NCBI GenBank assembly: GCA_965223545.1
Contig: OZ245006.1
Span: 1,600,001 to 1,664,000 of the forward strand
Reading direction: 5' to 3'
DNA: 64,000 nt
Origin: Planctomycetota bacterium
GTDB taxonomy: Bacteria; Planctomycetota; UBA1135; UBA2386
Part shown: piece by piece, positions 1 through 64,000 of the stretch
How positions within the stretch are numbered: position 1 is the stretch's first letter
Layout of the letters: each line of letters opens with the position of its first letter
The notes under the pieces: generated by a model
Told to the model about the DNA's origin: nothing
What the model saw: only the letters and a program-made list of their open reading frames with translations
Databases searched by the model: none
Translations under genes and position numbers: made by a program

Positions 1-180
1 CAGGCCTACTACCCGCCGGGCTGGGAGGCGAGCGGCGCGCACGGCGCCCCGCTCTTGGACGCGCTGTTCCGCCCGAAGGCCGGCAGTCCAGCGGCGGCGG
101 GCGCGGTGGCACTGGCCGGCCGCCCCTGGCCGGGCTTGGCCGGCGAGACGTTTCGAGGCGCGCTGCCTCCGCTGCCCTGA
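1..180 (+). CDS. 3' end of a CDS truncated by the window edge (hypothetical)
   Basis: Frame 1 is open from base 1 (QAYYPPGWEASG...FRGALPPLP) to TGA at 178-180, with GC-rich third positions. Confidence 0.5.
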   Translation, partial: QAYYPPGWEASGAHGAPLLDALFRPKAGSPAAAGAVALAGRPWPGLAGETFRGALPPLP

Positions 181-275
181 TCCGCGGCGCCCCGACGGGG
201 TCGCGTGATTTCTCGTAACGTGGGCGTCCCCGGGGCTCATTCAGGGCTTCCGTCACCTCGCCTTCCTCCACGCCC

Positions 276-3200
276 ATGGCCGATCCCCGCCTTCGTCCAT
301 CTCCGTTCCGCGGCCTGCTGCTGCCCCTCGCCACCTGCACCGGGCTCTTGGCCACGGATGCCCGACTGACGGGTCAGGGGGCGGCGCTCCTCGCGGACAT
401 CAACGTGCAGCCGGGCAGCGTGAACACCAACTCGTCGCCCTTCGGGTTCGCGGCGCTCGGCCCCTTCGCCTACTGCTCGCTGACCGGGGCCGGCGTCGGC
501 CGCGAGCTCTACCGGACCATCGGGGCGTCGGGGACCACCCAGCTGATCGCGGACATCGAGCCCGGCCCCACCAGCTCGAGCCCGGGTGGATTGCTGATCG
601 TCGGAACGACGGTGTTCTTCAGCGCCGAGACTGCGACCAGCGGCCGAGAGCTGTGGAAATCGGACGGCACGGCCGCCGGCACGGTGCTCGTCGCCGACAT
701 CCAACCCGGGCCGGGCTCCAGCAACCCTTCCGGCCTGGTGACCGACGGCAGCTTGGTCTACTTCAGCGCGGACGACGGCGGCACGGGGGCCGAGTTGTGG
801 CGCACGGACGGGACGGCCAACGGCACTTTCATGGTCGCCGACATCAACGCGGGTTTGGCGTCGTCCAAGCCGCGCGGCATGCTCTGGCTGCCCACCGGGC
901 TCGTATTCGCCGCCGACGACGGCACCAACGGCAACGAGCTCTGGTTCTCGGATGGCACCACCGCCGGCACGTTGCAGCTGGCCGACATCGCCCTGGGCTC
1001 GGCCTCGTCGTCACCGAGCAGCTGGACCCGGCTCGGCAACCGCGTCCTGTTCACCGCGGACGACGGCGGCACTGGTCGCGAGCCGTGGATGACCGACGGC
1101 ACCGCGGCGGGGACGTTTCAGGTCGCCGATATCGCCAGCGGGCCCAACTCGTCCTCTCCCAGCCCCGGAGTGCAGCTGGGCAATCACATCTACTTCACCG
1201 CCGACGACGGTGTGTCCGGCCGCGAACCGTGGCGCACCGATGGTACTACCACGACTCTGGTCGCCGACATCAACCCCAGCGGCGACGGGCTTGGCTCGCC
1301 ACTCGTCGCTCTCAATGGCTGGCTGTACCTCTCGGCGGACGACGGCCAGACCGGCACGGAGCTGTGGCGCACCGACGGAGCCACGACCGCCCTGGTCGCC
1401 GATCTCGAGCCGGGTCCAGCGTCTTCCAGACCCGGCCGCGCGGTGGTGCTCGGGCAAGAGCTCGTGCTCACCGCCTACAACACAGCCACGGGCGAAGAGC
1501 TGTGGAAGTCCGACGGAACCGCTGCGGGCACCAGCCTGTTGCGCGACATCCGGCCCGGCACGTTGTCCAGCGTCCCCCAACATCTGTTCTCGCACCTGTC
1601 GTGGGTCCTGTTTGCAGCCAGCGACGGCACCACCGGCAACGATCTGTGGGCCACCGATGGCACCACCGCCGGCACGAACCCGCTCGACCAAGGACTGATC
1701 GAAGGCAACCAGAGCAGCTTTCCCAGCGAGATGGTCGACCTGTCCGGTGGCACGCTGTTCGTCGCCAGCGATGGCCTCACCGGGCGCGAGCTCTGGCGCA
1801 CCGACGGCACCGGCGCCGGCACGCAGATCGTGCGCGACATCCGGCCGGGCATCGCCGACTCGAGTCCGGGCAACCTGACGAGAGTCGGACGTCACGTGTA
1901 TTTCGCCGCGGACGACGGCACCAACGGGCGCGAGCTCTGGCGCACCGACGGCACCAGCTCCGGTACCGCGATGGTCGCCGACCTTTCGCCGGGCAGCGGT
2001 GGATCCGCTCCCACCGCGCTCGCCGCGTTTCGCGGCGCGCTGTACTTCGCCGCCCTCGACCCGAGCGCCGGCTTCGAGCTCTGGCGCTCCGACGGCACTG
2101 CCGCCGGCACCAGCGTCCTGGCCGACATCTGGCCGGGATCGGGCAGCTCGATTCCCGCCGGTTTGACCCCGGTCGGCGGCTTGCTGTTCTTCGCGGCTTC
2201 GACGCAGACCGCGGGCCGCGAGCTCTGGCGCACCGATGGCTCCGCGGCAGGCACCGTGCTGGTCGCCGACATCGTCAGCGGATCGGCCAGCTCCTCGCCG
2301 AGCACGTTCACGGCATTCGGCAACCTTCTGGTGTTTGCCGCCGCGGACGCCGCCGGCACCGAGCTCTGGCGGTCGGATGGCACGGCGAGCGGCACCGTCC
2401 GCGTCGCCGACATCAACGCGGGGGCATCCTCGTCGGCTCCCGGTGAGCTCACCGCCGTCAACGGCCTGCTCTACTTCGCGGCAACCGACAGCCGCGGACG
2501 CGAGCTGTGGCGGACCAACGGCACGGCGCAGGGCACGGTGCTGGTGCGCGACCTCGAAGTCGGCGCCAACAGCTCCGACCCCACCGGCCTGACCGCGTTC
2601 GAAGACACTCTGCTGTTCGCGGCCAACACCGCCGCGGCGGGCGAGGAACTCTACGCACTGCGCACCGTGACCCCGGTGCTCCTCGACCTCGTGCCGGGAC
2701 CTGCGGGATCGTCGCCACACTCGTTCACGCCGACCGGCAGCCGTTTCGCGTTCTTCTCCGCCGCGACACCGTCGACGGGCCACGAGCTCTGGGTCACCGA
2801 CGGCACTGCCGCAGGCAGCGCGATGCTGCCCGAGCTGTGGGCCGGCGGGGTCGGCTCCGACCCCGACGATCTGCTCCTGAGCGGCGGCGGTCTCGTGTTC
2901 TCCGCCAGTGACCAGCAGCTGGGCCGCGAGCTGTTCGCGCTCGACCCCGGGGCATCGGTGCAGGCCATCGACGTACCCTGCGGCCAAAGCGCGGCGACCC
3001 TGAGCGCCAAGGACCCCGTGCTGGGCACCGCCCTGCGCATGTCCGGCAACGGGGCGCGCGTGGGCGGCGCGGTGGTCGTCCTCCTGAGCTTGCCGACTCC
3101 GGCGATCCCGATGCGCGGCGGCTGCTTCTTCTACCTGTTCCCTCCGACGTTCTCGACGCTGTTCGTGCTCTCGCCAACGAGCACGGCGTGGAGTGCGAGC

Positions 3201-3326
3201 GTTCCGCTGCCGGGGCTCGCTGCGCTCAACGGTATCCAGGTCGGCGCGCAGGCCCTGGTCGCGCCGAGCACGGCCGCGCTCGGCTTCGACCTCACCAACG
3301 CGTTGCGATTGGGGTTAGGCCGCTGA
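276..3326 (+). CDS. Secreted ELWxxDGT-repeat (beta-propeller-like) protein with conserved C-terminal domain
   Basis: Many ~48-aa repeats GxELWxxDGTxAGTxLVADIxPG; N-terminal signal-like segment ending LTG-Q. Confidence 0.93.
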   Translation: MADPRLRPSPFRGLLLPLATCTGLLATDARLTGQGAALLADINVQPGSVNTNSSPFGFAALGPFAYCSLTGAGVGRELYRTIGASGTTQLIADIEPGPTSSSPGGLLIVGTTVFFSAETATSGRELWKSDGTAAGTVLVADIQPGPGSSNPSGLVTDGSLVYFSADDGGTGAELWRTDGTANGTFMVADINAGLASSKPRGMLWLPTGLVFAADDGTNGNELWFSDGTTAGTLQLADIALGSASSSPSSWTRLGNRVLFTADDGGTGREPWMTDGTAAGTFQVADIASGPNSSSPSPGVQLGNHIYFTADDGVSGREPWRTDGTTTTLVADINPSGDGLGSPLVALNGWLYLSADDGQTGTELWRTDGATTALVADLEPGPASSRPGRAVVLGQELVLTAYNTATGEELWKSDGTAAGTSLLRDIRPGTLSSVPQHLFSHLSWVLFAASDGTTGNDLWATDGTTAGTNPLDQGLIEGNQSSFPSEMVDLSGGTLFVASDGLTGRELWRTDGTGAGTQIVRDIRPGIADSSPGNLTRVGRHVYFAADDGTNGRELWRTDGTSSGTAMVADLSPGSGGSAPTALAAFRGALYFAALDPSAGFELWRSDGTAAGTSVLADIWPGSGSSIPAGLTPVGGLLFFAASTQTAGRELWRTDGSAAGTVLVADIVSGSASSSPSTFTAFGNLLVFAAADAAGTELWRSDGTASGTVRVADINAGASSSAPGELTAVNGLLYFAATDSRGRELWRTNGTAQGTVLVRDLEVGANSSDPTGLTAFEDTLLFAANTAAAGEELYALRTVTPVLLDLVPGPAGSSPHSFTPTGSRFAFFSAATPSTGHELWVTDGTAAGSAMLPELWAGGVGSDPDDLLLSGGGLVFSASDQQLGRELFALDPGASVQAIDVPCGQSAATLSAKDPVLGTALRMSGNGARVGGAVVVLLSLPTPAIPMRGGCFFYLFPPTFSTLFVLSPTSTAWSASVPLPGLAALNGIQVGAQALVAPSTAALGFDLTNALRLGLGR

Positions 3327-6135
3327 GCCGGGCGAGGGGCACGACCTCGCCGTAGCTCGCATCGACCGGCTCGACGACGAGGCGGTGCGCGGCGCCGTAG
3401 CCGTGCGCGGACACCACCTCGACCACGTACTCGTCGACTTCGAGTTCGAGGGCGGCCTGCCACGCTGACAGGTACGGCTCGACCGTGAAGCGGAGCACCC
3501 CACCCTGCGAGCCCCGCAGCGAGACGTCGAGGGGCCCGAACGGCGCCGCGGTCCCCGGATGCAAGAACTGCAGCACGCGCCGGAACATGCGGCGCTGCCC
3601 GCCCTCGGGCGCCACCGCCAGCAGCTCCACGGTGCCCGCATCGTGGACCTGCGCGCCGCGCAGCTCGAAGGGGCGCGATCGCCCGCCGCCGCTGCCGGCC
3701 TCGAGCCAACACGTGCCCTCCGGCAGTGCCTCCAGCTCCAGCGGGAGCCGCTCACCCGCGCCGACAACACCGAGTCGCAAGCGCCCCCAGTCGCGGTGAA
3801 CCAGGTAGATCGGCATCGGTGCGCGACTCTGAACGAGATGCGCGACGCCGCGGAGACCGGCCGTGCGCTGGTGGCGCCCCGCCACCTGCAGCTCGATCCC
3901 GTCACCGCCGGGCAGCGCCCCGCGGGCCACGGCGAGCGGCAGGGATACCGGCTCGCCATCGCGAATGCCATCGCGCGGATACACCGACAGCGTCCACGTG
4001 CGTTCGGCCTCGGTGCCCTCGACGGCAAAAGCGAAGCTCCCGTCCGCCTGCAAGATGGCGCGCTCCGTCAAACGACCGGCAGCGCGCTGCACCAACCAGT
4101 CCTCGGCCCGGCCGTGCCAACCCACGACGCGGCCATGCAGGCGGCGATACGAGCGACTCAGCTTCGCGCGCCAGGTCGCATGCCCCCCGCTGTCGACCAC
4201 CACGCTGCCCAATGCACGGCTGCCGCCGTCGGCAGACGTCGCGCTGACCCGGTGGGTTCCCGGAGTGACGCCGCGCAGCGCATAGCGTCCCGCCGCGTCG
4301 GTCCGCGCCGCGACATAGCCGAGCTCGAGCCAGGGGCGCCCGATGACGACGCGGGCCGACGGCACCGGCGCACCCGACTCGTCGACCACGACCCCACTGA
4401 CCTCGGCACAGACGGGCAACGACAGAGTCGTCCGCGCGCGCGCGCCGGCGGTGATCTCGACCTCCGCGGTCGCCACGCCGGAGGCACCTTCCGCGGCCTC
4501 GACGCGAACCCGACCGGGCGCGAGCGCGTCCACCGCGAACCGACCCTCGGCGTCGGTGCGCAACCGAATCGGCGCGGCACCGCGCACGTGCGCGCCGGCC
4601 GAGAGCTCGACCGAGGAAGCGGCGGCCACCGTGTCGATCACGCTCCCGACCTGAACGATCGCGCCCGGCCGCGGACGTCCGCGCGCGTCGACGACCACGC
4701 CCTCGAGCCGGCCAGCTCCCGCGAGCAAGGAGACCACCTGTTGTCCGCCGTCGGCGACCTGGAACACCGCCGCGCGATAGCCGGGTGCGCGCACCATGAC
4801 GTAGCCACCCCGGCGCACATAGGTCGTAAACGCGCCATCGGGCGAGCAGACTCCCAGCCGCTCGCACGGGATCCGGTCGGGGTCCGGCGCCGCCCAGAGC
4901 ACGGCGCCAGCAACCGGGCCGGCGTCGGCGACGACCACTCCATGCACGGCCACTACGTCCGCGGCCAACGCCACTTCCACCGTCGCCAGCTCGTTTCCGA
5001 CGATCTCGATCTCTCGCGTCTGGCCGGGCAGCCGCAGCAACCACCGGCCGGCGCGCAATCCCTCCATGCGCAACTCGCCGCGCGCGTCGGTGGTGCCTGC
5101 ACACGGCGCCTGGGCGGGCCTCGAGGTCGTTGGCTGCACGAGTTGTCGCGGACCCCAACGATCTTCGATCCGCGCCACCCAGTGCAGCGCGTCGTCGGCC
5201 AAGGCCTCCAGCCGAACCGGAACGCTCGGCGCCGGCGCACCGTCGCGCGCCACCCGCAGCAGCAGGCCGGTGCTGCCGGCAGCAACAGCGGTCGGCGCCG
5301 CGATCGCCACCCGGCGGCGCCAACCTCCGCCGACCGCGGACTCCGCCGCGGACACCGGATCGGCAACCCGAGCAAACCGCACCACGCCCGGCGGCGACTC
5401 CGCTGGTGGCAGCAAGACGCTGACCAGAGCGATCGTGGCACCGACGGCGGCGACACCGATCGTTGTGCGGCGCACCGCGCGCAGCTGCGAGGACTCGACG
5501 CCGCGCAGCGCTTCACCGTTCGCACCATTCGGCGTCGCGGCAGCCGCGGCGGGCTGCGCCCAGAACGCGGCGGCGAGCGCCGCTGCGAACCCGGCGGGCA
5601 GGTTGCGGCGCAACATCTCGAGGCCTCGGCTGAGCTGCACCCGCACCCGACCCGCTGGCCGCGACAGGCGCACCGCGATCTGCGCCGGCGTGGCGCCTTC
5701 GATCAGCCGTTGCTCGACCACGGCGCGGTACGGCTGTGGCAGACCAGCGACGCCACGGCGAACCGCTGCCAAGAACTCGCGCACCTCGACCTCGATGAGT
5801 GGATCAGCGCGGTCGTTCAGGCGCATGCGCTCGGGTTCGACGGAGTTGCCGCGCGCGCGCCGCACCCGCCGCACCCAGTTGTGGAGGATGCCGACGAGCC
5901 ACGGCCAAAGCGGCCGGTCGTCGTCCCAGCTGCGGGCCGATTCCAAGGCCGCGGCGAACGTCGCCTGCACGGCATCGTCGACGTCGGCGGGGTCATCGCA
6001 CAAGAACGCGGCGACCAACCTCAGTCGGGCGCCGGTACGGGCATAGATTTGCTCGATGCTGCCCGAGTCGCCGCGGTGGCGATAGCGCTCGAACAGCACC
6101 TCCAGCGACGGAGTCAGGGTCGGGGCCAGGTCCAC
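3292..6135 (-). CDS. ECF sigma-70 factor fused to a TM segment and carboxypeptidase-regulatory-like (Ig/prealbumin-like) repeats
   Basis: Region 2 DVDDAVQATF...LWPWLVGILHN; region 4 LPQPYRAVV...IAVRLSRPAGRVRVQLSRG; hydrophobic IGVAAVGATIALVSVLL; repeats GVVVDxxGxPVPxAxV / TDAxGRF. Confidence 0.88.
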   Translation of the reverse strand: MDLAPTLTPSLEVLFERYRHRGDSGSIEQIYARTGARLRLVAAFLCDDPADVDDAVQATFAAALESARSWDDDRPLWPWLVGILHNWVRRVRRARGNSVEPERMRLNDRADPLIEVEVREFLAAVRRGVAGLPQPYRAVVEQRLIEGATPAQIAVRLSRPAGRVRVQLSRGLEMLRRNLPAGFAAALAAAFWAQPAAAAATPNGANGEALRGVESSQLRAVRRTTIGVAAVGATIALVSVLLPPAESPPGVVRFARVADPVSAAESAVGGGWRRRVAIAAPTAVAAGSTGLLLRVARDGAPAPSVPVRLEALADDALHWVARIEDRWGPRQLVQPTTSRPAQAPCAGTTDARGELRMEGLRAGRWLLRLPGQTREIEIVGNELATVEVALAADVVAVHGVVVADAGPVAGAVLWAAPDPDRIPCERLGVCSPDGAFTTYVRRGGYVMVRAPGYRAAVFQVADGGQQVVSLLAGAGRLEGVVVDARGRPRPGAIVQVGSVIDTVAAASSVELSAGAHVRGAAPIRLRTDAEGRFAVDALAPGRVRVEAAEGASGVATAEVEITAGARARTTLSLPVCAEVSGVVVDESGAPVPSARVVIGRPWLELGYVAARTDAAGRYALRGVTPGTHRVSATSADGGSRALGSVVVDSGGHATWRAKLSRSYRRLHGRVVGWHGRAEDWLVQRAAGRLTERAILQADGSFAFAVEGTEAERTWTLSVYPRDGIRDGEPVSLPLAVARGALPGGDGIELQVAGRHQRTAGLRGVAHLVQSRAPMPIYLVHRDWGRLRLGVVGAGERLPLELEALPEGTCWLEAGSGGGRSRPFELRGAQVHDAGTVELLAVAPEGGQRRMFRRVLQFLHPGTAAPFGPLDVSLRGSQGGVLRFTVEPYLSAWQAALELEVDEYVVEVVSAHGYGAAHRLVVEPVDASYGEVVPLARLSGLTPIATRW

Positions 6136-6298
6136 TCAGCGGCATCATAGACGGTCGGGCAGACACCACCACTCCCCCGCTCGCGCGGGGCGCAGAGGCC
6201 TCCCAACTGCCTCGGGGGGGACGACGAACCGGTCCGCCCCATCGATCGTAAACGAGGGTAACCTCTCGGCTTCAACCCTCCTCTCCTCCCGCCAGCCA

Positions 6299-7381
6299 AT
6301 GCGACCACCCCTCTGTTTCGCCATCACTGCCCTGCTCGCCGCCACAGCCAACGCCCAGGGTGTCTTCATCCCGCCGATCGCCAATACCACGGAGGGCAAC
6401 GACATCTCGTCGTACCCATTCGGCTTCACCCAGTTCCGCTCCCAGCTGCTGCTCGACCAGAGCATGGTCGCGCCGAACTCGGCAGTGATCACCGCGATCG
6501 CGTTCCGCGCCGACAACGACAACTCCTCGGCGAAGCCAGCGGTGACGGTGCAGAACGTGACCATCGACATGAGCCACAGCACGGTGGCGACCGGCGCGAT
6601 GTCGACCACCTACGCGTTGAACGTCACCGGCACTCCAATGACGGTGTTCACCGGCTCGGTCAGCATGCCGGCCTACACGCCCAGTGAGCTCGGCGTCGCG
6701 CCGTGGTTCACGATCAACCTGGACACGCCGTTCGCGTACAATGCGGCGAACGGCAACTTGTTGATCGACATCACCGCGATCGACGTCAACGGCTCCCAGC
6801 GCACGAACTACTCGCTCGACACGTTCTTGCCGGGCGGCAACGTGCGCTCCTTCGGCAACTCCGGCGTGCCGTCGGGCGGTGGCCTTCCCGAACGCATCAC
6901 CGTGTCCTCGAGCAGCGGTGCGAACGGACGCTTTTCCGGTCTGTCGCCGGGCGGCTCGGTCGACGCAGCCGCGGGCGGCTTCTTCGCCGCGGCACCGAAT
7001 GGCTTCTTCATGATCGGCACCGAGCTGATGCCGCCGCTCGACCTGACCGCGCTGGGCATGCCAACGAGCACCGCGTACGTGAACCCGGTGTTCTTCGACG
7101 TGATCTTCCCGTCCGGTCCGCTGCAGCGATGGTTGGCGACGTACCCGCTGCCCAACTCGCCCAACATCGTGGGCGGCCGCATCTTCAGCCAATCGCTGGT
7201 GCAGGACGCGGGCTACCCCGCCGGCTACTACGCAACCACCGCCCAGCAGGTGACGATCGGCGTGGCCACCGTGCAGAGCAACCAGCTCCGCGGCCAGGAT
7301 CCGGCCGCCGCCACCGGCTTCTTGGACAAGACCACCGTCGGCGGCGGCCCCGCCATGCAGTTGAGCGGAACCTTCCAGTAG
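6299..7381 (+). CDS. Secreted hypothetical protein carrying the shared C-terminal-type domain
   Basis: Signal peptide ending ANA-Q; strong coding bias; LDLTALGMP...LPNSPNIVG...SQSLVQD motif. Confidence 0.85.
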   Translation: MRPPLCFAITALLAATANAQGVFIPPIANTTEGNDISSYPFGFTQFRSQLLLDQSMVAPNSAVITAIAFRADNDNSSAKPAVTVQNVTIDMSHSTVATGAMSTTYALNVTGTPMTVFTGSVSMPAYTPSELGVAPWFTINLDTPFAYNAANGNLLIDITAIDVNGSQRTNYSLDTFLPGGNVRSFGNSGVPSGGGLPERITVSSSSGANGRFSGLSPGGSVDAAAGGFFAAAPNGFFMIGTELMPPLDLTALGMPTSTAYVNPVFFDVIFPSGPLQRWLATYPLPNSPNIVGGRIFSQSLVQDAGYPAGYYATTAQQVTIGVATVQSNQLRGQDPAAATGFLDKTTVGGGPAMQLSGTFQ

Positions 7382-7489
7382 CAACGGAGTTGAGACGCTT
7401 GGCCCGGCCCAGGACCGCCGCTGATATCGGCGGTCTGGCGCCTGGCCCCCTTGCCGGACCGGGCGTTTCGGTGCGAAATACACTGTTCC

Positions 7490-10399
7490 ATGCGCTCGCC
7501 CCCCTCCGCTGCCCTGCTCTTCCCGGTCTTGGCCACGGTCCTGGCCGGCGTCGCGCCGGCTCAGCTGACGGTGAGCCAGTTCTCTGGAGTCAACCCCGGT
7601 GACGAGTACGGGCGCGCGGTCGCCGTAATCGGCGACGTCGACGGCGACCTGGTGCCGGACGTCGCAATGGGGATTCCGGGGGACGACACCGGGGGCAACG
7701 ACGCGGGCGCGGTGGAAATCCACTCCGGCGCCGACGGCACGATCATCACTCGCTTGTTCGGAAGCCGGGCAGGCGAGCGGTTCGGCGCGGCTCTGGCCAG
7801 CGCGGGCGACTTCGACGGCGACGGGCGCGCCGACCTGATCGCAGGCGCCCCCACCGCGGCTGGTCTGGTGCGCGTGGTTTCCGGCGCCGACGGCAGCGAT
7901 CTGCTGTTGGTCACCGGCGGAGCTGGCGACCAGCTCGGCACCGCTGTGGCCGGCGACGCCGACTTCGACAACGACGGGTTCTCCGACGTCGCGATGGGTG
8001 CGCCGGGCGCCGGCGGCAGGGGTCAGGTGCGGCTCTACTCGGGCCGCAACGGCCGGTTGCTGCAGACCCTCTCGGGCAACTTCCCGGGCGACCGTTTCGG
8101 CGCCGCGCTCGCGACCTTGCCCGACATCGACGGCGACGGCAACGACGAAGTGCTGGTCGGCATTCCCGGTTTGGACGCCGGCGGCGTCGACGCCGGTGGC
8201 GCGCGGATCTATTCGCCGAACGGGCGGCCGCTGCGCGAGTGGACCGGCGACGCCGCGGGCGACGGCTTCGGCAGCGCGGTGGCCCGGGGCGGTGACATCG
8301 ACGGCGATGGGGTTTCTGAAGCGCTCGTCGGCGCGCCCTTCAACGACGCGGCGGCGCCCGACGGAGGCCAGGTCTCCGCGCTGAGCGGGGCGGACGGGAC
8401 CCGGATCTCGGTGTGGTTCGGCCGGCGGGACAACGACAACTTCGGGACCGCGGTCAGCGGCGGCCAAGACCTGGACGGCGACAACTCGCCGGACGTCATG
8501 GTCGGCGTCCCCGGACGCGACACCGCGGGGCTGGACGCCGGCGCAGTCGAAGTCTTCGCCGGCTTCGACGCACGGCCGCTCTACGAGATCCACGGCACCG
8601 CTGCGGGCGACGGCTTGGGCACGGCGGTGGACCTCGGTGACGACACGAACAGCGACGGCTACGCCGACATGGTCGCCGGCATGCCCGGCAACGACACCGG
8701 CGGCGCGGATGCGGGCGCGGCCTGGCTGCGGAGCCAGAATCCCTACGATGGGGTCGCCGCGCTGCTCAGCCGCGCCGACGCCGGCACCGACGGCAAGCTG
8801 GGAGGCACCCTCGCGATCACCGGCGACGTCAATGGCGATGGCACCGCCGATTACGTTTCAGGCGCCCGCCACGACAACGGTCAGCTCGGCAGCCTGTGGG
8901 TGTACTCGGGCCTCGACCAGAGCGTGCTGCACACGTTCTGGGGCGATGCTCCCGGGGACTCGCTCGGCACCGCTGTCGCCAGCGCGGGGGACGTCGACGG
9001 CGACGGGCTCGACGACATCATCGCCGGCGCCTGGCACGAACAGTCATTCACCTTCGCCAACGGCATGGCCCGGGTGTACTCGGGCGCGACCGGCGCCGTG
9101 CTGCACACCTTCTACGGAACCAGCTATCGCGACCACATGGGTACCGCCGTCGGCGGCATCGGCGACGTCGACGGCGATGGTGTCCCCGACCTGGCGGTCG
9201 GTCTCGGCATCCGTTTCCGCAACACGGAGGAGGGCTCGGTCTGGGTCTACTCGGGCGCGACCGGCAACAAGCTGTACGAGGTCGATGGCAAGTTCAACTT
9301 CGAGTGGTTCGGCTGGAAGCTCGCCGCGCTGCACGGTGATCTCAATGGCGACGGCGTGCCCGACTTCATCGCCGCGGGGCCGCAGTATCTGCCGCAGGTC
9401 ACGGGCCCCGGGCTGGTGCGCGCCATCTCGGGCGTCGACGGCGCCGTGCTCTACTCGGTGGCCGGCATCGCGCTGGGCGACCGCTTCGGCAACAGCTTGC
9501 ACGGCCTCGGCGATATCGATGACGACGGCGCCCCCGACTTCGTCGTCGGTGCCACCGAGGACGACGTCGGCGCTCCGGACGCCGGCGCGGCGCGGGTGTA
9601 CTCCGGTGCCACCGGCGCGCTGCTCGCCCAATGGGTGGGTGAGAACGCCGGCGACAGGTTCGGCGCAGTGGGTAGCGGCGGCGACGCCGACGGTGACGGC
9701 CTGGACGACATCGCCGTCGGCGCAACCGGCTACGACGGACCGGCGGGCGCGGACGCGGGCCGGATCTACATCTATTCGTCGCGCACCTTCGCGCTGCTGG
9801 TGACGATCGAAGGCACCCAGTCGTCGATCGATTTCGGCGTGACCACCAACATCCTCCCGGACACGGACGGCGACGGTTACGGCGAAGTCGTGGCCGGGGC
9901 ACAGCTCGCCGACGACAACGGTATGGACAGCGGTCGCATCGAGGTCTTCACCTCGTTGGCGGCCAGTCAGCCCGGAAGCGCGCGCACGTTTGGCATCGGC
10001 TGCGCAACGGCCGACGGCAAGCTGATGCGCCTCGCCGTCGAAGCGCGCCCTCAACTGGGTCGCCGCGCCGACGTGTCGGTACGGGCCGGCCCGGCGTCCA
10101 GTGTCGGCCTGATCGCGATCGGAGACAGCGCCACTCAATGGAGCGGAGTGCCCCTCCCGCTGGCCCTCGGTCCCGCCGCTCCGGCATGTTCGTTGACCAC
10201 CAACATGCGTCTGACGATTCCGGTCGGCTTCGACGCGCTTGGTCAGGCGCGCGTACCACTGGGGGTTCCCGCCAACGCCGGCCTCCTCGGCGCGGTGCTC
10301 TACATGCAGTTCGCCGCGGTCTCGCCGGGCGCCAATCCACTCGGCGTAGCGCTGAGCGATACCGCCGAGATCCGCATCGGCGAGCTCCACAGCCTCTGA
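7490..10399 (+). CDS. Secreted FG-GAP (integrin-alpha-like) repeat protein with conserved C-terminal domain
   Basis: Many FGxAVxxxGDxDGDGxxDxxVGAP repeats; signal peptide ending APA-Q; ATG 7490 chosen as start. Confidence 0.93.
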   Translation: MRSPPSAALLFPVLATVLAGVAPAQLTVSQFSGVNPGDEYGRAVAVIGDVDGDLVPDVAMGIPGDDTGGNDAGAVEIHSGADGTIITRLFGSRAGERFGAALASAGDFDGDGRADLIAGAPTAAGLVRVVSGADGSDLLLVTGGAGDQLGTAVAGDADFDNDGFSDVAMGAPGAGGRGQVRLYSGRNGRLLQTLSGNFPGDRFGAALATLPDIDGDGNDEVLVGIPGLDAGGVDAGGARIYSPNGRPLREWTGDAAGDGFGSAVARGGDIDGDGVSEALVGAPFNDAAAPDGGQVSALSGADGTRISVWFGRRDNDNFGTAVSGGQDLDGDNSPDVMVGVPGRDTAGLDAGAVEVFAGFDARPLYEIHGTAAGDGLGTAVDLGDDTNSDGYADMVAGMPGNDTGGADAGAAWLRSQNPYDGVAALLSRADAGTDGKLGGTLAITGDVNGDGTADYVSGARHDNGQLGSLWVYSGLDQSVLHTFWGDAPGDSLGTAVASAGDVDGDGLDDIIAGAWHEQSFTFANGMARVYSGATGAVLHTFYGTSYRDHMGTAVGGIGDVDGDGVPDLAVGLGIRFRNTEEGSVWVYSGATGNKLYEVDGKFNFEWFGWKLAALHGDLNGDGVPDFIAAGPQYLPQVTGPGLVRAISGVDGAVLYSVAGIALGDRFGNSLHGLGDIDDDGAPDFVVGATEDDVGAPDAGAARVYSGATGALLAQWVGENAGDRFGAVGSGGDADGDGLDDIAVGATGYDGPAGADAGRIYIYSSRTFALLVTIEGTQSSIDFGVTTNILPDTDGDGYGEVVAGAQLADDNGMDSGRIEVFTSLAASQPGSARTFGIGCATADGKLMRLAVEARPQLGRRADVSVRAGPASSVGLIAIGDSATQWSGVPLPLALGPAAPACSLTTNMRLTIPVGFDALGQARVPLGVPANAGLLGAVLYMQFAAVSPGANPLGVALSDTAEIRIGELHSL

Positions 10400-10400
10400 C

Positions 10401-11444
10401 TCAGCGAGTGCGCGTGACCTTCTGCAGGCCGCGTGGAGCCTGCGGGTCGAGCCCCTTGGCACGCGTCAGGTGGTACGCGAACAGCTGGCACGGGCCGATC
10501 GAAACCAGCGGGCTGAGCCACTCTGGCACGGCGGGCGGCAAGCGCAACGGCACACTGGCCTCTGCCAGGGCATCGCTGTCACCGGAGACCACCAGTGTCT
10601 CCGCCTCGAGCTCGCGACGAAGACGGCGCAACAGATCGACCAGGTCGCCGCACACCGCGCCGGGACTGGCCACCGCCAACACCGGAAAACCGGCGGCGAC
10701 GACGGCGATCGGTCCATGGCGGAAATCAGCAGCCGAGTAGCGCTCGGCAACAACGTAGGCCAGCTCTTTGAGCTTGAGCGACCACTCGTGCGTGGTTGCG
10801 TAGTCGTAGCCGCGGCCGACCACCACACAGCGCTCCATCGCGGCGTAGCGCTCGGCGGCAGCCATCACTTGCGGTTCGAGCGCCAGCGCCGCCGCCAATG
10901 CTTCTGGCACGGTGCGGAGCTCTTCGCCCCACTGCCGGCGCATCGAACCGTCGTGCATCGCGACCGACAGCATGGCCATCGCCTGCAGCTGGGCGGTGTA
11001 GGTCTTGGTGGCGGCAACCTCGCGCTCGGGGCCGGCACCCAGCTCCAGCACCCGATCCGCGGCATGGGCCAGAGGAGAGTCGGGCTCGTTGACGATCGCC
11101 AGCGACGGACAACCCTGGCGGCGGGCCTCCTCGACGACAGCCACGACATCCGGCGACTGACCGGATTGGGAGATGCCGACCACGAGCGCACCCGCGATGC
11201 GCGGCGGGCGCTCGTACTTGGTGAACAGCGACGGCGCGGCGAACGCGACGTTGAGCTCGTTGTGCGTTGCCCACAGGTAGCGCGCGAACAAGCCGGCGTG
11301 CGCCGAAGTACCGCGTGCAGCGATCAGCACGTAGAACGGCCGGCACTCGCGCAGCCACGCACCGAGGCGCTCGAACTCCGCACCGCGCTCCAGCATGCTC
11401 GCCAGCACCCGAGGCTGCTCGGCGATCTCAGCAGGAAGGCTCAT
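10401..11444 (-). CDS. SIS-domain sugar-phosphate isomerase/deaminase (GlmS C-terminal-like, no glutaminase domain)
   Basis: EIAEQP, ARGTS, ISQSGQSPD, VAATKTYTAQL, LKLKE, HGP, PRGLQKVTRT motifs. Confidence 0.9.
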   Translation of the reverse strand: MSLPAEIAEQPRVLASMLERGAEFERLGAWLRECRPFYVLIAARGTSAHAGLFARYLWATHNELNVAFAAPSLFTKYERPPRIAGALVVGISQSGQSPDVVAVVEEARRQGCPSLAIVNEPDSPLAHAADRVLELGAGPEREVAATKTYTAQLQAMAMLSVAMHDGSMRRQWGEELRTVPEALAAALALEPQVMAAAERYAAMERCVVVGRGYDYATTHEWSLKLKELAYVVAERYSAADFRHGPIAVVAAGFPVLAVASPGAVCGDLVDLLRRLRRELEAETLVVSGDSDALAEASVPLRLPPAVPEWLSPLVSIGPCQLFAYHLTRAKGLDPQAPRGLQKVTRTR

Positions 11445-11472
11445 CGCGGCGACGGCGGCGGCATCGCCTCGC

Positions 11473-11514
11473 AAAGGTTGTCGAAGCTCGACGATTCGAG
11501 GCGCCGGACGCTCA
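11473..11514. repeat. 42-bp dispersed repeat, copy 1
   Basis: 36/42 identical to 24403-24444; includes the stop codon of the adjacent minus-strand CDS. Confidence 0.7.
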
Positions 11515-13200
11515 TGGAGTGATCACCGTCGCGGTGGGATTGGTGACGAACGCGGGCGTCCCGCTCGGGTCCGCGCCAAGCACCGCCCAGGTCAGGGCCC
11601 GGGGCACCAACGGTGCCAACACGCCCGCCGGGACCGAGAACACCGCTGAGCCGCGGCCGTTCGCATCCAGCGTGGCGAAGCCGTTGACCAGCACCGGGGT
11701 GTTCACCGAAGCCAGCAGGGCGGCAGTGACCGAGTCGTAGTTGATGGGCAGCACGAGCCCGCCGATCGGAGTGCCTGGGCTGCTGCCGGACAAGCTCCCC
11801 GTCACCAAATACGAATGGCCCGCGCCACCGGGGCCGACGTCGAAGGTGATCGACACCGGTCCGCCCGCCGCCGCCGACACCAACACCGGGGCACCGAGCA
11901 CCGGCCCCGCGACCGCCGACCGCGCCGTCGCACCAACGTGACCCTGCGCGTCGCGCACCTGAACACCGATGCGCAGACTGCCGGGCCCGCGGGCGAGGAC
12001 GTTGCGAGGACCGCTACTGCCCCAGGGGGTCTCGAACACTCCATCGTTGTCGAGGTCGTAACGCACCGTGAGACTGGCAGCGGTCTGCTTGGCACTCCGA
12101 CTGCCGCTGGCATCGCACACCGCGGTCAAGCCATCGATCCCCACTGCAACACCCGGCACGGGCAGATCGGGTCCCGGGGCTGCGTACTGCGCGAGCACCG
12201 GCCACCAGGCCGCCTGCATCGTGCCATAGCGGAACGCGTTGTAGCCGCTCGCACCGCCGCCCATGGCGCCGGTGATCGAGGCGGCGATCGTCTGCGGCGT
12301 CGCAGTCTCGTTCGCGTCGGTCCAGCAGCGGATCGCCGGCACGACGCGGCGCGGACCGGTTCCGGCGCGCTGCACCGCTTGTTGGCAATAGAGCGCGGTC
12401 TGCCGCACGTAGGCCTGATGCAGCGTGTACGTCGAGTAGATCGAACCATCCGCGGTGTAGGCCATCGGCATCAGCACGTCGACCCACCGCGAGAGCTCTT
12501 CCCAGTCCTGGCCGTAGCACGACCGCAGCGTGGAGCGAACCTGCGCGTACGAGTTGAAGACGCCGTTGTAGGTCGGTCCGTCGAAGGTGAACCGGTTGGC
12601 GATCAGGTAGGCGTGCAGCGACCGCCCTCCGAGTCGCTGCTTGACGTCGCGGACGAAGTCGGTGACGACCTGCGGATCGTTGGTGCAGCTCGTGCCCACG
12701 AAACGGACGTAGTCCAGCGATAGGCCATCGAGGTCGTAGTGGGGCGCTCCCGTCGGGTCGAAGCTGTTCACCAGGTAGTCACAGATCGACAGCAAGTACG
12801 CGCGGTGTGCGGCATCCGTCGGCTGCACGCCGGCATCGAAGCACTTGACGACACCGACGACCTGCAGGTTTTGCGCGTGGGCCTGTGCGATCAGCGCGCG
12901 CAAATCGATGCCCACCCGGTTCGGGCGCACGGGTCCCCAGGCCGGGTTCCAGGTGCCGGCAGCGTCGTCGATCCACAACGTGCCGGCCCGCGGACCGGTG
13001 GTGCGAAACACGTTGACGTAGATGGTGTCGAGGTTGCGCCCGCGGGTCTGCGTCACCAGCGCACCGATCTGCGGATCCATGTTGCCGACCAGGAAGGGCC
13101 AGGTGCCGATCGAAGCGTCGGTGGAGAGCTGGGCGGGCGCGAGACCGGTTGCCGCGAGCAGGGCGGCGCACGAGCGCCAGGCACGGAAGAGCATCGCCAT
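11512..13200 (-). CDS. Secreted putative glycoside hydrolase (GHL10/DUF187-like TIM barrel) with PKD-like and C-terminal domains
   Basis: LDGLSLDYVRF and VDVLMPMAY motifs; YDLDNDGVFETPW PKD-like motif; signal ending APA-Q. Confidence 0.7.
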   Translation of the reverse strand: MAMLFRAWRSCAALLAATGLAPAQLSTDASIGTWPFLVGNMDPQIGALVTQTRGRNLDTIYVNVFRTTGPRAGTLWIDDAAGTWNPAWGPVRPNRVGIDLRALIAQAHAQNLQVVGVVKCFDAGVQPTDAAHRAYLLSICDYLVNSFDPTGAPHYDLDGLSLDYVRFVGTSCTNDPQVVTDFVRDVKQRLGGRSLHAYLIANRFTFDGPTYNGVFNSYAQVRSTLRSCYGQDWEELSRWVDVLMPMAYTADGSIYSTYTLHQAYVRQTALYCQQAVQRAGTGPRRVVPAIRCWTDANETATPQTIAASITGAMGGGASGYNAFRYGTMQAAWWPVLAQYAAPGPDLPVPGVAVGIDGLTAVCDASGSRSAKQTAASLTVRYDLDNDGVFETPWGSSGPRNVLARGPGSLRIGVQVRDAQGHVGATARSAVAGPVLGAPVLVSAAAGGPVSITFDVGPGGAGHSYLVTGSLSGSSPGTPIGGLVLPINYDSVTAALLASVNTPVLVNGFATLDANGRGSAVFSVPAGVLAPLVPRALTWAVLGADPSGTPAFVTNPTATVITP

Positions 13201-13319
13201 GGACAACGGACCTCGGTAAAGACCTCGGTTTGCGGAGGAGAGGGTAGCGTACCGCGGCGCCGGCGAGGGCAAAGGGGGTCGAAGCGGGAAGATGGAGCGG
13301 GACTCCGTACAGTCCGTGC

Positions 13320-13697
13320 ATGGCCAAGAACGCACGCAACGTCCTGGGGACGGCTCTCCAGCCGTGCTGCCACGAGCCGATGACCGGCTTCTACCGCGAC
13401 GGCATGTGCCGCACCGGTCCCGACGACCTCGGGCTGCACATCGTGTGCGCGCGGATGACCGACGGCTTCCTCGCCTTCAGCAAGAGTCGCGGCAACGACC
13501 TGTCGACGCCACAGCCCGAGCTCGGCTTCCCGGGCCTGCGCGATGGCGATGGCTGGTGTCTGTGCGTCACCCGGTGGAAAGAGGCGCTCGAGGCCGGCGT
13601 GGCCCCGCCGGTCGTCTTGGAGGCCACGCACTTCGGCGCACTCGAGTGGGTCGACTTGGAGGACCTCCAACGCCACGCTGTTCGCTCCGAGAGCTGA
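13320..13697 (+). CDS. DUF2237 family protein
   Basis: NVLGTALQPC...TGFYRDGMC...GNDLSTP...FPGL..GD.WCLC..RW.EA family pattern. Confidence 0.9.
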   Translation: MAKNARNVLGTALQPCCHEPMTGFYRDGMCRTGPDDLGLHIVCARMTDGFLAFSKSRGNDLSTPQPELGFPGLRDGDGWCLCVTRWKEALEAGVAPPVVLEATHFGALEWVDLEDLQRHAVRSES

Positions 13698-13713
13698 CCA
13701 CGCCGGAGACGCA

Positions 13714-15153
13714 TTGAACATCGAGCCGATCGACCTGTCCCTGCTGATCGTCTACGTGCTGGCGGTCGTCGCCTTCGGGCTGTGGCAGAGCCGCGGCGCG
13801 TCCAGCTTGAGCGAGTTCACCGTCGGCGGGCGGGCCATCCCGTGGCCGGTCGTGCTGCTGTCGATCGTCGCCACCGAGACCAGCACGGTGACGTTCCTCA
13901 GCGTGCCGGGCGTCGCCTACACGGGCGATTGGACCTTCTTGCAGCTGCCGCTCGGCTACGTCATCGGCCGGCTATTGGTCATCGTCCTACTACTGCCGCG
14001 GTACCTCACCGGCAACATGCTCACCGCCTACGAAGTGCTGTCGCAGCGCTTCGGCGGCGCGACGCGCAAGGTCGCCAGCCTGCTGTTCCTGGTCACGCGC
14101 AACCTGGCCGACGGCCTGCGGCTGTTTCTCACCGCTGTCGTGCTCCGCGAGCTCGCCGGCATCGATCTACCGACCGCGGTGATCGCGATCGGCACCGCGA
14201 CCATCCTCTACACCGTGATCGGCGGCATGAAGGCGGTGGTGTGGACCGACGCGCTGCAGTTCGTGATCTACATGGCCGGCGCCGGCGTCGCCCTCGCCGT
14301 GTTGTGCGAGGCGATCCCGGGCGGAATGGACGGTCTGCTGCAGCGCGCCGCCGACGCGGACAAGCTGCGCGTCATCGACGCGACCTTCGCCCTCGACCAG
14401 AGCTACGTGCTGTGGGCCGGGGTGATCGGGGGCGCGTTCCTTTCGCTGGGAACGCACGGTGCAGACCAAATGATGGTGCAGCGCTACCTCTGCGCGCGGG
14501 GGCCGCGGCAAGCCGGCCTTGCGTTGGGGCTGTCGGGCGTCGTCGTGCTGGTCCAGTTCGCGCTGTTCTTGCTGATCGGCACCGCGCTGTGGGCGTTCTA
14601 CAGCGGCCAGACACCACCGGTGGAGTTCGAACGCGCCGATCGCGTGTTCGCCACGTGGATCGTGCACGAGCTGCCGACGCCATGGCGCGGTGTGCTGCTG
14701 GGCGCGCTGTTCTCGGCGGCGATGTCGACGCTCTCGAGCTCGCTCAACTCTTCGGCAACCACCATCGTGCACGACCTGCTGCCGCGGCCGCACACCGACG
14801 ACGCGCGGCGCGCCCTGCGTCACACGCGGCTGTGGACGGTCGCGTTCGGCGTGCTGCAGATCGGTGTCGGCATCGGCGCGCACTTCGTCCACGACCAGAG
14901 CGTGGTCGACAGCGTGCTGGCGATCGCGGGGTTCACCACCGGCATCATTCTGGGCGTGTTCCTGCTCGGCATTCTGACCCGCGTCAACCAGAGCAGCGCA
15001 CTCGCGGCCCTGGTGGTCGGGCTCACCGCGATGACGCTGATCAAGTTCAACACCGCGCTGGCGTGGCCCTGGTTCGCGCTCGTCGGCTCGACCATTACGC
15101 TGGTCGCGGGCCTCGGGTTCCACTCGGTCTTGGACCGCCGCACTCAAACATGA
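13714..15153 (+). CDS. Sodium:solute symporter (SSS) family transporter
   Basis: SIVATETS, GGMKAVVWTD, DQMMVQRYL, AAMSTLSSSLNS motifs, many TM helices; TTG start at 13714 behind GGAG. Confidence 0.92.
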   Translation: MNIEPIDLSLLIVYVLAVVAFGLWQSRGASSLSEFTVGGRAIPWPVVLLSIVATETSTVTFLSVPGVAYTGDWTFLQLPLGYVIGRLLVIVLLLPRYLTGNMLTAYEVLSQRFGGATRKVASLLFLVTRNLADGLRLFLTAVVLRELAGIDLPTAVIAIGTATILYTVIGGMKAVVWTDALQFVIYMAGAGVALAVLCEAIPGGMDGLLQRAADADKLRVIDATFALDQSYVLWAGVIGGAFLSLGTHGADQMMVQRYLCARGPRQAGLALGLSGVVVLVQFALFLLIGTALWAFYSGQTPPVEFERADRVFATWIVHELPTPWRGVLLGALFSAAMSTLSSSLNSSATTIVHDLLPRPHTDDARRALRHTRLWTVAFGVLQIGVGIGAHFVHDQSVVDSVLAIAGFTTGIILGVFLLGILTRVNQSSALAALVVGLTAMTLIKFNTALAWPWFALVGSTITLVAGLGFHSVLDRRTQT

Positions 15154-16355
15154 CCAAGCGATTGCATCCCTCGCGGGCGGCCGCTGCCGCCGCTCTCCTC
15201 CTGACTGCCGCGACGGCGCAGTCACCGCCCACGCTGACCGGTATCGACGTCATGGAGCTGGAGAACTTCAGGCGGTTGGCGGGCGCAAAGGTCGGGCTGA
15301 TCACCAACGCGACCGGCCGCAACCGGTTCGGCGAGCGCACCGCCGACATCATGGCGCGCAACGCGGAGTTCCAGCTCGTGTCGCTGTTCAGCCCAGAGCA
15401 CGGCCCACAGGCCGATGCCGAGGGGGCAGTCGACAGCTCGGTCGACGCGGCCACCGGCCTGCCGGTCCACAGTCTGTACGGCGAGACGCGGGAGCCGACT
15501 CCGGCAATGCTCGACGGCCTGGACACCATGGTGTTCGACATCCAGGACATCGGCTGCCGCTTCTACACCTACGTCTCGACGATGAAGCTGGCACTGCGCG
15601 CGGCCGGCGCCAGCGCCATGCGCTTCGTGGTCCTCGACCGGCCCAATCCGCTCGGCGACGTGGTGGACGGACCGATGCTCGACTCCGGCCGAGAGAACTT
15701 CGTCGGCACCCACTCACTGCCGATCCGGCACGGCATGACCGCCGGTGAGCTGGCGCGGATGTTCAACGAAGAAGACGAGCTCAACGCCGACGTGCGCGTG
15801 GTCCAGGTGCGCAACTGGACGCGCGGGCAGACCTTCGACGAGACCGGCCTGCCATGGGTCAATCCGTCCCCCAACATGCGCAGCATCAACCAGGCGTTCC
15901 TCTATCCCGGCGTCGGCCTGCTCGAGTTCACCAACCTGTCGGTCGGCCGCGGCACCGATCGGCCGTTCGAGTGGATCGGCGCGCCGTGGATGGACGGCTA
16001 CCGTTTGGCCCAATGGCTGCGCGGTCAGCCACTGCGCGGCGTGCGCGTGCTGCCGCGCCGCCAGACCCCCGTCACGTCGAAGTTCGCGGGCGAGGAGTGC
16101 TCCGGCATCGAGTTCGCGATCCACGACCGGGCGGCGTTCGATCCCTTCGACCTCGGCCTGCGGCTGGCGTGCAGCCTGCGCGACCTGTTCCCCGACGCAT
16201 GGGAGATGGAGCACTACGACCGCTTGCTCGGCGATGCGGCGACGCTCGATGCTCTGCGCGACGGCAAGACGGCAGAAGAGATCCGGGCGTTGTGGACCGA
16301 AGAGCTCGACGCGTTCAAGGAGCGGCGCAAGCCCTACCTGCTCTACTCGCAGTGA
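15150..16355 (+). CDS. DUF1343/NamZ-family exo-beta-N-acetylmuramidase, secreted
   Basis: VGLITN, LFSPEHG, SLYG, FDIQDIGCRFYTY, LDRPNP, PSPNM, GRGT; signal ending ATA-Q; ATGA overlap with the SSS gene. Confidence 0.9.
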   Translation: MTKRLHPSRAAAAAALLLTAATAQSPPTLTGIDVMELENFRRLAGAKVGLITNATGRNRFGERTADIMARNAEFQLVSLFSPEHGPQADAEGAVDSSVDAATGLPVHSLYGETREPTPAMLDGLDTMVFDIQDIGCRFYTYVSTMKLALRAAGASAMRFVVLDRPNPLGDVVDGPMLDSGRENFVGTHSLPIRHGMTAGELARMFNEEDELNADVRVVQVRNWTRGQTFDETGLPWVNPSPNMRSINQAFLYPGVGLLEFTNLSVGRGTDRPFEWIGAPWMDGYRLAQWLRGQPLRGVRVLPRRQTPVTSKFAGEECSGIEFAIHDRAAFDPFDLGLRLACSLRDLFPDAWEMEHYDRLLGDAATLDALRDGKTAEEIRALWTEELDAFKERRKPYLLYSQ

Positions 16356-17539
16356 CGTCCCCCCTCGCGACCGGCCTCGACGTCTGCGCCGCCGCCCCGC
16401 CGGCGAGGCTGCGACGCGCCCGACTCGGCCTGCTCACCAATCAGGCCGCGCTCGACGACAACCTCGTCGGCGCGGCCGAACGCGTGGCCGAGGTGTTCCC
16501 GGGCCAGCTGCAGGCGCTGTTCGGGCCGCAGCACGGTCTGTTCCAGGAGCAGCAAGACAACATGATCGAGACCGCGCACGCGCGACACCCGCGCCTCGCG
16601 GTCCCCGTGCACAGCTTGTACAGCGCGACCCGGCGCCCGACTCCCGCCATGCTCGAGCCGATCGACGTGCTGCTCGTCGACCTTCCGGACGTCGGCACGC
16701 GGGTGTACACGTACGTCTGGACGCTGTACGAGTGCCTTCAGGCATGCCGGGACGCCGATGTCGCCGTCACCGTGCTCGACCGCCCCAACCCAATCGGCGG
16801 CGTGATCGTCGAGGGCCCCTTGCTCGATCCTGAGTTCAGCAGCTTCGTCGGTCTGCGGCCAATGCCCATGCGCCACGCCCTGACGCTCGGCGAGGCGGCC
16901 CGCTGGCTCAATGCGGAGGTCGGCGCCGAGCTCGACGTGATTTCGGCGCGCGGCTGGCGGCGCGCGCAACAACAGCCGGACACCGGCCGCGCGTGGATCC
17001 CCCCATCGCCCAACTTGCCGCGGTTCGCCGGCGCCGCCGTGTATCCGGGACAAGTGCTGCTCGAGGGCACCAACGTCTCCGAAGGCCGCGGCACGACGAC
17101 GCCGTTCGAGGTCTGCGGCGCGCCGTGGCTCGATCCGTTCGCGTTGACCGACGACTTGCGCTGCCACGACCTGCCGGGAGTCGTGGCCCAGCCGTACCGG
17201 TTCGAGCCCACCTTCCACAAGTTCGCCGGCGAGAGCTGCGGTGGCGTCTTTCTGCACGTCGCCGACCCACAGCGCTTTCGCCCCTACCGGACAACGCTCA
17301 CGCTGCTGAACGCCATTCGCCAGCAGGCGCCGGACCGCTTTGCCTGGCGCCCGCCCGGCTACGAGTACGACCAAGTGCACATGCCGATCGATCTGCTGAC
17401 GGGCGCGGCCACGGCCCGCTTGGCGATGGACGCGGGGAAGGCCGACCCAGCGGCCCTGAGCCGAGTCGACGTCGAGGCGTGGCGGCACGCCGTCGCTGAC
17501 GCACTGTTGTACGACCGCAATGCCGCGTTCGAGGGATAA
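16352..17539 (+). CDS. Second DUF1343/NamZ-family protein, no signal peptide
   Basis: LGLLTNQ, LFGPQHG, DVGTRVYTY, LDRPNPIGG, PSPNLP, EGTNVSEGRGTT; GTGA overlap. Confidence 0.9.
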   Translation: MTSPLATGLDVCAAAPPARLRRARLGLLTNQAALDDNLVGAAERVAEVFPGQLQALFGPQHGLFQEQQDNMIETAHARHPRLAVPVHSLYSATRRPTPAMLEPIDVLLVDLPDVGTRVYTYVWTLYECLQACRDADVAVTVLDRPNPIGGVIVEGPLLDPEFSSFVGLRPMPMRHALTLGEAARWLNAEVGAELDVISARGWRRAQQQPDTGRAWIPPSPNLPRFAGAAVYPGQVLLEGTNVSEGRGTTTPFEVCGAPWLDPFALTDDLRCHDLPGVVAQPYRFEPTFHKFAGESCGGVFLHVADPQRFRPYRTTLTLLNAIRQQAPDRFAWRPPGYEYDQVHMPIDLLTGAATARLAMDAGKADPAALSRVDVEAWRHAVADALLYDRNAAFEG

Positions 17540-17661
17540 CCCAAAGAATCGACGGCCAAACCGACACTCCGACGAGCGCTGGCCCCGGCTTCGCCCTACG
17601 CTGCGCCCTGTCAGGTCACAGAACCCCCGGCGCACCGGCCGATACAACCATCGGCCGCCAC

Positions 17662-19143
17662 ATGACATCGATCGAAACCGAGATCCCCGCTGAGCCGTCA
17701 GCGGGCGGCGCGCCGCCGCCCGCGCCCGCGCCCCCCGAGGAGTCGATGCGGCGTCGCGTGATCCGCGGGTCGATGTGGACGATTCTCGGCTACGGCGGCA
17801 CCCAGCTGATCCGGTTCGGCTCCAACCTCGTGCTGACGCGGATGCTGGTGCCGGAGATGTTCGGCACGATGGTGCTGGTCAACACGATGTTGATCGGCCT
17901 GCACCTGTTCAGCGACGTCGGCATCACGCCGGCCATCGTGCAGAACAAGCGCGGCGACGAACGGGACTTCCTCAACACGGCCTGGACCATCCAGGTCCTG
18001 CGCGGAGTGCTGCTGTTCGCGATCGCCTGTGCGGCGGCGGCCCCGATGGCTCGCTTCTACGGCGACGAGATCCTGCTGACCATCGTTCCGATCGCGGCGA
18101 TCACGGCGTTGTGCGACGGTCTGTGCTCGACCAAGCTGATCTCGCTGCACCGGCATCTACGCCTGGCCCGCGCGACGCTGATCGAGGTCAGCAGCCAGAT
18201 CGTGACCGCGGTGATCATGATCAGCTGGGCGCTGATCGACGCCTCGATCTGGGCCCTGGTCTGCGGCACGGTCTGCGGCGCGGCGTTCCGCACGGGCGCG
18301 AGCCATCTGCTGCCCGGGATCCGCAACCGCTTGCGCTGGGATCCCGCGATCGCGCGCGAGTTGTTCCACTTCGGGCGCTGGATCTTCCTCAGCACGGTGC
18401 TGACGTTCTGCGCCGACTACTGCGACCGGCTGGTGTTCGGCAAGATCACCGACACCCACCAGCTCGGCATCTACGGCATCGCGCTGACGATCGCCCTGAT
18501 CCCGACCCACGCGATCTCGCACGTCGGCTCGTCGGTGTTCTTTCCGTCGTTCAGTCGCAAGCTCGCCGTTGGCGACGGGCTCGCCTCCGCACTCCGCAGC
18601 GCGCGCGGGGTCTTGTCGGTGGCGGGCGGCTATCTGATCGCGGGCATGATCGCCGCCGGCCAGCCCGCGGTGGAGTCGATCTACACCGAGGAATGGTGGT
18701 CTGCGGGGTGGATGCTGCAGCTGTTCGCGATCGGCGCGTGGTTCTACATCCTCGACTGTAGCTCCGGCGCCGCGCTGTTGGCGCTCGGCCGCGTGCCGTG
18801 GCTGGCGGGCGCCAACTTCGCCAAGGCGGCCGGCCTGATCACGCTCCTGCCCCTGGGCTACGTCTGGGGCGGCTTCCCGGGTGCTTTGCTCGGTCTCGCC
18901 GCTGCGGCGTTCTCGAAGTACCTGGTGATCACCGTCGGAGCCGCCCGCCAACAGCTGCCGGTGATCCGCAACGACGTGACGCTCACCGGCTGGGTCGCCC
19001 TCACCGGTCTCGCCGGCTACTGGGCGAGCTCGACAGCGGACGCGGCGTTCGGCTCGAGCGTGGCAGCCTTCGCGGTGGCCGTCGTCGTGGTCACGCTGCT
19101 GTGGGCCCCGCTGGGCTGGGCGCTGTGGCGTAGGCACCGCTGA
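17662..19143 (+). CDS. Oligosaccharide/polysaccharide flippase (Wzx/PST, MOP superfamily)
   Basis: LVLTRMLVPEMFG, FSDVGITPAIVQ, NTAWTIQVLRG, DRLVFGK, LGIYGIA; many TM helices. Confidence 0.88.
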   Translation: MTSIETEIPAEPSAGGAPPPAPAPPEESMRRRVIRGSMWTILGYGGTQLIRFGSNLVLTRMLVPEMFGTMVLVNTMLIGLHLFSDVGITPAIVQNKRGDERDFLNTAWTIQVLRGVLLFAIACAAAAPMARFYGDEILLTIVPIAAITALCDGLCSTKLISLHRHLRLARATLIEVSSQIVTAVIMISWALIDASIWALVCGTVCGAAFRTGASHLLPGIRNRLRWDPAIARELFHFGRWIFLSTVLTFCADYCDRLVFGKITDTHQLGIYGIALTIALIPTHAISHVGSSVFFPSFSRKLAVGDGLASALRSARGVLSVAGGYLIAGMIAAGQPAVESIYTEEWWSAGWMLQLFAIGAWFYILDCSSGAALLALGRVPWLAGANFAKAAGLITLLPLGYVWGGFPGALLGLAAAAFSKYLVITVGAARQQLPVIRNDVTLTGWVALTGLAGYWASSTADAAFGSSVAAFAVAVVVVTLLWAPLGWALWRRHR

Positions 19144-19222
19144 GCGGCCGCCCCGCAGGGCCGCGACTCGAGGGCCGCTTGGGGTGGTGCGCCACCGGCG
19201 CGGTGCTAGGCTCGCGCAAACC

Positions 19223-20047
19223 ATGCGGTTTGCGATCTGCAACGAGCTGTTCGGCGAGCAGGACTTCGAGCGCACGTGCGCGACGGTGGCGGCCACCGGC
19301 TACGACGGGATCGAGCTCGCCCCGTTCACCCTGGCGCCCTCGATCGACCAGCTGTCGCCCGCCCAACGCATCGCTCTGCGGCGCACGGCCGAAGACGCGG
19401 GACTCGAGGTCGTCGGCCTGCACTGGCTGCTGGCCAAGACCGAGGGCCTGCACCTGACCAGCGCCGACGCGGAAGTCCGCGCGCGCACCACGCGCTATCT
19501 CGAAGAGCTGGCGCGCGCGTGCGCCGACCTCGGCGGCACCGTGCTCGTGTTCGGTTCGCCTGGACAGCGCTCGCTGCAGCCCGGCACCACGCCCGCGCAA
19601 GCGCTCGACCGCGCCAGTGAAGTGTTCGAGCGCGCACTGCCGACGATCGCCGACGCCGGGGTGCAGCTCTGCATCGAACCCCTGTCCACGGCGGAGACCG
19701 ACTTCATCACCACGTGCGCAATGGGCGCGGCCCTGGTCGAGCGCCTGGCCCACCCCGCGTTCGGCCTGCACCTCGACGTCAAGGCGATGTGCAGCGAGAA
19801 CGAGCCGGTCGAGACGCTGGTGCGCCGCCACGGCGCCGACGCCTTCCATTTTCACGCCAACGACGCCAACCTGCGCGGCCCGGGCTCCGGCGATGTCGAC
19901 TTCGCGCCGATCTTCGCCGCGCTGCGCGACACCGGCTACCGCGGCTGGGTGTCGGTCGAGGTCTTCGACTATTCGCCCGACCCCGAGACCATCGCCACCG
20001 AGAGCCTGCGCTACATGCAGGGGGTCTGGGACACCCTTCCCGCCTGA
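19223..20047 (+). CDS. Sugar phosphate isomerase/epimerase (D-psicose/tagatose 3-epimerase-like TIM barrel)
   Basis: GYDGIELAP, VFGSP, CIEPL, HLDVKAM, HFHAND, GYRGWVSVEVF. Confidence 0.88.
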   Translation: MRFAICNELFGEQDFERTCATVAATGYDGIELAPFTLAPSIDQLSPAQRIALRRTAEDAGLEVVGLHWLLAKTEGLHLTSADAEVRARTTRYLEELARACADLGGTVLVFGSPGQRSLQPGTTPAQALDRASEVFERALPTIADAGVQLCIEPLSTAETDFITTCAMGAALVERLAHPAFGLHLDVKAMCSENEPVETLVRRHGADAFHFHANDANLRGPGSGDVDFAPIFAALRDTGYRGWVSVEVFDYSPDPETIATESLRYMQGVWDTLPA

Positions 20048-20122
20048 TCCCGGCGACAGATCGGAGCGGCAAGCGGCCACTCGCCCTCCGACTCACCCCC
20101 AATCCAGGAGACTCTCCACACC

Positions 20123-20527
20123 ATGCTCGCTCGCTTCGGCGCGATCGCCATCTTCCTCTTCGGCACCGGCTGCATCTTCCATCTCGACGGGGCCGACATC
20201 GACCCCGACTGGGCGCAGGGCGAGCCGAGCGAGGTCCGCAAGCTCAACAAGCAGCGCCTGCAAGCCGTCGAGCTCGGCATGTCGCTGGAGCAAGTCCACG
20301 AGGCCATGGGCACCGACCCCGTGTGGCTCGGCGACGCCGGCTGGGTCCCCAACCCCTACCGCACCGAGAGCTTTCGCGACAGCAACGGCGACCGGCTCGA
20401 CGTGCTCTACTACTACACCCACCTGACCAAGCGCGACGACCTGGTCACCGACGACGAATTGACCCCGATCGTGTTGCGGCAGGGCGCGGTCGACGGCTGG
20501 GGCTGGCCGTACCTCGAGCGGATGTGA
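20123..20527 (+). CDS. DUF3192-like lipoprotein
   Basis: Lipobox GTGC; LELGMS, VLYYYT, DELTPIV...GWG; AGGAG RBS. Confidence 0.75.
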   Translation: MLARFGAIAIFLFGTGCIFHLDGADIDPDWAQGEPSEVRKLNKQRLQAVELGMSLEQVHEAMGTDPVWLGDAGWVPNPYRTESFRDSNGDRLDVLYYYTHLTKRDDLVTDDELTPIVLRQGAVDGWGWPYLERM

Positions 20528-20873
20528 GCGCGGGCATGCCCGAAGGTCCGCGGGCCAGGGCTCCCCAACACCCAGCGAAGGCTGTTTCCGCCGAGGACTC
20601 GGCACGCATCTCAGCGTCTCAGCGCGGCCCCGGCCAAGACACAGAACGAGCGCACGGCGAGGGCAACGGAGCCTGCCTTGACCGCGCACGCGGACCGCGC
20701 TCTGAGCGCACGAAGAGGAGACCAGAAACCTGGTCGTCGCTTCGTCGTGCGACGCAGGTTACTACCGCCGGTGCCGATCGACACTGGCATGGCGGCTGGA
20801 CGCCGAGCAGCCGTGAGTGACGGCGACGCGCGCACAGTGAAGGCCCCACGACTTGGTCAACCTCCTTCGAGGC

Positions 20874-20902
20874 TTGACACGCGGCCGGTGCCTGGCTAAC
20901 CG
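20874..20902 (+). promoter_or_regulatory. Candidate sigma-70 promoter
   Basis: Perfect TTGACA (20874-20879), 17-nt spacer, TAACCG; 55 nt upstream of ATG 20958. Confidence 0.4.
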
Positions 20903-20957
20903 TTGCAGTGCAAAAGGGGTCAATCTGCCGAACAACAGTCTGCCAAGGCAAAACTGC

Positions 20958-22103
20958 ATGGACGCACCGACTCTCAATCAGCGTGGTGAGTTGCTTGCCT
21001 CGCTCGTCCGCATTGTGTTCGGCCAGAAGCCCTTCTTGTGGCTGCTTGCCAGCGTCGGTTTCTTCTTCATTCTAGACAAGGCCGTCCTTCCCTGGGCGGC
21101 GGGCACATTGTCCATCGAAGGGTCTCCACTGACATGGGTGCCCGATCTTGAAGGGTTGCAGATCGGCCTGATCAGCTTCCCGTTCCTCAGCTGGTACTTC
21201 TTGCGGCTCGACTTCACGATTCGCGAAGTCTTCGACGGACTCGGCACAACCGACGTCTTCCCATCAATCGAGTTCGCCAAGCTGCGAAAAGAGGCCGAAG
21301 CGGTCCTATTCAGCTACTGGTGGGTTCCGCTCTGCGCACTATTCGGCGTCCTCGGAACGGCATACGCATACGTTGATCTCTGGAACCCAGCACTGCCGTG
21401 GTGGGCAGGGTCTGAGATGCCGACTGCCTGGAGGGGCCCACCATGGGCCTACTCGTTGCTGGGGTGGCTGCAGCGCGGCCTGGCAGTTGCTCTCGCCTTC
21501 TATGCTATCTATGCCATCGTCAACATCCTATGCCGACAGTTGACACTCTTTTACTGGTTGCACATGCTCTGGAGTCGGCTGGGGTCGAAGGTGCGCCTCG
21601 CCCCGTACCACGCAGACGAAGCTGGAGGTATTGGTGCCATCGGACAGCATGCGATGCGCTTCTCCGGTTGTCTATTGGTCATGGGATTAATGATCGTCAT
21701 GGGGTCTCTCCTCCCACTGTTTCGCGGCAAGGCCGACGGGGTCCTCGCAGCAATTGACACCTCCATGTTCGTTTCCTGGTTCGTTTATTCGTTCTTGGTC
21801 GCGATTGCGTTCCGGGCCCTGCTGTGGGAGCCGCACATCCACATGGTGCGCGCCCGCGACAAGGCCATGACCTTCACGCAACACATGGATGACTTCTTGC
21901 TGGCCGAGGGCGCCCTGTCGACCAAAGCAGATCTGGAGCGGATGGAGACCCTCAAGCAACGGCGCTCGTGGTGTCTACAGGACTGGCCAACCTGGCCACT
22001 CCAGCCGCCGTTTCGCCGCTACCTCGAGTTGACCGCGGTTCTGCCGGTGATCCCGGGCGCCATCGAAGTAACATACAAAGCCGTGCGGGAATTGGCAGCG
22101 TGA
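20958..22103 (+). CDS. Hypothetical polytopic membrane protein (lower GC)
   Basis: About 6 hydrophobic segments; PYHADEAGGIGAIG and WPTWP motifs. Confidence 0.75.
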   Translation: MDAPTLNQRGELLASLVRIVFGQKPFLWLLASVGFFFILDKAVLPWAAGTLSIEGSPLTWVPDLEGLQIGLISFPFLSWYFLRLDFTIREVFDGLGTTDVFPSIEFAKLRKEAEAVLFSYWWVPLCALFGVLGTAYAYVDLWNPALPWWAGSEMPTAWRGPPWAYSLLGWLQRGLAVALAFYAIYAIVNILCRQLTLFYWLHMLWSRLGSKVRLAPYHADEAGGIGAIGQHAMRFSGCLLVMGLMIVMGSLLPLFRGKADGVLAAIDTSMFVSWFVYSFLVAIAFRALLWEPHIHMVRARDKAMTFTQHMDDFLLAEGALSTKADLERMETLKQRRSWCLQDWPTWPLQPPFRRYLELTAVLPVIPGAIEVTYKAVRELAA

Positions 22104-23716
22104 CAGCATGCCGTGTCTCATCACTCGCCATCCTCGCGATCCTCTTTGTCTACATGTGGTCGGCGGCCCCGGGCCTCAACTGGGGCGATGGCGCAAGGCT
22201 GCAGCTAGAGGCGATCGGCGGCGGCGCAACATACCACTTTATAGATTCAGTAGAAGGACTGCGCGGCTCGTCCGTGATCGGCCGACTCGGCTGCACGCCT
22301 TGGGACCACCCGCCGTACCTACTGCTCACGCACTTCCTGGCTGAGCTTTCCACGAATCCACTACGCGACCTCAACCTGCTGTCCTCGGCTTGTGCCGCCC
22401 TCGCTCTATCGCTCTTGCTTCGCGCGATGCGCGGCCTCGCCCCCAGCCTTGGTGCACTGGGCGCCGTTGTGATGCTGGCGGGGTCACATACGTTCTGGTT
22501 CCACGCGGCCACGACGGAGGTGTACGCCCTGCACGTAGCATTCATGGCATGGTTGATCGGCAGAATTTTACGCGGTGGTCCAACTGGAGCGCCCCAAACC
22601 TTCACGTACGGTCTAACGTGCGGCTTGGCGGTCGCCAACCACGTCATGATGGCGCTGACGATCCTGCCCTCGCTGTTGTTCGTCCGGTGGCGGGCCATGC
22701 GACGGCGGGACGTCATACTTGGCACCGCGGGATTCGTGTGCGGCTTGACTCCGTGGCTCGTGGCATTTGCGGGCGTGACAAGAACCCATGGTGCCGAAAT
22801 AGCACTACGCTCGGCGTCCTGGTTCGGCGGCCTTCTCGGGTTGTGGAGCAACCAGTCCGTCGCGGATTGGCTGTGGAACCCAATCGAGTACGCGCTGCTG
22901 CTGACCTACCAGTTCACGCCAATCGGCGTCTTGCTCGCGTACTCGGGCGTCAAGAGGTTGCGAAACCAGAACGAAACCGCGGCGCGCTACCTGATGTTGC
23001 TGTTTGTGGCGCACGCGCTGTTCTCGACGAACTTTCCCGTGGCCGACCGGTTCGCATTCCACCTGCCTTCGTACTGCGTGTTTTCGATCTGGATTGCCGT
23101 GGGGTTGGACGGAGGAGTGTCCTCATTGCATCGTTCGCGGCCAATCGTTGTGGCGCTTTTGATCGTCGGTCTGCAGATTTCGGTGTACGCGGCCGCTCCG
23201 ACTCTTGCTCGCGCCGCAGGACTAGACGAGCAGCAGTTGGGGATCTCGGTCGTCGGCTCAAAGCAGCGCGACGGGATGCGCTACTACCTCACTCCATGGA
23301 AGCGAGGCGACGACTCGGCCGAACGCTTCGGCGCCCACTCTTTGTCGGCCCTAGAGCGAGATGCGCTGGTCGTCGCACCGCACCCGGATGTCGAGGCGTT
23401 CCTGGTGCTACGTTGCCTCCAGCTCCTTCGCGATGTCCGCACCGACGTCGTCGTCGACCCGGTCGCCTTCGGTCGGCCGGAGGACTCGGGAGCGCTGGTG
23501 ACGGCCGCAATTGAACGGGCGCGAGCGCGCAGGCCCATCTATCTCGCCAGCGAAGCGGTCGTCCAGCTGGCGCCATGGGTTCGTGAAGCGTTCCACACGA
23601 TCCCAGAGGCCGGCATGCTCCGCCTGGTACGGCGACCTGGCCGCGACTCCCCGGAACGCAGCGTCGATCCTCCCACCTCCAGCCTCCGCTCGACGCTGCT
23701 TCGCGCCGTGCGATAG
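22100..23716 (+). CDS. DUF2723/TMEM260-like GT-C membrane glycosyltransferase
   Basis: APGLNWGDG, HPPY, NLLSSAC, SHTFWFHAATTEVYAL, GLAVANH; GTGA overlap with the upstream gene. Confidence 0.8.
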   Translation: MTACRVSSLAILAILFVYMWSAAPGLNWGDGARLQLEAIGGGATYHFIDSVEGLRGSSVIGRLGCTPWDHPPYLLLTHFLAELSTNPLRDLNLLSSACAALALSLLLRAMRGLAPSLGALGAVVMLAGSHTFWFHAATTEVYALHVAFMAWLIGRILRGGPTGAPQTFTYGLTCGLAVANHVMMALTILPSLLFVRWRAMRRRDVILGTAGFVCGLTPWLVAFAGVTRTHGAEIALRSASWFGGLLGLWSNQSVADWLWNPIEYALLLTYQFTPIGVLLAYSGVKRLRNQNETAARYLMLLFVAHALFSTNFPVADRFAFHLPSYCVFSIWIAVGLDGGVSSLHRSRPIVVALLIVGLQISVYAAAPTLARAAGLDEQQLGISVVGSKQRDGMRYYLTPWKRGDDSAERFGAHSLSALERDALVVAPHPDVEAFLVLRCLQLLRDVRTDVVVDPVAFGRPEDSGALVTAAIERARARRPIYLASEAVVQLAPWVREAFHTIPEAGMLRLVRRPGRDSPERSVDPPTSSLRSTLLRAVR

Positions 23717-23754
23717 ACACACCGCGACGCATCGTCACTGCCCGTAGTCGCCCG

Positions 23755-24264
23755 CTACTGCACGAACACGCACACCGCCGACGAGAACGTCCACCCCGTC
23801 CCCGGCTGCGCCGGCGTGCCGACCGCGGCCGCGGCCTGAAAGCCGACTTGCGCGTTGACGGGCAACCCCCGCGGCACGGGGATCGCGCGCGTCTCGAGGC
23901 CGTCGTAGCAGAAGCGCGTGCCGTTCGGCGTCGATACCGCACCCCCCATCAGTCCGATCAGCGGTGGCGCCAACACCAAGTTGTTCCAGATCCCCTGCAC
24001 CGGCAGACACAGGATCGCCATCGGCGCCATGACCACGACGTACGGAGCACCGAGCGGCGCGCGCACGGTGAACGTCAGCTGGTCCGGACTCCGGGTGTTG
24101 ATGGCGTAGGGGTTGCAGGAGAACCCCCAGCAGGAGTCACCGCCGGAGCCGATGCTGCTCTGCACCGTGAACCCCATGTCGCCGAACACGATCTGCGCCG
24201 AAGCACGGGGGCTGGACAGCGCCGCGATAGCGGCCACAGCGATGATCCAAGAACGCACGCGCAT
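23755..24264 (-). CDS. Small secreted protein consisting mostly of the shared C-terminal-type domain
   Basis: Signal ending ASA-Q; AGGAG RBS; IPVPRGLPVNAQVGFQA...TFSSAVCVFV. Confidence 0.75.
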   Translation of the reverse strand: MRVRSWIIAVAAIAALSSPRASAQIVFGDMGFTVQSSIGSGGDSCWGFSCNPYAINTRSPDQLTFTVRAPLGAPYVVVMAPMAILCLPVQGIWNNLVLAPPLIGLMGGAVSTPNGTRFCYDGLETRAIPVPRGLPVNAQVGFQAAAAVGTPAQPGTGWTFSSAVCVFVQ

Positions 24265-24402
24265 CGCGATTCTCCTTCGCCGGCCTCGGCGAGCACGGCG
24301 GGGCTAGGACGAAACGGTCATCCAAGTCTAGCCGCGCGGGCGCTCCGGGTAACCCGGGTCGGCCCCTTGGCGGGGGCAGCTCTTGCCAGCGGCGTCCCCT
24401 AG

Positions 24403-24444
24403 AAAAGTCGTCGAAGCTCGGCGATTCGCGGCGCCGGAGGCTTA
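24403..24444. repeat. 42-bp dispersed repeat, copy 2
   Basis: 36/42 identical to 11473-11514; includes the TAA stop of the 24442 CDS. Confidence 0.7.
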
Positions 24445-24951
24445 TCCGCCCCCGAGGCTGAGCGCGCGGATGCTCCCATCCGCGTCGAAGATCGTCATGC
24501 CGGGGTCCGACAGCAGCCACGATCGCGTGCCGAACTCGACCCGGCGCCCCACCCACCGCAGGGTCGGGCGGCCCTCGACCGCCAGGTTCCACTCGATCTC
24601 GCCGTCGACCTCGCGGCGCAGGTAGCGCACCGGCGCGTCGGTCCGATAGCCGCGCACCGCCGCTCGCGCGCCGCCGTAGCGAAACTCGACATCGTCGGCA
24701 CCGACCCGCAGCTCGAGCGGCGGGTCCCGGTCCGGCTCGCTCCAGGCCAGGGGCTCGCCGGGAGCAAGCTCGAGCGGCACCGGTTCTTCCGACGCGAGGT
24801 CCGGAGCCACCGCCTCGGGCGGCGCGGATTCGGTGCCGGGAGCCTCCGTCGGAGCGGGCTCCACCTCTTCGCCCGTCGTGCCGCAGGCCGCCAACAGCAG
24901 GACGACACCGGCGATCGGCCGGTGACAGCGGAGCTTGCAATCGCGCTTCAT
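24442..24951 (-). CDS. Hypothetical lipoprotein
   Basis: VVLLLAAC lipobox followed by a Pro/Glu-rich linker; start uncertain. Confidence 0.65.
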   Translation of the reverse strand: MKRDCKLRCHRPIAGVVLLLAACGTTGEEVEPAPTEAPGTESAPPEAVAPDLASEEPVPLELAPGEPLAWSEPDRDPPLELRVGADDVEFRYGGARAAVRGYRTDAPVRYLRREVDGEIEWNLAVEGRPTLRWVGRRVEFGTRSWLLSDPGMTIFDADGSIRALSLGGG

Positions 24952-25086
24952 GGGGCTCAAGAGGTTGCCGCACGGCAGCCCACGCGACAAGAAATCTCGC
25001 GGGCACCGGAGCGCATCCCCGTATTCAGACGTGGTGTCCGCAATGATCCAGGCGTCTCCTTCGACCCACCGAGACCGGAGCACGGC

Positions 25087-26550
25087 ATGACGACGCGCCT
25101 CTTCGCCTCCCTCTCCCTGCTGGCCGCCGGCCTGGCCTGCGGCGCGACCGCGCTGCGACCGGCGTCTGCCGGCCCGAGCCTCGCCGCCGAGGGCACGCCC
25201 CAAGACCCGCTGCGGTTGGACGCCGACCCCAGCTCGCCGCTGATGCAGACCGCCAGCGACGACCTGGACCTCCGCGTAACGCCCGTGGTCAAGGCAGTGC
25301 GCCGCTCGGCCGACTCGGTCGTCAGCATCTATCTGCTCGAACGCGGGCTGGCGCAGGCCTCGCACGACCTGCGCGCCGCCGACGGCCAGGGGTCGGGTGT
25401 GATCCTCGACGAGAGCGGACTGGTGATCACCAACTGGCACGTCGTCGCCCGCGCCCTCGGCTCCGACCACGACGTCCTCGTCGCGCTGAAGAACGGCGGC
25501 AAGCACCCCGCCACCGTGCTGAGCAGCTCGGCGGAGCACGATCTCGCCCTGCTGAAGATGCGGCTGCCGGCGGACGCGTCGGTGCAACCGATCACGCTCG
25601 GGGATTCGAGCGCGCTGATGATCGGCGAGACCGTGATCGCGATCGGCAACCCGCAGGGCCATGCCAACACGGTCACCACGGGTGTCTTGTCGGCGGAGGA
25701 CCGCAGCATCACCGTGCGCGCGCCCGACGGAGCCGTGCGTCGCTACACGGGTCTCCTGCAGACCGATGCCGCCATCAACCAGGGCAACAGCGGTGGCGCG
25801 TTGCTCGACATCACCGGCAAGCTCATCGGCATCAACAACGCGATGGTCGTCGGCAGCGAAAACATCGGCTTCGCGATCCCCGTCGACCAGATGAAGCGGG
25901 TGTTCCGCGACGTGCTGCTGTCCGTGGACCGCCTGTCGCACGTCTGGCTCGGAATGAACCTGTCGACCGACGGCGCGCTCGAAGTGACCGCGCTCGACGA
26001 GTCGGGACCGGCCGCTCGCGCTGGGCTTCGCCTGGGCGACCGCTTGGTCTCGATCGCCGACCGCCCGGTCAGCAGCACGCTCGACTACATTCGACAGATG
26101 GCCGACGCCGAGCCAGGGCGGGCGATCGAGCTCGGGATCGAACGCCGTGGACGGCAGATGACCGTGGAGCCACGCCCCCTGAGCAACGCCGGTGCGGAAG
26201 TCTGGCGACGCATCGGGGTCGAGGTCGACACCATCGAGGCGGAGCGCGACCGGGATCTCGTCCGCCAGGCGACATCGCTGTTCTACGCGGGCTACCGCCG
26301 CGTGCAGATGCTGCCCTCGGTCGTGCGCGTGCGCCACGTCGATGCAGAGAGCACCGCCGGTGCGCTCGGCGTCCGCCCCGGTGACGTGCTCCTCGGCATC
26401 CAGTTTCGGGACTACTGGCGCAGCCGCGAACTACCCTTCATCTCCGAGGAAGACCTCGCTGACAAGCTGCGCGCCTTTGCCCGCACCGAGATCAAGGTCT
26501 TCGTCATGCGCGACGGCGAGGAGCTGAGCGGCCCCCTCGCCGTGCGCTGA
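25087..26550 (+). CDS. HtrA/DegP-family serine protease with PDZ domains
   Basis: GSGVI, ITNWHVV, DLALLK, LQTDAAINQGNSGGAL; PDZ-like GPAARAGLRLGD. Confidence 0.93.
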   Translation: MTTRLFASLSLLAAGLACGATALRPASAGPSLAAEGTPQDPLRLDADPSSPLMQTASDDLDLRVTPVVKAVRRSADSVVSIYLLERGLAQASHDLRAADGQGSGVILDESGLVITNWHVVARALGSDHDVLVALKNGGKHPATVLSSSAEHDLALLKMRLPADASVQPITLGDSSALMIGETVIAIGNPQGHANTVTTGVLSAEDRSITVRAPDGAVRRYTGLLQTDAAINQGNSGGALLDITGKLIGINNAMVVGSENIGFAIPVDQMKRVFRDVLLSVDRLSHVWLGMNLSTDGALEVTALDESGPAARAGLRLGDRLVSIADRPVSSTLDYIRQMADAEPGRAIELGIERRGRQMTVEPRPLSNAGAEVWRRIGVEVDTIEAERDRDLVRQATSLFYAGYRRVQMLPSVVRVRHVDAESTAGALGVRPGDVLLGIQFRDYWRSRELPFISEEDLADKLRAFARTEIKVFVMRDGEELSGPLAVR

Positions 26551-26591
26551 CCAATGGAAGTACCGAGTCTGACTCGATTTTTCCGCGCGCG

Positions 26592-27044
26592 TCAGTCCCG
26601 CCACACCGCCCGGTGGTACGCCCCACCCTCCGCCAGCCAGCGCACGAAGCTCTGGTGGTAGGGTGCGGCCAGCCACTGCTCGAGTTGCACCCGCTGCAGC
26701 TGCCGCGCAGCCACGACCTCCCCGCTGGCGGTTGGCACGCCGCGCCAACTCGACACCGAGAAGAAGAACGAGCGCCACGCGTAGCGCCGCGCCCCGCCGG
26801 TGACGCGCTCTCCCTCTTGCAGAAACAACAGCACGGGCTCGTCGTCGACGACCTCGATGGCGAGCTCTTCGCGCAGCTCGCGGCACAACGCCTCCACGAG
26901 CAGCTCGCCATCTTCGACCCGACCACCGGGCAGATCCCACACCAGCTGCTCGCGGCCCGCGATCAGGCGCCGGTTCTGCACGAACCAGATGCCCGCGGGA
27001 TCCTCGAGCACGGCGAAAGCTCCGAGAAAGTCCGCTGCGGTCAT
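26592..27044 (-). CDS. NUDIX hydrolase
   Basis: Nudix box PGGRVEDGELLVEALCRELREEL; ATGA overlap with the GT gene. Confidence 0.88.
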   Translation of the reverse strand: MTAADFLGAFAVLEDPAGIWFVQNRRLIAGREQLVWDLPGGRVEDGELLVEALCRELREELAIEVVDDEPVLLFLQEGERVTGGARRYAWRSFFFSVSSWRGVPTASGEVVAARQLQRVQLEQWLAAPYHQSFVRWLAEGGAYHRAVWRD

Positions 27045-28234
27045 GGCGGCACAGCATCCGCGGCTCGCGGCGCGTTGCAAGCCGCGCTGGCCAGCGCGCG
27101 CCGGTACGCCTCGACGAGCTGGCGCGCGACCTGCGCCGGTTGAAAGCGCCACAGCTCCCGCCGACTGCGCTCGACCAGTGCCGCGCGCCGCTCCGGCTCG
27201 GTGAGCAGCTGCTGGACCGCGCGGACCAAGCCATCGATTCCGTCGGCGCGCGGCACCAGCACACCGGCACCCCAGGTGGCCAGCGCATCCCGCACGCCCG
27301 GCACATCGAACCCGACCACCGGCACACCGGCGGCGAACGCCTCGATGGCGGCCAGTGGGCAACCTTCGCGCTCACTGGTCAGCACCAACGCATCCATCGC
27401 GGGCAAGCACGCGGCCAGGTCCCCGCGGTTTCCGTGCAGACGCAGCCGCTCGCCAGCCGCGTGCAGCGCACCGCGCAGTGGCCCGTCGCCGAACACGTGG
27501 CCGACGGCACCCGCAACCGCAGCGACCACGCTGGCAAAACGATCGGGGCGCTTGATCGGCACCAGCCGACCGACGAACCCCAGCTGCGGATCGCTGCCGA
27601 CGACTCCCAAGTGCTGCCGCGCCGCGTCGCGGTCCCCGGCGAAGAACGCGCCGAGCTCGATCGCCGGCGGCGTCACTTCGGTCGAAGCCGGCACCACCCC
27701 CAGCGCGCACAGCTCGTCGCGGCACGACGGACTCACGGCGAACAGGAGGTCCGTGCGACGCGCCAGCCGGGCCTCGACGCGCCGCAGCAGACTGGACACC
27801 GGCCGGGCGTAGTAGTCGCGCAACACCATCCCGTGGAAGGTGTGGGCAATGACCGGCACACCGTGGCGGCGGGCCACCCGCCGGCCGATCAGGCCGGCCT
27901 TGCTGGTGTGCGTGTGCACGACGTCGGGCCGCAGGGAGCGCACGCACGCGGCCAACCGGCGCGCCGCCAGCGCATCGCGCCACGGTGACGGCGCCCGGCC
28001 CAGCTCCGCCACCTCGAGCCAACCCGCCGCCTGGCCACGGCCACGCGCCAGATCCTCCAGCGCCAGGCGCGGCACTCCGTGCGCCGTCAAGTCGACCGGC
28101 TCCTCGCCGTCTCCGCACCGGCCGACGGCGAGCACCGTCTGCACTCCCATCTCCCGGTGGGCATGCCAGAACGCGATCATCTGCCGCGTCGGGCCGCCGA
28201 CGTTGGGCCGGGTCAGAACACGCAGCACGCGCAT
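27041..28234 (-). CDS. GT4 family glycosyltransferase
   Basis: TRPNVGGP, DVVHTHTSKAG, HTFHG, VGRLVPIK, EGCPLAAIEA. Confidence 0.92.
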   Translation of the reverse strand: MRVLRVLTRPNVGGPTRQMIAFWHAHREMGVQTVLAVGRCGDGEEPVDLTAHGVPRLALEDLARGRGQAAGWLEVAELGRAPSPWRDALAARRLAACVRSLRPDVVHTHTSKAGLIGRRVARRHGVPVIAHTFHGMVLRDYYARPVSSLLRRVEARLARRTDLLFAVSPSCRDELCALGVVPASTEVTPPAIELGAFFAGDRDAARQHLGVVGSDPQLGFVGRLVPIKRPDRFASVVAAVAGAVGHVFGDGPLRGALHAAGERLRLHGNRGDLAACLPAMDALVLTSEREGCPLAAIEAFAAGVPVVGFDVPGVRDALATWGAGVLVPRADGIDGLVRAVQQLLTEPERRAALVERSRRELWRFQPAQVARQLVEAYRRALASAACNAPRAADAVPP

Positions 28235-30006
28235 CAGCAGCTCCCCTCGCGCACGCGCATGTAGAACTCGACGGCGGCGACCAGGTAGAGCGCGTGGCCC
28301 AAGCGCGCACGTCCGGCGCGGTGCAGATCGAGCATGCGATCGAGTCCCACCGCGCGCACGTGCGGGCGCTGTCGCGTGCGAGCGTCACGCAGCACGTCGG
28401 TGATCAGCGAGCCTCCGGCGGTGCGCAGCCACCGGTCGAGCGGCAGGCCGAAGCCGCGCTTGCGCTGTTCGAGAATGCCGGCCGGCAGCGCACCGGCGAA
28501 CGCGCGCTTGAGCGCGACCTTGCCGAGCACGGCGCGCGCGCGCCGCGTGCCGGTCTCCGGCGAGGCCAGCACCTCGGGATCCAAGTAAGGGCACCGCGCC
28601 TCGACGCCCGCCGCCATGGTCGCCGTGTCGCACTTCGGCAGCAGGTCGAAGCGCAGATAGAAGGCGCGGTCGACATGGCGGGCGCGGTCGAGCGCCGGCG
28701 GCAACCGCGAGGGCAGCGGCAGCCGCCCCGCGTCCCAGCTCGGCACCGCCAACGCGGCGCGGGCAAACGCCGGCGGCGTCACCTCCAACAGCGCGTCGTA
28801 GGGCGACGGCGCCGCGAGCGCACGCGACACCCGGGCCGCGGTGCCGGTCGCCAGCTGCGCCGCCGGCGCACGCCGCATTCCCCGGCGAGGGAGCCAAGCC
28901 GCGGCCCGATGCCGGCGGTAGCCGAGCCACTGATCATCGGCGCCCTCGCCCGACAACAGCACGCGGACACCGTCGGCGTGCGCCGCCCGCGCCGTCGCGT
29001 GCATGGCGAGCACCGATGGATCGCCCTGTGGCAAGCCGGTCAAGGCCGTGAGGCGCGGCAGGGCGTCGAGGACCTCGACGCCACCGTCCACCGGCACGAG
29101 CGTCGCACCGGTGGCGCGCGCCACCGCGACCGCGCGCGCACGCTCGGCAGCATCAGCGCCGACGGCCTTGAACTGATAGGCGCGCAGCTCGTCGCCGCCA
29201 TCGTCGTTCGCGCGATCGCGCAACGCCGCGGCCAGGCACGAGCTGTCGACCCCGCCCGACAGGCAGAGGCCGATCGGCACCTCGGTGCGGGCACAACGCG
29301 CGGCGGCGCGGCGCACGCGAGTGCGCAGGTCGGCCGGGCTTCGCGCTTCCGGCGGCGCCGCCGCGACGACCCGACGCAGCGGTCGCCGCGCAACCGCCTC
29401 GTGCACTCCGCGCAGATCGGCGTGCAGCACCGCATCGGCACTCGCCAGCGACGGACCCGTGCAGAACCCGTAGCGGAGCAGCCGCGCCAGCTCGACTTCG
29501 GACAACGCGAGGTCGATGCCGAGGACGCGCAATGCCGACACCGACGAGCCGAACGCCACCAGCGCACCCCCGTGGCTCACCGCCCAAAGCGGCTTCTCGC
29601 CCTCGGGATCGCGCGCCAACCAAACCGTGTCGCTCGCCGGCTCGAGGACGGCCAACGCGTAGCCGCCGCACGTCGCGGCGAGCGCCGCCGGCCCGCCGCG
29701 CTCGAGCCGCAACAGCGCCAGCTCGGCGTCGTTGCGCGTGGCGGCACGCGTGCCGTGCTCACGCCATTCGCGCGCCGAGGACGTCACCGCGCCGTTGAAC
29801 ACCGCGACCCGCCCGGTGCGCGGGCAGTGGATCGGCTGCGGCGCAGCGGGGTCGGTGATCGCCAGCCGCGCGACTCCCACCCACCAGTCGCCGGCCTCGA
29901 CGATCGCGCAACCGTCGGGCCCACGCCAGCGCAAGGCGTCCACGCCGCGGTCGAACGCGGCGCGCGTTCGCAACCAAGATCGCCGGGCTCCGAGAATGCC
30001 GCACAT
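28234..30006 (-). CDS. asnB: Asparagine synthase-like glutamine amidotransferase (probably polysaccharide amidation)
   Basis: MCGI N-terminus, RGPD, FNG, ARD..GEKPL, LSGGVDSS, LSGEGADD, EARCPYLD, KRGF. Confidence 0.88.
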   Translation of the reverse strand: MCGILGARRSWLRTRAAFDRGVDALRWRGPDGCAIVEAGDWWVGVARLAITDPAAPQPIHCPRTGRVAVFNGAVTSSAREWREHGTRAATRNDAELALLRLERGGPAALAATCGGYALAVLEPASDTVWLARDPEGEKPLWAVSHGGALVAFGSSVSALRVLGIDLALSEVELARLLRYGFCTGPSLASADAVLHADLRGVHEAVARRPLRRVVAAAPPEARSPADLRTRVRRAAARCARTEVPIGLCLSGGVDSSCLAAALRDRANDDGGDELRAYQFKAVGADAAERARAVAVARATGATLVPVDGGVEVLDALPRLTALTGLPQGDPSVLAMHATARAAHADGVRVLLSGEGADDQWLGYRRHRAAAWLPRRGMRRAPAAQLATGTAARVSRALAAPSPYDALLEVTPPAFARAALAVPSWDAGRLPLPSRLPPALDRARHVDRAFYLRFDLLPKCDTATMAAGVEARCPYLDPEVLASPETGTRRARAVLGKVALKRAFAGALPAGILEQRKRGFGLPLDRWLRTAGGSLITDVLRDARTRQRPHVRAVGLDRMLDLHRAGRARLGHALYLVAAVEFYMRVREGSC

Positions 30007-30111
30007 TGCCGCCGTTGGACGTCGTCACGGGACAAAGTACGGAGCCAATCGGCAGATTTCTGCCCTCGGCTTGCCGCAGCCGTCAGCCGGGCCGCGGGGC
30101 GGCGCCGCGGC

Positions 30112-30594
30112 TCACGGGATGTAGGCCGTCAGGTGGAAGTGCCAGCCGAGCAGCGCGGTGTAGCCGAGCAAGACCAGCGACAGCCCGATCCGCGAGGCCA
30201 TGAAGTTCTTGGTGACGGTCAGGAACGCGACGCACAGGCCGATGCCGACCGATTTGACGGCGATGAAGCCCCACACGCCGGTCTCGCGCAAGACCCAGTC
30301 GACGAAGGGGTTGAGCTCGGTGCCGCCGTGGCTGAGGAACAGCACCGTGTAGAAGGCGTCCAGGATGTTGAGCATGGCGACGCCCGTTACCGCGAGGAAG
30401 AGCAGCACACCGTGCTGATCCGGGATCGTTCCCCACTCCTCGCCCACGCGCCGCGCGGCGACGCGGCGGCCGCCGAAGAAGGCGTGGTGGGTCAGTGCAG
30501 GGCCGCGGCGGCGGTCGCCGAGGGTGCGTCCTCGGACCGGAGACGCAGAACGAAGAGGACGAGGACGCGACAGAGCTGGTGTGGCAATTCCCAT
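30112..30594 (-). CDS. DUF5658-like membrane protein
   Basis: LNILDAFYT, GGTELNPF, FIAVK; hydrophobic C-terminal half. Confidence 0.7.
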   Translation of the reverse strand: MGIATPALSRPRPLRSASPVRGRTLGDRRRGPALTHHAFFGGRRVAARRVGEEWGTIPDQHGVLLFLAVTGVAMLNILDAFYTVLFLSHGGTELNPFVDWVLRETGVWGFIAVKSVGIGLCVAFLTVTKNFMASRIGLSLVLLGYTALLGWHFHLTAYIP

Positions 30595-30739
30595 GGTTGA
30601 CTCGAGCCAAAGCCTACGCCGAGGGGTGCCGGCGGATCGGTTGCGGCGCGCCTCGAAGCCGATCGAGTGGGCCGCGAACCGGCGTTGCGGCCGGCTGTTC
30701 CGCGCCGATCTCGTTTTGAGAGCGGCCGGAGCCCGGCTC

Positions 30740-31261
30740 TCAGTGGGCCCCGCTCGGCGCGTCTTCGTCGAGCTCCACCCGGATGCGCCGCTCGCCCCGC
30801 ACCAGCTCGTAGGCGTGCGCCCAGCGCGCGGCGACCGTCGCGTCCGCGCCGACGGCGCGCGCAGGCCCCGGCTCGACGAGCGCGATCACGCGGTCGAGCG
30901 CTTTCCGCAACGCCGGCGTCGGCTCGACCGGGGTGCCGTCGTGGAAGGCGCGGATCTGGCCATCGCCGAGCCAGACCAAGCTGTCGGCATGCCCATCGCG
31001 GCGCAGCGTCAGCTGGTAGTGGGCGGCGGTACGATCGAAGGCGAGCTCACCGCGCACCGCGGCGCCCTCGTCACCGTTCTCGATGATGGTCACAACGCCG
31101 CGAAACGAGGCGCGCTCGGACAGCAGGGCCGTCGGCCGCGGACCGCACGCTGTGGCGGCACACAGCGCGGCCAGCGCCAGCCCCGACGGCGGGCGCGCAG
31201 AACGGACTGTGCTGGGTTGTTGCGGACGCACCGGTGGGGCCGATGCTACGGTCAGGGCCAT
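30740..31261 (-). CDS. Hypothetical (possible lipoprotein)
   Basis: LALAALCAATAC hydrophobic/lipobox segment; fills the intergenic space; start uncertain. Confidence 0.5.
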   Translation of the reverse strand: MALTVASAPPVRPQQPSTVRSARPPSGLALAALCAATACGPRPTALLSERASFRGVVTIIENGDEGAAVRGELAFDRTAAHYQLTLRRDGHADSLVWLGDGQIRAFHDGTPVEPTPALRKALDRVIALVEPGPARAVGADATVAARWAHAYELVRGERRIRVELDEDAPSGAH

Positions 31262-31320
31262 CGACCTTCTCCCATGCCACACCTTGTTTTCTGCCCCACC
31301 GGACGGTCAAAACGACCGGC

Positions 31321-32484
31321 TTGAACCTGCCTGAGATCCAGCTCGCGGTGCGGGTGCACGGCCGGCATCCGTGGTTCTTCCGCAAGATGATCCGGCGGCC
31401 ACGGCAGTCGCTGCCGGCCGGGGCCGCCGTGCGCGTCCGCGACCGCGACGGCGCGCCGGTGGGGATCGGGTTCTACAACGCGCGCTGCGAGCTGGCCCTG
31501 CGCATCCTCCGGCGCGGCACTCCGGACAACGGCGGCGACGACATCGAAGCATGCCTGCAGGAGTTGCTCGACGATGCCTTGGAGCTGCGCCACGACGTGC
31601 TCGATCTACCGGCGCGCACTACCGCATACCGGCTGGTCCACGCCGAGGGCGACGGCCTGCCCGGCCTGATTCTCGACCGGCTGGCGGACACCATCGTGGC
31701 CCAGGTGTTCGCCCTAGGCATTCACCACCACATCGAGCCGATCGGCGAGCACCTGTTGCAGCGGCTGCCCGACAGCAAGCTCGTGCTGACGGTCGACAGC
31801 GAGGCCGCCAAGCGCGAAGGCATTCCCGCGGCGCCTCCAGTGCGCGCGCGGGAGGTCGAAGTGCACGAGCACGGCGTGCTCTTCGCCGTTCGACCCGGCG
31901 AGGGACACAAGACCGGCTTCTTCGCCGATCAGCGCGGCGCGCGGCAGCGCGTGCGCTCCCTGGCGCACGGCCGCCGCGTGCTCGACCTCTTCTGCAACGC
32001 CGGTGGGTTCGCCGTCTGCGCGGCCCTCGGCGGAGCCCGCGAAGTGTTGGCCGCGGATCTCGACGAACGAGTCATCGCCGCCGCCACGGAAAACGCGGCG
32101 CGCAACCGCACGTCCGTGACGATCGAGCACGACGATGCTTTCGAGGTCCTGCGCCGCGTGCCCCGCGGGCACCACGACCTGATCATCGTCGACCCGCCCA
32201 AGTGGGCCACCGGCAAGTCCCAGATCGAAGCCGCCCGCAAGCGTTACGCCGACATCAACCGCCTCGCGTTCGAGAAGGCTCCCACCGGGGGTCTACTGCT
32301 GACCTGCTCGTGCTCGGGCGCGCTCAGCGAACACGGGTTCCTCGACATCCTGCGCCGGGCCGCCGAACAGGCAAACCGCGACGCCCGCGTGCTCCACGTT
32401 GGCGGAGCCGGCCCGGACCACCCCCACGCCCTCGAGTGCCCCGAGGGCCGCTACCTGAAGACGGTCCTGCTACAGGTTCGCTGA
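31321..32484 (+). CDS. RlmI/RlmK-like class I SAM-dependent rRNA methyltransferase
   Basis: HPW, RLVHAEGDGLPGLILD, GHKTGFFADQR, VLDLFCNAGGF, IIVDPPK, TCSCS, YLK. Confidence 0.9.
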   Translation: MNLPEIQLAVRVHGRHPWFFRKMIRRPRQSLPAGAAVRVRDRDGAPVGIGFYNARCELALRILRRGTPDNGGDDIEACLQELLDDALELRHDVLDLPARTTAYRLVHAEGDGLPGLILDRLADTIVAQVFALGIHHHIEPIGEHLLQRLPDSKLVLTVDSEAAKREGIPAAPPVRAREVEVHEHGVLFAVRPGEGHKTGFFADQRGARQRVRSLAHGRRVLDLFCNAGGFAVCAALGGAREVLAADLDERVIAAATENAARNRTSVTIEHDDAFEVLRRVPRGHHDLIIVDPPKWATGKSQIEAARKRYADINRLAFEKAPTGGLLLTCSCSGALSEHGFLDILRRAAEQANRDARVLHVGGAGPDHPHALECPEGRYLKTVLLQVR

Positions 32485-32506
32485 GAGCGGCGGCGAACAC
32501 CCCCAC

Positions 32507-33205
32507 TCAAGCCGGCCGCTCGCGGAAGTCCAACCGCCCCCGCGACCGCCGCCACCCGCCCTTCAGCAACCAGGTCCGCGCCCGCACCGTCGGCCGCGCC
32601 ACCGGCTCCGACAGCTCCACCCCCTCGCGCCACCCGTCGAACCAGGGCCCGGACGAGTAGACGTCGATCGCCTGCCGCGGCCGCTGCCGATGGTGCCAAG
32701 CATTCTGCAGCACATACACCAACGCCCGCCGCACCTCCGTCGGCGAGCGCAGCACCCGCTCGTGGAACCGCTCGGCAAACACCCGCCCCGAGCGCCCCCA
32801 CAGCTTGTTCAACCCCCGCGCCATCCGCACCAACAACCCGGTCATCCCCCGCGTCAACGCCTCCCGATCCTTCGCCTCCACCAGAAGGTGCAAGTGATCG
32901 CGCTGCACCGAGAACTCCACCAACCGAAACCCGAACCGCCCACACCCCGCCCGGATCCGCTCCACCAACATCCAGTACGTCCGCGCATTCCGTAAGCCCG
33001 GCAACCCCCGACACAACCGCACCGTCACGTGCAACGGATACCGCGCCACCAACGCCCCCCGCGCCAAGTGCGGCACCGTCTCATCACTCACCTTGGGCCG
33101 ACCAGCCCCCTCCCGAGCCCCACCCCACTGCCGAAACGGCAACTCACCCTGCACCACCCCACGGCGCCGTCCACCGCGACGCGGCCGAATCGTCTCGCTC
33201 GTCAT
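32507..33205 (-). CDS. REP-associated tyrosine (HUH/Y1) transposase, RAYT-like
   Basis: PLHVTVR, FSVQRDHLHLLVE (HUH), GRVFAERFH, ALVYVLQN (catalytic Tyr), YSSG; N-terminal WGGAREGAGRP. Confidence 0.85.
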   Translation of the reverse strand: MTSETIRPRRGGRRRGVVQGELPFRQWGGAREGAGRPKVSDETVPHLARGALVARYPLHVTVRLCRGLPGLRNARTYWMLVERIRAGCGRFGFRLVEFSVQRDHLHLLVEAKDREALTRGMTGLLVRMARGLNKLWGRSGRVFAERFHERVLRSPTEVRRALVYVLQNAWHHRQRPRQAIDVYSSGPWFDGWREGVELSEPVARPTVRARTWLLKGGWRRSRGRLDFRERPA

Positions 33206-33499
33206 TTGAATTAGCGACCTTACTAAAAAAGGTGTGGGCATGCAAGAACACACAAGAAATCCACGGAGGGCGGTCGCCGAGGGTGACGGAGCGGAGGCGA
33301 GTGCGCACCGCTCCGCGACGAAACACGCACTCCTACGTGCAACTCTTGATTCCGCGATCTTCAGTCCAAGCGGTACGAACACGCATCACGACCGGGACCG
33401 CCGCCCGCAGCTCTCGATCCAGAGGCCGAGGGAGCACGCAGGCGCGCCCCCAGAGCTCCCACCACCTCCAGCTCCAGAGCTGAAGGCTCGCCTCACCAC

Positions 33500-35532
33500 G
33501 CCGAGTAGCCGCGGGGGGTTGCCCCCCCGCAGCTCTCACAGAACCGGACTTGTGGGTCACACATCCGGCTCTTCAGGACGGTATCCCCCAAAGGGGCCGC
33601 CAGTCGTAGCGGCGCTCGTCCCAGAGCTTGGAAAGCGACACCAGCCGCTCAGCAAACCACTGATTGGGATAAGCGCGTTTGATCGCTCCCGAGTTGCTCT
33701 GCCACCACGTGCCACGCCGGCCAAACGCGGTGCGTGCAGCCGACTGCCAGCTGCACCCACGGGCGACAAGGTCTCGGAAGAGGTATCGCGGTCTCTTCTT
33801 CTGCCGAATGATGATCGCCCGCAGGCGTCGTCGAATATGGCCATCGAGATTCCGCAAGGTCCGCCACGCGGCCTTCGTGATCAGCTTGAAGTAGCCGATC
33901 CAACCACGGAGGTAACGGTTCAGTCGTTCGATGCACCAGGACAGCCGACCACCCCAGGACCGCGGCGTAAGCTCACGGATTCGGGCGTCGATGCGATCCA
34001 GAGTGCGACGGGACAACTGCACCGTCAGCCAGCCCTTTCGAGTTGCGCCTACGCGAAACCCGAGGAAGTGCCGGCGATGGGCCAGGTCGACGGAACTCTT
34101 CGCTTCGTTCACTTTCAGTCGCACGCGACGTTCGATGAACCTGCGAATCGAAGCCATGACCCGGTGTCCTGAGCGCTCGCTACCGACGTAGATATTGCAG
34201 TCGTCGGCGTAGCGCACAAAACGCAACCCGCGTCGTTCCAACTCCCAGTCCAGTTCGTCCAGGACGATGTTGGACAGCAGAGGTGATAGCGGGCCGCCCT
34301 GGGGCGTTCCTTCTTCCGTGATGACGCGGGTGCCATCTGGAAGAACCACGTTCGCTTTCAGCATCAGGCGGATGATCCGCAGCACCCGACGGTCCTTCAC
34401 CTTCTGAGCCAGCCGGTCCAGGAGGCGTTGGTGATGGACACGGTCGAAGAACTTCTCCAAATCGATGTCCACCGTGTACCGCCGACCCTGCTTCACGTAA
34501 CCCGCTGCTTCGGCGATCGCTGTGTGGGCTCCCCGCCTCGGCCGGAAGCCGTGGCTGCTGTCGTGGAACGTCGGGTCGTAGATCGGCTCCAGAATCTGGC
34601 GCACGGCCTGTTGGACCCAGCGGTCGATCACGGTTGGAATCCCGAGACCCCGCTGCCCACCACTGGGCTTCGGGATCCACACCCGACGAATATCGCCGGG
34701 CGCGTAGGTCTCCATGAGCAGAGCATCGCGGAGTTTCGGGAGCAGGTGTTTCGCATGACGCTTGACCTCTGACACCGTCTGTCCGTCGACGCCCGGGGCG
34801 CCCTTCTTGCTTACGACATGTGCCAGTGCGCTTCGCAGGTTGCCCTGCTCCGCGACCAGCTCCAGCAGATGGCAGTAGCCGTCCGCTGGCGGCGGAGCCG
34901 ATTCCGATCGATGGCTGCAATCCGTCGTAGGCACCGACGTGGACTTCGTGGCAGATTCGTCTGCCCTTCCGGCCACGCCGTCCCCTTGCGGGCTCTCGGC
35001 GAAAGCGAACTGCAGTTGCCGTGGTTTCGGCTTTCTCATCCTGTCACCCCCTTCGCTCCACCGGCATTACCCGGCTTCATCACTACTACGGGGTGATCCG
35101 ACTTCTCTGCATGCCTTGGTGGGTCGTCGTTGCCTCCTCCCCACCTACCGCTCGAAGCGGACACACAGAGATCTCCCTGGGTAAGAACGCAGAGTTTCGC
35201 GCCGCCGCCGGTTCCAGTACTCCGAGGTCGCGACTGGATATCGGGCGTCACGTTGGATGGCACGCTGACCCAGACCTCGAGAGCCTTACGGAACTTCGCT
35301 TTCGCTCGGTGCTGCGCTGCGTCTAGGGCTTCCATCCCACACGACCTCGCGGGAACAGCACGGCACGGTGTCCGTCCTGTTCTGGCATCCCGGATCAACA
35401 CCGCGCACCGCCCTCTCGGACGGCACACGGCTCCCCTTTCTGCCTCGTGCAGCTGCCTTCGACTCATGGTTTCCTCCAGTACGGATCCATAAAGAACTTT
35501 CATCTTCAACTCTGCGCCCATGCCAGGCGCAA
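33500..35532 (-). mobile_element. Full-length group II intron (IIC-like), 2033 nt
   Basis: 5' TTGCGCCTGGCATGGGCGCAG; D5 GAGCCGGATGTGTGACCCACAAGTCCGGTTC; D6 CTGCGGGGGGCAACCCCCCGCGGCTACTCGGC; removal restores a repeat unit. Confidence 0.92.
33573..35039 (-). CDS. ltrA: Group II intron reverse transcriptase/maturase, class C-like, no endonuclease domain
   Basis: GAPGVDG, RRVWIPKP, LGIPTVIDR, GFRP, DIDLEKFFDRV, GTPQGGPLSPLL, RYADD, FLGF, RGWIGYF. Confidence 0.95.
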   Translation of the reverse strand: MRKPKPRQLQFAFAESPQGDGVAGRADESATKSTSVPTTDCSHRSESAPPPADGYCHLLELVAEQGNLRSALAHVVSKKGAPGVDGQTVSEVKRHAKHLLPKLRDALLMETYAPGDIRRVWIPKPSGGQRGLGIPTVIDRWVQQAVRQILEPIYDPTFHDSSHGFRPRRGAHTAIAEAAGYVKQGRRYTVDIDLEKFFDRVHHQRLLDRLAQKVKDRRVLRIIRLMLKANVVLPDGTRVITEEGTPQGGPLSPLLSNIVLDELDWELERRGLRFVRYADDCNIYVGSERSGHRVMASIRRFIERRVRLKVNEAKSSVDLAHRRHFLGFRVGATRKGWLTVQLSRRTLDRIDARIRELTPRSWGGRLSWCIERLNRYLRGWIGYFKLITKAAWRTLRNLDGHIRRRLRAIIIRQKKRPRYLFRDLVARGCSWQSAARTAFGRRGTWWQSNSGAIKRAYPNQWFAERLVSLSKLWDERRYDWRPLWGIPS

Positions 35533-36384
35533 CATCACCGACGACAGCGGTCCAAGACGAGGCACGGGGTGCGACCGCCGCCGACGGTGACGGAGCTGAG
35601 GCGAGTGCGCAACACTCCGCGACGAAACGCGCACTCCTACGCGCGCTCTTGATTCCGTGACCTTCAGTCCAACCGGTACGACCACGCATCACGACGGGGA
35701 CCCGCCGCCCGCAGCTCCGTCACCATCGGCGTCGGTCGCACCCTGTGCCTCGTCTTGGACCGGCGCTGATGGTGATGGAGCTGCGGGCGGCCCCGCTAGC
35801 TCTCGATCCAGAGGCCGAGGGAGCGCGCAGCGCCCCCAGAGCTCCCACCACCTCCAGCTCCAGAGCTGAAGGCTCGCCGCAGCACCATCACCGACGACAG
35901 CGGTCCAAGACGAGGCACGGGGTGCGACCGCCGCCGACGGTGACGGAGCTGAGGCGAGTGCGCAACACTCCGCGACGAAACGCGCACTCCTACGCGCGCT
36001 CTTGATTCCGTGACCTTCAGTCCAACCGGTACGACCACGCATCACGACCGGGACCGCCGCCCGCAGCTCCGTCACCATCGGCGTCGGTCGCACCCTGTGC
36101 CTCGTCTTGGACCAGCGCTGATGGTGATGGAGCTGCGGGCGGCCCCGCTAGCTCTCGATCCAGAGGCCGAGGGAGCACGCAGGCGCGCCCCCAGAGCTCC
36201 TACCACCTCCAGCTCCAGAGCTGAAGGCTCGCCGCAGCACCCTCACCGACGACAGCGGTCCAAGACGAGGCACGGGGTGCGACCGCCGCCGACGGTGACG
36301 GAGCTGAGGCGAGTGCGCACCACTCCGCGACGACACGCGCACGCCGGGCATCGGGTGGAGCGTGGCGGTTTCTCCCGGGCGGAC

Positions 36385-37617
36385 TCAATCGGTTGCGCGG
36401 GGCCGGACTGCGGCCAGGCCGGCGAGTCTCGCCGTGGCGAAGGCGGCTTGGAAGTTGAAGCCTCCGATGGGGCCGTCGAGGTCGAGGAGTTCGCCGCAGA
36501 TGAAGAGGCCGGGGTGGAGGCGTGATTGCATGGTCTTGGGGTCGACCTCGGTCAGGTCGACGCCGCCGCGGGTGACCTCGGCGTGGGCGAAGCCGAGGCT
36601 GCGTGGTACCGGGACCTGGGTCGCCTTCAGGCTGCGGACGAGCGCCTCGCGGGCGTCGCGGCGTAGCTCGGCGAGCGCTCCGTCGGCGCCTGCGCGCGCG
36701 CACAAGGCGGCGCGTAGGCGGTCTGGGAGGCCGCGGGGCAATGCTTGGCGCACGGCGCGGCGGCCTTGGCGCTGCGCACCCTTGACCAGGGCGTCGCGCA
36801 CCGCCGCCTCGTTCAGCTCCGGCGCGAAGTCGAGCCGCACCGTCCCACCGCCGCACTCTTCGATGCTGCCGCTGACGTCCATCGCGCCCGGGCCCGACAG
36901 CCCCTTGTGGGTGAACAACACCGGCCGTTGGCGGGTGCAGCGCACTTTGCCGTCTGCGTCGACCGCGGCGATGGCCGGGGTGACGACCAGCCCGGCCAGC
37001 GACCGGACCCACTCCTCCTCGACCCACAGCGGCGCCAGCGCCGGGACCGGGTCGACGATGCGGTGGCCGAACTCGCGGCAGAACCCGTAGCCGTCACCGG
37101 TGGCTCCGGTGCGCGGATAGCTCAGTCCGCCGGTGGCGAGCACGACGGCGCGCGCGCTGCAGGCGCCTTGCGTCGTGTCCAGCTCGAACCCGGGCCCCTC
37201 CGCCCGAAGGCCAGTCACCGCGCACTCGCGCACCAGCTCCGCACCGGCGGCGGCGGCGGCGCTGAGGAGGGCGTCGAGCACATCGCGCGCGCGGCCCGAG
37301 ACGGGGAAGATCTTCTCGAGGTCCTCTTCGCGCAGCGGGACGCCGCACTCCTCGACCAACGCGCACAAAGCCGCCGGTGGGAACGAGCGCAGCGCGTGGC
37401 GCAGAAAGCGCCCACGGCGCTGCCCGTACTGGGCTTCGAGGTCGCGACCGCTGCGGGTCGTGGTGAGATTGCACCGGCCGCCGCCGCTGATCAGGATCTT
37501 CAGGCCAGGGCGGCTGTTCTTCTCCAACAGGAGAACACGTGCGCCATCCTTGGCGGCGACGGTCGCCGCCGTGATGCCCGCGGCGCCGGCCCCCACGACC
37601 ACAACGTCGGCACGCAC
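36385..37617 (-). CDS. HI0933/BaiN-family flavoprotein
   Basis: GAGAAG, GLKILISGGGRCNLT, ATGGLSYPRTGATGDGY, FTHKGLSGP, VTRGGV, GELLDLDGPIGGFNFQ. Confidence 0.93.
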   Translation of the reverse strand: MRADVVVVGAGAAGITAATVAAKDGARVLLLEKNSRPGLKILISGGGRCNLTTTRSGRDLEAQYGQRRGRFLRHALRSFPPAALCALVEECGVPLREEDLEKIFPVSGRARDVLDALLSAAAAAGAELVRECAVTGLRAEGPGFELDTTQGACSARAVVLATGGLSYPRTGATGDGYGFCREFGHRIVDPVPALAPLWVEEEWVRSLAGLVVTPAIAAVDADGKVRCTRQRPVLFTHKGLSGPGAMDVSGSIEECGGGTVRLDFAPELNEAAVRDALVKGAQRQGRRAVRQALPRGLPDRLRAALCARAGADGALAELRRDAREALVRSLKATQVPVPRSLGFAHAEVTRGGVDLTEVDPKTMQSRLHPGLFICGELLDLDGPIGGFNFQAAFATARLAGLAAVRPRATD

Positions 37618-37639
37618 GGCCGCGGCGGGATCGCGCTGC

Positions 37640-37801
37640 CTACGAGTCGCTCGAGTCGCCCGCGCTGCTCGAGTCGCCGGACCGCTGCACCGGCTTCACC
37701 GAGCCGCGCTTCTTGCGCATCGTCGACCAGCCCTTGCCGAGCTTCTTGAGCTTGAGTCGGCCTCGGGTGCAGCCGCCGGCTTTGCGTCGTGACTTCGCCA
37801 T
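37640..37801 (-). CDS. Small basic protein (53 aa)
   Basis: MAKSRRKAGGCTRGRLKLKKLGKGWSTMRKKRG...; strong GAGGAG RBS; 20 nt downstream of the rplC stop; AAG/CGC codon bias. Confidence 0.75.
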   Translation of the reverse strand: MAKSRRKAGGCTRGRLKLKKLGKGWSTMRKKRGSVKPVQRSGDSSSAGDSSDS

Positions 37802-37821
37802 TTGTGTCTCTCCTCGATGCG

Positions 37822-38535
37822 TCAGACCTTGACCGACTTGCGCAGCACGACGTAGGCCGAGCGGTGGCCGGGGATCGCGCCCTTGATGAAGACGAGATTG
37901 CGCTCCTCGTCGACCTTGACCACTTCGAGGTTCTGCACGGTGCGCTGCTCGTCGCCGTAGTGACCCGCCATGTGCTTGCCCTTGGGCACGCCGTGGTGGG
38001 TCGAGTAGGTGCGGCCGATGCCACCAGCGCGCCGGTGGTTCTTGCTGTTGCCGTGGGTCGTCGCCTGCCGGCCGAACCCCCACCGCTTGATGGTGCCCGC
38101 CCAACCGCGACCCTTGGTCGTGCCGATCACGTCGACGCGCGCGACGTCCTTCAGCACATCGACCTTGATCTCGTCACCCGCCTTGCACTCGGGCATGCCC
38201 TCGTAGCGCAGCTCGCGAACGAATGCCTTGGCGCCACTGCCGGCCTTGGCGGCGTGGCCGCGCTCGGCCTTGCTGGCGGCCTTGTCGGTCTTGTCGTCGA
38301 AGCCGAGCTGCACCGCGTAGTAGCCGTCGGTCCGCCGCGGGCGGTCGTGCTTGCCGCGGCGCTTGCCCAGGTTGGTGGCCGCACCGCGCTGATCCTCCGG
38401 CAACTCGGCCAAGTCGTTGCACTTGACCTGCAGCACCTTGCACGGCCCGGCCTCCACCACCGTCACCGGCACGCAGGTGCCGTCCGGCTGGAAGATCTGC
38501 GTCATGCCGAGCTTCTTACCGAGGATTCCGATCAT
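37822..38535 (-). CDS. rplC: 50S ribosomal protein L3 with N-terminal-region insertion
   Basis: [61 protein letters not shown]. Confidence 0.95.
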
Positions 38536-38637
38536 CTGTATACCGCCGGGGAATGGGGGGCGAGCACGTTAGGGACGGTCCAGGCGGGTTGCAAGCCCAA
38601 GTGCCCGCGGCAAGTGCCCATAGGCCAGAATCTCGTC

Positions 38638-40257
38638 TCAGGTCCAGACCCTGGCGGCGATCGCCGCCAACGCCAGAACCAGTAGCGGCACGGTCCACGA
38701 GCGGCCGGCGGCGCCGAACTCCGGCAGCGGCCGGTCCTGGGGCCGCTCGGCGGCCGCCGCCAGGTCGGACTCGGCGGCGTCGAGCAGGTTGTCCTCGGAG
38801 AACTCGACCGCGGCGCGTTCGCGATAACACCGCGCCAGGGCACGCCGCACGAACTGGGGAAACGAGGGCAACAGCCAGAAGTTGGACTCGGCCAACCGAA
38901 ACGAGGCATGCACGGCCGTCGCCTCGGCCCCCTCGTCGACCACCACGAGCGGTCCGTGCTCGGCGCGCACCACCGGCACCCCGCTACCCAGGAAGTCGGT
39001 GCGCAAGCAAGCCCGCACCTCCAGCTCGGACAGGTCGAGCCCGGCGGTGAGCGGATCTCGCCGGTCCCAATCGACCAGGCGCGGGTCGGCCACCACATCG
39101 TCGGGCCCGAGCTCGCCCTGCGCCGCCCGCGTGCCGAACGTCAGCGCGCGCAGCCCCGGCGCCGGGTCGAGGAGCACCCCGCCCTCCACCAACAAGAAGG
39201 CCGCTTCCTCCGCCTCGGCGAACGGCACCACCCGCCCGCCGGTCTCGCGCGCGAGCTCGTGCGCGGCGGCCTCGAGCGCGGGGCTGTCGCCGTCGACCAG
39301 CACCGCGATGTCCGGCGCGGGCGGCGCCGGTAGCTCCACCGCGACCTGGTCATCGAGTGGCAGCGCATCTTCGTGCGCGGCGAACGCCACGGTGAGACGC
39401 CCGCCGCCGGCGCGTTCCAGCTCCAGCTCGACCTCGACGGTGCCGCGCCCGGGGATCTCGGCGACCTGTTCGACCGCGACCACCGCACCGGTCGCGCTGA
39501 GGCGCACGGTCCGCCCCCGCGCACCGGAGTTGAACACCGCCACCCGCGCGACCACGTTGGGCAACGGCCACGCGTCGCGCACTGCGCACCGCACGATCGC
39601 GAGGTTGTCGGCGGGGGCGCCGACGATGGTCAGCGCGCCGCCGCGCGGTGCTGGCGTCGGTCCCAGACCGTCGGTCAGAGTCCACACCGCGATCTCCGCT
39701 CCGCCACTCTCGGCAAGGCGCGCCGCCATCCCCGCCAAGTCGACGCTGCCGGCACCCTCCGGCGGGCTCGCCAGCGCCACCTCCACCGCGCGGCGCGCGG
39801 CCGCGCGGTCGGCCGGCAGATCAACGAGGACACGAGGCTGCGCGCCGGCCAAGAGCAGACGCAGATCGACCCCTTCTGGCAACGCGGCCAGCTGGCCGAG
39901 CAGCCGTTGCCGGACGTCGTCGTACGCACTGGCCACCCCGCCGTCGGCCCGCGCCGTCATGCTCGCCGACGTGTCGACGATGGCCACCAGCGTCCGCGGC
40001 CCGGGGCGCGCTCCCCGCCGCGGCTCGCAAAACGCCAACGCCAGCGCGATGGCGGCCGCCACCGCCAGCAAGAACCGCAGCCACGGAAACCGCACGCGCC
40101 GGCGCCGCAGCCCGGCGCGGGCCCGCAGCCACTGCGCCATGTGCGCAGTGGCCACCTGCCGGCGCGGGCGGACCGGCCGCGACAACCACCACAACAAGGG
40201 CAGCACGGCGGCGAGCCACCAAAGGCGGTGTGGATGGGTCAGATCCCAGAGTTCCAT
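38638..40257 (-). CDS. BatA-domain / vWA-like membrane protein
   Basis: BatA-like N-terminus; MIDAS-like VDTSASM and TDG; SFPQFV; AESDL before a C-terminal TM. Confidence 0.8.
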   Translation of the reverse strand: MELWDLTHPHRLWWLAAVLPLLWWLSRPVRPRRQVATAHMAQWLRARAGLRRRRVRFPWLRFLLAVAAAIALALAFCEPRRGARPGPRTLVAIVDTSASMTARADGGVASAYDDVRQRLLGQLAALPEGVDLRLLLAGAQPRVLVDLPADRAAARRAVEVALASPPEGAGSVDLAGMAARLAESGGAEIAVWTLTDGLGPTPAPRGGALTIVGAPADNLAIVRCAVRDAWPLPNVVARVAVFNSGARGRTVRLSATGAVVAVEQVAEIPGRGTVEVELELERAGGGRLTVAFAAHEDALPLDDQVAVELPAPPAPDIAVLVDGDSPALEAAAHELARETGGRVVPFAEAEEAAFLLVEGGVLLDPAPGLRALTFGTRAAQGELGPDDVVADPRLVDWDRRDPLTAGLDLSELEVRACLRTDFLGSGVPVVRAEHGPLVVVDEGAEATAVHASFRLAESNFWLLPSFPQFVRRALARCYRERAAVEFSEDNLLDAAESDLAAAAERPQDRPLPEFGAAGRSWTVPLLVLALAAIAARVWT

Positions 40258-41102
40258 GGCAGCTGGAACCACGAGGCCATGCGGAAGTCACCCTCCGCCG
40301 GCACAGCGAAGCGGATCAGAGGGTATCCGGCGGCCGCGAACACCGCACTCTGATGGCGGCGCAGCGTGGCCAGCTCGCGCCGCATGGCTTCGCGCAGCGC
40401 GGCGTCCACCTCGATCGTCTCCACCACCGCGGTCTCGGGGTCGACGAAGCGCAGCCACCCGTCGTGCGGTGGATCGACGTCCTCGCGCAACTGCGGCAGC
40501 CATCCCCGGCAGCGCAGGCCGTGGCGGCGCAGCAGCGCCAGCGCGGGCGCCACCGCGTCGGGTTGCGCGAAGTCGGAGATCAGCAGCACCGTGCCCTGCC
40601 AGCCGCGCTCCAACGGCGTGCGCAGCAGCGCCAGCGGCTGCTGGTCGGCGGTCGCGACGCTCGACAAGACCTCCAGCCAGCGTGGCAGCGCGCTGGGGCC
40701 GTGCAGGGTCACCGGCTCGGCGCCGCCGGCGAAGCACACCCCATCGAGCCGCGACAGGGCGAGCCCACCCAGAATGGCGGCCAGCCGCTGCGCGGCCACC
40801 AGCCGCATCGGCTCGCCGGCGGTCATGCTGGCGGTGCAGTCGAGGCAGATGGTGATCGTCCGCCGTTCTTCCTCCTCGAGGAGCTTCATGAACAGCTCGC
40901 CGGTGCGCGCGTAGGCGTTCCAGTCGACGAAGCGCAGGTCGTCGCCGGGCGTGTAAGCGCGGTGCCCGGCAAAGGTGCCGCTCTGGCCGCGAAACCGCCG
41001 CCGGCCGCGCGCCTCGGGCTGCCGGGCGACGGTCAAGTCCGGCGCCCGGCGCAGAATTGCGGCCAGCAGGTCGCGGAATGCAGACGGAAACGGCTGGCTC
41101 AC
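40239..41102 (-). CDS. DUF58 domain protein
   Basis: GQSGTFAGHRAYTPGDDLRFVDWNAYART, LDCTASM, LISDF. Confidence 0.92.
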   Translation of the reverse strand: MSQPFPSAFRDLLAAILRRAPDLTVARQPEARGRRRFRGQSGTFAGHRAYTPGDDLRFVDWNAYARTGELFMKLLEEEERRTITICLDCTASMTAGEPMRLVAAQRLAAILGGLALSRLDGVCFAGGAEPVTLHGPSALPRWLEVLSSVATADQQPLALLRTPLERGWQGTVLLISDFAQPDAVAPALALLRRHGLRCRGWLPQLREDVDPPHDGWLRFVDPETAVVETIEVDAALREAMRRELATLRRHQSAVFAAAGYPLIRFAVPAEGDFRMASWFQLPWNSGI

Positions 41103-42097
41103 TTGCCGCTCTCTGCCAGCGCCTTGAAGTAGCGCGCCACGAACGGCCGCTCGACTTCCGGCACATGGCGGGCGCGCAGCGCGCGCTCGCGCGCGGCCTC
41201 GTAGTCCGGTGGCTCGACTGCCTCGGGCGGCGGGACCGCGCCCGCCGCCGGCGGCGGCGTCGTGCCCCCCCCGGTCTCCTCGAGCACCGCGCGGTGCGCC
41301 ACGTCGCGCCGCAACGGACCGTCGCCGATGAACTGCGGCACGACGAAGACGTCCTGCGGCGGACGGTCGAGGTGCGCCCCCGGTAGCGCCGGGGGCTCGG
41401 GAGGCGGCGCCCCCTGCGGCTCGCTCTCCTCGGGCCGAGGCGGTGGCTCGGGAGTCGACTCCGGCTCGGGCTCGGGCTCGGGCGCGTCCGGCCGCTGCTC
41501 GCCCTCGCCATCGCCGCCCTCATCCTCGGTGCCATCACCGTCTTCGGTGCCGGCATCTCCACCGCCCGAGTTGGAGGCCAAATCGGGCCCGATCGGCGCG
41601 GGGTGGCTCGGCGGGATCGGCGCCAACCAGCGCAGCAGAAGCAACAGCACCAGCACCGGCAGCAGGTAGCGCAAGGGACCGAGCCGGCGGCGGCAGAAGC
41701 GCGTGGTCTCCTGCGGCGGGACGCCGTCGAGATCGCGCTCCAGCTGCGCGCGCAACCAACCGCCGAAGGCACTGCCCCGGGCCGCGGCCGGCAGATTGGC
41801 CCAGGTCAGGAGCCGTTCGCCCAAACCCAGCGCACGGTCGGCGGCGGCGATCGACATCGAGGTCCGGCGCCAGGTCCACCACGCGGCGCACGCGATCGAG
41901 GCCACGCCCACGGCCAGTGCCCACCACCACCAGCGCGGCAGGGCGAGCTCGACGATGCACACCAGAACACCGGCGACCAAGCCCTGCGCCGCAACCACAC
42001 GGGCCACCGCCCAGGCGCGGTGCTTGCCGCCCAGCCGCGCCAGAAAGCGTGGGATCGCGCTGCCGCTCGAGGCAGCGGATGCGGAGCGCCCGCTCAT
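41099..42097 (-). CDS. Hypothetical membrane protein with acidic Pro-rich linker
   Basis: Three TM segments, ADRALGLGERLLT, C-terminal VPEVERPFVARYF typical of MoxR/vWA-cluster partners. Confidence 0.7.
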   Translation of the reverse strand: MSGRSASAASSGSAIPRFLARLGGKHRAWAVARVVAAQGLVAGVLVCIVELALPRWWWWALAVGVASIACAAWWTWRRTSMSIAAADRALGLGERLLTWANLPAAARGSAFGGWLRAQLERDLDGVPPQETTRFCRRRLGPLRYLLPVLVLLLLLRWLAPIPPSHPAPIGPDLASNSGGGDAGTEDGDGTEDEGGDGEGEQRPDAPEPEPEPESTPEPPPRPEESEPQGAPPPEPPALPGAHLDRPPQDVFVVPQFIGDGPLRRDVAHRAVLEETGGGTTPPPAAGAVPPPEAVEPPDYEAARERALRARHVPEVERPFVARYFKALAESGK

Positions 42098-42293
42098 CGG
42101 AAAAAAGGCCGGGAGACCGCGGAGAACCCGCGACCCCCGGCCCACTCAGAAGGAGGAGATTGACGAGTTTCTCGACACGCGGCGCGGCCGGCTTGAGGCG
42201 AAACCCAACAGCCGCACGGCCCTCGGGCGCGGAACTCGCCACCGCGCCGGGCGGCCGGAGGGATCCGAAATCGGGGCGCGCGGCCGCCGGCGC

Positions 42294-43625
42294 TCACGCG
42301 CCGCCGCCACCCGTGGGCGCGCCGCCGGTGTTTTCCGGCTGGGGTTCGCCACCGCCGGTGGCCGGCGCGCCGCTGCCGGTCTCGCCCGCGGGCGCCGCGC
42401 CCTCGGCGCCGCCGGTCTCGTCGGCTTGGCCGGTGCCGCCGCCCTCGCCGTTGCCGTCACCCGCGCCCTCCTCGTCGCCGCTGCCCTCGGCCGGCATCAG
42501 CGGGTCGAACAGATCGGTGGGCTCCTTCTCGTAGCCGGTCACGACCCAATCGCCGACCGCCACCAAGAACTCCTTGGTCTCGGTCTTGGGGCCGTCGAAG
42601 CGCGCGTAGTGCTCGTTCTTGTCGGGGATCTTGTCGCCGATCCACATCGTGTAGTTGGTGCCATCGGCCAACGTCGCCTGCACGCGGAACCGCGATGAGC
42701 TCTCGTCGCCCGGGACGGCCCCCTGCAGCGCCGGATCGCGCAGCCGGCCGATGTGGCTGATGTAGCGCTGCACGTTGACGTAGCCGAAGCGCGAGACGAG
42801 GCCGTTGACCTCGTCCTGCCGCACCGCGCCGTAGCCATCCGGCGTGGTCTCCGCGACCCAGTCGCGCGCCACGTTGTCGGCCTCGCCCTCGGCCTGCGCG
42901 GGCCGCGTGAACGACACCTCGCCCTTGGGGTTCGTCATCGAGAACTTGGTGACCTGATCGGTCTGGAACTGCTGGATCTTGGTCTCGATCCAGTCCTCCG
43001 GCTTGAGCGTCAGGTTCCAGTAGCTGGCCGCGGGCTCGTACAGCACCACGTCCTTGCGGTCCTCCTTGCGGACGAAGAAGCCCTTGACGACGTCCTGGGT
43101 GTACTTGCCACCGCTGGCGTCGTTGCCCAGGTAGAGCTCGGCGACGTTCACCCGGTCGGCGTTCTGACACAGGATCCGGATACCGGTCTCGCTGGTGAGT
43201 CCGCGCCGAGCCAGCATTTCGTCGTCGGCGTCGGTAGCGACCAGCACGCGCTCGTCGCGGCGCATCGCCTCGATGTGCTCGAGGATGTCGTCGGCGACCT
43301 TGTTCTCGCGCACCGGCACGCCGAGGAAGTCGGTCAGCATCTCGGCCTGGCCGATCACCCACCCCTCTTTCGAGCGCATCAGGGTCAGCTCTTGCCGGCC
43401 CGCGGCGTCTTCCGGGGCGGCACCCGGCACGGTGGGAGCCGCGCCGTCCTCGGAGTCGGCGGCCTTCTGCAACACGACCGCGTGCACCGTGTCCGGCCGG
43501 AAGCCGGGGAACAGACGCGGGGTCTTGTCGAACTCGGTGAAGTCGCCGCCTTCGTTAGCCAGCGTCAACACCGTGGGAACGGCCAGCCCTGCGGCCAGCA
43601 CGGCGAGAATGGCGTTGGTCTGCAT
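42294..43625 (-). CDS. DUF4340-like protein
   Basis: N-terminal TM; position after GldG-like gene; repeated W...V..l...l..GL pattern; acidic tail. Confidence 0.72.
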   Translation of the reverse strand: MQTNAILAVLAAGLAVPTVLTLANEGGDFTEFDKTPRLFPGFRPDTVHAVVLQKAADSEDGAAPTVPGAAPEDAAGRQELTLMRSKEGWVIGQAEMLTDFLGVPVRENKVADDILEHIEAMRRDERVLVATDADDEMLARRGLTSETGIRILCQNADRVNVAELYLGNDASGGKYTQDVVKGFFVRKEDRKDVVLYEPAASYWNLTLKPEDWIETKIQQFQTDQVTKFSMTNPKGEVSFTRPAQAEGEADNVARDWVAETTPDGYGAVRQDEVNGLVSRFGYVNVQRYISHIGRLRDPALQGAVPGDESSSRFRVQATLADGTNYTMWIGDKIPDKNEHYARFDGPKTETKEFLVAVGDWVVTGYEKEPTDLFDPLMPAEGSGDEEGAGDGNGEGGGTGQADETGGAEGAAPAGETGSGAPATGGGEPQPENTGGAPTGGGGA

Positions 43626-43633
43626 CGTTTGAC

Positions 43634-45949
43634 TCAGCTCTGCACGGAGGCCAGGAAGGACTGCTTGGCCGCGCGGCGGCGCACCGCCATCAGCGCCCAC
43701 AGCGCCATGATCGCGAGGAACGGGCCGACCACGTTGAGCCACTTCCAACGCTCGGCGGTGGCCTCTGCTTCTTCACGCACCTGGAACGCGTCGCCGTCGA
43801 TCGAAGCCTCGGCGAAGCGCAGGGTGCGGTCGGCGCCCTTCTTGTTGCGCAGCGCGAGCAGGTCCTTGTCCTCGGCCAAGTTGTCGATCAAGTTGCCGAC
43901 GAAGGCCGCGCCGTAGAGGCTGACGGGACCGCCCTGCTGGCTGTACTCACCGCCCAAGAAGTCGTCGCGGACGAAATCCGAGTCGCCGATGACGACGATC
44001 CGCCCGGGCTGCGTCGAGGCGAGGACCGGATCGGGATCGGCCTCTTCCTCGGCCTCGGCCGGCGCCGGCGGTGCCGGCGGACCGACGACTTCGGCGCCTT
44101 CCTCGGTCTCCGGGTCTTGGGCCTCGCCCTCCGCGGGCTCGGGATCCTGGGCCCCTTCCTCGGTGGCCTGCTCGCCCGCGCCCTCCTCGGAAGCAGCCGG
44201 CTCCTGGCTGGTCGGCTCCGGGTTCTGCGCACCGGTGCCCGGCGACTGCGGGGTCACCGGGTCCTGCGCCGCACCGCCATCGCCGCCGTTGCCCCCGGGC
44301 AAGCCACCCGGCAAGCCCTGGATCGGCGAGTTCAGCGGGTTGGGCAGACCGGGCGGCGCGGGCGTCGCGGCCTGATCCTCGGTCCGCCGCGGCGGGATGT
44401 CCTTGCCGTCGAAGAACGACGTGAAGTTGCCGGCCACCTCGACCATCAGACCGAACTGCTGGCGCGGCTCGCTGAGCACCTTCTGGTTGATCTTCTGCGC
44501 GAAAGTGGTTGCCGCGTCCATCTGGTCGCGCACGTTGCCCATCGAGTAGCCGAACGGATTGAGGTCCATGGGCGGATCCTCGATGAACGACACCGGCGAG
44601 CTGCGCAGCAACACGGTGCCCTCGACCCCGTCGGGCAGCGGGTCGACCAAGTCGACCGGGCAGGGCCAGAACATGCCGGGACCGCGCCCCATGGCGTTGG
44701 AGATCTCGTCCTCGGCGGCGATGCCGGGCTGGAACTCGGTGCGGAACCGTTCGACCAGGTCGCGCACGTCACCGTCGCTACCCGGGTTGAGCACGAACTC
44801 CTCGGCGCGCGCGGCGTAGTCGAGCTGCTTGGGGTGGACCGCGTGGAACCAATAGGGGTACGGGATCGGCCGCGGCACCCTCTGCTGGAAGATGCTCTGC
44901 ACCATGATCGACATCTGCTCATAACCACCCTGCGATTGCTGGGCGGGGAGCAGCGCGTCGCCGACGACCTTGTCCTGCACGCGGACGCCGTAGTGCGCGA
45001 GCTGGTCGAGGAACTGCAGCTCGGAGCCGGTGGCGTCGTAGTTGATCTTGCGGCCGCGCATCATGCGCATCTGGCCGATCTCGTACTCGTTGGTGTCGGC
45101 GAACACGACCAGCGTGCCGCCGCGCATCACGAACTGATCGATGGCGTACTTCTGCCGGTCGGTGAGGTTCTTGGGCCGCACCAACAGCAGCGTGGTCACG
45201 TTGTCCTCGATCAGCTGGCCCTGGCTGAGGTCGACGTTCTGCACCTCGTAGCGGCCCTTGATGCCCTCGATCTCGCGCAGCTGGTTGAAGCCCTTGGGCT
45301 GGCTCGCGCCGCCCATCGGCCCGCCGCCACCGGCCTCGGTGGCGAACGCCAAGAGGCCGATCACCGGCTTGTCGAGCACCGTGATCGACTTGATCTTCGG
45401 CGTCAGCTCCGCCTCGTACTGCGCGGTCGCGAGCTTGAAGTCGAAGAACGGGATGACCTCTTGCTTGTCGGCACCGTACATCAGGCGCAGACCCTGCCAG
45501 ATCTCCTTGACCGAGAACGCCGAGTCGCCGGCGTCGGTGACCTGCGCCCGCTGCATGCCCAGCCGCTCGGCCTTCTCGCGGATCGCCGTGTCGTCCTGCG
45601 GGTCGAGCCGCTGGATCACGACCTTGCCATCGCTCAGCTGCACGTACTCGTCGAGGAAGTTCTCCAGCTGGCGGCGGGCTTCGCGGTAGATCGTCGGCAG
45701 CCGCGACTCCTTGCTGAAGTAGGCCTCGATCAAGAGCCGGTCTTCGAGCCCGTCGAGGACCCGGCGGGTCGAATCGGTCAGGGTGTAGAGCCGGTCGCTG
45801 GTCATGTCGACGCGCGTGCGATAACGGCTCGCCAAGAAGACGACCTGGCCGACGACCAACAGCAACAGGATGACGCGCAGGGTCACGTCGCCGACGAAGC
45901 CGGCCTGCGCTGCCGCGCGCTCCGTCCGATGCATCGAGAGTCGGTTCAT
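43634..45949 (-). CDS. GldG-like ABC transporter auxiliary component
   Basis: RVDMTSDRLYTLTDST, IEAYFS, AIDQFVMRGG, RIVVIGDSDF, LLALRNK. Confidence 0.88.
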   Translation of the reverse strand: MNRLSMHRTERAAAQAGFVGDVTLRVILLLLVVGQVVFLASRYRTRVDMTSDRLYTLTDSTRRVLDGLEDRLLIEAYFSKESRLPTIYREARRQLENFLDEYVQLSDGKVVIQRLDPQDDTAIREKAERLGMQRAQVTDAGDSAFSVKEIWQGLRLMYGADKQEVIPFFDFKLATAQYEAELTPKIKSITVLDKPVIGLLAFATEAGGGGPMGGASQPKGFNQLREIEGIKGRYEVQNVDLSQGQLIEDNVTTLLLVRPKNLTDRQKYAIDQFVMRGGTLVVFADTNEYEIGQMRMMRGRKINYDATGSELQFLDQLAHYGVRVQDKVVGDALLPAQQSQGGYEQMSIMVQSIFQQRVPRPIPYPYWFHAVHPKQLDYAARAEEFVLNPGSDGDVRDLVERFRTEFQPGIAAEDEISNAMGRGPGMFWPCPVDLVDPLPDGVEGTVLLRSSPVSFIEDPPMDLNPFGYSMGNVRDQMDAATTFAQKINQKVLSEPRQQFGLMVEVAGNFTSFFDGKDIPPRRTEDQAATPAPPGLPNPLNSPIQGLPGGLPGGNGGDGGAAQDPVTPQSPGTGAQNPEPTSQEPAASEEGAGEQATEEGAQDPEPAEGEAQDPETEEGAEVVGPPAPPAPAEAEEEADPDPVLASTQPGRIVVIGDSDFVRDDFLGGEYSQQGGPVSLYGAAFVGNLIDNLAEDKDLLALRNKKGADRTLRFAEASIDGDAFQVREEAEATAERWKWLNVVGPFLAIMALWALMAVRRRAAKQSFLASVQS

Positions 45950-45954
45950 GGCGA

Positions 45955-46689
45955 TCACCCCTTCATCCGGCGGCCCTGCAGGACCAGCGCATTGAGGTAG
46001 AGGAAGAACCCGCAGAAGCACAGGTAGAACACGAAGTCGCGGGTGTCGAGCACGCCGCGGGCGATGCTCTGGAAGTACTGGTAGGGCGAGATCGCGGCGA
46101 GGATCTGCACCACGAACTCGGGCAGCACGCCGACGAGACCGGCCTGCACGAACGGCGAGCCCAACAGGAACAGCGCCAGCAGCGACACCAGCGCCAGCAG
46201 CAGCGCGATGATCTGGTCGCGGGTGATCGCCGAGCAGAACATGCCGACCGCGATGTAGGCGCCGGCCATCAGGAAGCTGGCGAGGTAGGCGCAGATCACC
46301 GGGCCCCAGTCGAGGTCACCGAACATCGACAGCGTCAGCGGCACCCCGAGCGTGAGCAGCATGACCAGGCCGAGGTAGACCAGCGAGGCGAAGAACTTGC
46401 CCAGGATCAGCTGCGGCACGGTGACCGGGAAGGTCATCAGCAGCTCCAGCGTGCCGAGCTTGCGCTCCTCGGCCCACAGCCGCATGGTCAGCGCCGGCAG
46501 GAAGAACAAGAAGACGATCGGCAGCAGGCCGAAGAAGGCCTGCATGTTGGCCTGCTGATCGGGCTGCAGCATCTGGTCCATGCTCAGGTAGCACAGCACC
46601 AGCAAGAACAGGCCGCCGAACACGTAGGCGATCGGCGACACGAAGTAGCTGCGCAGCTCGCGGCGCGCGACGATGGCGATCTCACGCAT
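45955..46689 (-). CDS. GldF-like ABC-2 permease
   Basis: RELRSYFVSPIAY, PALTMRLWAEERKLGTLELLMT, ILGKF, RGVLDTRD. Confidence 0.92.
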   Translation of the reverse strand: MREIAIVARRELRSYFVSPIAYVFGGLFLLVLCYLSMDQMLQPDQQANMQAFFGLLPIVFLFFLPALTMRLWAEERKLGTLELLMTFPVTVPQLILGKFFASLVYLGLVMLLTLGVPLTLSMFGDLDWGPVICAYLASFLMAGAYIAVGMFCSAITRDQIIALLLALVSLLALFLLGSPFVQAGLVGVLPEFVVQILAAISPYQYFQSIARGVLDTRDFVFYLCFCGFFLYLNALVLQGRRMKG

Positions 46690-47635
46690 GGCCGGCCTCC
46701 GCGGGCTTCTGGGTCAGATCGCGGAACACGTCCTCCAAGGTCGCGGTGTCCCGCGCCAGATGAGTCAGGCCCCAGCCGTTCTTCGCGACCAGCTCGGCGA
46801 GTGCCTCCTCGGCCGCGTTGCCCGCCGCCGCTCCGCAGTCGATGCGGAACAGGCCGTAGTCGCCCTCGCGGGACACCTCGGCGATCGCCTTGCCCGGAAA
46901 CAGCTCGCTCAGCTGGCTCTTGACGTTGTCGGCCGGTCCCTTGATCCGTGCCCGCAGCACGCCGGAAGGCATGCGCGACACCAGGCTGTCGTGGGTGTCG
47001 TCGGCGACGATCTCGCCCTGCGCGACGATGATGATGCGCGAGCACGACGCCTCGACCTCTTGCAGATAGTGCGTGGAGAGGATGACGGTGTGCTCCTCGC
47101 CCAGGCGGGTGATCAAGCTGCGCACCTCGACGATCTGGTTGGGGTCGAGACCCGAGGTCGGCTCGTCCAGCACCAAGACGTCGGGGTTGTGCACCATGGC
47201 CTGCGCCAGGCCGACGCGCTGCTTGTAGCCCTTGGACAGCTCCAGAATGCTCTTGCCGGTGACCCCGGTGAGGCCGCAGGTGTGCACGACCCGCTCGACC
47301 GCGCTGCCGAGCTCGCGCCCGGGCACGCCGCGGATCTCCGCCGCGAACCGCAGGTACTCCTCGACCAGCATCTCGGTGTAGAGCGGCGTCGACTCGGGCA
47401 GGTAGCCCAGGCGCCGCCGCACCTCGAGAGAGCTCTCCACGACGTCCAACCCATCGACCGTCGCCCTGCCGCCGGAAGGCAGCAGGTAGCCGGTCAGGAT
47501 CTTCATCGTGGTCGATTTGCCGGCCCCGTTGGGACCGAGAAAGCCGATCACTTCACCGCGCTTGACCTCGAAGGAGACGCCCTTCAAAGCCCGGGTGAGA
47601 CCGTAGTTCTTGGCGAGTTCCTCAACGACGATCAT
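46682..47635 (-). CDS. GldA-like ABC transporter ATP-binding protein
   Basis: Walker A GPNGAGKST, LSKGYKQRVGLA, LDEPTSGLDP, STH. Confidence 0.95.
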   Translation of the reverse strand: MIVVEELAKNYGLTRALKGVSFEVKRGEVIGFLGPNGAGKSTTMKILTGYLLPSGGRATVDGLDVVESSLEVRRRLGYLPESTPLYTEMLVEEYLRFAAEIRGVPGRELGSAVERVVHTCGLTGVTGKSILELSKGYKQRVGLAQAMVHNPDVLVLDEPTSGLDPNQIVEVRSLITRLGEEHTVILSTHYLQEVEASCSRIIIVAQGEIVADDTHDSLVSRMPSGVLRARIKGPADNVKSQLSELFPGKAIAEVSREGDYGLFRIDCGAAAGNAAEEALAELVAKNGWGLTHLARDTATLEDVFRDLTQKPAEAGHA

Positions 47636-48128
47636 GGGTCGAGTCGGAGATTGAGTCAGGTCGGAGATTAGGGGGGAAAGTGGGGCGTGCCGCGTGGCCC
47701 GATTCGCCTCACTTGCGAGAGGACCGTCGCGAACGCGCGGCGAGCGAGAAAACTCCCGGGGTCCGCGGACCTCCGGCGGCCTTCGCGCATCGGTGTCGAC
47801 GAAGAACCTGCCTCGGGCCTGGACAGCGACCGCCGCCTCCAGCGCTGCCCGCCGCGGGGCGCGGGACGGTATTCGAGGCCCAGGGCCCTGACAACTGTCG
47901 CGCTCGGAAAAACCAGCAACGCCGCGTGGCGCCGCCGGCATGGGGCGGTGCGGCGCGAAGCCGGCCCGCCACCCGGCCCGCGCCGTGGTCGGCGGCCGCG
48001 CTTGTTTCCGCCCAACGCATGGGCTATCCCCTGGCCGCGCCGCGACGGCGGGCGGGCCTCAATGTCGACGCCCCCCCGACCCGAAGACCAAAGGGAGCCA
48101 ACGACCCGGCTCTGTCCCACAAAACACC

Positions 48129-48767
48129 ATGAACAGCCCGAACGACCGGCACGAAGACCCCCGCACCGCGCGCCTCGACGACGACGAGGAGAATGGCGGC
48201 GAAGACACGCCCCGGCAGGAGAACGCGCTCGACACCCAGCTGCTCGAGGCCCGCACGCTGCTGATCAGCGGCCCGGTGTCGGACAAGATGGCGGCGCACT
48301 GCGCCACGCGGCTGATGATCATGGAGAAGAAGGACCCCGAGCAGCCGGTGACCGTCCTGATCAACTCGCCCGGGGGCAGCGCCGACTCCGGCTTTGCGAT
48401 CTACGACCTGCTGCGCTTCGTGCGACCGCCGGTGATCACCGTGGTCAACGGCCTGTGCGCCTCGGCGGCGATCCTGATCCAGCTCGCGGCCGAGAAGGGC
48501 AACCGGTTCAGCACGCCGCAGAGCCGGTTCTTGATCCACCAGCCGTCGACGGCCGGGTTCGGCACGGCTTCGGACCTGGACATCACCGCGCGCGAGGTGA
48601 TCAAGCTGCGCCACCGCTACAACGACATCATCAGCGCGCAGACCGGCCAGGACCCCGAGCGCGTGCTCGAGGACGCCAAGCGGGACTTCTGGCTGAACGC
48701 CGAAGAAGCGCTGGAGTACGGCCTCATCGAGCGCGTCGTGGTCCACCACCACGAGCTGGATTCTTAG
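48129..48767 (+). CDS. clpP: ATP-dependent Clp protease proteolytic subunit
   Basis: INSPGG, GLCASAA (Ser), IHQP (His), RDFW (Asp), EALEYGLI. Confidence 0.93.
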   Translation: MNSPNDRHEDPRTARLDDDEENGGEDTPRQENALDTQLLEARTLLISGPVSDKMAAHCATRLMIMEKKDPEQPVTVLINSPGGSADSGFAIYDLLRFVRPPVITVVNGLCASAAILIQLAAEKGNRFSTPQSRFLIHQPSTAGFGTASDLDITAREVIKLRHRYNDIISAQTGQDPERVLEDAKRDFWLNAEEALEYGLIERVVVHHHELDS

Positions 48768-48883
48768 AGCCGGCGGGCTGCGGGAAGCGGTGGCCAAGAC
48801 CGCGCGAACCAGCGGCCGAAATGCGCGTTGATCGCTGCGTGCCCCCACTTGGCCCGCGCCCCCTCGACCGCCGCACCGGCGCG

Positions 48884-50452
48884 GTGCGCAGCGCACTGCT
48901 GACGCTGGCGACCGCCGCGGCCCTGCCCGCCCAGCCTCTCATCGGCGGTCTGGTGGTCGGCACCGACGGCCAGCCAATCGCCAACGCCCGCGCCACGCTG
49001 TGGCCACTGCACGCCGACGATCCACTGGCACCGCCGCAGCGGGGTGCCAACCGCCCCACCGCGGCCGGCACCACGACGGCGCGCGGCGATCTGCGCCTGG
49101 CGGCGGATCAGCCGGGGGCGCTGCTCGTGATCGACGCCGCGGGCGGCCGCGGGGCACTGGTGCTCGCGGCGCCGGGCGCGCCGCTGCGCATCGAAGCCGG
49201 TGCGCTGGCGACCGTCGAGACCGGCGCGGACACGGCAGTGATCGGGCAATTGGGTCCCGGACCCGGTCAGCGCGTCTGGCTCGGCCACCACCCGACACCG
49301 CTGCGGTTGCCACCGGGACGCTATCAGCTCGCAGTGGAGAGCGGGGACTCGCTACAGCTGGCCCACGTGCGGCTGGAGGCCGGCGCGCGCGCGACCGTCC
49401 CGGCGCACTCGATCTCGCACCTGCTGCGACTGCCCGCCGGCTTCGACGGTGAGGCGACGGCACCCGCCTGGCCGGGGCTGGTGCTGCCGGTCCACGACGA
49501 CGCCGTCCGCCTCGCCGCGGAGGGCCCGTTGCGCGTCCGGTGCCGTTGGCCGAACAGTGGCTGGGAGCTGTGGACCGACCACTGGCTCGAGCCCGGCGCG
49601 CACCTGCGCGCAGCACCGCCGGCCGACCTCCAGTGGCGGCCGGTCGCGATCCGCGATCCTGCAGGCCCGGTGCCCGGCGCGAGCCTGACTTCGCTCAGGC
49701 TCGGCGGCGACGGCACGCGCCTAATCGCCCGCAGTCGCACTGGCGCCGACGGATTCGCGCGCGGCGCTACCGACGCCGACCTCTGGGTGGCGCGGGCGGC
49801 GGGATCGGGCCGGCGCGGGCTGCTGGTGGCGGATGCCGGCGGCCTCGACCGGGGACCACCGGTGCTGGAGTTGGGCCCCGGCCATGGGGTGACCGTCCGC
49901 GTGCGCGACCCCGCCGGGCACCCGGTGGCGGGCGCCCCGGTGAGTCTCGTGCACAAGAGCCTGCCCGAGCTGCCGTGGCGCGGCAGCAGCGACGCGCGCG
50001 GGATCGTGCGCTTCGACGAAGTGCCAGCCGGCAGCGGAACGCTGCTTCTCCGCAGCGCCGACCACGTGCCCGCGGAGCGGGCGATCGCGATCGAACCCCG
50101 CGCTGCCGGCCACCGCTGGACCCTCACGGCGGATCCCGGCGCCGTGCTGCGCGGCGTCGTGGTGCGCGAGGGCGCGCCCGCGGGCGGCGTCACCGTGACT
50201 CTGCGCGAAGCGAGCGGCGCGCTACGACAAAGTCCGCGGGCCATGGAGAGCGACGCGAGCGGCCGGTTCGCATTCTCGGGGCTCCTGCTCGACGAGGTCT
50301 ACACGGTGTCGGCAAGCTGGCAGCGCGGCGCGCGCACCTGGTCGGCCCAGCTGCGTGGCGTGCAGCCAGGCGATGGCGAGTGGACCCTGGAGCTGATCGA
50401 CGAGGACCCGGTGCCACCACAACGCCGCGGCGGACGCGCCCCTGGTCAGTAG
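48884..50452 (+). CDS. Secreted carboxypeptidase-regulatory-like domain protein
   Basis: Signal-like VRSALLTLATAAALPA-Q; GLVVGTDGQPIANA, VRDPAGHPVAGA, SDASGRFAFSGL repeats; alternative start 48821. Confidence 0.72.
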   Translation: MRSALLTLATAAALPAQPLIGGLVVGTDGQPIANARATLWPLHADDPLAPPQRGANRPTAAGTTTARGDLRLAADQPGALLVIDAAGGRGALVLAAPGAPLRIEAGALATVETGADTAVIGQLGPGPGQRVWLGHHPTPLRLPPGRYQLAVESGDSLQLAHVRLEAGARATVPAHSISHLLRLPAGFDGEATAPAWPGLVLPVHDDAVRLAAEGPLRVRCRWPNSGWELWTDHWLEPGAHLRAAPPADLQWRPVAIRDPAGPVPGASLTSLRLGGDGTRLIARSRTGADGFARGATDADLWVARAAGSGRRGLLVADAGGLDRGPPVLELGPGHGVTVRVRDPAGHPVAGAPVSLVHKSLPELPWRGSSDARGIVRFDEVPAGSGTLLLRSADHVPAERAIAIEPRAAGHRWTLTADPGAVLRGVVVREGAPAGGVTVTLREASGALRQSPRAMESDASGRFAFSGLLLDEVYTVSASWQRGARTWSAQLRGVQPGDGEWTLELIDEDPVPPQRRGGRAPGQ

Positions 50453-51207
50453 AGCAGTGTGGCGGCGCGGCGGCGCAGGGACGAGACCACGTCCGCTTCC
50501 TCGCCGAGCAGTGAGAAGCACAGCAACATCGCGCGCCGCGCCAGTCCCTGGCCGAAGTCGCGGTCGGCCTCGATCGATTCCAACAGGTGCTCGGCGGCGG
50601 GCTCCAGGGCCCCGGCGCGCACCGCTTCGCGCGCTTGCAGCAGAGCGGCGGCGGCGGGCCCCGTGGCCGGCTCGATCTGCGCGTCGAACAGCGCCATGCC
50701 GTCGACCAGCCGGTCGCGCTCGGCGGCCAACTCGGACTCTTCGTCGATCGCCGACAGCAGCGTGCGGGCGCCGGCGAGATCACCGCGCAGAATCGAGAGC
50801 TTCGCCTGCTGCAGCTGCGCCGCCTCGCCCGCCGCCTCGGTTGCCTCCTCGGCCGCCGCCTCGGCGGACACCACACCGTGCCGCTCGAGGAACGCGCGCA
50901 CCTCGTTCTCGGGCAACGCGCCGGCAAAGCCGTCGACCGGCTGCCCGCCGACGAACAGCACGACGAACGGAATGCTGCGCACCTGGAACGCCGCCGCCAA
51001 GTCGGGGTAGCGCTCGGTGTCGACCTTGCCCAGCTCGAAGCCGCCGCCGAACTCGGCGGCCAGCCGCTCGAGCACCGGTGTCAGGGTCTTGCACGGACCG
51101 CACCATTCCGCCCAGAAGTCCAGCAACACGGGGACTTCGACCGAGCGCTGCACGACCGCGGTCGGAAAGCTGTCGGTGCTGACCTCGAACACGAAGCTGG
51201 AGCTCAT
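50446..51207 (-). CDS. Thioredoxin-TPR chaperedoxin (YbbN/CnoX-like)
   Basis: LDFWAEWCGPCK; helical TPR-like C-terminus ending RRRAATLLY. Confidence 0.9.
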   Translation of the reverse strand: MSSSFVFEVSTDSFPTAVVQRSVEVPVLLDFWAEWCGPCKTLTPVLERLAAEFGGGFELGKVDTERYPDLAAAFQVRSIPFVVLFVGGQPVDGFAGALPENEVRAFLERHGVVSAEAAAEEATEAAGEAAQLQQAKLSILRGDLAGARTLLSAIDEESELAAERDRLVDGMALFDAQIEPATGPAAAALLQAREAVRAGALEPAAEHLLESIEADRDFGQGLARRAMLLCFSLLGEEADVVSSLRRRAATLLY

Positions 51208-51465
51208 GCCGCTCACTGAAGCGCGGCGGTGCGGCGGGTCAAGGGCGGGTCCGCGCGGACCCTGCCGTTACGCGCGCGCTACACAACCGCCGCCACAGGC
51301 GACCGGCCACCTTCCCGAAGGCGCGGTACGCCAGTTGAGATCAAGACGGCCGGCCGGGCCCACGTGCTGTGTTTCCAGGGACGGAAAACGCGCGAGAGCG
51401 GCGACCGGACATCTCCCGGGCCCGGCCACCCTTTCTTCCGGTGTTCCGCCTTCTGCGGGTCGGCG

Positions 51466-52353
51466 TCAGCCGTCGATCGGCGCTTCGCGGAGCAGCTGCC
51501 AGGTGTCCCGCCGCTGGTCGGTGACGTCGGCGTTGGCCAACAGCCAGTCGAGGTAGGCGTTGCGCCGCTTGGCGTCGCCCAGCTTGTGCGCGGCGATCGC
51601 CGCGAAGTTGCGCGCGTCGACGGAGGCGCCACAGCGCGCCAGCACGTCTTCGAGACGGCGCAGGCAGCCCTCGACGTCCTCGTCCGCCGCCAGCTGCAGC
51701 GCCACCAGCGGAACCTCGATCTCGGGCAGCGGCGGGTAGAACTTCTCGCCGAGCCGCACCAGCGTGCCGCGGTCCACGGTCTCCGCGCCGACCGCCGCGA
51801 CCACGGCGGCCTCGTCGCTGTCGGCGTGCTGCGCGGCGAGCAACCGCGCGCACTCGTCGCGATCTTCGACATGCCCGCCGATGTTGGCGCACCGCCACGC
51901 CAAGAACAGCGAACCGCGGTCGCCGGACTGCCGGTAGTCGCGCAGCGCCAGGTCCATGGCGCGGGCCAACACATCGAAGTCGCGGCTGCGGCAATACATC
52001 GCGAACGACGCGCGCGCCGCCAGCCGCAGGGGCTCCGGCCCGGAGTCGAACTCGAGCGCGAAGGGCGACAAGACCGTCCAGGCGTCCTGGTTGCGGTCCA
52101 GCTCGAGCAACAGCCGGCCGCGGGCCGTGGCGATACGGGCGTCGACGTTGGCGCTGCTGTGAGTCGCGAGCCGGCGCAGGAGGTCACTGGCCCGGTCGCG
52201 ATCCACGGGGCGGCGGCCGAGCTCGGTCGCCGTCTCCTCCACCAGCGCCTCGATCGCGGCGTTGCGCTTTGCCGCCGCGTCCCAGAAGTACCAACCGACG
52301 GCCGCGGTGGTGACGCCCAACGCCAACGACAGGCTCAGCCACAGGCCCTTCAC
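51466..52353 (-). CDS. Hypothetical membrane-anchored helical (TPR-like) protein
   Basis: N-terminal TM; Ala/Leu/Arg helical pattern; GTGA overlap with the phosphatase gene. Confidence 0.7.
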   Translation of the reverse strand: MKGLWLSLSLALGVTTAAVGWYFWDAAAKRNAAIEALVEETATELGRRPVDRDRASDLLRRLATHSSANVDARIATARGRLLLELDRNQDAWTVLSPFALEFDSGPEPLRLAARASFAMYCRSRDFDVLARAMDLALRDYRQSGDRGSLFLAWRCANIGGHVEDRDECARLLAAQHADSDEAAVVAAVGAETVDRGTLVRLGEKFYPPLPEIEVPLVALQLAADEDVEGCLRRLEDVLARCGASVDARNFAAIAAHKLGDAKRRNAYLDWLLANADVTDQRRDTWQLLREAPIDG

Positions 52354-53693
52354 GCGCGCACCACCTTGATCGCGATCATGGTCACATCGTCTTCCGGCGG
52401 CAGCTCCGCGCGGTGGCCGGCCAACGCATCGTCGACGCTCTTGAGGATCGCCTCGGCGGAGTCTCCGGCGCGCTCGATCAGCAGCTCTTTGAGACGCTCT
52501 TCACCGAACACTTCTCGCGCGGAATTCATCGATTCTTCGACCCCGTCCGTGCGGAAGAACAGCAGGTCGCCCGGCTGCAGCGGCACGGGTCCACGCACCG
52601 AGTAGTCCGAGTCGGCGACCACCCCGAGCACCATGCCGGTCTTGCCGTAGGTCTGCAGCTCGCCGTCGCGGATCAGCCACAGCTCGGCATGCCCGGCGTT
52701 GACGTAGTGCATGGCACCGGCGTGCGCGTCGAGCACGATCAGCGCCAGCGACATGAAGTTGCCGGTCTCGACTCCCTCGACCAGCCGGTTGTTGAGCCGG
52801 CACACGACCTCGCCGGGATCGTCGAGCAGCTCGAGGTAGCTGCGCAACCCGGCCTGCGCGGTGTGGGTCAACAGCGCCGCGCCGACGCCGTGACCGGTGA
52901 CATCGCCGATGACCACAGCGAGCTTGCCGTCGGCGATCGGCAGGAAGTCGTAGGTGTCCCCACTGGCGGCTTCGCACGCGATGTAGCGCAGCGCGATGTC
53001 CACGCCGGGGAGCGAGGCGGGCACCGGCGGCAGCAGGTGGCGCTGGATGCGGTGCGCGATCTCGACGTCCTTCTGCAGCTTGACCTTCTCCAGCGAATCG
53101 GCGTAGAGGCGCGCGTTCTCGACGGCGATCGACAGCTGCGCCGTCAGCGCGCCGAACAGCGCGAGGTCGCGCGCCGAGAACTCGCGCCGGGCCGCGCGCG
53201 AATCGACGTAGATCGCGCCGAGCACGTTCTCCTTCGCGATCAGCGGCGCGCACATCACGGCGCGGAGCTTGAGGTCGAAGACCGACTGGCCGAGCTCGAG
53301 CGCCTCCTCGTCCGACTGGACGACCGAGCGCACCGGCTGCACCTGATCGAGCGAGCGGCGCACGACGCTGCGGCTGTACTGCAGATCGGAGCTGAGCGCC
53401 GCGCCGGCCTTGTCCTGGGCGACCCCGACCTTGAGCTCGTCGAAGCTCGGCCCCAAGAACACCACCGCGCGCTCGGCCTGCGTCACGCTCAGTGATTTCG
53501 CCGCGATGCCTTCCAGCACCACGGCGAGCTCCATGTCCGACGACACGTCGGCGATGCTCTCGAGCAGGATTTGGACGAAGCGCTCGTCCTGCGCGGGGTC
53601 CCCCGTGAGCAGGCCGGGGGCCTCCTCGGCCGGGCCGACCGAGGCGCTGGGCTGGCCTTCACCGGGCCGGTTCCAGAAAAAAAAGCGCTTCAT
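52350..53693 (-). CDS. GAF + SpoIIE/RsbU-type PP2C phosphatase
   Basis: VMCAPL...GAIYVD (GAF); IQRHLLP, SGDTYDF, IGDVTGHGVGAAL, NAGH, TDGVEE, DDVT. Confidence 0.93.
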   Translation of the reverse strand: MKRFFFWNRPGEGQPSASVGPAEEAPGLLTGDPAQDERFVQILLESIADVSSDMELAVVLEGIAAKSLSVTQAERAVVFLGPSFDELKVGVAQDKAGAALSSDLQYSRSVVRRSLDQVQPVRSVVQSDEEALELGQSVFDLKLRAVMCAPLIAKENVLGAIYVDSRAARREFSARDLALFGALTAQLSIAVENARLYADSLEKVKLQKDVEIAHRIQRHLLPPVPASLPGVDIALRYIACEAASGDTYDFLPIADGKLAVVIGDVTGHGVGAALLTHTAQAGLRSYLELLDDPGEVVCRLNNRLVEGVETGNFMSLALIVLDAHAGAMHYVNAGHAELWLIRDGELQTYGKTGMVLGVVADSDYSVRGPVPLQPGDLLFFRTDGVEESMNSAREVFGEERLKELLIERAGDSAEAILKSVDDALAGHRAELPPEDDVTMIAIKVVRA

Positions 53694-53786
53694 GCCGGGC
53701 TCGAATCTACCGCATTGCGCTGCGCGATCGCCTCCGCCAAAATCGTCAACTCAACCGCATTTCGGGGTTCTTCCCGCTCAGCGCCC

Positions 53787-54545
53787 ATGAAGATCGACAA
53801 GTCCCTGCTGGACGACTACGCCATCCTGACCCTCAAGGGTGAGTTCGACACGTTCTACTGCCCTCGGTTTCAGGAGGAGGTGGAAGCGCTGCTCGAGCAG
53901 GGCCTGAGTCACGTCATCCTCAACATGCGGCTGGTCAAGTTCATCAACTCGACGGCGCTGGGGGCGGTGATCAAGGCGCACAAGCGTTGCCGCGCCGAGG
54001 GCGGCGACCTGCTCGTCGCCGGCGCCTCGAAGTTCGTGCAGAAGGTCGTCAGCAGCTTGGGCATCGACCAGCTGATCCAGATGTACGAGGACGAGGAAGC
54101 GGCGACGCGCGCCGTGGTCCAGTCGCTCAACAAGCTCGAGCTGGCCGGCGACGCCCCGGTCGAAGAAGAGAAGGTGCTCATCGGCTTCCCCGACGAGACC
54201 CGCCACGCCCAGCTCGGCGGCCGCAAGACCACCGTCGGCCGCATGTGCAACGTCGACGGCCAGCGCGTGCAGTTCTGGTGGTCGGGCGCCCGCCACGACC
54301 TGAGCCAGGACCAAGCCAAGCAGCTGTTCTTCAGCGGCAGCGACCTGCACTTGAAGTTCCAGGTCAAGCTCTTCAAGAAGGGCTACTTCGAGCTCGACGC
54401 CAAAGTCGTCGACACCACCGCCGACGATGATGGCGGCGTGCGCGTGACCGCGGCGTTCGGCGAGATCTCGGCCTCGGACCGCGAAGCGCTGAGCCAGTTC
54501 GCCGAGGACATGGCGTTCCTCAAGCGGCAGCTGCCGGGGACGTGA
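53787..54545 (+). CDS. STAS anti-sigma-factor antagonist fused to a PilZ-like C-terminal domain
   Basis: LKGEFD, VKFINSTALG (phospho-Ser site), GGDLLV; C-terminal beta-rich segment ending FGEISASDREALSQF. Confidence 0.8.
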   Translation: MKIDKSLLDDYAILTLKGEFDTFYCPRFQEEVEALLEQGLSHVILNMRLVKFINSTALGAVIKAHKRCRAEGGDLLVAGASKFVQKVVSSLGIDQLIQMYEDEEAATRAVVQSLNKLELAGDAPVEEEKVLIGFPDETRHAQLGGRKTTVGRMCNVDGQRVQFWWSGARHDLSQDQAKQLFFSGSDLHLKFQVKLFKKGYFELDAKVVDTTADDDGGVRVTAAFGEISASDREALSQFAEDMAFLKRQLPGT

Positions 54546-54639
54546 GCGGCGGCCGTTGAGTCGCGAGGACATCCTCGGGGCTTGACGTAGGCAACTTTCT
54601 GCATCAGGGTGGGTGTCGGCCCTCACCGGGAGCGCATCC

Positions 54640-58798
<4,159 letters not shown>

Positions 58799-58800
58799 CC

Positions 58801-59979
58801 ATGCTTTACTCCTTGATCAAGCTGACGCCGCTGTGGGCGTGCGCCGCGACCGTGAGCGCCCAAACCACGTGGATCGTGGACAACCAGGCACGCCCGGGCA
58901 GCCATTTCACCGACATGCCACAGGCCATCGCTGCGGCCAGCCCAGGCGACACCATCTTCGCTCGGCCCAGCGTCACGCCCTACTCCGCGTTCACGGTCGA
59001 CAAGGGCCTGACCATCATTGGTCCTCTCCAAACTCCTTCTCCGGTTACGATTCACAACATCCCGGCAAGCCAACGCTTTGTCGCGTTCGGGCTTACGAAC
59101 GTTCGGGGCCAGGAACACGTCGTTAGAATCTACGATTGCTTGGGCCCGGTACACCTGCAGACCCTTACGACCGTTGACCTTCGCTTTCCCGGATGGATAG
59201 AGCCAGACCTCGGTATAATCGACGTACGGCGATCACAAAACGTCACACTTGTGGACTGCCTCACGCAGGTGATGCACGTCGAGCACAGCAACGTACTCAA
59301 CGTCCAAGGGCAACTGGTCGCAAGGTATCGACATCCCCACATCCCGCTGACTGCTGTCGGGTCACGGGTAGCCCTGATCAGCACGCAGGTCGTGACTGCG
59401 AATACTTGCCCCAATCCGCGACCGGGAATTCACGCCACAAACTCCGACATCATTCTGGCCACAACCGGCTCCTACGTCATCGGAAGTACCGGCTCCTGTG
59501 CCACATCGACTGACATCATCGGCTTTGGCGGCACCCTCACCTATGACCCCCTGTTCCCGCCCAACCGCGTGCAGGGCACCATGCAGATCGTCCAGAAGCC
59601 GATCGTCGCCACCATGGTAGAGCCCTCATGGGCGAGCGGCATCCACTCGTTCCGCAACTCCGTTTGGGCACCGAACGGGTCGGTCGCCGTCACCGTCGCC
59701 AGCTTGCCTCCACCGAGCTATCCGACTCCGATCCCATCGTTGTCCGGCTGGGACGAAATATGGGTCGACCCAAGAGTGATCGCCGTAGTGCAAACCGCCA
59801 CGGTGCCGACCCCTGGGCTTTCGTACCTATCGACAACCGTGATGCCTACGTCGACCCTCCTGCCGACCAGCCTCAGCAATGTCTTGCTGTCGTTCCAATC
59901 CGTCGTGCTCCCTCCTGCGGGACCGATGCAGATCACTTCGGCAACGGTCGCGATGCTCAACCACACCATTTCGCTTTGA
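58801..59979 (+). CDS. Secreted protein, possible parallel beta-helix, with degenerate shared C-terminal domain
   Basis: Signal ending VSA-Q; TWIVD...FTDMPQAIAAASPGDTI...KGLTIIG beta-helix cap motif. Confidence 0.78.
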   Translation: MLYSLIKLTPLWACAATVSAQTTWIVDNQARPGSHFTDMPQAIAAASPGDTIFARPSVTPYSAFTVDKGLTIIGPLQTPSPVTIHNIPASQRFVAFGLTNVRGQEHVVRIYDCLGPVHLQTLTTVDLRFPGWIEPDLGIIDVRRSQNVTLVDCLTQVMHVEHSNVLNVQGQLVARYRHPHIPLTAVGSRVALISTQVVTANTCPNPRPGIHATNSDIILATTGSYVIGSTGSCATSTDIIGFGGTLTYDPLFPPNRVQGTMQIVQKPIVATMVEPSWASGIHSFRNSVWAPNGSVAVTVASLPPPSYPTPIPSLSGWDEIWVDPRVIAVVQTATVPTPGLSYLSTTVMPTSTLLPTSLSNVLLSFQSVVLPPAGPMQITSATVAMLNHTISL

Positions 59980-60201
59980 CGGGGCGGGTTCCACGGGCAG
60001 CTCGCTTCCGTGGCCTGGCGACCCGCCGCACGCGTGTGGGGCAACTCGGGCGGCGCGGCTCTGTGAACTTCGCCTGCCGCACGCACTCGCCTCGCTCTGC
60101 TATCATGGGTCGACCGGGGTCGATCGAAGCGGAGAGCCCGTGACTCGAGGAGAGCCCTGCCGGGCACCCCGGCTCGCACAACGCCCACCCGAGGTTCCGA
60201 A

Positions 60202-63200
60202 ATGCGTGCCCCCGAGCTTGCGTGCGTCACGGTTCTGTCGCTGGCCATGACGTCCCCGGCCCAGCTTCTCGAGAACATCAACACCCTGCCGATGCCCAGC
60301 TCGGCATTCCCCGCCGACTCGGACCCGGCCGACTTCGCCGTCGTCGGCAACCGGGTCTACTTCACAGCGACGACGGCCGCGACCGGACGCGAGTACTTCT
60401 GGGCGGACACGAGCGGCGCGCCGGCGCAGCTGCTGGCCGATATCGAGCCCGGGGCACAGGGCAGCTCGCCGAAGGAGCTCGTCGCCCTGCCCAACGGACT
60501 GCTGCTGTTCACCGCCGACACGACCGCCTACGGCCGCGAGGTATGGGTCAGCGATGGGAGCGCCGCCGGCACACGGCTGCTGGTCGACCTGAGTGGACCC
60601 GGCCAGTTCACGGTGCCACAAGACCTGACCATCCATCAGGGGTCGTGCTACTTCCTGGCCAGGTTGAACGGTGCCTTCGCGCCCAGCTTGTGGCGCACGG
60701 ATGGCACCGCTGCGGGGACCGTGCGACTCGACGATCTCGCCCTGACTGGGTCCTACTCGAGCGGCGCGCTGATGATGGTCAGCACCGGAACGCAGCTGTT
60801 CTACACGACCTCGCAGAGCGTGACCGGTGGAACCGGTCAGTGGGGTCTGCACACGAGCGACGGCACCGTCGGCGGCTCGCGACTGGTCACGCAAGTGCAG
60901 GAGAGTTCGTGGTACGGCCCCCGCGGGCTGACCGTGGCCGGAGGGAACGTTGTGTGGGCGGCCCAGGGGGTCGCGACAGGTCTCGAGGTTTGGGTCAGCG
61001 ACGGCACCACTGCGGGCACGGCGATGATCGATCTGATCTCCGGCAGCGGTGGCTCCAACCCGACCGAGCTGACGAAAGTCGGCAGTCACGTGTTCTTCGC
61101 GGCCTACGAGAGCGGGACGTCCGGCGAGATCTTCGTCTCGGACGGCACCGTCGCCGGCACGGTGCAAGTGACCTCGTCGACTGCTCGATCCAGGCCGCTG
61201 TTTCTGCGCGCCGCTGGCAACCGGCTCGCCTACACGGCCGACGGCGGCACCGGCTACAAGCTCTGGGTCGCCGAGGCGACTCCGGGCAGCGAACGGCTCT
61301 TCGCGGACTTCGGCCCCGGCGACAACACGCCGCTCGACATGGTCGCCGTTGCAGGCGGCATCCTGTGCAGTGCGGAGACCCGCGCGACGGGTCGCGAGCT
61401 GTTCTTCAGCGACGGCACCCCGGGCGGGACGGTTCTGGTCGCGGACATCGAACCGGGTACCGGATCCTCTTCGCCGCAAGGGCTCGTCGTGCTGGGCAAT
61501 CACGTCTTTTTCGGTGCTACCGAACGCATCCACGGCCACGAGCCGTGGTTGACCGATGTCACGACTGCCGGGACGCGCCTGCACACAGATCTCTCGCCGG
61601 TGCCGTTCGACGGCAGCTCATATCCGAGCGCGTTTGCCAACCTCGGCGATCGCGTTGTGTTCACTGCGACGGATGGCCTCACCGGCAAGGAGCTGTGGGC
61701 CACCGACGGCACTGCCGCCGGGACCACGCAGCTCACCGACTTTGCCGGCAGCGGGTCCGGCTTCGCGTTCGGAACGGTACCCATTCTGCCGTTCGACGGC
61801 CGCGCCGCCTTCGCCATGGACGACGGCATCAACGGCACCGAGCTGTGGATGACCGACGGCACGATCGAAGGCACGGGGATGCTCGTGGACCACACCCCCG
61901 GCGCCCTCAGATCGGCGGCGTACCCGCTGATCGTTTGGCGTGGCAGGCTCTACTTCGCCGCGGGCGCCTACTTCGGCGGAAAACTCGATCTGCTCGCCAC
62001 TGACGGCACGGCCGCCGGGACACGACTGATCTACAGCTTCTCGGGCGCAGGAGGCGGCATGAGCTCGCTCACCCCGGTGGAACACAACGGCCGGCTCTAC
62101 TTCGGGGCCAGCGCGGCCGGCACTGGTCTCGAACTCTGGAGCACCGATGGCACCACCGCCGGAACCTCGATCGTGGCCGATATCAACCCCGGCAGCGGAT
62201 CGGGACTGCGCTGGTTCCAGGGAGCGAGCCTGGGGTCCCTGCTGTACTTCGCCGCTAGCGACGGAACGAACAACGAAGAGGTTTGGAGCACGGACGGCAC
62301 CGCCGCGGGCACGCGCCTGTTCGCCGATATCAATCCGACTTCCGGCTCGGCGCCGGGTGACTTCCACTCGATCGGCCAGTCCGTGGTGTTCTCGGCGTCG
62401 GTCAACGGCGCGCGGCAGTACTACGGCAGCGATGGGGTGGCGGTGCAGCAGCTCTCCGCGTCGCCGCTGTACGTCAACGGCAACTGGATCCTCTACCCCA
62501 CCGACGACTTGTTGATCGGCATGCTGCGCGGCGCCAACGGCAGCTTCAACCTGTGGGGCACGGATGGCACGGTCGCCGGCTCGGCGGTGATCAAGCAGAT
62601 CTCCCCCAACGGCACCTGGTTCGTCAACCTGCGCGCTTGGCGCGTCAGCTCGGGCAACGCGCTCCTGTTCTCGGCGGCGGACGCGGCCGTCGGCAACGAA
62701 ATCTTCGTCACGGACGGGACGGAAGTCGGCACCGGCCCGCTCATCGACTTGATCCCGGGCACCACAGGGTCGATCCCCGGACCACTCACGCGGCTGGGAG
62801 ACTCGTTGCTGTTCAGCGCCTTCGAACGCCCGACCGGCTTCGAGCTCTACCACCTGCCGTGGACGCTGGTCGGCGATTGGCTGGCGCAGCCATTCGGCGT
62901 GGGCTGCGCCGGCTCATCCGGCCGCGCGCCGGAGTTCGATATCGGCGGCAGCGCCGCACCCGGGCGCACTCTCTCGGTCGCGGTGACCGGGAGTGCCCCG
63001 CTCGCACCGGTCGCGCACCTGTGGTCGCTGGACTACGCGCTGCAGAGCATCGGCCCGTGCTCGACCTACTTGCGCGCGCCACAGCTGCTGTCGACGGGGA
63101 CGAGCGATCCCTCGGGCACCGCCAACTTGGCGCTGCCGATCCCCAACCTGCCGAGCCTGCTCGGTGTCGGGCTCTGGATGCAGTCGTTGGTCGTCGATGC

Positions 63201-63264
63201 AGGGGGCCAGCTGATGGGGCGGGCAGCACTCACCCCGGCGCTGGAGATCCGCGTCGGCGGCTGA
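60202..63264 (+). CDS. Second secreted ELWxxDGT-repeat protein with conserved C-terminal domain
   Basis: ELW/EVW..DGT.AGT repeats; signal ending SPA-Q; FGVGC...IPNLPSLLG...MQ...ALEIRVG tail. Confidence 0.93.
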   Translation: MRAPELACVTVLSLAMTSPAQLLENINTLPMPSSAFPADSDPADFAVVGNRVYFTATTAATGREYFWADTSGAPAQLLADIEPGAQGSSPKELVALPNGLLLFTADTTAYGREVWVSDGSAAGTRLLVDLSGPGQFTVPQDLTIHQGSCYFLARLNGAFAPSLWRTDGTAAGTVRLDDLALTGSYSSGALMMVSTGTQLFYTTSQSVTGGTGQWGLHTSDGTVGGSRLVTQVQESSWYGPRGLTVAGGNVVWAAQGVATGLEVWVSDGTTAGTAMIDLISGSGGSNPTELTKVGSHVFFAAYESGTSGEIFVSDGTVAGTVQVTSSTARSRPLFLRAAGNRLAYTADGGTGYKLWVAEATPGSERLFADFGPGDNTPLDMVAVAGGILCSAETRATGRELFFSDGTPGGTVLVADIEPGTGSSSPQGLVVLGNHVFFGATERIHGHEPWLTDVTTAGTRLHTDLSPVPFDGSSYPSAFANLGDRVVFTATDGLTGKELWATDGTAAGTTQLTDFAGSGSGFAFGTVPILPFDGRAAFAMDDGINGTELWMTDGTIEGTGMLVDHTPGALRSAAYPLIVWRGRLYFAAGAYFGGKLDLLATDGTAAGTRLIYSFSGAGGGMSSLTPVEHNGRLYFGASAAGTGLELWSTDGTTAGTSIVADINPGSGSGLRWFQGASLGSLLYFAASDGTNNEEVWSTDGTAAGTRLFADINPTSGSAPGDFHSIGQSVVFSASVNGARQYYGSDGVAVQQLSASPLYVNGNWILYPTDDLLIGMLRGANGSFNLWGTDGTVAGSAVIKQISPNGTWFVNLRAWRVSSGNALLFSAADAAVGNEIFVTDGTEVGTGPLIDLIPGTTGSIPGPLTRLGDSLLFSAFERPTGFELYHLPWTLVGDWLAQPFGVGCAGSSGRAPEFDIGGSAAPGRTLSVAVTGSAPLAPVAHLWSLDYALQSIGPCSTYLRAPQLLSTGTSDPSGTANLALPIPNLPSLLGVGLWMQSLVVDAGGQLMGRAALTPALEIRVGG

Positions 63265-63315
63265 AGCCGCTCGCCGGTTTTCGGCGGTTGACGCTCCCCC
63301 GCGCGGGGCCGCTCC

Positions 63316-63450
63316 TTAGCCGACGCGGAACTTGCCGCTGCGCGCGCGCTTGCGCTTGATGATCTTGCGCCCCGCCGCGGTCTTCGAGCGGGAGCGGAAC
63401 CCGACCTTGCGGGCGCGCTTGAGGTTGGAACGACGAACCTTGAGCTTCAT
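63316..63450 (-). CDS. rpmH: 50S ribosomal protein L34
   Basis: MKLKVRRSNLKRARKVGFRSRSKTAAGRKIIKRKRARSG; 44 aa, L34 pattern KR.R..GFR.R..T..GR. Confidence 0.88.
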   Translation of the reverse strand: MKLKVRRSNLKRARKVGFRSRSKTAAGRKIIKRKRARSGKFRVG

Positions 63451-63552
63451 GGCACTGTCAGGTGGCGTGGCGAGGACCGAGGAGGGTAGCAATCGGCCCC
63501 CCCACATGCAAACCCGGGCCGCGGCGGATTCCAAGGCCGCGCCAGCGGCACT

Positions 63553-64000
63553 TTACTGCCGGTACATGGTCTCGCGCAGGACTTCTTCGACGGTGCTGAC
63601 GCCGTCGTAGATCGCCATCAGCCCGGCCTCCCGCAGGCTGCGCATGCCGCCCTCGATCGCCGCCTTCCGCAGGGCCTCGGTGCTGACTCGGTCCAGGATC
63701 AGGTCGTAGAGGCGCTCGTCCAGCTCCATGACCTCGGCCACGGCCGCGCGGCCGCGGAAGCCGGTGAAGTTGCACGTGTCGCACCCCTTCCCGTATGCAA
63801 AGCGCTTTCCTGCAACATCTTCGGGCTGCAAGTCGAGCTCGCGCAGGATGTGCTCGGCCGGCTCGTAGAAGGTCCGGCACTCGGCGCAGATCCGGCGCAC
63901 CAGCCGCTGCGCAACCACGCTGTTGAGAGTTGCGGTGATCAGGAATGGCTCGATCCCGATGTCGATCAGCCGGGTGATCGCCGAGGGCGCATCGTTGGTG
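63553..64000 (-). CDS. C-terminal part of a PilB/GspE-family secretion/pilus ATPase (truncated by window edge)
   Basis: [48 protein letters not shown]. Confidence 0.92.

Follow-up and report, generated by a model that had tools for sequence, protein, structure and literature searches.

The window analysed here, 64,000 nt of a Planctomycetota genome (contig OZ245006.1), carries a group II intron lodged in an array of hairpin repeats upstream of a RAYT-like Y1/HUH gene. This arrangement raises the question of what the intron recognizes: any stable hairpin, one hairpin family, or repeats renewed by the Y1 protein. The intron (33500..35532, minus strand, 2,033 nt, TTGCG...CTCGGC on that strand) is one of 14 copies in the genome. 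Its left junction reads ...CCTCACCAC / GCCGAG and its right junction ...GGCGCAA / CATCACCGACGAC, with no target duplication. An earlier note had placed this insertion at the 3' base of a hairpin, and this is borne out by the exact junctions and by ends common to all 14 copies. The copies are 99.5–100% identical and their flanks differ; such near-identity implies recent mobility.

The intron-encoded RT/maturase (33573..35039, minus strand, 488 aa) is class C-like and has no endonuclease domain. It scores 373 bits against TIGR04416 (cut-off 300), contains RVT_1 and GIIM as its only domains, and finds its best PDB matches in the GsI-IIC RT (402 bits) and 7uim. The domain I core (35186..35356, minus strand) is matched over its full length by Rfam RF02001 (group-II-D1D4-3, 73 bits, E 1.2e-12), a model which also matches L002, a canonical CGC-triad intron. 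Domain V (33541..33571, minus strand, 31 nt) has a IIC-like short distal stem, 3 bp by reading, and the catalytic triad AGC (33570-33568) rather than CGC. Domain VI (33500..33536, minus strand) carries a bulged A at 33506, position -7. In the Rfam alignment the epsilon-prime bulge motif reads UGGAA, whereas AGGAA, given as conserved in class C in the accessible part of Toor 2006 (PMC1702495), is retained by some members of the clade.

EBS1 is CAUC (35256..35259, minus strand), positioned by analogy and backed by covariation within the clade; its partner IBS1 is GATG in nine copies and GGTG, with a G.U wobble, in five. EBS3 is C (35217, minus strand), and the first base of the 3' exon is G in 12 of the 14 copies and A in two. 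EBS2 is probably absent, as the RF02001 match and the 493-nt 5' leader suggest. EBS1 and EBS3 fit G(A/G)TG|G targets and not the T-tail of a terminator.

The assignment of the intron as IIC-like stands, given the class C-type RT without endonuclease and a stem-loop upstream of 13 of the 14 copies. With the known class C/IIC introns (B.h.I1, GsI-IIC, the E.r. intron with MarathonRT) it shares the endonuclease-less RT, the RF02001 domain I, a 4-nt EBS1 with EBS3, the short domain V and an insertion point at the 3' foot of a stem-loop in the DNA; a shortened domain V distal stem and 3'-foot insertion serve as IIC criteria in what is available of PMC1702495 and PMC10190682. It differs from them in the triad (AGC, not CGC), in UGGAA instead of AGGAA, in an EBS1 that is not A-rich, in targets without a T-tail, in an IBS1 that forms part of the long stem's 3' arm, and in an RT that branches as a probable sister clade. 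IIC-attC introns are defined by IBS1/IBS3 TTGT|T in the attC bottom strand (PMC7923331), whereas this intron has G(A/G)TG|G at IBS1/IBS3 and a hairpin linked to Y1/ISL3 as its target, and target types vary across the wider clade.

This clade, a probable sister of class C, comprises 34 loci. The triad is AGC in all 32 scored clade loci and CGC in all 132 outside, and in an RT tree built without curated references (attC lineage, g6, U1/U2) the AGC clade stands as sister group to the whole sample of 40 CGC introns; the pair has a support of 0.99, and the AGC clade by itself one of 0.87. The 5' exons of the clade are T-poor: at least five T in the last 12 nt occur in 1 of 29, versus 62 of 95. An anchored EBS1 pattern matched 21 of 29 loci, and 17 were counted after the near-duplicates L242, L247, L248 and L025 were dropped. 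These 17 loci hold 16 different EBS1s, which pair with IBS1 at a mean of 3.35 of 4 positions versus 1.96 +/- 0.19 after shuffling (reached in 0 of 20,000); EBS3-IBS3 is Watson-Crick in 13 of 17, a level found in 14 of 20,000 shuffles. Judged by this covariation, EBS1 changes with the target across the clade. Insertion sites of the relatives lie in palindromic repeats of other kinds, in the ends of IS elements, or within genes. Their 5' exons fold with a z of -2 or less in 8 of 27 cases in a 45-nt window, which is too short and misses the 60-nt hairpin of the intron described here; some of the closest relatives (L230, L242 and L246-L248) have no clear 5' hairpin. A domain V pattern specific to the clade had no match in viral contigs. 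In the literature searched no AGC-triad sister lineage of class C is described, though the lineage may already sit in curated intron databases.

The occupied hairpin (type A, 35533..35592, minus strand) forms the 5' exon and ends in IBS1 GATG. By manual count its stem (35592-35573 with 35552-35533) has 20 positions, of which 16 are Watson-Crick, three G.T and one T.T, and the insertion point lies at the end of this stem, with no terminator-like site at the junction. The predicted fold of the stem is more stable on the intron-sense strand, at -19.1 kcal/mol (z -3.2), than on its complement, at -15.8 (z -1.1), as had been proposed, but the claim that it folds well on that strand only is a little too strong. 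The rejoined exons match the intact unit at 35871-35898 with two mismatches in 15 nt. Two equivalent empty sites had been named: the first, at 35886/35885 beside the type A hairpin 35886..35945 (minus strand), has an intact GATG|G, while the second, at 36240/36241 beside the type A hairpin 36241..36300 (minus strand), is not equivalent because its IBS1 is altered to GAGG. Two further empty hairpins of the family, absent from the earlier note, lie on the opposite strand: the type B hairpins 35704..35791 (88 nt with arms of 34 bp, its GATG|G site at 35777/35778) and 36056..36143. Type B is occupied by the intron at four other places in the genome.

Genome-wide the family numbers 28 hairpins, 13 occupied and 15 empty; 23 stand beside Y1 genes, three in ISL3 and two alone. 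Thirteen of the 14 intron copies lie behind a hairpin of this family, so the earlier proviso, that copies behind generic terminators or unrelated hairpins would make the insertion opportunistic, does not describe this genome. Eleven copies are upstream of a 12-copy Y1/HUH gene, in arrays spread over eight loci, and two are in ISL3 ends; the remaining ectopic copy interrupts a sulfatase gene and has no strong hairpin. Five distinct family positions are used, in both orientations relative to the Y1 gene: one in type A and another 3 nt upstream of it, one in type B and one in a variant of type B, and one in ISL3. A single 5' arm is common to all 13 hairpin targets, including the ISL3 form, which has a different loop and 3' arm. 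Terminators as generic targets were rejected, in view of IBS1 GATG/GGTG and the junction described above.

The intron is probably a recently active, endonuclease-less group II retroelement of a class C sister lineage that homes to hairpins in the IIC manner, its link to the Y1 element being particular to this intron. The RT-lariat particle would bind a DNA hairpin in single-stranded form, with the replication fork as the likeliest place, and the 4-nt EBS1 and 1-nt EBS3 would pair with the bases at its 3' foot. There the intron would reverse-splice, and the RT would then copy it. In this genome the hairpin together with the G(A/G)TG|G rule picks out a single family, of which the intron has filled 13 of 28 members since the Y1 copies spread, and relatives have retuned EBS1 toward other palindromes. 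The hairpins are non-coding, so that no host gene is hit by these insertions and every Y1 reading frame stays intact. The intron would count as a variant of the hairpin-homing IIC-like introns, with splicing and homing predicted.

The chief alternative, which can be entertained only tentatively, is that targeting is generic, G(A/G)TG|G next to a stable hairpin of whatever kind being enough, and that the family predominates only through its supply of harmless intergenic sites, insertions elsewhere being purged. IIC introns are described as reading structure over sequence (PMC7306698, in the part available), one ectopic copy sits in a gene, and a relative in genome G213, with 11 copies in several unrelated dispersed repeats, uses three to five hairpin types (by reading) that have a purine-rich end in common. 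Occupancy was compared over G[AG]TG|R sites with a stem score of at least 35: the intron occupies 13 of 68 sites in the family versus 0 of 646 others, or 9 of 27 versus 0 of 111 for GATG|G only. Family sites inside one hairpin are not independent, and the control is confounded, the non-family hairpins probably lying mostly in genes, where insertions would be purged. A second palindrome family, intergenic and abundant (80 loci), is a candidate target that was rejected: no intron lies within 300 nt of it (0 of 43 scored sites). Its sites mostly have IBS3 = A, not G, which also confounds the occupancy control and counts in favour of generic targeting, yet two occupied sites have IBS3 = A as well while all strong second-family GATG|A stems stay unused. 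Some of these unused stems score 55-72, above every occupied site, which, like the 5' arm common to 13/13 targets, speaks against generic targeting. This second family flanks two other Y1 genes, both with YIDHNP.

The Y1/HUH gene of the window (32507..33205, minus strand) encodes 232 aa with DHLH ... YVLQNA, and the mosaic array upstream of it (33275..36345, units of ~353 nt) is interrupted by the intron. The genome holds 12 intact copies at 94-98% identity and one fragment. The HUH motif and the catalytic Tyr are present (DHLH, YVLQN), and PF01797 matches at 25.8 bits against a cut-off of 23, whereas NCBIfam NF047646 gives 35.4 bits, below its cut-off of 80; the protein has no PDB match. Class 2 TnpA-Y1 proteins, the RAYT/TnpA-REP group of Quentin et al. 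2018, have Y---NP as their signature, and in the accessible text (PMC6006769) they resemble this Y1 in the HUH and Tyr core, in an SS motif downstream and in long flanking hairpins. They differ in that the Y1 has YVLQNA (in its relatives the residue after N is A, G or C) and 12 near-identical copies, and in that its hairpins are barely dispersed away from the gene and mostly have GCAG/TCAG feet, not GT[AG]G. The description of the system as RAYT and REP consequently fails in the strict sense: the Y1 has 12 copies without Y---NP, where a RAYT would be present once or a few times per genome in divergent form, 23 of 28 hairpins stay beside it, and members of the hairpin family are present in ISL3/IS21 ends too. 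Assignment to IS200/IS605, elements with a Y---Q motif and fixed ends bearing subterminal hairpins on each side, was also rejected. The copies lack a Y---Q motif and have ragged left ends; fixed element ends were not found, and the downstream alignment held nothing common to all copies past the stop codon. The multi-copy Y1 family with its linked hairpins matches neither the RAYT nor the IS200 definition.

A bolder version of the preferred reading is rather doubtful: an unnamed IIC sister class (AGC, retunable EBS1/EBS3) would have left terminators for the palindromes of selfish elements, and the present member would be a shape-reading hyperparasite of an undescribed, self-copying RAYT-like Y1 whose HUH protein keeps making landing sites. 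That the Y1 protein renews the hairpins is conjectural, here as in the next reading.

The earlier proposal of a three-layer system, in which a domesticated RAYT renews REP hairpins and an intron lineage has adapted to these hairpins in the way that IIC-attC introns are specialized for attC, is unlikely. It draws on the 11 of 14 copies in Y1-adjacent arrays, on a lone hairpin with a canonical GTAG...CTAC double foot, and on three other genomes (G011, G017, G164) in which the hairpin family adjoins Y1 homologues. However, this Y1 acts as a mobile element and not as a single-copy RAYT (compare PMC5581495, as far as its available part goes), and the same hairpin is found in the ISL3 left end and in IS21 ends. 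Its extension to the lineage is not upheld: no Y1 of this type occurs in the fetched flanks of any other clade member, PF01797 has no match in G213, whose copies use unrelated repeats, and G011 and G017 carry the hairpins with no RT match at E 1e-60.

That a single insertion was later spread by transposition, gene conversion, array recombination or repeat misassembly is very improbable; for 12-13 events it can be regarded as largely refuted. The arrays are mosaics that resemble one another and two ISL3 copies agree in intron and site, but the five family positions in both orientations, identical introns in differing flanks, a depth in run X4 of 3,916-5,509 over the intron against 342 and 703 on its flanks, and a piece from a separate study (X5) that crosses the 5' junction without a difference all oppose it. 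X5 and X6 otherwise consist of scattered low-depth pieces only.

The homing reading is strengthened by relative ages. The intron copies have 16 variable columns in total, while the Y1 genes show 17-54 differences over 696 nt, and five identical introns occupy A, A, B, B and ectopic sites; the introns accordingly did not travel with the Y1 copies. As the Y1 copies predate the introns, most insertions would be separate homing events, as far as sequence can tell. Co-transposition with the Y1 element was rejected at the Y1 loci on these ages; the two ISL3 copies, identical in intron and site, stand outside this rejection and may be a single event.

Palindromic repeats are known landing sites of IS1397, IS621, ISPpu9/10 and the P. 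putida KT2440 REP introns; in the available part of Tobes and Pareja 2006 (PMC1525189), two of nine P. putida group II introns are at REPs. Here, by comparison, 13/14 copies fall on one family with EBS1/EBS3 matched, and abundant palindromes go unused. RmInt2 of Sinorhizobium meliloti homes into ISRm17 inverted repeats (PMC4615759, PMC5894124) and, judging by the accessible text of these papers, is likewise a multi-copy intron in non-coding repeats that belong to a different mobile element, its sites lying on both strands. It is, however, a class D intron that pairs through EBS2 with IS terminal repeats by sequence, unlike the short EBS and hairpin used here. A review lists, in its available part, three target modes of bacterial group II introns, namely homing sites, terminators and attC (PMC4424553), and Toor 2006 already permits 'other inverted repeats' as IIC targets (PMC1702495, partial text). 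IIC introns homing to Y1-linked hairpins are not described in the literature within reach, most subscription papers lying outside it. The present genome offers a quantified natural case of a further mode, with occupied and empty sites of one family side by side. A clade in which EBS1/EBS3 vary by target makes the choice of IIC introns among DNA hairpins directly testable, and as IIC introns have so far not been used as targetrons (PMC7923331), a naturally retunable branch may be useful.

Insertion with the lagging-strand template shows a trend only, not a significant bias (10 of 14 copies, p 0.09; by hairpin, 9 of 13 occupied versus 4 of 15 empty, p 0.056). Of 201 genomes of the class, 48 have the multi-copy Y1 family, this one included, and with its linked hairpins the family is worth separate study. 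A class-wide search with the hairpin pattern gave mostly single one-mismatch hits; those in G025 were rejected as chance matches in genes, and those in G000, G011, G017, G164 and G686 proved real on follow-up. In G011 the hairpin family stands beside both Y1 copies, and G017 has 28 Y1 matches and 71 pattern hits; in the three G017 regions fetched, the gene has hairpins on either side.

The group II intron lies on the minus strand from 35532 to 33500 (2,033 nt; ends TTGCG...CTCGGC). Its excision in silico restores the repeat unit, and a target duplication is absent. Domain I matches Rfam RF02001, and the intron ORF encodes a 488-aa RT/maturase (TIGR04416, 373 bits) with the domains RVT_1 and GIIM only, for which the closest solved structure is the GsI-IIC RT. 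The intron presumably splices. The 5' exon forms a stem of 20 positions ending at the insertion point and folds with z -3.2 on the intron-sense strand versus z -1.1 on the other strand. EBS1 (CAUC) and EBS3 (C) fit GATG/GGTG targets, not a T-tail. The earlier note regarded two empty sites as equivalent to the occupied target; this holds for 35885/35886, but at 36240/36241 IBS1 is GAGG. Two further empty hairpins of a second type (type B) are present in the window on the opposite strand.

The chromosome (G000:C1, 8.07 Mb, GC 69.7%) contains 14 full intron copies with 99.5-100% identity, 13 of which are preceded by the same hairpin family. Eleven copies are situated at 8 loci in arrays upstream of RAYT-like Y1/HUH genes (7 in the orientation of the Y1 gene, 4 opposite), and two in the left end of an ISL3 element, a third copy of which is empty. 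The ectopic copy (G000:C1:2456636-2458668) lacks a strong hairpin and disrupts a sulfatase gene in its C-terminal part, in antisense orientation. Nine copies have GATG as IBS1 and five have GGTG; the base after it is G in 12 copies and A in 2. Two copies (G000:C1:1355549-1357582 and 6127148-6129181) carry one extra base each near the ORF end; the protein collection contains 515-aa forms of the RT protein from the same contig. A second, distant group II-type RT (G000:C1:4530834-4531541, 37% identity) belongs to another class.

Target choice was compared with chance by scoring all 98,619 sites of the form G[AG]TG followed by R for an upstream stem in an intron-free copy of the chromosome. At a stem score of at least 35, 13 of 68 family sites are occupied versus 0 of 646 others, with several sites sharing one hairpin; for GATG followed by G alone, the counts are 9/27 and 0/111. 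A search with the 5'-arm pattern gives 28 hairpins of the family, of which 13 are occupied; 23 of the 28 adjoin Y1 genes, 3 lie in ISL3 and 2 stand alone. The control is limited, since many of the non-family stems are probably genic, so that insertions into them would not persist. A better one is the second palindrome family, a separate abundant repeat (122 pattern matches, 80 loci), which forms stems that end in GATG; some of these exceed every occupied site in strength. The intron uses none of the 43 sites scored in this family, but the IBS3 base is A in most of them. The observed feature is real, and the intron's targeting in this genome departs far from chance.

In run X4, contig depth is 3,916-5,509 over the intron versus 342 and 703 on the flanks, although X4 may come from the assembly's own study and contig depth is no copy number; in X5, from another study, one 129-nt piece crosses the 5' junction unchanged. 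Both observations speak against an assembly artefact. The Y1 genes differ pairwise by 17-54 of 696 nt (summed over all pairs, 1,514 codon differences are synonymous and 595 non-synonymous), the intron copies have 16 variable columns in total, and five identical copies occupy two type A sites, two type B sites and the ectopic site. Since the Y1 copies are diverged while near-identical, partly identical introns occupy different site types, the spread of the Y1 copies came first and the intron's invasion later, and most insertions count as independent events. For the two ISL3 copies a single event may suffice. Ten of the 14 copies are on the strand expected for the lagging-strand template, as judged from GC skew (p 0.09, not significant). 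Homing would be hairpin-dependent and would proceed at the replication fork.

Among 182 RT loci, 34, including the window intron, form a long-branched clade (support 1.0). The domain V triad is AGC in 32/32 scored clade loci and CGC in 132/132 outside, the count leaving 18 of the 182 loci unscored. In a tree with 40 CGC introns drawn at random and six distant RTs as outgroup, the AGC clade is sister to all 40 (support 0.99 for the pair, 0.87 for the clade). One clade locus, L025, left out of the EBS count, and the outgroups L225 and L227 all come from one unpublished genome (G218), whose use requires permission from its depositors. Another member, L249 (G129:C229:3528-4946), has one in-frame TAG in its RT. 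The clade's 5' exons are T-poor, with at least 5 T in the last 12 nt in 1/29 versus 62/95 outside. The EBS pattern matched 21 of 29 loci, and removal of 4 near-duplicates left 17, with 16 different EBS1s. In these, EBS1-IBS1 forms on average 3.35 of 4 pairs versus 1.96 when shuffled, and EBS3 pairs Watson-Crick with the exon base in 13/17. The sequences show covariation of EBS1 and EBS3 with the exons across the clade, although the shuffle counts overstate it, the loci being related.

As defined by Toor et al. (PMC1702495), class IIC has the CGC triad, a shortened domain V, the AGGAA motif and an EBS1 of 3-4 bp, and it lacks EBS2. The window intron shares the structural and targeting features of this class and differs in CGC and AGGAA; it therefore works like IIC and is not classed among the canonical members. 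According to reviews, IIC introns target terminators and attC (PMC4424553, PMC7923331), structure counting for more than sequence (PMC7306698, PMC10190682). RmInt2 uses the inverted repeats of an IS as homing sites (PMC4615759, PMC5894124), and in a 2006 table for P. putida 2 of 9 group II introns are at REPs (PMC1525189). The portions covered of PMC8919778, PMC3552965, PMC3733652 and 10.64898/2026.09.22.753630 contain no description of the AGC lineage, and a search of the literature at the level of main texts found no paper on it. PMC8919778 names g6, U1 and U2 as class C neighbours. Within the hairpin-homing IIC-like introns, this one is an apparently new variant.

Relatives use other targets. 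Genome G213 harbours 11 full copies of a relative with 54% identity; by our reading, its ten readable 5' exons end in three to five hairpin types, two belonging to dispersed repeats (51 and 87 pattern matches). Tandem copies (L207/L208 and L212/L215) occupy adjacent units of a single repeat array, at distances of 80 and ~370 nt. A Sinorhizobium meliloti plasmid copy is just beyond an istB remnant, at a site read as the hairpin loop of an IS21 end, and the L020 insertion is in the hairpin belonging to an ORF6N gene. L096, the closest relative (73%), whose 5' end is missing, has a different 3' exon and lies upstream of a 23S_rRNA_IVP gene. Hairpins are not universal in the clade: within a 45-nt window, z is at or below -2 in 8 of 27 5' exons, and none was found for L230, L242 and L246-L248. 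The fetched flanks, many of them short, of the other 33 clade loci and 12 G213 loci contain no Y1 of the window's family, and PF01797 matches none of the 136 flanking frames scanned (151 listed). The three-layer model, with hairpins maintained by a RAYT as the intron's renewable target, fits this genome loosely; it fails for the lineage, given these flanks and a G213 genome that gave no PF01797 match.

The Y1 gene (32507..33205, minus strand) encodes a protein with the motifs DHLH and YVLQNA, which narrowly passes PF01797 and misses NF047646 (35 bits versus a cut-off of 80). The genome has 12 intact copies and one fragment (94-98% identity). Class 2 of Quentin et al. is described by Y---NP and a low, divergent copy number (PMC6006769), and RAYTs are typically single-copy according to Bertels et al. 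(PMC5581495); the window gene agrees with neither, and unlike IS200 it lacks a Y---Q motif and fixed ends. Of 201 genomes of the class, 48 have homologues, often multi-copy, source genome included. The same hairpin family adjoins them in G011, G017 and G164, so its association with the Y1 family is genuine and predates this genome. In G017 (28 Y1 matches), tandem Y1 copies (L282-L284) each have a hairpin upstream and a related one downstream. The hairpin feet are REP-like (GCAG, TCAG, once GTAG). In the source genome the family also occurs in ISL3 left ends (G000:C1:2607068-2608490, 3672900-3676390 and 5060150-5063630), and in G686 (84% complete), with no Y1 match found, in ISL3 and IS21 ends. 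It is thus seen in the ISL3 left end of two genomes and at the G686 IS21 end (L286 and L288 among the loci); unrelated IS families here have a common hairpin. It is best called a mobile-element-linked hairpin with REP-like feet. We infer a role for the Y1 protein, which would make or move the hairpin.

Beyond the stop codon, the 12 Y1 copies have no sequence that all of them share. Subsets (2432303/3214871/6357308; 6129588/8056512/6749907; 5691536/7214121) agree over ~10-60 nt of this flank, and on the left side the ends are ragged, which suggests copying with variable ends. The motif AAGGTCGC..AAT(T)CAA, located at 33206-33222 immediately 5' of the Y1 start codon and present as a variant in every upstream array unit, could be an HUH recognition or cleavage site. 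Several relatives have CCAATCAAG ahead of their ATG.

The ORF at 37822-38535 (minus strand), which resembles ribosomal protein L3, does not have the usual operon neighbours after it; a short basic ORF comes next, and then a flavoprotein gene. Two other Y1 genes (G000:C1:1729907-1730233 and 3914571-3914900) have the usual NP motif (YIDHNP) and are bracketed by inverted copies of the second palindrome family (80 loci), an arrangement that is TIRYT-like.
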